Shown piece after piece: positions 1-64,000 of a stretch of 64,000 nucleotides of DNA. Made by a program: the position numbers and the translations under genes. Each line of letters opens with the position of its first letter. Position 1 is the first letter of the stretch. This DNA is from Kudoa neothunni (Eukaryota > Animalia > Cnidaria). The notes beneath the pieces are model-generated. The model did no database searches and was not told the origin of the DNA. It was given only the letters and a program-made list of their open reading frames with translations. Location: the NCBI GenBank assembly GCA_964304625.1, contig OZ199839.1:1188021-1252020 (forward strand), given 5' to 3'.

Positions 1-62
1 TACCAGCCGACTTTCATTATTATTTTTTTCTGATCATCTCACCCGTTGCTATCCTTCGTTAG

Positions 63-771
63 ATAGTTGTACTTGGATGGATTGTAATGTTGACGAGATG
101 GATACTTGTGTTGTTACTATGGAGGATATTTTGAGACAAATGGAGAATTTGTGTTACAAGTAATTTCCTTCTAGTTGTGGGTTGTGGTCGATATACACTT
201 TATTATGAATTGTTCCCACGTTTTTTTATTAATAATTAATATTATTTTTTTAATTGAATTAGCATTCCTGGGCTGAAAGTTGACTACGACCCGGATATAG
301 CTATTCGGCAGATTGATTCGGAGCTTCATATTTTGTTGTCGAAAACGGGTAAAACTCCTCGCACTAAAATACAAATTTATCGACTTAAACAACAGTTTAT
401 CTATTTATTATGGATAGATAAATCTCAGAAGGACGAAGAGCGCGAGAAATTCCTCATAAACGAAAGACAACGGTTTGTTGACATAAAAAATCAACAACTT
501 GAAAATTCACTTGCTCTAAGCCCCCAAGACTCGGAAAAGTAAGTTACACGAACTACTCTTGGATGGTCTTATCATTTTTCATTTTTAGAGGAGATAAAGC
601 GAACGATGAGGATTTAGTTCGTATAAGAGAATCGTTCTCTGCATTTTTTAATCATGCTTATGGAGAAGTGAAAAAGAATGTTTCTAAATTTATTTAATTG
701 TATAGCGTCGTATAGAACGTTTAAGGAGTGTTTTTCTGTCCGATGAAATTGTTATTAAATCAAATCATTAA
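63..771 (+). CDS. 3' exons of an unidentified multi-exon gene (charged, probably helical C-terminus); 5' part lies outside the window
   Basis: Short GT-AG introns join open segments: DSCTWMDCNVDEMD.. / IPGLKVDYDPDIAIRQIDSELHILLSKTGK..SPQDSEK / GDKANDEDLVRIRESFSAFFNHAYGEVKKN / RRIERLRSVFLSDEIVIKSNH, stop TAA 769-771. No family recognised. Confidence 0.55.
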
Positions 772-1121
772 TTCGTTAAAATCGGTAGATAGGGATGGGG
801 ATAAATGCCTCGAGAGATCATCATAACTTTAGGAAGCTTTATTTATCATTAGCATAATATGTCAGTTAAAATGAAACTAAAATTGTTCAAAATAAAACAA
901 AAACTTATAATATCTAATGTTGGCGCAGTATATTTTAATAAACACAGGTATATTTGATGCTACGATGTATTTTGACCAGTATATTTAAATTTGAGAATTT
1001 ATTATGCCTTCATTTGAAATATATCCTACTATGATTATGAGATAATAGTACTGAAAAAGACGAACATTTGTTGTTTGTTTTGCTTCTAAAGGCGATTAAT
1101 TAATATTAGAGACTGATAGAG

Positions 1122-2409
1122 ATGAAACATAACGTAATGTTTGCCTGTCGAATTTCTATTTCTAATTTGGAGAGTAGTTATACGTTAAAATGATGTGTGT
1201 TACGGTAGGAAGTGCGCTGTTGGTGTTCTCGTTGTTGCTGCACAGCGTTTTCATTGCAGCTCAAGATTTGATTCGATTTAACGTTCCACAAAAAACATGG
1301 ACAAAAATTGTACGCAAATTAGATATTCCATGTATACAATACACTCCTTTTGTACACATAAAAATTGTGCTTACTTTTTTTATGTAGCTAAGGAGTATAT
1401 AATTCAAGACAATGTCATTTACACGTTCGAAAAATATCAACATCACAGAAAACCCTCTCAAGATCATGAAATTACTATTGGACTATTTGCTGGTTGCCTT
1501 ATTTTTGAAAAGCATCATCATTGTGTTTCTGATCTGTCCTACTTAGGGTTATGTAATTATTCCGATATTTTAGTGTTTGTATAGTGTATGTGTCGGTAGG
1601 GTTTGATAGAGGCAATTTGGGAAAAAGTATTTTTTATGGACTATAACTGTTTGTTGGATGTAATGACTTGGAAAATTTTTATTAAGATTTCACCGAAGCT
1701 TTCAAAACTCTTCGCGGTATATATTTTTAATTATGATATGTGAATAATAATTCGTTTTTTATTGATTGTAGTGTCAAAGCTTCGAACTATATATAAAAGT
1801 ATAGTTATATTGATTATTGAGCTTAATGTGTAATTCAGGTTCCTCACGAGGCAAAATACCCTTTGTTAATATATTAAAACCTTCTGGATGTAAATTTAAA
1901 CTCCCCCGATCATCTCGCGGTTAAATAATTCTATTCGTTTAGTTCTAAATTCTGGCATGATAACACCAGTACTAACCTATAGTATTCTATGTTCGATGCT
2001 GATTATTCTGTTGATTGTCATATCAATATTTTTGCCATTGAATATCTGCTATAGAGAATCAATTAAATATTCGGGAATATTTATTAGCATAATATGTAAG
2101 CTTTCATTTAATTTTGGTATTATATTAATAAAACCTCAAAATTCCACTAAAGGGATGTTCACATTACCAATAATGATAGGGTTGACTATCTTTACGGAGA
2201 AAATACGCAAAAATTCCACAAATATGATCTACGGCTTGAACGCGGCGTCACTATGGATTAATTCAGTGACATTGTTATTATCAGCAATACTGTTCTCCAT
2301 TGCTCACTATTATAGAAGATACTCGTATGTTAAAGTTAGCGGAGATCATCCAAAAAAAACCTCAACCAAGTCAAACAAGATCGTCAACTTATTTGACTCG
2401 AAAAAATAA
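1122..2409 (+). CDS. Claudin/PMP22/EMP-like four-transmembrane protein (multi-exon)
   Basis: Splicing joins ORFs 1190.., 1297.. and 1957..2409. TM1 is VTVGSALLVFSLLLHSVFIAA; the first loop has IGLFAGC...C (claudin GLW-C-C-like signature); TM2 and TM3 follow; then YGLNAASLWINSVTLLLSAILFSI (like claudin YGxS..AW TM4) and a basic tail. Some splice sites are ambiguous. Confidence 0.65.
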
Positions 2410-2753
2410 ATATTTACCAAAATTAGTTCCCTAATTCAATATTTACATAAATTTTTAAATGTTGTTACCTTATGTTTGATTTAGATGAAAGCATATGCGA
2501 TTAATCCCAGCTAAAAACACTTGGTTGAATTAAATCTTATTCTTTTAATCAGTTAACTATTAGCGTCAGTAGCAACATCATCACGTAATTACAATTCTTT
2601 TAGAGTTTAGTTAATTTATAAATTAATTAATTTGACAAAGTTATCCCATCGCTTTGGATACACACCTAATTAAGTGATTGCCAAAGCCGCTTTTATAGTA
2701 GCTGATAGTCGTCTGCCTGCCCTCAACACAACATTCAATATTCGATATTCGAT

Positions 2754-3423
2754 ATGGCTGGCAATATCACATTAAAAGTTATCGTACTGCTGATCAACTA
2801 TATTCAGTTCATATTACATGTGTTTTTCGTAACGTTCTACGGAGTTAGAACTCCGAACAATATTATTTGGATATTTCCTTTGGCCACTAGTGTAACGGTA
2901 CGGTGGGGGTTGAATCCGATTGGTTTAAATTTTAGATGATCTGTTTTATTGTGCCTGCATATAGATTCTGTTGGCTACTGTTTCACTCACTTGCACCTGC
3001 CGTAGTGCTAGAAACAAAGCATTGGTATATATAATTTTTTTAACTTATGAAACTCAGCGATTCTCCACTCTCCATTTGTAGGAAATAACCACTGCTGCAT
3101 TGTTTTCAATAAACACTCTGGCTTGTTTAATTTGTGGTGTACTACTTTGTATTGTTCTTTTCACAAACAACCAGTGTTTAAAAAGCTTCCCTCATTACGG
3201 CGAATGCGATGAAAACTACAGAGCAATAAGAATTTTAGTTGCCGTGTCGTATGGGGTTGAAATTCTGTTGTCACTCTCCATCGCTCTTTACAATTGTCGT
3301 TGTTGTATGACGATCACACAACATCAACTACCCAACAATATTCATTCGAAGGAAGAAGGATGTCTACTACATATCAAAGAAAGTCCCGCCGTTCCTAATC
3401 AAGTTTCTTCAGAGCATCTCTAA
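2754..3423 (+). CDS. MS4A/CD20-like four-transmembrane protein (3 exons: 2754-2897, 2965-3024, 3082-3423)
   Basis: Phase-0 GT-AG introns give one continuous ORF with four hydrophobic helices, a Cys pair in the TM3-TM4 loop, and TM4 ending EILLSLSIALYNCRCC (MS4A-like E..S..A..C..C). Confidence 0.6.
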
Positions 3424-5179
3424 TTATTGATCTACTACATCAACATTATTATGTTATTTTATAGGGATAGCTTTTTGGTTTGTTTAATTGTTTCAAATTA
3501 TTCAGAAGTATTTTCCTATTCGACGTAATATCCCAAAAATACTAATTATCCTAAAAAATAATGGGCTTGTCATAATTTTTATATAAATACAACTTAAATT
3601 TCCCAATTTAATTTTACTTTTATGGACATAACCAAATATCGCGTTTTAGAACATATTTATTGCGTGAAAAACTATATAACATTTGGAAGAAGATATAAAT
3701 AGCTCAAAATAAATCTCAACATCTGCTCTAGCGCTAAAATATACATTTTCTTGATAAACGCATTTTAAATAATGAATCAATAATCTAAATAATAAGAGAA
3801 TATTTGTTGTTTGGAGCAAGTTGCGATAAAATAATAATCATAAAACAAGTTTGATATGTAATAACAATACGTCGTAAAATTTAGCTATGGTGGCTAAAAT
3901 TATAATCTACAATATTTATTTGAAACGTCTCATTTAAACGTTATTAAAAACGAATTCATTACCAGTTATCAATAAAAAATCAGTTTTTCTTAAATTGATA
4001 TAGTATATTTAGAAAATGTGATTTTCCATAATAACAAATAGTAATAATAAAGATTCGTTATTTTGTTAGATCAAACATCAAACGCTTTTAAATGAAACTA
4101 AATCCATACTCTGTCGTAAATCTATTGCCTCTTTCTACCAGTCAGCATTTTCATTATCAACTTTTTTTAACAATACAATCTGCAACTTTATTATGTGATT
4201 TTTTATAATTCAATATTGTGGCACCATCATCTGAAACAACAATTAATTATGATACTAATAGAGATTCGTAATTTTTGTAAGAAATTAATAAAAATTTTAA
4301 ATTAACCCTAAAGAGAATGCTTTCGGCTGTGAATAGGCTCTACTATAAGCCTGGTTTTGAAGACAACAGTGATATACTGTCGATGCATGAACTGGCGAAA
4401 GTTTAGACTCATGTTTTAATCGTTAAAATCAACAGATACTAACAATACCCTAACTATCTACATGGTGGGAAGACTACAGACCCGACGGCGCGAGCTCTTT
4501 CATTACATATCACATCAAAATTTTCTATCACTCAATATTCTTTATTTTATTCCCAATAACCAAAAACATTTTCTCAATTGATGTCACCTATTCGGTTTGT
4601 AATGATTTAACTTATAGTAATTTTTTTTGTTCTACTTATCTTTTAATGTCTGTATAAAAGGTTATTTTTTAATGTTGAGACCGTTTGTCTTAACATATCT
4701 CCATATGGCCCGAAGATAAAAATGTTTCCCCATCTCTGACCTACGAAAATGATTAAAATAGGGTGTTTCGACTGACCGATAATGATTAGACCAATAATAA
4801 AATTTCTTCAGAGATAAAAAAATTAAAAATAAAATGACTCACATCTTTGAACATTTTTTGCTCGCTGAAAACGCATATATTTTATAATCCTTTTGTTTCC
4901 GAATTTTTGTATTCTTAAAAAATTATATTTATTGTAATATTAGTGGAATATTCTGTATTTGGAAATAAATTTTTTAAAAATAGACTATAGAGAAAAGTAA
5001 AAACCATTTTTTATTGATCTATTTGAGTCTTTTCCAACCTTTTGGTTCACGTTCCCCAGATTAACTAAACTAAATGATTATTAACCTCAAAGTATATTAA
5101 TTATGTAAAGTTATAATATTATTGTTTCAGATTTATTTTTTTTAAGAGTAAAAGCTTCCTTGTGGATCCCCTGAAATTA

Positions 5180-7079
5180 CCGTCGAGATTGGATATTGCG
5201 TAATTCCAAAATTTCGACGTTATTCTCCTTAGAGAGAAACCTTTTTTTTGTATTTTTATTATTTTATCATTTTGTAAACATTGTTAACATTAAAAAATAA
5301 GAAAATTGATTACTTATATATAGTCTTTTTATTGCGTGGTTTTAGTAACTCATCTGTTTAACAATAGAAGTGTTTTCTTCATTATTTCCCGTTAAAAACG
5401 TAATATTTAAGAGAAATAAATAATTAGTATAATTCAGTAGAAATGTTGAAAGTTGTCGAAAGAATGACGAATTCTAAGTTTAGATTGAACGATATGGTGA
5501 TCTAAATTGAATATTAATGTACTGTCACGTTTAAGATAGTTTGAAAATTGATGGAATTCTTAACGAAGATAAACTCAAAAATACGGATATTGAAACTAAA
5601 AGGAGGACATATTTATCGGGAAAATTAAAAATATAGATGGTGAGCTGTATGATTGGCTTGTTAAACAATGGACGAATGATAATGTTATGCTGAGATTTAT
5701 TATTATCAAAGTTGCTATATATATTGCAAATAAAAAAGAAATTTCCAATTTAAAGTCTAGTTAAGGGTGGTTTTCGGATTCCACTTCGAAATATGCGATA
5801 GCTTTCAAAATGTTACATGATAAGGCTGCGAATACCGATATTTCATCAATCGACTCATTGAATGTTGAAACCACTAGTTTGGTTAAGACATATAATCCTA
5901 AAGACGTTATAAACATTTATGAAATAGCCCTTCATTTTTGAGCTGTTACAAAACATTTGTTATGTTTTAAAGGATGAAGTCGGAACATAGGGCGAAAAAT
6001 ATCCATAAAGAGTGAATATTTTACTGTCACTTATTTTTAAATAGGTGTAAACTCCCATCTGTTTTAATTGGTAAATTTCAGAATTCTTGACGTTTCAAAT
6101 GAGTTAAACATCTACCTCGTGAATATTATTCAAGAAAGACACATGGATGAAGTGTAATATATTTATGAAGATAACGAGACAATCGAACCAAAGAATGATA
6201 GATGAGAACAGAGAAGTTTTAATTTTGTGGGATCAATATCCTTTTCATCCCAAAAATAATGAAATTTGTTTTCTACCAAAAAAAACAACTAATACTCTAC
6301 AAACCTTAATTTAAGCATCATCAAATGCATTAAAAATAAGACAGGGATACACTTGCTAAGCACACGGTTTTATGTGAAGCTTTTATCATCGAAAAATAAT
6401 CATTACTAAACTCAATCATGCCATTAATTAAAATTTGGGAGAATATTACACTAGAAATTATATTGGCTTGTTTTAAAAATCAAAAATATTTGATGGTAAT
6501 ACATAAAACTACAATAATAAAGTTAAGAGCAGTTCACAAAGTAATATTTGATGTATACATAATTAATATTTTTAAATGAAGTTGAAGTTTACGAAAATAT
6601 ATTTGACGATGATAATGCTGCAACACGTGAGACTCAAAATCATGCGGATATATTGCCCACGATGGTTAATCTGATGATATCGAACCAATTATTAAAGAAG
6701 TCAAAAGTTTAATCAAATAAATAAAAGATACGACTAACAATTTGAAGGAAATTTTGATTCAAGAGGCTCCATCTGGATTGTTTGATTTATATTCCACAAC
6801 GGACATAATTTAAAAAGTATCAATAGAAAGATTTCGACATACAAAAATCACAAGATTGTTTAGCAAAATTTAATAACTCATCCTTAATTGAATTTTATGT
6901 TATCTGTGTTTTAACAAAGTTTGTTTGTAGGAATAATCATCAAACATAAGCGCAAGAAAATCGTATTTAACAGTATCGTTCGCACGCACGCACGCACGAT
7001 ACTGGATATTGCATAAAAACTTTTTATTGCGTTGTTCTTTGCAGGTCCCAAAAACTCACGCAATATCCAATCTCGACTG
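5180..7079 (+). mobile_element. Decayed Tigger/pogo DNA transposon
   Basis: 22-bp TIRs (ccgtcgagattggatattgcgt / acgcaatatccaatctcgactg) flanked by TA on both sides. Internal remnants of a CENP-B HTH (IDGELYDWL, GWF) and DDE_1 domain (LWDQ..HP) carry many stops and frameshifts. Confidence 0.8.
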
Positions 7080-8022
7080 TATGTATAGTTAGAATTCAAT
7101 TTTAGGCTGAAAAACGCACGTCTAGCAAGAGATTGAGACAAGTTATAGATTCTTGATTTTTTTTAGCGCGTTGCAACACAACCAGTTTTTTAATCTGTTT
7201 AAATAAGGATAAGCTAGTGTTATGCCAAACTGATACTAAGTTATCCTTTTTATGTAAATTTCAAATAATTCGACAGACTGCATTTTTATAAGAAGTGCTA
7301 CGATAAATCTCTGTGAAATATTCATTCAGATTTACTAAGAATTAATTATTTTGATCATTAAATATAGGAGGAAAATACTAAATCAAAACCTCTAATTATC
7401 TAGTTATTCATGCGCAAACATATTCCTGACATTTTCCATTATAAAATTATTATAATTAAATTAACTGAATTCGGAAAAATAGAAAATCTTTTAAAATCTC
7501 TCAATATTAAAGAACTGTATGTGTTCATAGTTCTAATCCTTTCTGATCGACGTATGTCTTATATTTGATTTGTTCCATATTACAAAATTAAGTCAAAATA
7601 TCTAATTTTTTTAAATCACCGAAGAAAATTATTATTTTGATTAACTAATCTATTAAAATTATAGAAATATCACGCCACTATTTTCACTATTATTTCCCGT
7701 GTGAGAAGTTGCTTTCACGTTGTGATCATAATCTTAAAAATGCGCTCCCATATGTCGTCTCAATAGCAACTATATTTATTAACACTATTATCTTACTTAA
7801 CTTCAACACAAAATTAATGGTTTTTGATTTAGATTTCTTTCACATCCATTAAGTATCAACTAAAGTTTGGCTACCGCGTAAACTAGACTTAAGCTTTTGT
7901 TGCTAAGATTAGGTGTATACCTATTAGTTGTTTTGATCAATTGAAATTGGTGAAGCAAATCTATAACTACAACTAATAATATTTAAATTATCGTTAATAA
8001 ATAATTTGATAAAAAATAATCA

Positions 8023-8036
8023 GTTGCTATGACAAC
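8023..8036. promoter_or_regulatory. Candidate RFX X-box upstream of MELK
   Basis: GTTGCTATGACAAC is a near-palindromic match to the X-box GTTGCCATGGCAAC, about 105 bp before the MELK ATG. Confidence 0.35.
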
Positions 8037-8141
8037 GATGTTTCATGAACATCTCCTGCGAAAAAGCGGCACCCTAAAACCAAGATTAAATTGAGATTAG
8101 TTAATTTGCGTTGAACATCAAGTTATTGTGGAAGCGTTGTG

Positions 8142-10939
<2,798 letters not shown>

Positions 10940-12760
10940 TAATAAATGTTCCTTTTTTATGTTTGATACGAGGGAATGATCTTTGCTGCTTATATGTGTG
11001 TGCGTGTTGTAGTGGCGAGTTTTGTTTTCCCTGTGCTCTTTTTAAATTTTACAAATTTCGCGCTTGAGTTATGGCAGATGGCGTGATTGTGACGTTTAAA
11101 AGTTACCAACAAAGTTGCGATTTTAAGCTATGGAAACGCATTATGAAGGCGAGATGCGCCTCCATCGTGTTTCCACGATTATAAGACTTAATCTATAAAT
11201 AATATTTAATAGTATTCTTGAGCTAATTTCGAGTATATGATGTAATAAAATAGATAAATGCTGAATAGTTTGAATAATTTAATTTTATTGGGTTGTTAAT
11301 AATAATAAAATTTTTGGAGATAACGTACACGTTTGACGGAAATATTTAGTGCGGTTTTCAAGTTGTTTAAAATAATTTAGTGAAGCATATAGTAGAATAT
11401 ATGCTCCGCAATAGCGAATACCAGCTGTTTTAGTATATAATAAATAATAAAAATAAATAGCATAGAAAGGTGAAAAGAATAGTTTTTCGAAATAATATTT
11501 GATAATGTTTTAATTTGGTTTTCTTTATCAAAAGATACACAGGAAAATTGTTCATTAATATACGTTATTCTCTTATGCCTCCATATAATACAATGTTTTC
11601 TTAAATTTAGTGAAGTTAAAAAAAGGAAAATTTAATTAATGCCATTTTTTTATTTGGGCTTATTTTTTCATTTTAAAGTTGAAGCTTTAATTATTCATGT
11701 CATTTTTAGTTTTTTTAGATTAAATTGTGTCTAAATACATATAAGGCTCTTTATTTTGCATCAAACTACACTTAATAATTATAGAATCATGGGATAAAGT
11801 TCGATAAATATTTATTTTAAACTATTAAAATGTTTAATGTGTTAAAAAATCTATATATTTTGTATAATAATTACTATAATTAGGAGAACAAATTTTGTTA
11901 TGCCATAATATCCATATTATTAAAAACTATAAACCGTTATAAAAATCTCGAGAGTAATATGAACCTTCATTTAGATTAGAAATATAAATAAATTTAACAT
12001 ATAAAAATTACGGCTAATGAAAAAAAGATATTTATATTTATAAAAAATTATATTTTTAATACATTTTAATATTTAACATCATGTAAACGGTTACAAGAAA
12101 AAATTATTCAATATTATTGATATATCGAAAATAAATAATATTCTATATTTTAATTTATATGGTTAGTTCTACAATAATTACTAAGAAAAGTCGATTTTTC
12201 TTCAGTTCTTTAACTTAAAAGACATATTTTCTAATTTAGCAAGGAATTAGAAGATATAAAAAGGGACATTACTTCGACAATTCTTAAAAATTTTATGGAT
12301 AGATATATTTTTGTTAACGAACTAAGAATAGTTTTAGAATGTAGAAACTTAACTAATTTATGCTATCTTTAACATTACATAGCTTATACTAAACTCGTTT
12401 TCAATGGATTACGAATTAACTAAATAAATCAAATGATGCTTATCATATTACTCTTCATATTTATGAATTCTATAATTAAATGTTGTCCGAAATCATCACT
12501 CATTTTTGAATGGAACGCATTATTAATTGGAGATCAAATATCCTATATTTAACAAATTCTGGTATTATAATATCACTGTTTTGGAACTAAAATGCGTCGT
12601 AAAATTCATTGTCACAGAGTTAATAACTAATTTTAAAGTTTTATAGATAGTCTATTTCAATTTTTTAAAACCGGAAGAATTCAATATTTGAATATGATCA
12701 TTATTCTTAATGACAAATGTTATTAAATATAATTTTTTCATTCTATTACATCGTATAGAT

Positions 12761-13308
12761 CAGGGATCGGGAATCTATGACTCGTAAACAAATTTTCATT
12801 GTAAAAAGAAGTTTCGTTAAATTCCTTTGTGGAAATCTAAAACGGTCACTACGGAAAGTCAGTTACTCACTGTATCATACACTGCAACATGCGAGTATGA
12901 CCTCAGTGAAAATGTTTAACTCTACGTTTGTATGTGGGCAGTCTCTCTACATTTAAGAGATATTAAGACCAAAGTACGGTGAATTTTAACGGATGGAAGT
13001 CTAAAAGTTTATATAGAGTTTCATCTTACCTCTTATCAACCAGACTACAAAGCCGTCTGCAAAACTATGCAGAACCCGAAGTCGCATTAATGATGAGAAA
13101 TATTCTTCACTGATTAGCAATAGCGTAAAATTGCTATTAAAATAATTTAGTGACTTGTTTTAGTTTAAAGTGTTGGAATTACATAGTAGGTACACATGCA
13201 CGTCTATATTTAGTGTTGAAACATACTGTATGGCTCTTGTGGAATTAAGCTTAAAAAAGTATGTGGTCTTTGTGTCTGTTTCTCACCAAAAATGGTTCCC
13301 GACCCCTG
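12761..13308 (+). mobile_element. Non-autonomous hAT (Charlie/Buster-type) element
   Basis: TIRs cagggatcgggaatc / ggttcccgacccctg with a perfect 8-bp TSD GTATAGAT (12753-60, 13309-16). It retains a remnant of the transposase C-terminus (ST.VC..., LTD, PDY...Q..KSH*). Confidence 0.9.
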
Positions 13309-13412
13309 GTATAGATGAATAGATTAATATACGATTATTTCGGATAATAAGAAATTTAATTCACGTCTCGCCAAAACACGGGATTTAATAGTCTATTTGT
13401 TTCAACCAACAA

Positions 13413-14799
13413 ATGTTGATTTTATCATTTCTCTTAATATTTTTAAAGATAGTATCGCCTGGTAAATTAAATTATTGTATTTTTCTTTTAACATCTTCGC
13501 AGAAATGGCATTGACTAATTATGATTTTGATGCTGGTGAACCGCCTTCTTGGATGGACGAAGCTCAACAAAAAGCAGCTGTAGTTGATAGATGGTATGTC
13601 GATAAAGCTACCGCAACATGCAAACCATTTAAATATAAAGGCTCCCTTGGAAACTTTAATAATTTCGTGTCAAAGGCAGTTTGTCAATATCACCGTAAAC
13701 TGTAATTAGCCCCTATTTTAATAACGTTGGAAATAGTTACTTTTACACCTGAGGAGAAATCAAATGCGTGTGCAAAATCTAAATCAGAAGGTCTTTGCAC
13801 CGTACCAGCGGAGAGAAGACAAACAAGATGGTATTACTCAAAAGCAGCTGCTAACGGCAAGGAAGCTCACTCCTGCCACATGTTTAAATATAGTGGATGC
13901 GGTGGAAACGCAAATAATTTCGAGTCAGAAATTGAATGCAAAAATGCGTGCCGAAGTAAGTCTATTTTCCGACATTAAATAAATTTCTGTTTATGGAACG
14001 TTTTGTATTAGATAGTAAAAATGGCGACGTTGCTACCGGTACTGCTGAAAATACACTGACACCGACTCCAAATAAATTTGATTGCGGCTTCGCAGCTGAA
14101 GTGGACAGTGCAACCCCTAAAATGGGAGTTGTTCTACATAAGGATAAAAAAAGATGTGTGTATGCAGCGGTCGGCGGAACTGCAAAAAGGGGATATTTTG
14201 AGGAGTTACCTAAATGTGTAGAATCGTGCATAAGTACTCAGTTGTATGATATATATTTGCTAACCAAAAATAGCTGATCTAGTCGCTGCCTGTAAAGCAA
14301 CCGGCCCATATCAAGTTCAGCCTACAAACAAAATTACAACTGAAGCTGAAGCTGGAAATAATTTAAAAGAATACTTTTATTTCCATAACGGGAAAAAAGC
14401 TTGTCTCCCATTTCTTTCAAAAACTCCTGAAGCCTCGTTCATAATTGATGATGGTTCAAACAATATTTTTAGTTCGGCGGAACTCTGTGCAAGCTTTTGT
14501 CCTGCGAGTAATTAAAAATATTATATTCCTCAATCTTGTTCTATTTATATGAATACAACTTAGCTGCCCATCTTGGTGATCTTGTAGCCGTTGATGCTTG
14601 TAACCAGGAGAAAGTCGGTGAATTTACCACCGGGGATATGTATGAATTAACTCGGTACTACTATGGGTCAAACAACAGTAACACTAAAAGTTGTCAGTCA
14701 TTTAAATTCAACGGAAAAGAGATGAACTTGAATAATTTCAAAACTCAAGCAGCCTGTATGGCAATTTGCGGAACACCTTTATCTTCCCCTGGTGGTTAA
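13413..14799 (+). CDS. Secreted five-Kunitz-domain protein, copy 1 (signal-peptide exon plus one exon per domain)
   Basis: Signal peptide MLILSFLLIFLKIVSP and five phase-1 GT-AG introns. Domain 2 is canonical (RWYY..C..FKYSGCGGNANNF....C...C); domains 1, 3, 4 and 5 are degenerate Kunitz folds. The long C-terminal tail of the other copies is absent. Confidence 0.9.
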
Positions 14800-15008
14800 T
14801 ATTCGATATATTAAAAAAGCCCCAACACCTTGGTTTTCTTAACTTTATTTAAATTAAGAAATACAAAAAACAAAATGATTTACTATTATATATATATATA
14901 TATATCCTGCATGCCATTAGTTCAGTTGGACTCAAATATGTCTTATTTTTTGCATTAAAACAAAATTATTCTACTTATTTAATATTGTAATGTATTGATA
15001 CGCGTGTT

Positions 15009-17285
15009 CAACGTTCCGAGCGCCTGAAAATCGGGTTTACACATTCCTTCTTTCGAGGTCCAATAAACCCCACATTTTTAGCGTGAATTATGGATAAAAA
15101 TGAAATAAGTATTTTACTAATGTATGAGAGCAAACTATCGATATAATATTGGAAAACGTTACAATTATAAAACCGACGGCTGTTAACGATGATTACAGAA
15201 ATATGTAAAAGGTTAAATATAATTGGATTTAATAAAAAATATATATCATTTTCCATTAAATAAATCTAAAAAATTGTTTCCTTCATAATTACTTTCTTAA
15301 TATTCACGTCCAATCATACCAGCAATACATATTGTTCCAAAATACATAAGATGCGAGATATTTATATTAGTTTGGTTGTTGATATTACGAACCATCATGA
15401 AAACAACTTTTAAACTGCTTTTATTACAGATGGCTTAACAAACAAAACAAAAAAGTTTAGGCTTTTCTGCCTCGAGATCTCGAACAATAACAGCATCACT
15501 CACGACGAAGATATTCTATTATGCAACTATAATTTTTATCAGCGCAATTTTTGTTTCTCTGAACACAATCCTTCGCCAAACAAACTTCGAGCTCTTCTGG
15601 AAACTTAACTCTTGAACAATTGATATCATAGAAAACAGTCATAAGGATAAAATGAATTAATCAAGCCAATACCAACCACAATGAAGAATACTGCTTCGGA
15701 CCATCGATTCGTTTACTTTATACACTTGTTGTAGCAATAATATGATCCAATGTTTCCACTCCAACTTTTTAACATTTATATTCCAGATTAATAACAGGTT
15801 TTTTCAGTCTGTATCTTCAACATTTGTAGTGAACTCGAGGTTGTTAGTAGCTAAACTGCTTTACTTTTTATAGGAACATAGAAGATTATTATTAGTTTAT
15901 TAAACATAGCATAGGTGTACTGAAACTTCGATTTTTGAATTCATTTTTAGATAATTTGTAATATCTCTTTTATTATTTCGTATTGTTCCAGTCATTCCCC
16001 GAGTAAGAGTTTTTGGGCAATGGAAAAAGAAGTAAAGAAATTTTCACACATGATATTTCTCCCAGTTTCCATTAATGATGACACAAGATCCAGAACAATA
16101 TCTCCTCAACATTTTCTGGCGTTTCGTTATTATTTTTATCCAAATAAACAAGAAAGTTATGAGTGTATTTGTTCTCGGGATTGGTAAGGAGAAAATACTT
16201 AATTCCATACATTGCCGGTTTGGATGGTATATATTGCCCGAAGAATAATTTTCCCTAAAAGCAAATAACTGCTCGTCAATTGTCAAACTCTCCTGGGGGT
16301 AATAATCGTCGGAACGACAATCTTTCCAACTCTTAAAAGTATCACAAATGGGGAATAATTTATCCATGAGTCTTAAAGTTTCTCTGGCTTTGAATTCTTC
16401 ATAATGAATGGTCATCGAAATTTGAATAAGCCTGTTTAATGGCATAATCTTTCAACAAATATCCCTTCGCTTTCCAACACTCCAAAGCAATTTGAATCAT
16501 TATAATTAAGATTTAAAAATGGGAATATAATTATGGATTCCCAAGTTAGCTAACAAATCTTGTTTTGAAAAGTCATCAAATAATTCAGTTAATTAAAATT
16601 GGTAAGCGTGTTAATGTTTAAAATAACAGTTGAGAAAATAGATTCACCATAAAAAATGAGGAATGATCAGCAAAGAAGGTGATTCTATTTGAAACATAAG
16701 AAAATGAAGCTGGATACATTGAAAAATATTTCTTTTAAAGCTTTTAGTTGTTTGAAGTTTCTTAGAAAATCAATTAACATCGTCCTTATCTTCGTAAATG
16801 TTCCAATAGCGTTTATTATCTTCAAAAAAATTAGAATGACGCAAATAATTAAATTATTAAAAAACACCATAAAATTCATTGATATCGGATTCAAATTCAT
16901 CCAAAATATTCCGCTCAAAACCATTAATCGCAGCGTTTTATTCGTCGGTAATGGTCGATATTTAATGTATGCATGGTTTTTTTATTTATCTTTGTTTCCT
17001 ATCTATAAAATTAAATTTAATTCTCAAAATTATTGTAAATTAATTTTCTTTGTTATTTGATAGAAAAAAAATCGTGTCCATTGGGTCCCCAAAGAAGGTA
17101 TGTTTAAGTTCTTAGATTATTTCGTTACCTGAATGTAAAAATTTAAATTCTCCATTATATTTTAATAGAACTCATATTTATCGGAAATTAGACTTGATAA
17201 TAAATCAACTGGTGTAATATAAGATCCTCTAAAATTTATTTAAACATCCACTAAGGTCCAATAGAACCCAAAGACTCTAGGAAGG
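15009..17285 (-). mobile_element. Decayed piggyBac (PGBD4-like) element
   Basis: Minus-strand remnants LTIDEQLFAFR and Y+..K.GVETLD. The right end ..ggaagg is followed by TTAA (17286-89), and the subterminal ggtccaata.a.ccc motif occurs near both ends. The left boundary is approximate. Confidence 0.7.
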
Positions 17286-19473
17286 TTAAGTAAAAACATA
17301 CACAACATTTATTTTTTTTATAACAATATTAAAATTGTTTAGTTTATTATATAAATATAAAAGATTATTGTGGAATCAACTGATAATTATTTCGTACTTT
17401 TCTTGCTAAAAAATCAAAAAAAATAAATCTTTTATATTTACGTAAATATTTTTTTAACAAAATAGATTTTTCACAATTACTTATTAAGAATTTTAGAGAT
17501 AAACGGATAGTGATGTTGCAAATAAATATGTATGTTTTGTCAAAATATATTAAAATATTTACCTCCGTTTGTATTTTATAATTTATTTCTGTGTGAAAGA
17601 AAAATCTTTAAATTAATGTGAGGCTCTGTTGTCATATCTAGGTCTTATATTGCGTATATAGGCATTTCGCATTTTACTGAAATTCATTAAACAAGACTTT
17701 TCTGCAGATACAAATTGATATTAATTATTATACAAATAATGTCACTTTTTACAAATAATTCATAAAAAATAAAAATTCTAATTCTAAATTTTTGTAAATA
17801 TTCTTTTTTTTTAATACATAAAAATTATACATATTAAAAAAGAAAACTTTTAGCCGCTTATTTTAATATTTAATGGATAAATCTTTTGTATTTTAAGCGA
17901 ATTTTAATTTAAGGGTTTTATTAAACTTAATCATTTCTAACAACGCATATTATCCATATCTGAAATAGTAGAGCTAAAAATGGTCAACTTCATTATTATC
18001 CGAAAATATTTTGAATATCTTATATTAAAGGGCTGTTCATAAGGTAATGGAAAATTCTTTGTGTGTTTGTGAAACATTTTATTTATGAACAAATTATTAT
18101 TGGGACTTAATTAATAATTACCAATGATTTTGTTATTCAGGCTACACGCAGCAATAGTCAATTATTTTTATTGATAAAAAATCATTGTTTACACCAAATT
18201 TAAATAAATAGAAAATTTATTAAATTATTTGAAAAATGGACTAATACTTTCATGCGTTAACGAACAAAATCTAAAAAATTTAATTATTAATGGCGAGCCA
18301 TTGATAAAAATACTCCATATTTTACTTTTGCAGTATTTTTTTAAGATTATCGAAATAACACGAGTTTATTTGGAAAAGTGAAGAATCGATGGGTCGTAAT
18401 AAGTCGTGCCTGAACAAATAAAAATTTTATTTCCTAATTATAAAATCGATTATTTCCTATTAAATTTTAGTTTCCCAAAAATAAAATATTGACACACTAA
18501 ACCGCTGTAGCGTTAAAAAAATAAAGTAAATCGCACAATATCCTAATGTTCACTCACTAACAATAAAGTTTAAATCACTAGTTGTTATTAATTACATAAA
18601 CATATTAAATTGTCAAATATAATTAATCATAATAAAAAATTTCTAAAAATGGTTGTCTAGCTGTAAAAAAGTAGTAAAATTGATGTTTATTAAAAAAACA
18701 TTAATTTGAAAAAAATTATAAATCATAAATTAAATATGTTAATTTAAAAAAAAATTATGAAATAATGTTTTTACACACTACTTACTTAACATATTCCAAG
18801 CTTCATTTCTTGTAGATTTGAATATAAAATAGATATGTTTCTTTTTACAATATATCAATTTTTCATGTAGATTAATATTTTTATTGTTGATTTCAATAAT
18901 AATTTAATACTAACTTTGAAAATTTTTATGTGAATCCTACAGTTAATTTAATGTAATCATTCAAGATATAGTATACTAGAGCAAAACCAATATCTTATGC
19001 ACATTCCATGTATTTCATGAGTATAATTAGAGCCGGAGTGTTATTCGCGTGGTTATGTATTAATATTTACATATTAAATTAAAATAAATAACAGCCTTTC
19101 CGAAAATTAGTCACCTTTCATTGTTGCTTGAGTTATGAAGAATTAAAATTGGGTTTGATTTAAAGCGCTCTCATACATTTATAAATTCATAATTTTAAAA
19201 ATAATTAATTGTTTTAATTATCATAAAATTTTAAATTAAAAAAAACAGATTAATATTAATAATCTCTCAAAACTATAAATATAGAACTTACAAAAAAGAT
19301 CTCTAATTAGATACACGCATATTTGTAGGAAAAACAATATTAAAAATTTGTTTATACATTATTTCGATATTTAAGAAATAATTTTAAGTAGATATTTTAA
19401 TAATAATAAAATAATAAGCTTAAATATATTTTATTTATTTCACCCTCCTCACATTTATTTGTCTTTGTATATC

Positions 19474-22400
19474 ATGAATTATTCGGACCTTCTTGGCTAA
19501 ATAAGAATCAGCGTATTAGTTTTGTTGTAGTAATTTGTGCGATAATGATAATATGTGGAGAGATAAAATCATCCTGCATTATCTCTGCCTACTTAAATCC
19601 ATAGAAACGTGGATGCAAGCATGGATGCGGGCCAAAAGCATTCTTTCAACCAATTCAATAGTCATTTGAAATAGTCTTTTTTTAATATAGTGAATATAAT
19701 AAAGAGGTCTTTTCGCTCATCAATCCAATCAATATAAACATAATTAAACACATATTCTTCAAATAGATAACGAGCTTTGTGAGGGCGGAAATGGAATTGT
19801 CGGTAGGTGTTATTTGGTTGATACAATTTTTGAGGTTATGGTATGTTCTTTGATTTCAAATAAATTATATGTTTGGATATTTTGATTTTTGAATAAGGTG
19901 GATAACATTTTTGTAGGTTGGGAGTGAAAGGAAATACAAGCGACGAATTTCAGCGAAACCTCATTGAGAAAGGCATAACTATCGTCAGCTCCACCTCGCC
20001 TCCAACTGAGTATAACGAATACGCGAATTTTCTATTGATTTATATTCAACCAACCAATCCCATATTTACTCGCAAAAAACACCAAAATAAGTGTACGTCG
20101 GGAGAAACATCAAAGTTCGGAGTTTTTAGTGGCTCATAGGCCATTCGATTTTGTGGATACTTTCGAAAGAGGCAGATTGTATTCGGAGGGCTCAACAACA
20201 GAAGAATCAACTCAGCATGACCAAACTAACACCATTTATAATCCACTTGTCTTAAATGCTGGATACAGTGTAATAACCGATTCAATAGTTGTAAATAATT
20301 CATGAATATAGGAATTTTTTATTGGTATCGTTGCGGAGGTGAGGGATAGTGATGGTCATCTCAACTATATTCATTCCAATCAGAATATCAAAATGCTAGG
20401 CTTATATGAAAACGAAATTCTCAACATAACTAATGAGCATATGAATTATTATGTGTCAAAATGTAGCCTAGAAAGTATGATGGCATATTTTCGATTTGGT
20501 AGCTACACATCTGATGATCTGCTGAAATGCACTATGTTGGGACTATTTTTACCAAACGTAACCCCATTTCATTATTTTAATCGATAGTTGTATCCCTCGC
20601 TCGCTGACTAAAAAATTGATGAAAACAATATATTCGGAAATTTTAATTCTGCGTAAACGATAAGAATCAAGGATACTAGACCTATATTTAATCAATTTGA
20701 TTTATTTCCTTAGAGTGATCATTCGTTGCCGCTTTATGAGTTGAAGACAAACGAACAATTTTCAAATCTAACTTTTGAAAATTTTCGAGTCGATTGGCGT
20801 TATAATAGACAAATTTACAAAGAAAATATAATCTACAGGTTTTCTTATCCGTATTGTGAGGTGATAGATATTGTGGAATTAATTTGTTTGATTAAATGAA
20901 TTTTAGTTTAGCACGTTGCTCTGTGATGACGAGTACCTCATGAACGGTCAGGCCCCTCGATGTGATGGGATCGAATATTTATATGAAAAATTGTATCTTA
21001 AGGGTTTGTGTGTGAACTATCACAGTGAATCAGAGTATAAACTGTGTGCTGCTAGAACAGCTGAATCTGTAATTAGCTTTTCCTAGCTACATTTATTCAT
21101 CCTGTATATTGTCTAGATTGTCGAGGATAAAGAGAACCTTTATATGTTAACGGCTAAAATAATCGACAATTATTATATAAATACTACCGAAAATTCTTTT
21201 TATAATAGTTTTGTGGTGGTTTCTATATATACGGTCGAATATCCAACTAGACTTTTAGCAATTAAAAAAACCCCTCTCATCTATGGGCGTGGAATGTGGA
21301 GTATGAATTTGTTGTTCAATTGTTCTGTGTCGGTATTTTAGAATCAAGCTCTACACATACTAACATTAATTATTAGAATATTGAGGTTAAATTACAAGTA
21401 TACTTGCTAAAAATTGGACGTAAAATGAATTTCGAAATAAGCCATTCTCTTCTTCATAAAGATATTGTTATGAGACCTTCTCATGAGTGGAATAAGTCAC
21501 CTCAACCCGCCTATCATTACCTGTACGGGAAATAGAAATAATAAAGGAGTTGTTATAGAGGCAACGTTATCTAAAGTTGGAGAAACTAATCGATTTATAA
21601 CTCCTACATTTGAGTTGAATTGTGATGAGCATTTTCACCGATGTAATCGAGAAATTAATGAAGCAACTGAGACCATTCTAAATCTAACGGTTTTTGTGTT
21701 AAATAATAATTCGGTTTCTGATTTAACGGTAACAATTTCTGCTTTGAATCACAATTATCTGACAGATATCTTCTCCGCCACGTATGAAATAGAATCAAAC
21801 CAAAATTTACTACTTCTTGATAATATACCAATTTATAATGACAGAATGATAGAAGTAATTTGATTATTTTTGAAATTCAATAATTAAGTTTTTTGGTTTA
21901 TTTTAGGCAGATTTTGTGACTATTCATTATAATGGTGAAATTCATAGGGCACTAATCCCTTCACTACTTCGAGGGGATCTGCTCACTAAATACAATGATT
22001 GGCCATTTGTTTTCTTATGGAGGGTATTCTCAAAAACTAACCATATTGAAGCATCCAATATAAAACCTAAACCTACCACTCATAAAAACACAATTCCTGT
22101 TATATATTTATGCCATAAAGTCGTTTTTATACAGTAGAAAGTAGATTTTAATGGATTTTTAGATTTATCCGCTGGTCTTGATATTTCCTAGAAGCTTGAT
22201 AGTTTCGGTTCCACCAAATAAAAAATCAAATGTTACCCTGGTATTAGAAAACGATTGTAGCTCAATGATAAAAGGAAAACGTAAAACCAATGTGGATTGT
22301 CAATCTAACTCCGTGTGGAATTTTGAGATGGCCCTTCAAGGTCATGACGGCGGCTCTTGCAATATCACTCAAACTTTAATAACAAATGGCGAAAATAATC

Positions 22401-22892
22401 ACTCTGCTACATTGGAAAATTCCATTTCTATACGCTTTTTAATTGACAATATACCAATCATGAAACAAGATCTACTTAAAAAAATAAATATTTCAAGATT
22501 TAACAATTTTTCTGCACTGAAAGATAGAAAAGATATGTTTTTGATTATTTTTAATCCCACTTTTAGAAAAATGAATGACAAAGATAATGGTAATTAATTT
22601 TTTTAATTTAACTAAATGATAAGGTAAACTTCCTTAGACGATAGAAACCGTATTAAGAACATCACTCACAAAAATGGATCTTTTGGGTGGAAAATTGGTG
22701 TGGTCATTGGTTCATTGGGGTTGTTTTTCATTCTTGTGTTTTGTGTTTCTCTCTATGGTTACAGGAGGTATTAGTGCTTTAATTTGTGCTAGGATCACTT
22801 TTATAATAACATCTTTTAGGAAGTATAAAAGACTTCCAAAAATTTATTCCCTTAGTCATCATCGTCTTAGTAACTCGCACTACTATTTGTAA
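19474..22892 (+). CDS. Large orphan single-pass (type I) membrane protein, many exons; 5' structure uncertain
   Basis: A chain of + strand ORFs is separated by short GT-AG introns and has many N-x-S/T sites and scattered Cys. The penultimate exon encodes TM IGVVIGSLGLFFILVFCVSLYGY, and the last exon completes the tail RRKYKRLPKIYSLSHHRLSNSHYYL*. Confidence 0.65.
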
Positions 22893-25800
22893 TGGAGATG
22901 GAATGCACTGATTTCATTACTTAGTTATCTCTTCTAACAAAATCTACTACTATTCTATATACATATATTTTATAACATGGTTTTTTATCAATAAAATTAG
23001 GAATCTTACTTTCTAAAAATTCATACAATACAAATAGGCTTTTTAAAAGTAGTAAAACTAACCGAAAGACTATTTATAGATCATTGAACTTGGAGTACGA
23101 AATAATTAGGTATTTTGAAAACAGACCGAAGTATGAACAAACGTGAATCGTGCGACTCCTCTATTTTAGCGTTATTTTTACATTTTTTATCATGAAGCAA
23201 TAACAAAATATCTTATATGTTTTTCATATCTAGAGCAAATAAAAAAAATATCCTCTGACCCACGTTAATATTGTAAATGTTCAATCGAATATAACGTTAA
23301 CAATTTTAATTTTTTAATGATATTTACACCCGGTATTCCTTTAATGAAAAGCTTATAATGGTTAAACCTGTATACTTTTATAATAATTATTTTTTATTTA
23401 TTAATTTAAAAATTTTATTTAACATAAATTTTGCTTTGGCTTTTCAAGCATGAATATTGTTTTCCAAACTATTATTATGAAACCGTCAAGCTTATCCTGT
23501 GTCGATTTATCACCCTTGCGTTTTAATAATCTCCCCCGGTTCATTATGTTTAAATATAATATTTCGTTCTTAATGATTATTTTTGTTTTTTTGGTCCCAA
23601 TGGTTTTATCTATAAAGTTACAAGCTACTAATATTTAATGATTTTTCGCTTCAATATTCAATACAACGAGCACATATTTTTATATATAATTTCTTTCTAT
23701 TCACAAAAGTATGAAGACAACCGTAGCATGTCTTCTTGTGAATTCAATAAATCTAAATGTATACCGAATTTCTTCGAATACAGCTCGCTATTACCTAATA
23801 TCAATACTTTTTGATACTTCTGGAATTTAAAACAAAATTTATTCAGTTAGAGAATTTTTTTGCTTTTAATTTTAAAAAATGATTAATAAAAGATTCAATA
23901 TATAATTGTACGTAGATTGTAGATTAAATAGGAAAATCACTGTTTTAAAGACTTTGTTTTATGAAGTCCAACTTAATATTTAAGAAAATCAACATAAAAA
24001 AATATAAATTACTAAATATAATATTAATATCTATTCGATGAAGGTATGAGTAATCACATTAATAAATAACACACTAGTTTGGTGTAGCATTGTATGATGG
24101 AGATCTATTTCAATACAACATTAATTATATTGTTTGTTAATGTTTGTTTTAACGATATAAACACAAAATATTTTTATTTATTTTTAACGATATAAATAAA
24201 AAAATTATATTTTTTAAAATATTCAACCTAAATATAAGAAAATTAATCCTTTAATTCAGGAATAAAATCAAATATAATATCCATATCAGGTTTATACATA
24301 GCAGCAGTTAGAAAATTTACGTTTTTTATAAAAATTTTCAAATTAGACAAGCATTATTACCAAGTTAAATTATTTTCATTATAATTGTTTTATTAATTTT
24401 GGAGGTTTTGACAAAATTTAAATTCGTTATTTTCCATCAGTTGTCATGACAATTTAATTTTCTTAATTAAATATGTTACGCAAAGTCAAAAATATGTTTA
24501 AAACATGCTGATAAAAATTTCTGTGCAATTCCAAATTATTTAAAATCATTCCCAGACAAATCTTTTTTAATTAAAAATAATGTACATTTTATTTCTCTAT
24601 TAGATTTTAATGTCAATAAAATTTCTTGTTGATTGAATGTTTTATTAATTAAATTTATACCTATATTAATTTTCTTGTAGTTAAATAAACTATTTAAAAA
24701 TTTATTTTTTCGATTATAAATAATATGACTGGCATATAAGGATAATAAAAAAATATAGTTAGTAAGTATAGATTATATTTTAATGGAATGTCTCCAACCA
24801 CATTATTTTGTAAAATAAAAATCTTTATTTTCATATGAATTGATAATATTATTTAATAGAATTCTTTCTGTATGAGAATTGGGGGCGAATAATGCTTTCA
24901 ATGTCTAGATTTTGGTTATTAAATCAGCGAGTGAACTGAAGTATTAGAAAATAACTTCAAGTTTTAATAGCTAATTTAACTATAGAATGTACATTTTAAA
25001 CACGCTCGTTCCATTTAAATATTTCGTGAATAATCTCATTAAATAATAAAAAATAGAAAAAAATATGAATTCAAACTGTCGTGTCATTAAATAAAACCAG
25101 TTCATTAAATACATGAATAGTTATATATGTAAAATTTAATGGATAGAAAAATTAACTCTCATCAGTACCAGATTTTCAACTTACGGAATTTTTCGCGAGC
25201 TACAAAAACAAACGAACGAAAAGGTGAGTATAGCCTGATCGGAACACGTGCAGATTATTTCGGTAGCATGATAAATTAAGTTTTTACTGTTTTCCATCTT
25301 GAAATGTGCTGTGCCATTCATAAAACAAAAATATGTAGTTTAAATCAATATAATATATCTATTAAAACAATATAAATCGATCCCAAAAGTTAAAATAACA
25401 TTTTCTATCTTTAGGGTGTCCTATGCGACGTCCAAATTGATCAAGAAATGTTTCATGACTACCCACCCGAAATCTGCTATGACCCATATGTGGGTCATAT
25501 TACCCCAGGTTGGGTAACACCGCTCTAAGTTAAGGATTAATGTTCGTGTTAATTATAATCTTTGATCCGAAAATGTGCCCACTTTTCTGCGATTTAATTG
25601 AAGCAATGAAGGATTCTTTGATTGCTTACATCGATTGTAAAATGAATCACCATCCAATCAAAAGCAGAAATAGCGTTATATAACCAGTCACGATAGATTA
25701 AATTTCGTGCATTATTAACTCCCGAGAGATTAGAATATTTTAATTACCTGTTCATTAGAAAATACTAGAAATGAGAAAAATACCAAAAAATAGTTATTAT

Positions 25801-26601
25801 ATTAAGACATTCATTGTTTCAAGTATGCACACATTTGAATTGATATATAAAATGAGTCAATATTTTTAAAACCCTTATCTATACATGCCAATTATTGTTA
25901 ACATAATATAAACGCATAAAACCTCAATATAATTATGAATCGTTATGTATCATTATGAATCATCATGTATCATTATATGAGTCATAAAGAACGAAAACAA
26001 AAAGTACAAAGGAGTAAAGGTGAAAATTAATCATTATAAAATAAATTTATACACACCCTTTGAAATTTTTAAATTATCCATTGTTATCGTATCATATCGT
26101 CATTAATTAATATCTAGAAAATATAAAAGGATTTAACTATCACAGTGTGACAACGTATAACAGTTGTCATGTTAATACACATGTTTAACAACCATGAAAT
26201 TGCTTGATTAAACATTTTGTTTTCCGAGCCCACTAATTTTGCATCTATTCTTCATAATACAAAAGAAAATTAATAAAAGCCTTTTATTATATAATGAATA
26301 AAAAATCAGTGAACTGGTTCGAGACTAGAAATTTCTTACACTTCTAATATTAATGTAAATACGTGAGCAGATAGAAAAGGGGATACATTCATTGTTACAA
26401 CAACCTGCTTAGGTTAGAAGCTCAATACGGAATTATCATAAGCGAATTCCGAGCTGAGGATTATCATAAGTCAATTGTTGGAATTAATCCCCAATAGTAA
26501 TTTTGTTATAATTAGGTCTTAACAGATACAGTTTTTAGGTTAGAGAATGTGATTCATTTAAACTTAAATCATTCAATTCAAATGTATACACCCAGTTACC
26601 A

Positions 26602-26650
26602 GAACAACGACAACGACAACAACATCAACATCAACAACATCAACATCGTC
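26602..26650. repeat. Imperfect (AAC/GAC/ATC)n trinucleotide tract
   Basis: gaacaacgacaacgacaacaacatcaacatcaacaacatcaacatcgtc. Confidence 0.7.
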
Positions 26651-27104
26651 AATTGGTTCCAATGTTGATAATAATAATAATAAAGACACTCATTAAATCA
26701 AAACTATTATTTAATAATGAGAAATAATGTATTAGAATTGTTGAAAATATAATAATAAACATCGGGTTATTGGTGACAAGTAATCTCGACGTTTTTTTAT
26801 TAATCCGATGATCACTCTATTTCCATATGAACAAAGAGATTAGGCCTAATGAGTTAGGTATAATAATCACCAAAAGCGAATACACTCTAAAATATAGTAT
26901 CAAACGTTTCCCAAATTTATCTCTATTTCGTGCGTCATTATAAATACATATTTTTCGGTGAATTCACATTTGGAACTGCCACCATATAATTTTTTAGCAG
27001 AATATGCGCAAGCAATAACTATAGATATTACCTTATCTTTGTAGAATTACTGTCGGGTGGTCCGGCGATCAATTATACTACTACCTGACGTTTTTCTAAT
27101 ATTT

Positions 27105-28871
27105 ATGGTACCACCAAATCTCTATTAAGCTTGTTTACAACGGGAATTTTAGCACTCAAATCAATTCTCACAATCAATCGATAACGCTAAAGGCGTTGAT
27201 GGTCCGCCAGATTCTACTGCTTGTCAATTCATTGAAACAGAACCACCTGTGGAGAATGAGGAGGAAAAATTGGTTGTGGGCGGAAACTCTGATCCCTCAC
27301 ATCAATTGATGGGCTCCAAATTGGAAAATACTATTCCAGTCGAATGTGAGCAGGACTCCAAGGTAGAGTTGCTTCCCGCTAACGTTAACTCTCAAGAACC
27401 ACCGATTCAAGAGCAACAAGCAACTCATCGAAAAATACTTCATAAAAAGAACCGTTCAAGTGTTGGCGCCGCATTCGATTCAGTAAAACCTCACTCTAAC
27501 TTTTGGATAGATTCCCAATCCAACCACCTTCATCTTCATATAACATTTAACATGTAACATATAATAGGGTAGGAAAATTATCGGAGATGGGGCTAGGAGA
27601 GTGTACAAATTTTGCTGTTTTGTCATATCTACAGGTATTTGTGTAATAATTGCTGTCTCTATTATTACTACGTATGTGTGTTCAGGACAACAACTTATCA
27701 ACTATAAAGATCTCCCCAAATGGCTACAAGATAATGATTTTATTCGATATTTTTATCGTCCCGAATTGAAATCGTTTAAATTATGTTTCAAATCTGTGTT
27801 TAGGTAATATTTTGGTTGTTAACCCACTAATCCAACCTTTGAATCCCTCTCTGATTATTTTAATCCATTACACTAATATTTACATAACATTAATAATAAC
27901 ATCATCCCACCACATAGTCTTCACTCGGAAACCGGCAATATATGGACTCATATTATTGGAGTCTTGGTGATGATGATTTTCGGCTTGGTTATTATGTTAC
28001 GACCTTCGTTCAGCTCCACCGGCTATCCCCACTATCCGAAGGGCGTTCTGGAATATATGTTGTTTGCGATTTTTTTTATTTGTGCATGCACGTGTATGAC
28101 ATTCTCATGGCTGTTTCACACGTTGAGTTGTCATTCCGAGAAAGTACACACGCTTTTCGCCAAGTACTTACACAAACACATACTCCCCATTGAAATTATA
28201 TAATTATCTATCGTATTTTCAATCCTGATTATTGTTCTCACAATAGAATGGACTATATGGGAATTTCTCTACTTATCACCGGCAGCTCTATTCCTGTTAT
28301 ATATTTTGGATTCTTTTGTTCGAAGTTTCTGTTCTACCTCTATCTGGGGATTATCCTTGGATTGTGTATCTTTTCAATTTTGGTTTCATTTTTGAAAGTA
28401 TTCGCCACTCCCAAACTAAGACCTGTAAGAGCGGGTATTATTTTTAGTTTGTATTGTGTATGGGGTTTCTAATGAATTTTTTTTGGCTAGCTGTGTTTCT
28501 TACCTTTGGCCTCAGCAATATTATACCCATTATCCTCGTTGGAGTGTTACGTGGCTACGAATATACGCGTGATGCCATAGCCTTGTATTATTTGGTTTCT
28601 ATGGGTACCTTGTATGTGTCCGGGGCACTTTTTGTACTCTATGCGTATCCCCGAGAGACTCGCTCCCGGGAAAATAACCCTGTTTGTAATTTATTGTGGG
28701 TTGTAGGTGAGTTGTTCTAATTTGATTAATCTCCAGTTCCAAAGCCATCAAATTTTCCATGTGCTAGTTGTTATAGCTGCAGTGGTTCATGCCTTCGCTA
28801 TTTGTAAAATGGCTCATTATCGAGTTGGCATTGAAGGTGATCCCTGCCTTAAAATAAACCAGCTCATTTAA
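27105..28871 (+). CDS. ADIPOR: Adiponectin receptor (PAQR family, 7-TM); apparent +1 frameshift in a T-run at about 28629-28633
   Basis: LPKWLQDNDFI..YRP, HSETGNIWTH, FSWLFHTLSCHSEKV, DYMGISLLITGS, R.PER..PGK and FQSHQIFHVLVV.AA..H, with the Zn-binding His residues intact. The ATG (27105-27107) abuts the first intron donor. Confidence 0.9.
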
Positions 28872-29113
28872 GGTTCAATGGATTATAGAAGATAGTCAAA
28901 TACGACGATATAATTGATATGTTTATTTCATATTTCATAAGCTCTTTTTTTTAATTTTTTATGAACATGTTTTATTCTTTGAGCGCCGAATTCTAATGTC
29001 TAAAATTATATATTGATGCATGTAATAAACTTCAAACACTTTTATCCAGCCCAATGATGAGCTAAATGCGGCCAAAGAAACTTTTTATCAAATTTATTTT
29101 TTAATATGTATTA

Positions 29114-30804
29114 CAGTGTGGCACCGATTTCACGTAATCCCCTCGAGACCAAGAGAAAAAGTGCGTAAAATCGGTCACGTTCAGGGCTTCCAAATGAGAC
29201 TATCAGAGAAAAAACAATAGTATTATTAAAAAAACAAAATTTTTTATTTTTAATGCATTTTCTAATTACTGCCGTCAATTTGAATCATCTTAATTATCTT
29301 CACAACCCTCGGTTAAGAGTTAAGAAGCGTGACCTATTTTTCAAGCAAACAAGGTATCGTTGATGTAAGCAGCACCGTTGCTTACATCATGTATTAGTTT
29401 TATTTGTTGGATTCGTCGTCAAACACGTATTATTATTATTATTTCTTCTGATCAACTGCTTTTCTCATTAATGAATAAATTCGTTCAATATTTTGCAGTA
29501 GCTGGAATTTCTGACCTTAACATCTTGATCAAGCCAATATTCAAAACCTAGTTTTAATCAATCTTGGTTGGAGCATATATTATCCCACGCTCTTTTTTGA
29601 GCTCAGTTTGAAATTTCACGCATACGTTAAAATAATATATGCCAATAACTTCAAAATATGTTATTAAAAAAACTAGAAAATTTAAAGACGGCGTTGAAAC
29701 ATCCAAATACAATCACAGAATAATAAGAACAACTGATTAAATAACTATTGTCCACAGGTTGGAAAACAACGCGTTGCTGACGACCGTGATATCGTTCTAA
29801 AATTTCGAATAATTTTAAGAATAATTTTAATTATCTCCATTATTAAAACATTAAATATGATTATTCTACTTAATTCTAAAACTTATCATTTATAAACTGA
29901 TCTCAAAGAATTAAATAATCTAAAAGTTTTTTAAATAAACAAAAAAACTCAAAATTTGGTAAAAAGTGAAAAAACCCAAGGTTTGGGTTTGGACGCCCTG
30001 CTCACGTCCAATTTCATGCACTTGCGTGCGCGATTATTTCAGAAAAAATTGACGTTTAATATTGATTAAATTGCGTTTATAAAGGCTAATTAACTATATA
30101 TTAATTTTTAAACGATAATTAAAATTCGAGAAACGTGTTAACAGCACAAAAATATTTTGCAACGATCTATGAAATACTCTTCTTGTTGCTATCGGTAGAA
30201 TAAGGCAGTTTCGCTTACATTCTAAATAAGATTTTCAGATTATCTTTTAAAAAATGTTCTGATTTGATTGGTCTACTCTGAAGTAATTTCAGATGTCGCA
30301 TCAGCAGATTAGCTAATAAAAAAAGATTTTTTAATGTTTGACCTTTTTTAAAACAACGAAACCCTCAACGAACTGCACGATTGCACATAAAGGTAACCCT
30401 TTTTCTTTGGCTAACTGATTTCTCTTGATAATTATCGTGACGACGCTTACTACAATCTTTTTGCTTCGTGTCCACCCAACCCACTCATATACATCTTCAT
30501 CAACAGAATTAAATTGTCCTGCATGCAAATAATTTCTATTTTTAGATTCAACAAACATTTATAGGTTTTGATTACTTTATTTTTCATCTCTAGGATGCTA
30601 TTAGAAGTCAAGATAATAGATATTTTAAAACGAGATACAATGGCAGTTTTTGGGTCACTAGATTAATGACTTTCACAATAATAAATAATATTTTATTTAT
30701 CAGCGATAAGTATAATTATAGGAGTTTATGACATTAGATATTGATTTAACTAAATAATAAACAAGAAGTACCCGGATAAAGTGCGTGAAATTTGTTACTT
30801 ACTG
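29114..30804 (-). mobile_element. Decayed Tigger/pogo element
   Basis: Imperfect TIRs (cagtgtggcaccgatttcacg / cgtgaaatttgttacttactg) flanked by TA. CENP-B HTH remnant GQFNSVDEDVYEWV in ORF 30331..30558. Confidence 0.65.
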
Positions 30805-30943
30805 TATTTAAAAATGTTAAATAATTATATTCTATGAATAAGTCGATTCTAAGTGAAGTGTATAACTAAAAAGAAACTATTTGTATTGGAAGTACCAGTA
30901 TAGTATTACTTTGTATATTAACAAAGAATTTTAAAGTTTATAT

Positions 30944-31956
30944 CAGGGGTGCACAAACCGTGGCCCTCAACGAGCTTTTTTGTGAACCGCGATGAACTAT
31001 AATTAACTTCAGATTAATGGTGTACTTTTAAATGGAATGAAAAAAAGAATTAGATTACTTGACTTCAAATGGTTTATGTAAGTTATTGAATATATCGAGA
31101 ACACCTAATGAATGTACTAAAACAATTTATTTGAGTTCTTTACTATATGCGAACCATTAAGATCGAAACATCAAAAAAACTCTCTGAATAGGCAAAAAGA
31201 TTTATTTCTATTAGCCACTTCATCACTTGATATAGAAAAGGCATATTTTAATCGAAATACATGTAATAAATTTAATTATTCCGTCTTGAGTGTTAATGGA
31301 AGAGGAGAAAATCAAACAGGTACTGGGCGGATTTATGATTTAAAAATTCGTTGATGACGCTTACTCGAAGTTTAATTTAATTTAAGTTAAAATAAAATTA
31401 ATAGTTAAAGCATGTTTTATAAACGATGAGAAATAATAAGGTATTTATATTATGCTAATAAATCAAAGTTTTCGGGAAGTTTCTGTGAGAAAAATAAATA
31501 AACTTTGGCACAAGGGATAAATATCCGTTATAGTTGATGATGAGCACATATAAATGAGCAATTTAAACTGTATTTCACGTACGCGCACACAATCATTTTC
31601 CTCCACCAAGATGTATCTCATATTTAGCTTAGCTTATTTTTATTTTATTTCCAAGGTAAAACGACTGAAATTCAGAAAAAAAGTTTATGATGAGAATAGA
31701 AAACTTAATGACGCCTGGGTAGAAAAATATTGTTTTATTCAACAGGGGACGAATATTATTTGTTTGCTATGTCATTAGTTATTCGATTTAAAAATATTTA
31801 GTAAACTTATTATTCATTAATCGTTTTGAATATTGCGTTTCAAAATCCACAAATGTATCTAAAATGTGAACTAGAACCTTAGTTTTTAACTTTCTAACCC
31901 TGGAAGTTTTCGAAGATTAATATTGGCCTGAGGCTCCAAAAGTTTGTGCACCACTG
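30944..31956 (+). mobile_element. Non-autonomous hAT (Charlie/Buster-type) element
   Basis: TIRs caggggtgcacaaac / gtttgtgcaccactg with a degenerate 8-bp TSD gtttatat/gtctatgt. N-terminal transposase remnant RKKVYDENRKLNDAWVEKYCF...CLLC. Confidence 0.8.
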
Positions 31957-33254
31957 GTCTATGTTGATCTATATTGATATTGCATACGAGCATGTGTTTG
32001 AATCAGCGAGAATAAAAACGCATTTATGAATATGTAGCCGACATAAATATTTAACTAATAATTTGGATTATGCGTTCAATTTCAAGATGTATTTAAAGTC
32101 TATTCATAATTTTTTTAATAATTGTATAAATTTTACCATAAAAAAAAGATGAGAAATTTTTTAGATAATTATAAAATTTTAAAATTGAGAAAATGTTTAA
32201 CGTTCAATAATTTAAAATTAAAAAAAAGATTAAAAAGTATAATAAATTAAATTTTTGGATGCCTGCTTTGAGTGAGAATTATATTATTTTTTCGTTATGG
32301 AGAAAATAGTATTCGCATTCACGAAGAGCAAAATAATTAATGGCTAATTATATTAATATCAAGTACTTCTGAACGATTTTTAAGTATAAATGAGTCGTTA
32401 TTTTACCAATACCCAAACATAAATAAGAAGAATTTCTATTTAAATTTGTATCCCATTTAAGTCTCAGGGGACATTTAGAATAGGATCATTTAAATCGCAG
32501 TATATTTTTATAATCATCCATGAAAAGGGATATCTATTTTAAAATTGTGAGTCATTATAATTATTGGATTAAATTTCAGTTGTTTAATCTTCTATTTTTT
32601 TTTAAATAAACTGGTAATAGTTAGTTAAATATTGAGCCTTTAATGCATCTATTAAACTTAAATCGTTAATTGCATTTTTATACATATTGTTTTTGATTTT
32701 AATAAGAATAAAATGTTTTTAATAACTTAATAGATGTCTAAATATAATTGACCCTGAGAATTGTAGGATTTGTGCAGGTAATGTCTGATCAGCATTGTAC
32801 AGTCTAAATTAAACAATAAAGGGAGGAAAAAATACATTTTCTGCAATGTGGTAAAATATCAAATTAAAAAAATATTTTAATCTAAAAGAATTAATAATGA
32901 TTGTAGTTTATTTCAATTTTTTGATTAAATTTTAAGTTATTTGTTTTTGAAATGTGTAACGTAATTTCATAATTTCATGTATCATTTAGAGAAATTTAAT
33001 TTTAGTTACATGACACTCGATTTTTTCTGATACTAAAATAATAACCGAATTCTGGCTCGTATAGAACATTAATTAATAATTCAAATCATAATAGGCCTTA
33101 TCTTCCGAATAAATTTAGCATATTGATTAATTAATGATTCACATTTGCAATGGGTTTCTTTTTGAATAATTTTTATTGGGCACTTAATGTGTTATTTAAA
33201 AAGACTAATTTATATATTTCGTATGAATTGAAAATATTCAATTTATAATAATTA

Positions 33255-35046
33255 ATGTTTGAACGAAATGCGATACATACAAATTCGCTTGATCGGAAAG
33301 TAATGAAAAAGTCAAAGAAAGAAACAAAAAAAGATGACTTTATGTCACAAAATAAGGACTTGCTTGGTAAACTGAGCAAAGAAAAAATACACATAATTGA
33401 TGACATGATGGAAGAAAACAAGTTCTCCCTTGGACTGATTGTCAGGTCCTCCACCGTACCTAGGTATTTTCATGGAATTACAGCCACTTTGTTTCCTCTC
33501 ATGATACAAGAAAATGTTTTCAAATATGCGCTAGCTCTCCAAAATGAAATATGCAACATATTTGATAAGCTTTCCATCAACACCGCGTACATTATCGATA
33601 ATACACGCCAAACCAATCTGAAAGAGAATTTTGTCAACAAAATGCTATACATGTACGCTAAAAGCTCAGATAAAACTCAAAATCGATGCCTTCGAGCCAA
33701 CGTCATCCGAACCACATTCACTATAGAAGCTTCCACAAAAGCTCACACACCTGTTGAAAAAATGCTAAAATTTCATAGTCTCGAAACATGCTCGTTCAAC
33801 TCAATCAGTTTTTCTTCCCCCATGGTTTCCATACATAACAAAATAATTGACTATCTCAATTACGGTAAAAAAGACGAAAATATTCTGTATCAAGGTAGTT
33901 TGGTGAGTGGAAATATCGGATTGCTGCCTGGTATTTATTATTGATATTTTTATAATAATCTATTATGTATAAAAATATTTATTTTGAACTAGGTATTGGA
34001 CAATTTATTGCCATAATATGGAACGAATATCGAAAAAGAAATGTCGCCAATCATACGGCTGATATGCCACTATATATCCTCGTAGTGATTAACAAAAGTA
34101 GTATCTATACCACCGACCACACTAAACTATGTGACTGCATCAGTGAAAGCATCAATACTGCTCTTGAAGCTGAAAACAACTTTTTCAAACAAGTTTGTTT
34201 AATGTTTGTTACCCAACTGTGATAGAGTTTTCTTATAGGAACGACCTAGAGTTTTTCTTGTGTCGCTGATGGATATCAAGGCTGCTCTCAGTGTCGATGA
34301 AAACAATGGAAACCTATATTATAGCGACCAAAAAAAAGATATTGCCAAAGGAGAGGTTTCTGTGGTTTATTTCAAGTATTAACTTATTAATTGTCGTAAA
34401 ATTTAGTGTATGAATCGTTTTTAGTACTGGAGATAAATCTCGACATTACAAACTCGATGCTATTTGGGAATTACGTTCCACTATTGAATTTTCAAATGCT
34501 ATAAAAATACCTTCTCTTGGAATGCAACTACTTAAGTATATTGATATTTCAAAGCAAATCTATAAATCAGACGCTACCTCAAACACTGGATTCTTTAAAA
34601 CATTTAAAGAAAAACTTTCGAATCTTTTCTATAAGTCAACCTATTTTGACGAGAATCCTGGATTTTTTGAAAAATTACTTAACCATGCGAAAAAAGATTC
34701 CAGCAAGTTTATCATTAGAGATGCCAACGGAGACTTGATTGAAGGTGAAAAACTTGCGCAACTGATTGATAACTACGAAAATGAAGCGGACACCAAAATT
34801 CTCCAAGGCGTTTCTATCCAAAAGTTCCCCACTCCAATGAGCCAATTCAATTATGTTAAACAACCAACTGATAGTGATCCTGCTCTTGTTGAATGCACCC
34901 CTCTTCTAAGCATTTGGGGTCTCTATATTCATGACTCTAAAAAAGAAATCTATAATAGAGTTGCCGGCTACAGTTGCTTCTGCAAGTTGTTGCAATCAGA
35001 AAAACAAGAAGACAGTTTAATCCACTCCTCTGCCATTCTCTATTAA
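33255..35046 (+). CDS. GSS: Eukaryotic glutathione synthetase-like protein, predicted catalytically degenerate (exons 33255-33930, 33993-34192, 34239-34375, 34425-35046; 544 aa)
   Basis: Colinear GSS scaffold motifs: TLFP..., ALALQ, FVNKML, VSVVYF, WELRSTIEFSNAIKIPSLGMQL, L.IWGLYI, RVAGY. The spliced ORF has no stops or frameshifts, but most active-site motifs are substituted. Confidence 0.8.
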
Positions 35047-35468
35047 TTTGTTAATACGGCATATTACTTAAATGTCGAATTTTAATAATTCAATCGTTCT
35101 TTTTTCATGTTTTCAATGATAGTGTAATCTTTAATTGAAATCTACGATTAAAATTTCGTTTGAATTAATCCAAACATTATTTACCATTTTTTATTTATTC
35201 ATTGCTTCCAAAATAAAGGATACTTTAATAAATATACTACGTTTAATTAACACAAATATAAACAGGAAAGTTTCATGTCTATCTCGAAAGGAGTAAATGC
35301 ATATTTTAATTTTATATTTCCTGTACAAATATCAATTGTTATAAAATTATTAGTATGTAGAATAAATAATACAACGCTTTGTCAAATCATAATAAAATAA
35401 AAATAATTTGAAAATTTCAATATAAATATATTTTGTTATTATCTAAACTACTTAAGATTGTTCATTAA

Positions 35469-36989
35469 CTAATTGCTAAATATGAGCTTCACTATCTTTG
35501 CGGCTAATTCCAGAAAAGAAGGATTCGCGGCTTCTGATTGCCCATCTCTAACTTTAGCCTCTTCTCCTGTAGTTGGAACTAATTGATCTACTTTTCTACT
35601 TTGAGCAGTATGAGTTGCTTCTCCAGGCACAATTTTTAAAGGTGTTTCGCAAATAGCTTTACATGCTACGTCAGATTTGAAGTTATTCAAGTTCATCTTT
35701 TTTCCATTGAAATTAAAGGGTTGGCAACTTGTAGCGTTATCTCCGGTTGCTACGTAGTAATGTCGAGGTAATGCGTATTTATCATCTCCAGTTGTCTCAC
35801 CAACTTTATTTTGTTTGCAAATTTCGACAGCTTCGAGTTCACCAAGATGGGCGGCTAATTAATAATTAAGGAAAACAAAATTTAATAATAATATTATTGT
35901 GAATTACTTGCAGGGCAAAAACTTGCACAGAGCTCTGCTGAACTAAAAATATTATATGAACCATCATCAATTTTGAAGGTTTCAGGAGTTTGGGAAAAAA
36001 ATGGAAGACAGGCTTTTTTTTCATTGTGGAAATAAAAATATTCTTTTATAGTACCATCTTCAGTTGTAATTTTTTTAGTAGGCTGAACTTGATATGGACC
36101 AGTTGCAATACAGGCAGCGACCAGCTCAGCTATTTTTTTATTAGAAAATATTTTTCACACAATTGAATACTTATGCACGTTTCTACGCATTTAGGTAACT
36201 CATCAAAATATCCCCTTTGTGCAGTTTTTCCAACAGCGGCATAAACACATCTTTTTTTATCTTTGTGTAGAACGACTCCCATTTTAGGCCTTTCGTCATC
36301 TACTTCTGCTGCGAAGCCGCAGTCAAATTTATTAGGAGTCGGTGTTAATGGGCTATTTTTATCAGTACTAGGGATACCACCATTTTTCTTATCTAATTTA
36401 AATTTTCCCATAAAAATGAGTTTAAAATTTAAAAAATTAGCGTTACTTTGACAAGCATTTTTACATTCAATTTCGGAATCGAAATTATTTGCATTTCCAC
36501 CACATCCACTGTATTTGAATTTGTGGCAGGAGTATGCGACTTTGCCATCAACATCCGCCTTTGAGTAATACCACCTTGTTTGTCTTTTCTCCTCTGGTAC
36601 TTCACAGGTGCCTACTGATTTAGTTTCCCCACACGCCTTTGATTTCTCCTCAGGTGTAAATGTAACTATTTCAAATGTTATTAAAATATGGGATTATTGC
36701 AATATACGGTGGTATTGACAAACCGCTTTTGACACAAAGTTATTAAAGTTTCCAAGGGAACCTTTATATTTGAATGACTTGCATGTAGCAGTAGCTTTGT
36801 CGACATACCATCTATCAACTACAGCTTTTTTTTGTTCATCTGCGCTCATCCAAGAAGGAGGTTCCCCCTCATCTAACCTGTAATCGGTTAAAGCCTTTTC
36901 TAAAATAACATTATAACCAAAATAGATTAAATTAATATACCAGCTGATACGATTTCTAAAAATAATAATAAAAATGGAAAAGTCAACAT
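35469..36989 (-). CDS. Secreted five-Kunitz-domain protein, copy 2 (intact), with S/T/P-rich tail and terminal amphipathic helix
   Basis: ATG at 36989 (MLTFPFLLLFLEIVSA) and the same 6-exon phase-1 structure as copy 1. Exons are in frame, ending PSFLELAAKIVKLIFSN. Confidence 0.9.
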
Positions 36990-38349
36990 TCACTTCTTTA
37001 ATATAGTAGACTATTAGGTACCGTATTTGAGCGAGATGTAAATTACATTTATTATACGGATGAATCAAACATCAATTGATTCATTACTTAATGTAGGATT
37101 ATCTAAAATTAAATAAATACAAAAAAATATTTGAATGACTGTCATAAATAATACTAATTATACATTATATAACCCATAAAACACAGCATAAATGTTCCGA
37201 TTTAATTTTTATTTTAAATTTGATATCTATAAGATCATAGATAATGTCCGAAGGTTTATAATTAGTTTATTTAGAACAAAGAATTTTTTTACAATATAAT
37301 AATTAAATGAAAAAGTATTTTATTTCTTGGTATTATTATGATCCCTATATTTTATCTATAATTAATGATACATGGCACTCACTAATGTGCGAATGGTTTA
37401 AACTTTATTAATTTTTTGAATTAAAATTATAAAATTAATAGATGTTTTCGATCAAGAGTTACAATTTACAAATTCCTGACTTAAACTTAACAATATTTTT
37501 TAAACAATGTTTCACCAATCTAATTTATATATATTCTATTAGCCCTTTTGATCCCAGTATATACTTAAATATACATAAACAGAATTTAAATTCTCAGGAT
37601 AATCTCCAAGCATGTTGGTTTCTTCCGGTAGAAAATAAAATTAAAACTTTATCATACTCTTATTTCTTTTATTAATTTAAAAATTAATTTTTAACCATCA
37701 ATTTTTAGTTAAAATTAAATAAATAATAAATATAAAAGATTCAAAGACCTTTAAACACTAAATATTATTGGTTCGGTTTTGAAAAGGTAGTCCATTATTG
37801 TATATCCCTAAGGAAAAATTTTTCTGTTAGTTTAGTTTAAAGGTTGTTTGATATCAAAATATTAAATGGAAAATTTTAGAGAAAATAAAAAGTAAGAATA
37901 TAAATTTCGATAAATAAAATAATTGGGGGATTCCTAAAATACCCCATCCGACCCGTTAGGTTTAAAATAGTTCAATCCTTTTTTCATATTTTATAAGCTT
38001 GTGTAATTTTTAGTTAAAATCCCCCATTAAAGCTTTAAATTAATCTAAATTTTATTCACTATTTATCACTCTATATTTTTTTAATGTTTAATAATAAAAC
38101 GAAATTTTAATAAATAAACGACGTTACACCAACACAAGTATAAATATTAGAATGTTATGTCGAACCTTAAATTTAGTAGTAACTGTGTATTTAATTTTAT
38201 TTGACCTCTCCAAATATCAATTGTTATAAAATTCTTGGTATGGAGAATAAATAATACAACGCCTTGTCAAATCATACTAAAATAAAAATATTTTGAAAAT
38301 TTCACTATAAATATATTTTGTTATTTTATTAATTATTTAAGATTTTTCA

Positions 38350-39882
38350 TTAACTCGGACCTAGTATGAAATACACTACAGTATCTAATAATTTCAGAAA
38401 AGGATCCGAAGATTGTGAATCTTTTGCAACTTTGGTCGTTCGTTCTTGAGATGGTGGTGATTGACTCCCACTGCCGGCCTGAGCAGTAGTTGAGACTTCA
38501 TTCGTAATTTTAGTTGTTAAAGGGTCTTTACAAATAGCATTGCAGGCGTCGTCAGTTTTGAAGTTATTCAAATTCATCACTTTACCGTTGAAATTAAATT
38601 TTCTGGCAAGTTCCAGCGTTAGTGCCGGTTGCTACGTAATAATGTCGAGGTAATGCGTATTTATCATCTCCAGTTGTCTCACCAACTTTATCCTGTTTAC
38701 AAGCTTCGACAGCTTCGAGTTCACCAAGATGGGCAGCTAATTAATATTTAAAGAAAACAATATTTAATAATATTATTATTTTGAATTACTCGCAGGACAA
38801 AAACTTGCACAGAGCTCTGCTGAACTAAAAATATTATATGAACCATCATCAATTTTGAAGGAGGTTTCAGGAGTTTGGGAAAAAAATGGAAGACAGGCTT
38901 TTTTTTTATTGTGGAAATAAAAGTATTCTTTTATATTTTCCCCATCTTCAGTTATAATTTTTTCAGTAGGCTGAACTTGATATGGACCAGTTGCATTACA
39001 GGCAGCGACCAGCTCAGCTATTTTTTGATTAGAAAATATTTTTCACACAATTGAATACTTATGCACGTTTCTACGCATTTAGGTAACTCCTCAAAATATC
39101 CCCTTGTTGCAGTTTCACCAACAGCGGCATAAACACATCTTTTTTTATCTTTATGTAAAACAACACCCATTTTCGGCGTCGCGGTGTCCACTTCAGCTGC
39201 GAAGCCACAGTCAAATTTATTAGGAGTCGGTGTTAATGGGCTATTTTTATCAGCACTAGGGATACTACCATTTTTCTTATCTAATTTAAATTTTCCCATA
39301 AAAATGAGTTTAAAATTTAAAAAAATGGCGTTACTTTGACAAGCATTTTTACATTCAATTTCGGACTCAAAATTATTTGCATTTCCACCGCATCCACTGT
39401 ATTTGAACATGTGGCATGAGTGAGCGCCTTTGCCATCAACATCCACCTTTGAGTAATACCCACCTTGTTTGTCTTTTATCCGTTGGTACGTCACAAAGTC
39501 CATCTGATTTTAGATTCGCCACACGCGTTGGACTTCTCCTCAGGTGTAAATGTAACTATTTCAAATGTTATTAAAATATGGGATTATTGCAATATACGGT
39601 GGTATTGACAAACCGCTTTTGACACAAAGTTATTAAAGTTTCCAAGAGAACCTTTATATTTGAATGACTTGCATGTAGCAGTAGCTTTGTCGACATACCA
39701 TCTATCAACTACAGCTTTTTTTTGTTCATCTGCGCTCATCCAAGAAGGAGGTTCCCCCTCATCTAACCTGTAATCGGTTAAAGCCTTTTCTAAAATAACA
39801 TTATAACAAAAATAGATTAACTTGATATACCAGTTGATACAATTTCTAATAATAATAATAATAGAAATGGAAAAGTCAACAT
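38350..39882 (-). pseudogene. Five-Kunitz-domain gene, copy 3; three +1 homopolymer frameshifts (pseudogene or assembly error)
   Basis: Extra bases relative to paralogs at about 39510 (T4), 39460 (C3) and 38600 (T4). Otherwise colinear, ending DPFLKLLDTVVYFILGPS. Confidence 0.6.
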
Positions 39883-40779
39883 TCACTTCTTTATTAAAGT
39901 AGACTATTAGGTACCGTATTTGAGCGAGATGTAAATTACATTTATTATACGGATGAATCAAACATCAATTGATTCATTATTTAATGCAGGATAACTTAAA
40001 ATTTAATAAATATTAAATATTTTGCATTAGTTGTACTAATTTTCATTATAACATATATTAACCACACAACCTAAATATGACAAATTTAATTTCAAATTTT
40101 GATATTTATAAAATCATATACAATGACCGAAGATTTGTAATCTAGTTAATTTAGAACGAAGAACATTTATCTATTGTTAAAATTAATTAAAAATGTTTAT
40201 CTTCAGAGATTATTACGATCAATTCATTTTACATAGGATTAACGGCACTCAATAATGAGAAAATGATTTAGATTCAACTAATTTTTTTAATTTAAATAGG
40301 AAATTTAATAATTATGCAAGATCAAACTTTCTAATTTATAGCTAAGAAAATTAAGAATAATATTTTTTTAAAATATGTTTTAAATTTTATTTTATATATA
40401 TTTTATTAGCCCTTTTGGTCCAGCGTATACTTAATTATACACGATCAAAAGTTGAATTCCCTAGACGCTCTCGCTTGACTATTCCATCTACAATAATTTC
40501 TGAACATTTTATTTAATTTATTTTTTCAAAAAAGATATTACGTTATTACAGTAAACTTAAATAGGAAGATATTAATAAAATTATTAAAATTGCATTGTTT
40601 TGAAAATAGGATAATTATTCAAGCGTTGGTTCAAAATTATAATAACACGCAGCTATGTAAAAAATATTTTTTCATAATAAAACTAACAAAAATATTTGTA
40701 TGAATTATCAAAACAAAACATAAACTTTCAAAGAGATTCACATGTAAATATATCTGTATATTTAAATATAAATTAGGCC

Positions 40780-42510
40780 CATATGTAACGGAGTTGACCA
40801 CCCCATAACGGATCACGACGTTAGATCAAAAAGCTACAACCTAGTTCTATATCTGAATACGTTGTTGTTTATCAAGTTCTGAAATTGCTTATCCAGGTAA
40901 AATCTCAAAATAAGATAGTATTACTGTGTTATGTATATGTAACGATGGTCCAAAGTAAAAGTGAAATATTTCAACTGATAAATATTGTCATTTTAATGAA
41001 ATAAAAGAAATTAAAATTCTTAATGGAAAAATTTCTTGCGATTTTTAAGCGATTCGTTGTTTAACATGATTGTCCGAGACACCAATACAAAATCTTTCCA
41101 ATATGAATCTTTTCTTCAGAAACTACGTTGTAAAGATAAGAAAATACATAGATATCATTCTTAAACGGAAATGTTCCCAATTCCTTCGATTTTTTACAAT
41201 CTCCAGGATAATTTGAACTATTTTATTTCTACTTTTTCCAAAAGTTTAAGATTTGAACTTTTACTCTATATTAATATATACATATTTAATTCAATTGCAA
41301 AGCCAAAATAAAAACCAATTAATCTTCAAGACACGATAACAGTTTCCCCGCAATAAGACACATTACATCATTTATTATCATCATTTTTAAATATTAATCC
41401 AAAGAGAAAATATTTAATAATTAAACAAATGATCCCTTTTAAGGTGCACAGGACGCAATTTAAAATATGTTTAAACATCTATTTAACTGAGGGTTTAAAA
41501 TTTTTATAAGGCGCGGGATGTACGATTTTATTTGATTTACCGTTCATACTATAGAAGTCTTCACAAGAAATAAAGTAGGTACGGATTCGGAGGACTGTCC
41601 TTAAATTATGTAAATATACGTCATATTTCCCAAAAATAATTGTTATTTTTTGATAACTGGTTCACAAATATATCCACGCAGATAGTTTGTTTAAACAATT
41701 CTTTTCTACCAACGCAATCAGATCAAATCCCCGAAGAGGAAAGGTTGTGGTGTTTTCGAATGTGTCGAATACCTAAAATATAGAATTTTAACTTATTGGA
41801 TTTTGGCTATGTGGTTAACATAATTATCTTCAACTCATTCGACGTTTGAAGCTGCTAGATCAATACAAAGCTTTTTGCAGACCAAAAAGTTCTCAATATT
41901 CTATGCCAATATTTCCCAACCTAGGGATCATGGACCCCCAAAAGGTCCCTGAGAAGTTTTTAATCTTAGAGACATAGTCATTCGTAATCCGCAGTTACTA
42001 TAAATTACGACTGCAGAAAAAATTCCGGAACAATAATGCCATAAATATAAATTTACGTGGTTAATACTCTTAAAGATTCATATTCGATTAGCTTAACTAG
42101 TCGGAAGTCAGTGAACAAAAAATGTTGGAAAACATTGTTCTGTACCCCTCTGCGGTAACCGAATACAACGAGAACAATGGTGGAGTAGATGTTTCGAATA
42201 TATCAAACTGAACGTGTGAAAAATTTAGTATAGGAATATTTTATTGGGCTATAAATATTTCTATCTGGTAGTCGTAGTTATTTTACAGAAAAAGTTGTAG
42301 AATGAGGAAGGTTGAAAGCAATAGCACTTTTTATCTACCAGGTTTTACATCCAAAACAGGATTTTATGGCTAGTAACAGTAAATTTATAATAGAGTATCC
42401 GGCTATAGTTTTTATGCAAATTGTAATAATCAGAAAAACAAGACAACAATTTCATCTTTTCCTCGACAATTCTCTATTAATCAGCTAATAATCTATACTA
42501 TTAAAAAATC
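40780..42510 (+). mobile_element. Decayed piggyBac (PGBD2/3-like) transposase remnant; paralogs at about 48830-50580 and 57430-59190
   Basis: Remnant motifs MIPFK, FDNWFT and EYN...GGVD. No intact ORF; boundaries approximate. Confidence 0.65.
41907..42137. mobile_element. Small hAT MITE inside the piggyBac remnant (also 49980-50212 and about 58584-58814)
   Basis: TIRs ca(a/g)tatttcccaac / gttggaaaa(c/t)attg with an 8-bp TSD ttctat(g/a)c / ttctgtac. Confidence 0.7.
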
Positions 42511-42517
42511 TATTTAA

Positions 42518-45500
42518 CCCTCGAAAAACTTACGCGTGTGTCGAAGGGAACCTAAGGTACCCCAGAGGTTTTTCAACTTACTTCGCTCGCAGGGATAAAA
42601 AATTTGATGGCGTCTCTTTCCACAACAATGGTACATGCACGATGATTATAGGATTAGTTTTATATGTTTTAAGCGAATAACTAAATTTCAAACGATAATA
42701 TTACCTTTTTATATTTTATTTTATCGCATAAACATCGTATAAGACCAATTCTAGCGTTTAAACCAAATGTTGCAACATAAAATGAATTTAATATTATATG
42801 AGATTTTTAAAATAAGTTATTGATTACAAATAATTTTTTACTTTATTATTCATATTTATTCGCGGTTAAAAATATTTTGGAAAGCGATTTCACTATTAGG
42901 GAAAACAAGTTAGCGATGAGTCCCGACAAGATGACTGAGGATGTATTAATGAGTACATTTTTATGTTTATTCTCCTTTCAACATAAAATTTTTGTAAATA
43001 CTCGTAACTCTGATAAGCTCATAATAATGTTGACATCAAAGTTCAACTTTTTTGTTTGGTTTAAGTTTAATTATGTCACGGTTATCAAAAATGTGGACAC
43101 AATGTTTTGCGACCGTTGTTTATTTTGCACCAACTACCGCGCAACCACCTACTAAAATTTTGAAACCGTCTGAGGTCAAGATAGATACACTTGTGATCCT
43201 CATATGGGCTATAAATAATAATTCAGCCGACTTCAAACATAATGTTGCATCTGAATATGGCGAATATAATAATGAACGGCGATATATCAACTGACCCGAA
43301 CGCGTACATCAAAAAAGATAATGAATCGAACTGTAATGAATTCAATCAAACTCATAACGAAACCAAAATATATGAAAATAATGACTATGAAAAAAAGAGG
43401 TGACAGATAGATTATTGCATACATTAACTAACTTAGTGAAAGCGATTGTGGCAAATTATTTAGTGAGCTTAAATCCTCGTCACAGCAGTATGAATAAACT
43501 TATACCTACTAGTATGAAAATTCCGCTATTAACAATTAATTCAACCCCAATTTTATTATGAAAGAGGTAAAAACTATAGGTATACCCATGGCAGTGAATG
43601 ATTATTTTGAATTTGATAAAAAACAATTTGATATCTATGAGGTATGTTTGAAAAAATATAATCATTTTGTTTGATAAATTTTTGCGGGTTATTCGCCTTA
43701 TAACACAAAATTAATGGAAATAAAATTAATCCTATTATCATCGCGCATGCATCATTCTTGTGGAAAGAGACACGATAAAAAAAATTTGTTTTATATGGTT
43801 GTTACTTAATTTAAAAACAAATTAACTGCCAAAAATGTGGAGATATTTAACCAACTAGGAAAAAATACAAGCAATTCATTGGCATCACATTTAAGAAAAA
43901 GGCGAGAATAAACAAGCAATCTCACAAAAATATAGGTTATATTTGCATAAAGCTATTGACTAATTATTGGAAAACTCAAGATTGATTTCCAAGTGAATTT
44001 GTCATCTGAAAGGAATAACTGACAAAACCGCCACAATAAATATATCCGAATGTTTTCGTTAATCTAATTTCGCGATCATGGTATTAAATCGTAGGAATAT
44101 TTCCTTCCTTTCGAACAACTACCTTTTCCGTGATAATTTTTATTAGATGGTAAAAATCATGGCTAATGTAAAAAGAAAAACTCGGCTGGGACAAAATTAA
44201 ATACTAATCGATGTATACTTTCAAAATTAATATATAGGGTTTCTCATTTAATCTCAGCACCTCAACAGTAGTATTCAAATTTTTTAATATCTCGCGTTAG
44301 ATCAAAAAAGTTTTTTTTGTTAAATTATTTTTATATTATTAAGAGAATGAATTCACTAGATGAACCCTAATAGCAAAGATCATGTCGTTGAATCTGAGAG
44401 CTCCATATCCGATGATAGCGAAATTTTTAATCTACCAACACATAAAGGAAAAAGAAAGCTGCGAAAAACTATCTCTTCCGACTTAAGAGAACAAATATTT
44501 AATTTCTGTTTAAGTGGAAGAAGTGATACATTGCTTCCGAAATGCATCTACCAAGATCCACCGCGTGGTCCATATTATCAAAGTTTCGCAAAACCAGAAC
44601 ATTAGATGCAAAATCTAGAGGCGGGGAAAGACCTTCACTTCTCTCTCCTGATCAGAAGGAAAATATTATCAGGTGGGTGGACGAAAACTCTCAAATTACG
44701 TCGAAAGAACTTAAGCAAAAAGTTAATGACGAATTTGGAATAACAGTGTCCCTAAGCACGATAGACAAAGTTATCGGCAAATTTTATTACACTTTAGAAT
44801 CCCCTGTGAGGGAGGGTACCCGAGAGAAGAAATTGTGAGATGACGCTTTAAAAGAGAATTGAATATGCTGAAATGTTTAGAGACTTAGAAACCAATGTAC
44901 GACATGAAAGTATTGTATTTCTGGAGGAAGTCGGGTTTACAGTGATCATAAGACCTAAAAGAAGTCGCTATTTGGGAAAAACTTCAGCATATTGTTTTGT
45001 TTCTTCAGCAAGAAGCAGAAACATATCTGTAGTTGCTGCAATCAACAAAAAAGTGATCATATATAGTAAGATACACGAGCGTGCGGTTTCAGGAGAGGAT
45101 TTTAAAATTTATCTACAGGAACCAACATCCAACTGTGTATCAAGTGGTATTGATAATCCTGTTTTCGTTACGGACAACGTGAAAATACATCATTATAAGG
45201 GACTAAAAGAATTAATCCTTCAATAAAAATTCACGATAAGATATTTATCTCCGTATAATCCATTTCTGAATCTAATAGAGTATATATTCTCTGTTTGGAA
45301 AAATCTAGTTTTCCGTAGGCAATGTCAAAATGAAAACGAGTTGAAGAATGCGATAAAAGAGTGTTTACAAGAAATAACATCCCAACATTTTGACGGTTTC
45401 TATCGCAAAATGTTGGGTTACGTCACCAGGTCTTCTAGGGGTGAAATTATTTTAGAATAATAATTGTATTGAGGTTATTGGAATAAATATAATATATCTT

Positions 45501-46024
45501 TTTTTCTCCGGTTCATAATTTCTACACATTAACATTAATTTATAGACTACACGCGAATACGCTTAATTTAAATTGCAAACCGCCGAGATTAAATGCAAAA
45601 GTGCCGAGTGTAAATGAGAAACCCTATATTACTAAGAGCGATCGTGTCTTGCAATAATCTAAGGATAATCTCCAAGCATGTTGGTTTCTTCCAGTAGAAA
45701 ATAAAATCAAAACTTAGTCATACTCTTATTGCTTTCATTCATTCAATAATTAATTTTTATCATTAATTTTTAATTAAAGTTAAGTAAATAATAAATATAA
45801 GAGATTCAAAGGCCTTTAAAAACTAAATACTATTGATTCGGTTTCGAAAAAGTAGTCTATTATTTTATATCTTTAAGGAAAATTTTTTTCATTAGTTTAT
45901 TTTGAAGGTTGTATGATATTAAATGATTACATGGAAAATTTTAGAGAGAACAAAAAGTAAGAATAGAAATTTCGATAAATAAAATAATTGGGGGTCCTAA
46001 AATACCCCGTCTATCCCGTAAGGA
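42518..46024. mobile_element. Non-autonomous piggyBac-ended element (~2.1 kb core; also 52487-54607, left end at 59195, orphan right end at 37961)
   Basis: The left end TTAA-ccctcgaaaaacttacgcg resembles the left end of the 60308 piggyBac. The right end gggg..ctaaaatacccc...cccgt..agg.-TTAA resembles its right end. Confidence 0.6.
44235..45626 (+). mobile_element. Tc1/IS630-like DD34E transposon, frameshifted
   Basis: 26-bp TIRs tagggtttctcattta..ctc.gcac with a TA TSD; the empty site is visible in the paralog at about 54216. Motifs IVFLEEVGF, VTDNVKIH and 34 residues to YNPFLNLIE, plus an N-terminal HTH. Confidence 0.9.
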
Positions 46025-46402
46025 TTAAAATAGTTCTATTCCTATTTCATATATTCTAAGCTTGTGTAATTTTTAGTTAAAATCCCCCATTAAAGCTTTA
46101 AATTAATCTAAATTTTATTCACTATTTATCACTCTATATTTTTGCAATGTTTAATAATAAAACGAAATTTTAATAAATAAACGACGTTACACCAACACAA
46201 ATATTAGAATTTTATGTCAAACCTTAAATGCAGTAACTGTGTATTTAATTTTATTTGACTTCCCTAAATATCAATTGTTATAAAATTCTTGGTATGGAGA
46301 ATAAATAATGCAACGCCTAGTCAAATCATACTAAAATAAAAATATTTTGAAAATTTCATTATAAATATATTTTCTAGTTTATTTTAGATTTTTCATTATC
46401 CT

Positions 46403-47926
46403 TTAGAAAAATATGAAACCCAATACATTCGTGGTTAATTTAAGAAAAGGATCCGAAGATTGTGGTTTTTCACCTGTAGGTTTTGTTGAAACACCTAGAG
46501 TTGGCGTTAGTGGAACTGCATCTTCAACTCGAACAGACTGGGCTGCATCTGCAGTTTCAGTTGTTAAAGGGTTTTTACAAATAGCTCTACAGGCTCCATC
46601 AGTTTTGAAGTTATTCAAATTCATCACTTTACCGTTGAATTTAAATGTCTGACAAGTTCCAGCGTTAGTGCCGGTTGCTACGTAGTAATATCTCTCTAAT
46701 TCGTATTTATCATCCCCAGTTGTCACACCAGCTTTATCCTGTTTACAAATTTCGACAGCTTCGAGTTCACCAAGATGGGCAGCTAATTAATAATTAATGA
46801 AAACGATATTAAGTAATATTATTATTGTGAATTACTTGCAGGACAAAAACTTGCACAGAGCTCGGCTGAACTAAAAATATTATATGAACCATCATCAATT
46901 TTGAAGGAGGTTTCAGGAGCTTGAGAAACAAATGGGAGGCAAGCTTTTTTTCCTTTATGAAAATAAAAGTATTCTTTTATAGTATCATTTTCAGTTGTAA
47001 TTTTATCCGTAGGCTGAACTTGATATGGACCATTTGCACTGCAAGCTGGGACTAGTTCCGCTATTTTTTGTTATTAAACATTTATCACTCAATAGAATAC
47101 TTATGCAGGTTTCTACGCATTTAGGTAACTCCTCAAAATATCCCCTTTTTGCAGTTTCACCAACAGCGGCATAAACACATCTTTTTTTATCTTTGTGTAA
47201 AACAACACCCATTTTCGGGCTCGCGGTGTCCACTTCAGCTGCGAAGCCGCAGTCGAATTTATTAGGAGTCGGTGTTAACGAATTATTGTTAACATTACTT
47301 TCGACACGTCCATTTTTCTTATCTAATTAAAGTAATTCCATTAAAATTGTTTTCAAATTTTGATAAACTGACGTTACTTTGGCAAGCATTTTTACATTCA
47401 ATTTCGGATTCGAAATTATTTGCGTTTCCTCCACAACCTGTGTATTTGAACTCATGGCACGAGTTCACAGCGGCGCCACCATTGACAGCCTCCTTTGAAA
47501 AATACCACCTTGTTTGTCTTTTCTCCTCTGGTACTTCACAGATGCCTTCTAATTTACGTTCCCCACACGCGTTGGACTTCTCCTCAGGTGTAAATGTAAC
47601 TATTTCAAATGTTATTAAAATACGGGATTATTGCGGTATACGGTGGTATTGACAAACCGCTTTGGACACAAAGTTATTAAAGTTTCCAAGGGAACCTTTG
47701 TATTTGAATGATTTGCATGTAGCAGTAGCTTTGTCGACATACCATCTATCAACTACAGCTTTTTTTTGTTCATCTGCGCTCATCCAAGAAGGAGGTTCAC
47801 CGGCATCTAACCTGTAATCGGTTAAAGCCTTTTCTAAAATAACATTATAACGAAAATAGATTAAATTAATATACCAGCTGATACGATTTCTAAAAATAAT
47901 AATAATAAAAATGGAAAAGTCAACAT
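46403..47926 (-). CDS. Secreted five-Kunitz-domain protein, copy 4 (intact)
   Basis: ATG at 47926 and six exons in frame, ending DPFLKLTTNVLGFIFF. Confidence 0.9.
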
Positions 47927-50586
47927 TCACTTCTTTATTAAAGTAGACTATTAGGTACCGTATTTGAGCGAGATGTAAATTACATTTATTATGCGGATGA
48001 ATCAAACATCAATTGATTCATTATTTACTGCAGGATAACTTAAATTTGAATAAATATTAAAAATATTAAATATTTTGCATTAGTTGTACTAATTTTCATT
48101 ATAACATATATTAACCACACAACCTAAATATGACAAATTTAATTTCAAATTTTGATATTTATAAAATCATATACAATGACCGAAGATTTGTAATCTAGTT
48201 AATTTAGAACGAAGAACATTTATCTATTGTTAAAATTAATTAAAAATGTTTATCTTCAGAGATTATTACGATCAATTCATTTTACATAGGATTAACGGCA
48301 CTCAATAATGAGAAAATGATTTAGATTCAACTAATTTTTTTAATTTAAATAGGAAATTTAATAATTATGCAAGATCAAACTTTCTAATTTATAGCTAAGA
48401 AAATTAAGAATAATATTTTTTTAAAATATGTTTTAAATTTTATTTTATATATATTTTATTAGCCCTTTGGGTCCCAGCGTACACTTAAATATATACGATC
48501 AAATGTTGAATTCGCAAGACGCTCTCGTTTGACTATTCCATCTACAATAATTTCTGAACGTTTTATTTAATCTATTTTTTCGAAAAAGATATTACGTTAT
48601 TGCAGTAAACTTAAATCGGATGATATTAACAAAATTGCAAAAATTGTATTGTTTTGAAAATAGGATAATTATCCATGCGTTTGTTCCAAATTATAACAAC
48701 ACGCAGATACGTAAAAATATTTTTTTATAATAATAAATAACAAAAATATTTTTTGGGTTGATTAAAACAAAGCGTAAGTTTTTAGCGGTATACACATACA
48801 AATATGCTGTATACTTATTTATAAATAGGGCTCACACGTAACAGATTTGACCACACCTTAATCGTAACGTCGTTCAATTTAAAAACTAAAATCTAGTTCT
48901 ATGCAAGAAGCATTATTGTTTTACAAAATAATCATTTTTATGATTTAGACACAATCTCCGAACATGATAGTATCATTGTATTATACAAAAACAACGAGCT
49001 GGAGTCGCAGGAAAATATTCCAACCAGCAAATATGAACATTTTGAGGAGATAATAAAATTAAAACTTTTCGATAGAATATTTATAGAGCTTTTTAAACGA
49101 TACATTGTTTGGCTTGATTTTCCGAGAAACCAAACCATGATCCGATCAGTGTGACTATTTTCTTCAGAACAAAGATAGTAGAGATGAAAATATACATAGG
49201 TACTGTTATTTTAATGAGTATCGTTCGAAGGCTGAGAATTCCATTCTACTGGCAAACGAATAAAAATTGTCTCCTATTTCAAATTTGTCTAAAAGTCGAT
49301 GATTTGAACATTTACCAAATATATTCATTTCCATTACAACACCAAAATAAAAACCAGCCAACATTGGAAAACTTTGATAGTTTTGCAAAATAAGCCTTAT
49401 TTTATCACTTATTATTTTTCATTTCATGGAATTTTACTGGATAGTAAGCATTTAATAGGTCAAAAAATTATCCTTTTCGAGAGGAAATTAACGTAAGGCA
49501 AAACATATCTAATTGCCGATTAACTGTGGGTTGAAAATGTTTATAAGGAGGGGGATATTCGATTTTATTTGATTTACTATTCATACGATAGCAAGTCTTC
49601 ACAAGTAATAAAACTGGTACGAATTCGGAAGACTGCCCGTAAACTATGTAAATACACTTCCAATTGCCAAAAAATAGTTTTTATATCTTGATAACTGGTT
49701 AAAAAATATATCCACGCAGATAGTTTATTCAAAAATTCTTTTTTGCAAACACAATCAGATCAGATCGAGAGAAAAACTAACTTTGTAATTTGAAAATTCG
49801 CGGAAGAGGAAAGGTTGTGGTACTTTCGAATGTGTCAAATAAATAAAATATAGAATTTTCTTAATTTAATGGATTTGGGATATGTGGTTAACTTAATCAT
49901 CTTCGACTTATTTGACGTTTGAGGCTACTAGATCAATAAAACGATTTGAGCGTACAAAAGAGAGCTTAATATTCTATACCAGTATTTCCCAACCTGGGGT
50001 TCAAGGACCCCTAAAGGGTACGTGAGAAGATTTTTACTCTTAGAAACTTGGTCTTTAGTGAATTTCTGGTTTTAATAAATTACGACTTTAAAAACTACTC
50101 TGGGACAATAGTGTCATAAATATAAATTTCCGTGGTAAATACTCTTAAAGATTCATATTCGATTAGCTTAACTAGTCGGAGGTCAGTGAACAAAACATGT
50201 TGGAAAATATTGTTCTGTACCCCTCTGCGGTAACCGAATACACGAGAACAATGGCGGAGTAGATGTTTCGAATATACCAAACCCAACGTGTGAAAAATTT
50301 GGTATGGGAATATTTATCTGGCCATAAATATTTCTATCTGGTAGTCATAGTTATTTCACAGAAAAAAATTGTAGAATGACGAAGGTTGAAAGCAATGACA
50401 CTATTTATCTACCAGGTTTTACATCAAAAACAGGATTTTATAACTCGTGACAGGAAATAGATAATAGAGTATCCGGCTCCAGTTTTTTTGCAAATTGTAA
50501 CAATCAGAAAACCAAGACAGCAATTTAATCTTTCCCTCGGCTATTCTCTATTAATCGACTAATAATCTATACTATGAAACAATTTA

Positions 50587-52479
50587 TAGTCGTGCCTCGA
50601 TATTGCGTGACTCGATACTGCGTAATTTAAGAAAAATTAGCATTGTACATTTTAATTAACAAAATTAAACAATTAAATCATATTCGATATGCTTAATTGG
50701 ATTATTATGAAAAGAAATTATTATTTTGAACAAGCGGATAGACAACAAAACAGGAAAAACCTTGTGTCTTGCTACTGCGTAACTCATTTTCCACATTTTA
50801 ATCCCTTTAATCCATTGGTTGCAGTATCGTAAAAATGGTAAACTATCAAATAACTATAGGAGATAAAATTAAAATAATTGATTACTATAATTATTTTAAG
50901 TCTATAGCTGGTGCTAAAGCTATGATTGTAAAACATTTTGGTTTCCCAAGTGATTCTAACTTGAATATTTTTTGGTAATTTAAAATAGGCCATTCTACTC
51001 TTGATAGAATCTTGTCAAAACAAGATGAAATTACAAATTTAAGTATTGCAATATCTAAAAAAATATTTAAACCCGGAAAATATGGGGATCTTGAAAACAA
51101 CCTTTACAACAGGATAGTTTCAATGCGTGACAAAAATAAACTAATATCTGGGTTAATAATTATCAAAAAAGCTACTATTGTTGCCAAAGATATTAGAATC
51201 AACAATTCTAATCGAAGCAGGGGGTGGTTTAATAATTTCAGGGTGTGTTATGGTCTGAAAAGTTATAAATTACACGGAGAAGCTGAAAGTGCCGACTTTA
51301 AATGTATTTATGAATAGATGGGCAAGTCGTCCGAGATTTTGTCAAGATACAGCCCGAAAAAAAAAATTAAATTTGGATGAGACTGGTCTTTATTATGAAC
51401 AGTTGATACAACGTACATACATTACTAAAAATGAACAATATTTAAAAGGTGTAAAACAATCAAAAAAGCATGTTACGGTTTTGGTCGCCGACTCAATGCA
51501 ATGACAGGAGAAAAATTTCCATTACATGTAATAGGAAAATTTAAGAAACCTCTTTGTTTTAAATGAATTAAAGAGTTCCCAGTTGAATATCGTTCTCAAG
51601 CGAATGGCTGAATGTCCTCAGGCATATTTTTTCAGATCCTCAAAGAGATGAACCATAATTTCATTAAAGAAAACAGAAAGATCTTAATTCTATTGGATTG
51701 GTGCCTATCTCACCCAAAATCTATCGGTAATTTGGAAAACATCGAGCTTCTATTTCTACAGAAAAACACTACCAGTATGGTGCAACCAATGGATCTGGGA
51801 ATAATTCATAGTATAAGATCAAATTATAAAAAACCATTACGCAAAGATATTATATTTGAAGAGGATGACCCGGATAGATTTAAATAAGCTGTGCTCGATT
51901 GTTTAAATACTCTAAAATTGGCTTGAGAAATGGTTACGGTATCAGCTATTGGTAATTGTTTTAATAAGTCGCCTATTTTCAAAAGTATATTATTGATTAT
52001 TTCTATTGAAAAATTAAGATAAGCAAATTTTAATGGAATGCGAGGACAAAATAATATTAGAAGGTAACATAGAAGAATTTTATAAATTATATTTATAGAT
52101 AACAATGTTGATGATATCATTCTGTCGGATAAAATGAAATCTTACATCTAGATGAGGGTGAGCAGTGTAAAGTCATTGTGTGTAGTGAAACTCTTGATTT
52201 TGAACAAAAAGATGAATTCGTCACAACATCTCAATTAAAAAGTGCAATTAATACATTAAGAAAAGCGTTTATCATCGATAATCCTAAAACCTTGTTTCCT
52301 CTGCATCAAGTTATGGATGTTGTACATGAAATAATTAGTAATAGAACCAAAAATCATAAAATTGATTAGTTCTTTTGTAAGAAACGTTAAAATTGTAAAC
52401 AGTATGCGTGCGGGGATGTCTCGATATTGCGTAATGTTTTCCCGGTCCCGAATTGCTATGCAATATCGAGACATTACTG
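50587..52479 (+). mobile_element. Tigger/pogo transposon, decayed
   Basis: TIRs tagtcgtgcctcgatattgc / gcaatatcgagacattactg with a TA TSD; empty sites at about 42511 and 59188. Motifs GKYGDLE, SRGWFNNF, LHGEAES, NLDETGLYY, LLLDWCLSHP and NTTSMVQPMDLGII. Confidence 0.92.
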
Positions 52480-54990
52480 TATTTAACCCTCGAAGAACTT
52501 ACGCCTGTGCCGAGGGGAAACCTAAGGTACCCCAGAGGTTTTTTCAACTTAGTTCGCTCGCAGGGATAAAAAATTTGATGACGTCTCTTTCCACAACACT
52601 GGTACATGCACGATGATTATAGGATTAATTTTATTCCCATTAGTTTTGTATGTTATTAAGCGAATAATTAAATTTAAACAATAATATTATCTTTTTATAT
52701 TTTATTTTACCGCATAAACAACGTAAAAGACCAATTCTAGCGTTTAAAACTAAATGTTGCAACATAAAATGAATTTAATATTATATGAGATTTTTAAAAT
52801 AAGTTATTGATTACAAATAATTTTTTACTTTATTATTCGTATTTATTTGTTGTTAAAAATAATTTGGAAAGCGATTACACTATTAGGGAAAATAAGTCAT
52901 CGATGATTCCTGACAAGATGACCGAGGATGTAATAATGAGCACATTTTTATGTTTATTCTCCTTTCAACATAAAGTTTTTTTAAATACTCGTAACTCTGA
53001 TAAACTGATAATAATATTTACAACGAAGTTCAACATTTTTTTTAGTTTAAGTTTAATTATGCCATGGTTATCAAAAATGTGGACGCAATGTTTAGTGACT
53101 GTTCTTTATTTTGCACCAACTACCATGTAACCACCTACTAAAATTGGTAAAACTATCTGAGGTCAATATAGATACACTTGTGATCCTCATATGGGTTATA
53201 AACAATAATTCAGCCGACTCCAAACATATTGTTTCATCTGAATATGGCGAATATAATAATTAACGGCGAGGTATCAACTGACCGGAACGCGTACATCGAA
53301 GAAGATAATGAATCGAACTGTAATGAACTCAATCAAACTCATAACGAAACCAAAACATATGAAAATAATAACTACGAAAAAAAGGGGTGACAGATAGATT
53401 ATTGCATACATTAACTAACTTAGTGAAAACGATTGTGGCATATGATTTAGTGAGCTTAACTCCTCGTCACAACAGTATGAATAAACTTATACCTACTAGT
53501 ATGAAAATTCCGCTATTAACAATTAATTCAAACCTAATTATATTATGAAAGAGGTAAATGCTATAGGTATACCCACGGTAGTGAATGATTATTTTGAATT
53601 TTATAAAAAACAATTTGATATCTATGAAGTATGTTTGAAAAAATATAATCATTTTGTTTGATAAATTTATGTGGGTTATTCGCTTTATAACATACAAAAC
53701 TAATGGAAATAAAAGTAATCCTATTATCATCGCGCATGCATCATTGTTGTGGAAAGAGACACGATCAAACAAATTTGTTTTGTGTGGTTATTACTTAATT
53801 TAAAAATAAATTAACCGCCAAAAACGTAGAGATATTTAATCAGCTAGGAAAAATTACAAGCAATACATTACCATCACATTTAAGAAAAAGGCGAGAATAA
53901 ACAAGCAATCTCAAAAATATAGGTTATATTTGCATAAAGCTATTGACTAATTATTGGAAAACTCAAGATTGATTATCAAGTGAACTTGTCATCTGAAAGG
54001 AACAACAGACAAAACCACCACAATAAATATATCCGAATGTTTTCGTTAATCTAATTTCGCGATCGTGGTATTAAATCGTAAGAAAATTTCCTTCCCTTCA
54101 AACAACTACCTTTTCCGTGATAGTTTTTATTAGATGGTAAAATTTACGGCCGATGTAAAAAAACAAATGTGGAACAAAATTAAATATTAATCGACCTATA
54201 CTTTTAAAATTAATATACTACTAAGAGCGCGCCTGTCTTGCGATAATCTCAGGATAATCTTCAGGTGTGTCGCTTTCTTCCAGTAGAAAATAAAATCAAA
54301 ACTTAATCATACTCTTATTTCTTTTATTAATTTAATTTTTAACTATCAATTTTTAGTTAAAGTTAAATAAATAATAAACGTAAGAGATTCAAAGGCCTTT
54401 AAACATTAACTACTATTGGATCGGTTTCGAAAAGGTACTCTATTATTGTATATCCTTAAGGAAAATTTTGTTCATTAGTTTATTTTGAAGGTTGTTTGAT
54501 ATTAAATGATTACATGGAAAATTTTAGAGAGAATAAAAAGTAAGAATATAAGTTTTGATAAATAAAATAATTGGGGTTCCTAAAATACCCCGTCCGTCCC
54601 GTTAGTATTAAAATAGTTCTATTCCTTTTTCATATTTTCTAAGCTTGTATAATTTTTAGTTAAAATCCCCGGTTAAAGCTTTAAATTAATCCAAATTTTA
54701 TTCACTATTTATTACTCTATATTTTTGCAATGTTTAATAATAAAACGAAATTTTAACTAATAACCGACGTTGCACCAACGCAAGTATAAATATTAGAATT
54801 TATGTCAAACCTTAAATGTAGTAGCTGTGTATTTAATTTTATTTGACCTCTCTAAATATCAATTGTTATAAAATTCTTGGTATGGAGAATAAATAATACA
54901 ACTCCTTGTCAAATCATTCTAAAATAAAAATATTTTGAAAATTTCACTATAAATATATTTTTTTATAAATTCTTTAAGACTTTCCTTTAA

Positions 54991-56519
54991 CTAAAAGTTA
55001 AATATGAGCTTCACTGTCTTTTCGGCTAAATCCAGAAAAGAAGGACTCGAAGGTTTTGGATTTACGTTTCCACCTTCGGTCTGTCCTTGAGTTGGTGTAT
55101 GTTGACTGTTACTTCCAGCCTGAACAAGTGTGACAACATTCGTAGTTCCAGCCGTTAAAGGATTTTTACAAATAGCAGTGCAAGCTCCAACAGTTTTGAA
55201 GTTATTCAAATTCATCACTTTACCGTTGAAATTAAATTTCTGGCAAGTTCCGACGTTATCGCCGGTTGCTACATAGTAATATCTCGCTAATTCGTATTTA
55301 TCATCTCCAGTTGTCTCACCAACTTTATCCTGTTTACAAATTTCGACAGCTTCGAGTTCACCAAGATGGGCAGCTAATTAATAATTAATGAAAACGATAT
55401 TAAGTAATATTATTATTGTGAATTACTTGCAGGACAAAAACTTGCACAGAGCTCGGCTGAACTAAAAATATTATATGAACCATCATCAATTTTGAAGGAG
55501 GTTTCAGGAGCTTGAGAAACAAATGGGAGGCAAGCTTTTTTTCCTTTATGAAAATAAAAGTATTCTTTTATAGTATCATTTTCAGTTGTAATTTTATCCG
55601 TAGGCTGAACTTGATATGGACCATTTGCACTGCAAGCTGGGACTAGTTCCGCTATTTTTTGTTATTAAACATTTATCACTCAATAGAATACTTATGCAGG
55701 TTTCTACGCATTTAGGTAACTCCTCAAAATATCCCCTTTTTGCAGTTCCGGCGACCGCCGCGTACACACATTTCTTTTTATCTTTGTGTAGAACAACTCC
55801 CATTTTAGGCCTTTCGTCATCTACTTCAGCTGCGAAACCGCAGTCAAATTTATTAGGAGTCGGTGTTAATGTGTCGTCTCTAATATCCCTACCAACACCA
55901 CCATTCTTTTTATCTGATTTAAATTGTTACATAAAAATAGGTTTAAAATTTAAAAAATTGGCGTTACTTTGACAAGAATTTTTACATTCAGTTTCAGAAT
56001 CGAAATTATTTGCGTTTCCACCACATCCACTGTATTTGAACTCATGACACGAGTTCGCAGGTTTGCTACTACCAACGACAGCCTCCTTTGAAAAATACCA
56101 CCTTGTTTGTCTTTTCTCCATTGGTACTTCACAGATGCCTTCTAATTTACGTTCCTCACACGCCTTTGATTTCTCCTCAGGTGTGAATGTAACTATTTCA
56201 AATGTTATTAAAATATGGGATTATTACATTATACGGTGGTATTGACAAACCGCTTTTGACACAAAGTTATTAAAGTTTCCAAGAGAACCTTTATATTTGA
56301 ACGGCTTGCATGTAGCAGTAGCTTTGTCGACATACCATCTATCAACTACAGCTTTTTTTTGTTCATCTGCGCTCATCCAAGAAGGAGGTTCACCGGCATC
56401 TAACCTGTAATCGGTTAAAGCCTTTTCTAAAATAACATTATAACGAAAATAGATTAAATTAATATACCAGTTGATACGATTTCTAAAAATAATAATAATA
56501 AAAATGGAAAAGTCAACAT
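54991..56519 (-). CDS. Secreted five-Kunitz-domain protein, copy 5 (intact)
   Basis: ATG at 56519 and the same exon structure, ending PSFLDLAEKTVKLIFNF. Confidence 0.9.
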
Positions 56520-59500
56520 TCACTTCTTTATTAAAGTAGACTATTAGGTACCGTATTTGAGCGAGATGTAAATTACATTTATTATGCGGATGAATCAAAC
56601 ATCAATTGATTCATTATTTACTGCAGGATAACTTAAATTTGAATAAATATTAAAAATATTAAATATTTTGCATTAGTTGTACTAATTTTCATTATAACAT
56701 ATATTAACCACACAACCTAAATATGACAAATTTAATTTCAAATTTTGATATTTATAAAATCATATACAATGACCGAAGATTTGTAATCTAGTTAATTTAG
56801 AACGAAGAACATTTATCTATTGTTAAAATTAATTAAAAATGTTTATCTTCAGAGATTATTACGATCAATTCATTTTACATAGGATTAACGGCACTCAATA
56901 ATGAGAAAATGATTTAGATTCAACTAATTTTTTTAATTTAAATAGGAAATTTAATAATTATGCAAGATCAAACTTTCTAATTTATAGCTAAGAAAATTAA
57001 GAATGATATTTTTTAAACAATGTTTTACCAATCTAATTTATATATATATATATATTAGCCCTTTTGATCCCAGTATATTCAAAAATATACATTGCAAAAA
57101 TTTAAATTCTCAGAAAGTGCTATTTGGAATATTCTGTCTACAATCGTATTATGAAATTTTAATTAACTCATTATTTTTAAATATTCCGTAATTACAGTAA
57201 ACTTAAATCAGAAGATATTAATAAAATTATTAAAATTGCATTATTTTGAAAATAGGATAATTATCCATGCGTTGGTTCAAAATTATAATAACACGCAGCT
57301 ATGTAAAAAATATTTTTTTTATAATAGTAACTAACAAAAATATTTGTATGAGTTATCAAAACAAAACATAAACTTTCAAAGAGATTCACATGTAAATATA
57401 TCCGTATATTTAAATATAAATTGGGCCCATATGTGACGGAGTTGACACCCCATAACGGATCACGACGTTAGATCAAAAAGCTACAACCTAGTCCTATACC
57501 TGAAGACGTTGTTGTTCACCAAGTGCTGAAATTGCTTATCCATGTAAAATCTCAAAATAAGATACTATTAGTGTGTTATGTATAAGAAACGATGGTCCAA
57601 AGTAAAAGTGAAATATTTCAACTGGTAAATATTGTCATTTTAATGAGATAAAAGAAACCAAAATTCTTAATAGAATATTTCTAGAGGTTTTTAAGCGATT
57701 CGTTGTTTGACATGATTGTACGAGACACCAATACAAAATCTTTCCAATGTGACCATTTTCTTCAGAAACGACGTTGTAAAGATGAGAAAATACATAGATA
57801 TCATTCTTAAATGGAAATGTTCCCAATGCCTTGGATTTTTTACAATCTCCAGGATAATTTGAACTATTTTCTTATTTCTAGTTTTTCCAAAAGTTTAAGA
57901 TTTGAACGTTTACTATATATATATATTTATTTCAATTGCAAAGCCAAAATAAAAACCAATTAATCTTCAAGACACTATAACAGTTTTCCCACAATAAGAC
58001 ACATTAAATCACTTATTATCATCATTTTTAAATATTTATCCTAAGAGTAAATATTTAATAGTTAAACAAATGATCCCTTTTAAGGTGCACAGGACGCAAT
58101 TGAAAACATGTCTAAACATCCGATTAGCTGAGGGTTTAAAATTTTTATAAGGAGGGGAATGTACGATTTTATTTGATTTATCGTTCATACTATAGAAATC
58201 TTCACAAGAAATAAAGTAGGTACGGATTCGGAGGACTGTCCTTAAATTATGTAAATATACGTCATATTTCCCAAAAATAATTGTTATTTTTTGATAACTG
58301 GTTCACAAATATATCCACGCAGATAGTTTGTTTAAAAAATTCTTTTCTACCAACGCAATCAGATCAGATCGGGAGAAAAATTAACTTTGTAATTTGAAAA
58401 ATCGTGGAAGAGGAAAGGTTGTGGTGCTTTTGAATGTGTCAAATAAATAAAATATAGAATTTTCTTAATTTGATGGATTTTGGATATGTGGTTAACTTAA
58501 TCATCTTCAACTCGTTCGACGTTTGAAGCTACTAGATCAATACAAAGCTTTTGGAGGACCAAAAAGTTCTCAATATTCTATGCCAATATTTCCCAACCTA
58601 GGGATCATGGACCCCCAAAAGGTCCCTGAGAAGTTTTTAATCTTAGAGACATAGTCATTCGTAATCCGCGGTTACTATAAATTACGACTATAGAAAAAAT
58701 TCCGGAACAATAATGCCATAAATATAAATTTACGTGGTTAATACTCTTAAAGATTCATATTCGATTAGCTTAACTAGTCGGAAGTCAGTGAACAAAAAAT
58801 GTTGGAAAACATTGTTCTGTACCCCTCTGCGGTAATCGAATACAACGAGAACAATGGCGGAGTAGATGTTTCGAATATATCAAACTGAACGTGTGAAAAA
58901 TTTAGTATGGGAATATTTTATTTGGCCATAAATATTTCTATTTGGTAGTCGTAGTTATTTTACAGAAAAAATTGTAGAATGAGGAAGGTTGAAAGCAATA
59001 GCACTTTTTATCTACCAGGTTTTACATCCAAAACAGGATTTTATGGCTAGTAACAGTAAATTTATAATAGAGTATCCGGCTATAGTTTTTATGCAAATTG
59101 TAATAATCAGAAAAACAAGACAACAATTTCATCTTTTCCTCGGCTATTCTCTATTAATCAGCTAATAATCTATACTATTAAAAAATCTATTTAACCCTCG
59201 AAAAACTTACGCGTGTGTCGAAGGGAACCTAAGGTACCCCAGAGGTTTTTCAACTTACTTCGCTCGCAGGGATAAAAAATTTGATGGCGTCTCTTTCCAC
59301 AACAATGGTACATGCACGATGATTATAGGATTAGTTTTATATGTTTTAAGCGAATAACTAAATTTCAAACGATAATATTACCTTTTTATATTTTATTTAA
59401 CTGCAAAAACATCATATAAGACCAAATCTAGCGCTTAAAATCAAGTGTTGCAATATAAAATCATTTAATATTATACGAGATTTATAAAATAAGTTATTGA

Positions 59501-59897
59501 TTACAAATAATTATTTACTTTATTATTCTTATTTATTTGTGGTTAAAAATAATTTGGAAAGCGATTTCATTATTAGGGAAAACAAGTTAGCGATGAGTCC
59601 TGAACCTGACAAGATGACTGAGGATGTAATAATGAGCACATTTTTGTGTCTATTCTCCTTACAACATAAATTTTTTTTATACACGTAACTCTGATAAGCT
59701 CATAATAATATTGACATCAAAGTTCAACTTTTTGGTTTGGTTTAAGTTTAATTATGCCATGATTATCAAAAATGTGGACACAATGTTTTGCGACCGTTCT
59801 TTATTTTGCACCAACTACCGCGTAACCATCTACTAAAATTTGTAAAACCGTCTGAAGTCAATATAGATACACTTGTGATCCTCATATGGGTTATAAA

Positions 59898-62800
59898 TAG
59901 GGTTTGCAATTTTCGACGTTTATTTTATGAATAAAAGAAAAATAAGTTTTATCAGAGACTAAAAAACAAATTTTTATAGAATAAAAATAATTATTTTGAG
60001 TAACTACTAGTTAAAATAGAGATGGACCGTTAAAATGGAGCATCGAAACCATTGAAGCGCGTTCATTTGAGAGTTTCATTCGTCCTTTTCGAATTATATA
60101 ATTTAATTTCGAAAAGCTTCGTTCTACAGCGATAGATGAAATGGGTAATGCCAACTAATCCAACGAAAGTTTTGACAACAATGGGCAAATATTGGATTTT
60201 TCCTTCCAAAAGTCTCTAGTGATAGAAGGATGATTTGAATCCATAATTGCCTTACAAAGGAAATTGTATTCATCTTTAAGGATAACTTTGTCTTTAACCC
60301 CTATTAACCCTCGGAAGCCGGAACTCAAAAAACTTACGCGGGTGCCGGTGGGGGTAGTTCACTTACCCCAGAGATTCTCAATGTTGCTGCGCTTATTTGA
60401 TAAGATTTGTTATTTCAAATGGTTAACAATCATATAAATTTGAATAAAACGACCTTGGAAGTGAAAATAATTAAATGATTTAGAAGAAAAATACAAGTGA
60501 TTAATAATAGGTATTTCCATAAAAAAGGCACGGCAAAACATTATACTTACCAGAAATATAGATTATGTGATAAAATGGGCATCTATAAATTTATAGAAAT
60601 CTTAATGCTAATTTTTAGTGAGTTTCTACTATTTTCACGAAACGGCCGACGGCAGCATCGTTATGAGATTATCCGACGATATTCGTTAATCTTATAATTA
60701 TGCCGAGGATTAAACTAGCCGGGAAGCGATTTGAAGCAATCAATCTTAATAAACTAACTTCAAATTTGTGTTATCCCGGTATAAATAAATTTTAATATCA
60801 AAAATACATTTTTTAAAATAAAATAAACTGATTATAAATTTACAGGTTAACAGCCATTACATGCTATTTTTTCTAAGTAAATTTTCAACAAAATTCCTAA
60901 AATAGTGTTTATAGTATAAACTGTGAGAAACTAATTATTGTTCATAGATACGACCAATTTCTATATGTAACAAAATATGTTGTATTATATGATGTAATAA
61001 TTTATCAATTCGGATTTAAATTGCAATGTGAACATTGCACAACACTTTTTTGAACACGATGTGACCGACATACAGGTTTTTTGCATACACTGCAAAAAAT
61101 TCTAGTCTTCTGGTCAATAGTTCTAGGGCAGTGGACACATCTTGAATGAGATCCCGTTGAAATTTCGTTGTTCGAAGTGGATAATTCATTATTTCCTACG
61201 TGGTTATTAAATATATCGAATCCAGATTTGAGGTGTGCATGATAAGCATTGTTTAACGTTTGTTGAAGCAAAATATTGGGTTTGATGAGTTCGGTCGCCA
61301 ATTCACGAAGAAAATACTGCCTGCGACTTCGATCAGTTGATCGCCAATCTGGATTGTTTGACACCCAAATTATGTAAGCATTCAACGCCGACATGTCAAT
61401 CAGGTCCATAAACATTTTTAAGGGCCATCTTCTTGTTGTTCGCGAACAGGTATAGAGTTGGGTCATCCGGTCACCGTTATCAACACGTCCCTTCGTCTTA
61501 TTGTAATGAACAATAATCTCAGGCCGTCTTCTTTCTGATTGTTCAACCGAGCTATCGTGATATTCCGTGGATAACAGAAAAACATTACGATTCTTCTTTG
61601 GAACATACGACACAATTGTCAAGTCGTCAGAGAAACAAAAAGTTGAGGAGAGTTCATTATGATTAGCGTTGTTTCGGAGGATTTCAGGAATATATCTGTT
61701 ATTTTTTCTAAGCGTCCCAGTCAAAGTTATATTTCTCTCCAACAAAAATAACGCCAAAGGAACGGAGGTGAAAAAGTTGTCGGTGGTCAATCCTCGTCCA
61801 CTACCATAAAACGGACTCATGAGATCCTTGACAACCCTTTCACCTTGCTTACTTTCTTTGACGTTTCCAATTTTTCTGGTGTATGGCTGAACGTTCAGCA
61901 AATATGACATATTAACGTCAGCGGCAACCCACAATTTCATGCCAAACCGGACTGGCTTACTTTTTATATAAACTCGAAAGGGGCATCTGCCACGGAAACC
62001 TACCATTCGCTCATCAAACGTTATATGCGTACCAGGCGTATAGTTTTTTTGAATGCTTCGTTAATTTGTTCAAAAATCTCACGAATTGGTTCAAATTTAT
62101 CTCGAGAAGTGTTAAAACCTTGACGCTCTTGTTGACCTGTCATCGAAACGAATGGTTCGGTAAATAAGACTGAATCTATCTCTCGAAATAGCGGCTGAGA
62201 AGAATGCTTGCTTAAATAACGGATTCATTTCCAAAATGTTTCTCACGATACTCTAGATCCATTACCACGTCCAGCTGCAATCAAAACACCCAGAAAAGCC
62301 ATCAATTCCTCCATTGTTATTGCATTCATGCTGTTATAGCGATCAATGGATTGCCGAAATTTATTCGTATAGAATAATATTTTTTCTAACACAAAATTAG
62401 AAAAAAATGGCATGAACGATGATAAAATATCAGAGATATTGCTTGCGTCACCGATAGGGCCAGAATTAACATTAACAAAATTGTGGAAATTGGTGCGTGT
62501 TCTGGATTTTAGACCACACTCCCACTGAAATCCTGATTTAGACGTCGATATTTCAATTGGGTTCCCATCATTGTCGTTATCGTTCATTTTTTGATTCTCC
62601 GAGTCCTCAGGATATTCCACACAATCCTCATAAAATGATTCATCTGATAAATGACTTTCAAAATCTGTCACTATCAACATATGCTTCTTCATCGACAAAA
62701 TCGCTGATGAGATCATCTGAATTATCTTCGTATGACATTTTTTCTGTAGAAATATTAAGTTTTTGCAAAATTTTTCATAAATCGGCATACACTTACAAAC

Positions 62801-64000
62801 CTGAATGATTAAAACGTGATTCGCGCGACTTTCTGGATAATCTCATATTAATACAATAATCCATCGGGCTCCGTCGGTGACAATTAAGGACTGACTGTTA
62901 TTGGGCTCCTTCGCCTTTTATTTATATTCTAAAATCTTTTAGGATATTTGTTATTATTTTTTTTATAATAACAATATTATTTAAAAGAATTAGCAAGTAT
63001 TATTAACACGAAAATAAATAACTTCAAATTTAAAGATGCCTTATCTACGTTGAATTTAAAGGATATAAAAACGTATTCTAATATATACGAAGCATTAATT
63101 ATGTTGGAAGATTATCCGAAGGTAAATATGGTTCTTTAAAATTTTAAGAGGAAAATTTCAGCAAATACATACATTGGGGTGCACGAACTACCCCGCTTCG
63201 TCCCGGAAGGGTTAAATAACAAAGATCATCATTATGTCCATTTTCAATCGATAATGGCGTTGCTGGATCAACGCTTTTGATTGTTTTAAAGAAAGTGGCT
63301 GATGGAAAACAATCATTAATACAATGTTCTATAAAATCATGGATTTTTTCGATGATGCTCCCGCGAAAAGATTCAATTTTATTGATAAGATTTGTTCTAA
63401 TTTCAAATGGAAAAAGTCCAAGATTATCTTTGTGATCATTCAGAAAATTCTTCTTCATTTCAAAATCATTATTCATCCAGTCGAATATACTTGAAAAACA
63501 AAAATTATCGTTAGTTTCAATACGTTTCGAAAATTCAACCAGCGGCGTAAGTTCATCAATTAGCATAATGACAGAGAGAAATAAGACATTGATATTCTCA
63601 GAATTAATTAGTAGAATTTCATTTAGACGTTTTTCCAAATTCTAAGGGTTTAACTTCATTTAGAAAATCGACAACAGCTGGATAATATTCTTTTATTTGC
63701 TTTAAGCAATTGTAAAAAACTATACCAACGGATATCCATGACACGAGGAATTTCTTTGACATTTTCCAAATCGTTGTTCTTGAGATGAACCAGAAATGTT
63801 CTTTTTCCATTTCTATTCTTTGACAGAATAGATGAAAACTTCATGCAGAATTTTTTAATATCTAAGAAATATTCGTCAGTAGCTTTTCGGACAGCAAAGT
63901 GGATAATATGAGAAAAGCATGGAATTCGAATAATATGTGGATACATTGCTTTCAAATCATTGATGAATTTTTTCATGTATGATGCTGAATCCGAAATAAT
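59898..64000 (-). mobile_element. hAT transposon (runs off the window), interrupted by piggyBac
   Basis: The end TAGGGTTTGC falls exactly where homology to the duplicated unit stops. Minus-strand motifs IPCFSHIIH (CxxH) and DIRWYS; beyond the piggyBac, FWKEK...PLLSKL..LPISSIAVERSFS (hAT C-terminal domain). Confidence 0.85.
60308..63211 (-). mobile_element. piggyBac transposon with near-complete PGBD4-like transposase (61005-62788, frameshifted in the 5' half)
   Basis: TTAA TSD at 60304-07 and 63212-15, CCCT/AGGG ends, and subterminal ggggtagttc..acccca. Catalytic motifs TFDERMVGFRGR, TDNFFTS and KGRVDNGD, plus a Cys-rich C-terminal domain. Confidence 0.93.

Follow-up and report, generated by a model that had tools for sequence, protein, structure and literature searches.

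A glutathione synthetase paralogue that has probably lost catalysis is maintained in the myxozoan parasite Kudoa neothunni

We analyzed a 64,000-nucleotide stretch of the Kudoa neothunni genome (assembly GCA_964304625.1, contig OZ199839.1, positions 1,188,021 to 1,252,020 of the forward strand; hereafter the window) and found an intact gene that, in our view, probably encodes a pseudoenzyme, a non-catalytic paralogue of the glutathione synthetase (GSS) of the parasite itself. In the account that we favor, the Kudoa GSS gene was duplicated at the DNA level with its introns retained, and the resulting protein kept the GS/ATP-grasp core but lost the residues for ATP, Mg2+, gamma-glutamylcysteine and glycine; of the three mobile loops that shut over the active site, two were lost as well. 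The paralogue has been held by purifying selection, and the canonical GSS and GCL make glutathione.

The gene occupies positions 33255-35046 of the forward strand and comprises four exons separated by three GT..AG introns, with a 1599-nt coding sequence that specifies 532 residues followed by a TAA stop codon. No internal stop or frameshift was present in this coding sequence; the initial annotation was thus right in describing a lesion-free spliced frame, but its length of 544 residues was replaced by 532 upon joining of the exons. Exon 1 (33255-33894; 640 nt, ending in phase 1), which was defined by its open reading frame, its splice sites and a PF03917 match, encodes a Lys-rich N-terminus and then the N-terminal part of the GS ATP-grasp domain, corresponding approximately to residues 12-182 of human GSS. 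Intron 1 (33895-33992; 98 nt, phase 1) splits a Gly codon and is followed by exon 2 (33993-34192; 200 nt), which is located at the position of approximately residues 190-235 of human GSS, the region of the Glu214/Asn216/Gln220 pocket. After intron 2 (34193-34238; 46 nt, phase 0), exon 3 (34239-34375; 137 nt) enters the PF03199 substrate-binding domain and ends in phase 2, in the VVYF motif, and intron 3 (34376-34424; 49 nt, phase 2) lies within the codon following VVYF. Exon 4 (34425-35046; 622 nt including TAA; approximately human residues 270-460) completes the PF03199 domain and also encodes what were the lid and the Gly-rich loop, as well as the strand of Glu425 and the C-terminal end. The GC content was 0.35-0.39 in the exons and 0.22-0.30 in the introns (0.245 for intron 1, against approximately 0.36 for the exons), in agreement with the values reported for exons and introns of the K. 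neothunni genome (PMC12239612).

The N-terminus of the encoded protein was Lys-rich, strongly basic and hydrophilic, and the corresponding region was also basic in the orthologue found on contig L006, which is described below. Because residues 1-16 have no counterpart in this orthologue, the codon of Met17 (33303-33305, forward strand), which aligns with Met1 of the L006 protein, may be the true start codon; the protein would then contain 516 residues. A K-K/R-x-K/R motif was present in both proteins, as KKSK at residue 18 in the window protein and as KKEK at residue 4 in L006. Hydropathy profiles revealed no hydrophobic signal segment in the first 40 residues of either protein, the maximum Kyte-Doolittle value in a 9-residue window being -0.32 for the window protein and 0.78 for L006, and no transmembrane-like segment anywhere in the window protein. 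The Lys-rich N-terminus without a classical signal peptide that had been noticed at the outset was thus borne out.

All similarity searches and structure models were run exon by exon. Exon 1 matched PF03917 (E = 5e-11; 42.4 bits against a cut-off of 25; profile positions 11-158), while exon 3 (E = 7e-3; 17.3 bits; profile positions 31-70) and exon 4 (E = 3e-5; 24.9 bits against a cut-off of 20.9; profile positions 76-106) matched PF03199. These family matches fall in collinear order along the exons, which places the protein in the GS family, and the L006 orthologue scored 58.1 and 27 bits against PF03917 and PF03199, respectively. Single-exon HMMER alignments reached residues 25-175 and 272-454 of human GSS. 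When two-sequence profiles built from the window and L006 proteins were used for exons 1 and 4, soybean hGS, human GSS and potato GS were matched at E-values from 3.6e-8 to 2e-5 (for exon 1, 3.6e-8 for soybean hGS and 1.2e-7 for human GSS), and the matches of the same profiles to the nematode effectors Gpa-GSS22 and Gpa-GSS30 were weaker. The exon 4 alignments spanned residues 272-457 of human GSS, 297-481 of soybean hGS and 281-466 of potato GS. Exon 2 alone showed no significant match in Pfam or the PDB, and exons 2 and 3 alone gave only chance-level PDB matches (CD80 and TCR); the predicted homology of exon 2 to GSS is positional, by its collinearity with the canonical exon 2. The exon-wise AlphaFold models were poor, with mean pLDDT values of 50.4 and 39.1. 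A Foldseek search with the poor exon 4 model nevertheless placed human GSS, hGS, Gpa-GSS22 and potato GS within ranks 1-7 (best E = 2e-3), a ranking that lends weak support to a GS fold.

The overall architecture was compared with that of canonical eukaryotic GSS (EC 6.3.2.3; PF03917 plus PF03199), for which we take human 2HGS and potato 5OES to be representative. The window protein resembled these enzymes in having homology over its whole length, collinear domains and a similar length, and it shared the core motifs TLFP, the W..R...E.S.A.K.P helix, the I.G strand and N.V.G. In contrast, it had an added Lys-rich N-terminus and was only approximately 20% identical to the canonical enzyme of its own genome.

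The two also differ in the active site. We used as a reference the 15 ADP-pocket residues of potato St-GSS1 (M141, I152, E153, N155, K318, V370, K372, N381, Y383, M408, Q409, I411, E434, R459 and K461), which are tabulated together with those of 30 nematode GS proteins in S4 Table of PMC5919673; residues were assigned from HMMER alignments at approximately 20% identity. A single residue of the 15, K461 (human K452), was kept, and it was Lys in both the window protein and L006. M141 (human M129) was replaced by Thr in the window protein and Ser in L006, K318 (human K305) by Ile and Val, V370 by Ile and Thr, N381 by Leu and Phe, Y383 by Glu and Lys, M408 by Gln and Tyr, I411 by Pro and Asp, and R459 (human R450) by Phe and Lys, respectively; Q409 was replaced by Lys and E434 (human E425) by Leu in both. 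K372 (human K364) was deleted together with the adjoining Pro-Gln, and I152, E153 and N155 (human I143, E144 and N146) were retained in none of the three possible registers. Six of these positions (E153, N155, K318, V370, K372 and E434), all altered or deleted in the window protein, are invariant across 30 of 30 nematode GS proteins (PMC5919673). The canonical Kudoa GSS, judged by its motifs (IEMN, FKKFQ, LKPQREGGGNNLYG, IIMSLI, SELGIFG and LVRTK), keeps 14 of the 15.

The HMMER alignments essentially reproduced the motif pairs that had initially been aligned by eye with human GSS. RSDY corresponded to RTTF and VVYFRDGY to VVYFNTGD; Lys305 became Ile; the KPQ of KPQREGGGNN was deleted and RDANGD followed; SELGIFG became PLLSIWG, with Glu425 changed to Leu; and Arg450 became Phe, while Lys452 was retained. 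The absence of the A-loop, likewise proposed at the outset, corresponded to a 7-residue deletion at the Ala-rich loop. The Gly-rich loop was degenerate and unlike between the orthologues, REGGGNN being replaced by RDANGDL or IDNNKTF. Asn373 and Tyr375 (human numbering) are among the ATP-grasp elements that were lost.

The substrate pocket, examined at R125, S149, S151, E214, N216, Q220, R267, Y270 and R450, was lost as well. In both orthologues, R267 was replaced by Asn and Y270 by Asp, giving the NTGD motif; E214, N216 and Q220 were kept under no register; and R125 was present in the window copy only, being Gln in L006. For the Mg2+ ligands (Glu144, Asn146 and Glu368 in human numbering), the register of the Glu144/Asn146 strand was ambiguous by 1-2 residues, and none of the registers retained both ligands in both orthologues. 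Both proteins, however, had Asp in place of Glu368 and a Glu at or near position 146 in the Mg strand. Since the register is ambiguous and both the Asp at Glu368 and the Mg-strand Glu are conserved, one residual metal ligand could persist in the former Mg site. As judged from the alignments, the ATP, Mg and substrate machinery is lost from an otherwise intact GS core, and the product is a predicted catalytically dead GS paralogue in which ligase activity would be absent.

The assembly contains 40.26 Mb in four contigs with approximately 30% GC, which fits the K. neothunni genome as published (PMC12239612): 40.2 Mb with 30.4% GC and a scaffold N50 of 12.0 Mb, in three chromosome scaffolds plus a circular mitochondrion, where one of the chromosome ends carries a (TAAACC)n telomere. 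We also observed a (TAAACC)n array, with 85 overlapping five-repeat (30-nt) matches, at only one contig end, that of C2 near 12.04 Mb. The DNA sequencing runs that contained the window all came from one study, at approximately 3.5x word depth, which fits a low-level parasite in host-fish data.

When the genome was searched for a canonical GSS, further GS-like paralogues and GCL, as had been proposed, the first and last were both present. The canonical GSS was located at C1:2665388-2667073 (281.9 bits against PF03917), the only strong PF03917 locus besides the window gene, and the GCL catalytic subunit (GCLC) was located at C1:11644111-11645443 (232 bits). Because the genome carries this separate canonical GSS and GCL, glutathione synthesis is independent of the window gene. 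Besides the canonical GSS, the GS-family sequences found in the genome were a single intact GS-like gene, a decayed copy and two small fragments.

Upon comparison of the two intact genes, we found that the three introns of the canonical Kudoa GSS match those of the window gene in place and phase. In particular, the counterpart of intron 1 lies in phase 1 in the Gly codon preceding the I..I...W..Y helix, that of intron 2 precedes the PF03199 strand in phase 0 and is offset from the position in the window gene by no more than one codon, and that of intron 3 lies in phase 2 in the codon following VVYF. Because these three introns are common to both genes, we infer that the window gene is a DNA-level duplicate of the Kudoa-lineage GSS. 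The shared introns argue against an origin as a retrocopy or by transfer. A nematode origin was also rejected, given that the genome is myxozoan and that no nematode SL1 spliced leader was found in it, either with a pattern allowing two mismatches or with Rfam RF00198. The cnidarian genome and the intron pattern shared with Kudoa GSS uphold the earlier proposal that the gene departed from GSS independently of the nematode proteins.

A second GS-like copy was revealed by profile searches of the genome at C3:9309494-9311163. It was approximately 80% identical to the window gene in the exons and approximately 75% identical in the introns, and because it contained at least 13 premature stops and many frame-breaking indels, it is a dead duplicate, of recent origin and on a different chromosome from the window gene. 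The two copies were compared in a relative-rate test with L006 as the outgroup, in which, among the sites that differ between the copies, the outgroup residue was kept 58 times in the window copy and 13 times in the C3 copy (binomial p = 6e-8); since L006 had been aligned to the window copy, the count of 58 may be slightly inflated. The pairwise dN/dS computed with this test was 0.37.

A HMMER search of all libraries with exon 1 revealed a single relative, P0001, with 34% identity, in a cluster with a single member. P0001 lies on a 2.8-kb Logan contig, L006, with 19.6% GC, which carries the whole gene in exons of 625, 200, 137 and 610 nt; the phases are as in the window gene, and exons 2 and 3 are equal in length. 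In both genomes the upstream neighbor of the gene is a PAQR/HlyIII gene, that of L006 being 57-80% identical to window positions 28245-28826 and separated from the GS-like gene by 275 bp. The window and L006 proteins were 37% identical over 508 aligned residues, evenly across the exons. Word searches run with exon 1 and with the exon 4 profile revealed no further relatives beyond the L006 contig, and the ESM Atlas gave no usable match with exon 4. As far as the databases reach, the gene appears to be restricted to this lineage, with two species known to have it.

Four-fold sites were saturated between the window and L006 genes (0.30 observed versus 0.30 expected by composition), and for this reason we rejected a classical dN/dS between the orthologues and relied instead on the relative-rate comparison with the decayed C3 copy. 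The ratio suggested in the initial annotation was therefore itself unusable, but the constraint that it was meant to reveal was evident from the 37% identity and from the relative-rate test. The GS-like gene is under purifying selection in at least two species. Conservation between the orthologues was highest in the former cleft segments and the structural core, the best-conserved cleft segments being NTGDK, ET.SFN.IS, ECTPL..IWG and GYSC, and it was lowest in the former ATP lid (exon 4 columns approximately 36-150).

These features suggest how the paralogue may act. Since no signal peptide is present, the protein would stay inside the parasite cell, where, purely speculatively, the K-K/R-x-K/R motif of its Lys-rich N-terminus might serve as a nuclear targeting signal. 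Because the cleft segments are the most conserved and the ATP lid the least conserved, the protein would act by binding rather than by catalysis, with a remodeled cleft that may accommodate a new ligand or partner. As GSS functions as an obligate dimer, our preferred mechanism, drawn by analogy with prozymes, is that the paralogue would pair with itself or with the active GSS. In its fuller form, in which a dead GS subunit dimerizes with active GSS or engages another client via its cleft, possibly in the nucleus, and thereby regulates glutathione supply or redox signaling, this prozyme-like or scaffold role is a tentative proposal that we would regard as unlikely to be correct.

The nematode GS-like effectors, whose structures we take to be PDB entries 5OEU, 5OEV and 5OET, offer the closest precedent for a change of function within this family. 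[quoted passage not shown] 2018; PMC5919673), have signal peptides, gland-cell expression and large expanded families, and they still bind ADP and two Mg, with 8-14 of the 15 pocket residues kept (mean 11.7 of 15; PMC5919673). Like them, the Kudoa protein is a parasite-specific paralogue of the housekeeping GSS with a strongly remodeled substrate pocket, from which the canonical reaction is predicted to be gone. Unlike them, it has no signal peptide, is encoded by only one intact gene, and no longer has the nucleotide site, with 1 of 15 ADP-pocket residues kept against 8-14 of 15; its origin is cnidarian rather than tylenchid, with no large lineage-specific expansion. The comparison of pocket residues agrees with the earlier view that the Kudoa protein represents a more extreme repurposing than the nematode effectors.

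It was also suggested initially that the protein might be an effector, that is, a secreted, host-directed protein like those of cyst nematodes. The parasite genome, the diverged GS paralogue, the nematode precedent (PMC5919673) and the Kunitz-type genes in the neighborhood are in keeping with this idea, but neither orthologue has an N-terminal hydrophobic segment, the window protein contains no transmembrane segment, the 275 bp upstream of the L006 gene contain no conserved candidate leader exon, and the family is not expanded. Lacking a signal peptide, an expansion and an ATP site, the protein is unlike the nematode effectors, which retain that site, and the suggestion is thus unsupported; we consider secretion toward the host very unlikely. 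A protein that is still an enzyme, performing new chemistry without the classical ATP-grasp ligands or using a metal site remodeled from the conserved Glu and Asp, would explain why the former cleft segments are the best-conserved parts of the orthologues and why both retain Asp at Glu368, a Glu in the Mg strand, and Lys452. This explanation is nevertheless unlikely, as the residues Lys305, Lys364, Glu425, Asn373 and Tyr375 and the Gly-rich and Ala-rich loops have all been lost or deleted, and conservation is lowest in the lid over ATP; we know of no ATP-grasp enzyme that functions without those elements.

The gene might finally be a non-functional relic, either a duplicate becoming a pseudogene or a mis-predicted gene. 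Its sister copy on C3 is clearly dead, it has evolved fast (37% identity between the orthologues versus 67% for the neighboring PAQR gene), and no reads of it were found in three metatranscriptomes (X10-X12), although these runs have only the species label, apparently that of the host fish, in common with the DNA source and may hold no parasite. The published genome study likewise obtained too few parasite RNA reads for annotation (PMC12239612). Against decay, the frames of 532 and 523 codons remain open in two AT-rich genomes with saturated silent sites (chance of staying open, 4e-17 and 3e-25), the exon layout and phases are conserved down to the identical lengths of exons 2 and 3, the exons are richer in GC than the introns, and the 58 versus 13 sites of the relative-rate test favor constraint on the window copy. 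A relic is thus very unlikely, and a constrained, non-catalytic paralogue of GSS accounts best for the observations.

Such a paralogue has parallels in other systems. Synapsins and TTLL12 are ATP-grasp-derived non-catalytic proteins, of which the synapsins still bind ATP. Like these proteins, the Kudoa protein is predicted to use the ATP-grasp fold for binding or scaffolding and to have no ligase activity, but they belong to other ATP-grasp subfamilies and the likeness is drawn at the level of the fold class. The prozymes of trypanosomatids are paralogues of AdoMetDC and deoxyhypusine synthase that are dead themselves but activate the live enzyme through heterodimerization. New regulators have repeatedly arisen from metabolic-enzyme paralogues that lost catalysis, above all in parasites. 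Prozymes are also among the topics of PMC10216422. As with the prozymes, a parasite lineage keeps a predicted-dead paralogue of an obligate-oligomer metabolic enzyme beside the active copy; unlike with the prozymes, the enzyme family is a different one, and a heterodimer with Kudoa GSS is a working model only. Our literature search found no paper on a dead GS paralogue or on any myxozoan GS-like gene.

Kudoa lives in fish muscle and causes post-mortem softening of the flesh in tuna and other fish, and the practical impact of the present finding is modest. To our knowledge, the nematode effector family, in which the ATP site is kept, is the only described repurposing of GS. The Kudoa gene would represent a second, independent and more radical departure, in which the fold has been selected with neither a nucleotide nor a substrate site, and it adds one more lineage-specific, selectively maintained gene to those of myxozoans. 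For research on pseudoenzymes and the ATP-grasp family, it may provide a natural example of a GS scaffold without its chemistry. If the prozyme or scaffold reading were true, the protein would be the first GS-derived non-catalytic regulator and would define a new class of ATP-grasp pseudoenzyme.

The final exons of a PAQR/HlyIII-family (adiponectin-receptor-like) gene were found at window positions 28245-28826 on the plus strand, upstream of the GS-like gene. They shared 57-80% identity with the gene lying upstream on L006, the contig of the AT-rich relative that carries the GS-like orthologue. The spacer between the PAQR/HlyIII gene and the GS-like gene was about 4.4 kb in the window, whereas it was only 275 bp in the relative. 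The window also contained a tandem gene pair of near-identical copies, both on the minus strand (36130-37068 and 39018-39961); when read by eye, their ORFs revealed a Kunitz/BPTI-like Cys pattern (F.Y.GC.GN.NNF...C...C).

In the canonical GSS gene of the same genome, intron 2 (L001:2290-2340, on G000:C1) was unusually short and had an ambiguous donor; the use of GTAATT gave an intron of 45 nt and that of GTTAGT one of 33 nt, and the frame was kept with either. On contig C2, a (TAAACC)n telomere-type array was present at one contig end only (G000:C2:12039536-12040069, L010), which matched what has been published on the K. neothunni assembly.

Outside the window, we found that the GS-like gene had a decayed duplicate at G000:C3:9309494-9311163 (L018:1501-3170), in which the introns and the 3' flank had also been copied. 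This duplicate showed about 80% nucleotide identity to the window copy, contained at least 13 premature stops and numerous frameshifts, and was used as a neutral control. Profile matches also revealed two GS-like fragments on C2, one at 1279768-1279881 (L014; E=6e-7), about 27.7 kb past the window end, and the other at 5881448-5881597 (E=8e-3). Both were short, contained stops and matched the GS-like profile in its C-terminal part; they are probably the leftovers of additional dead GS-like copies.
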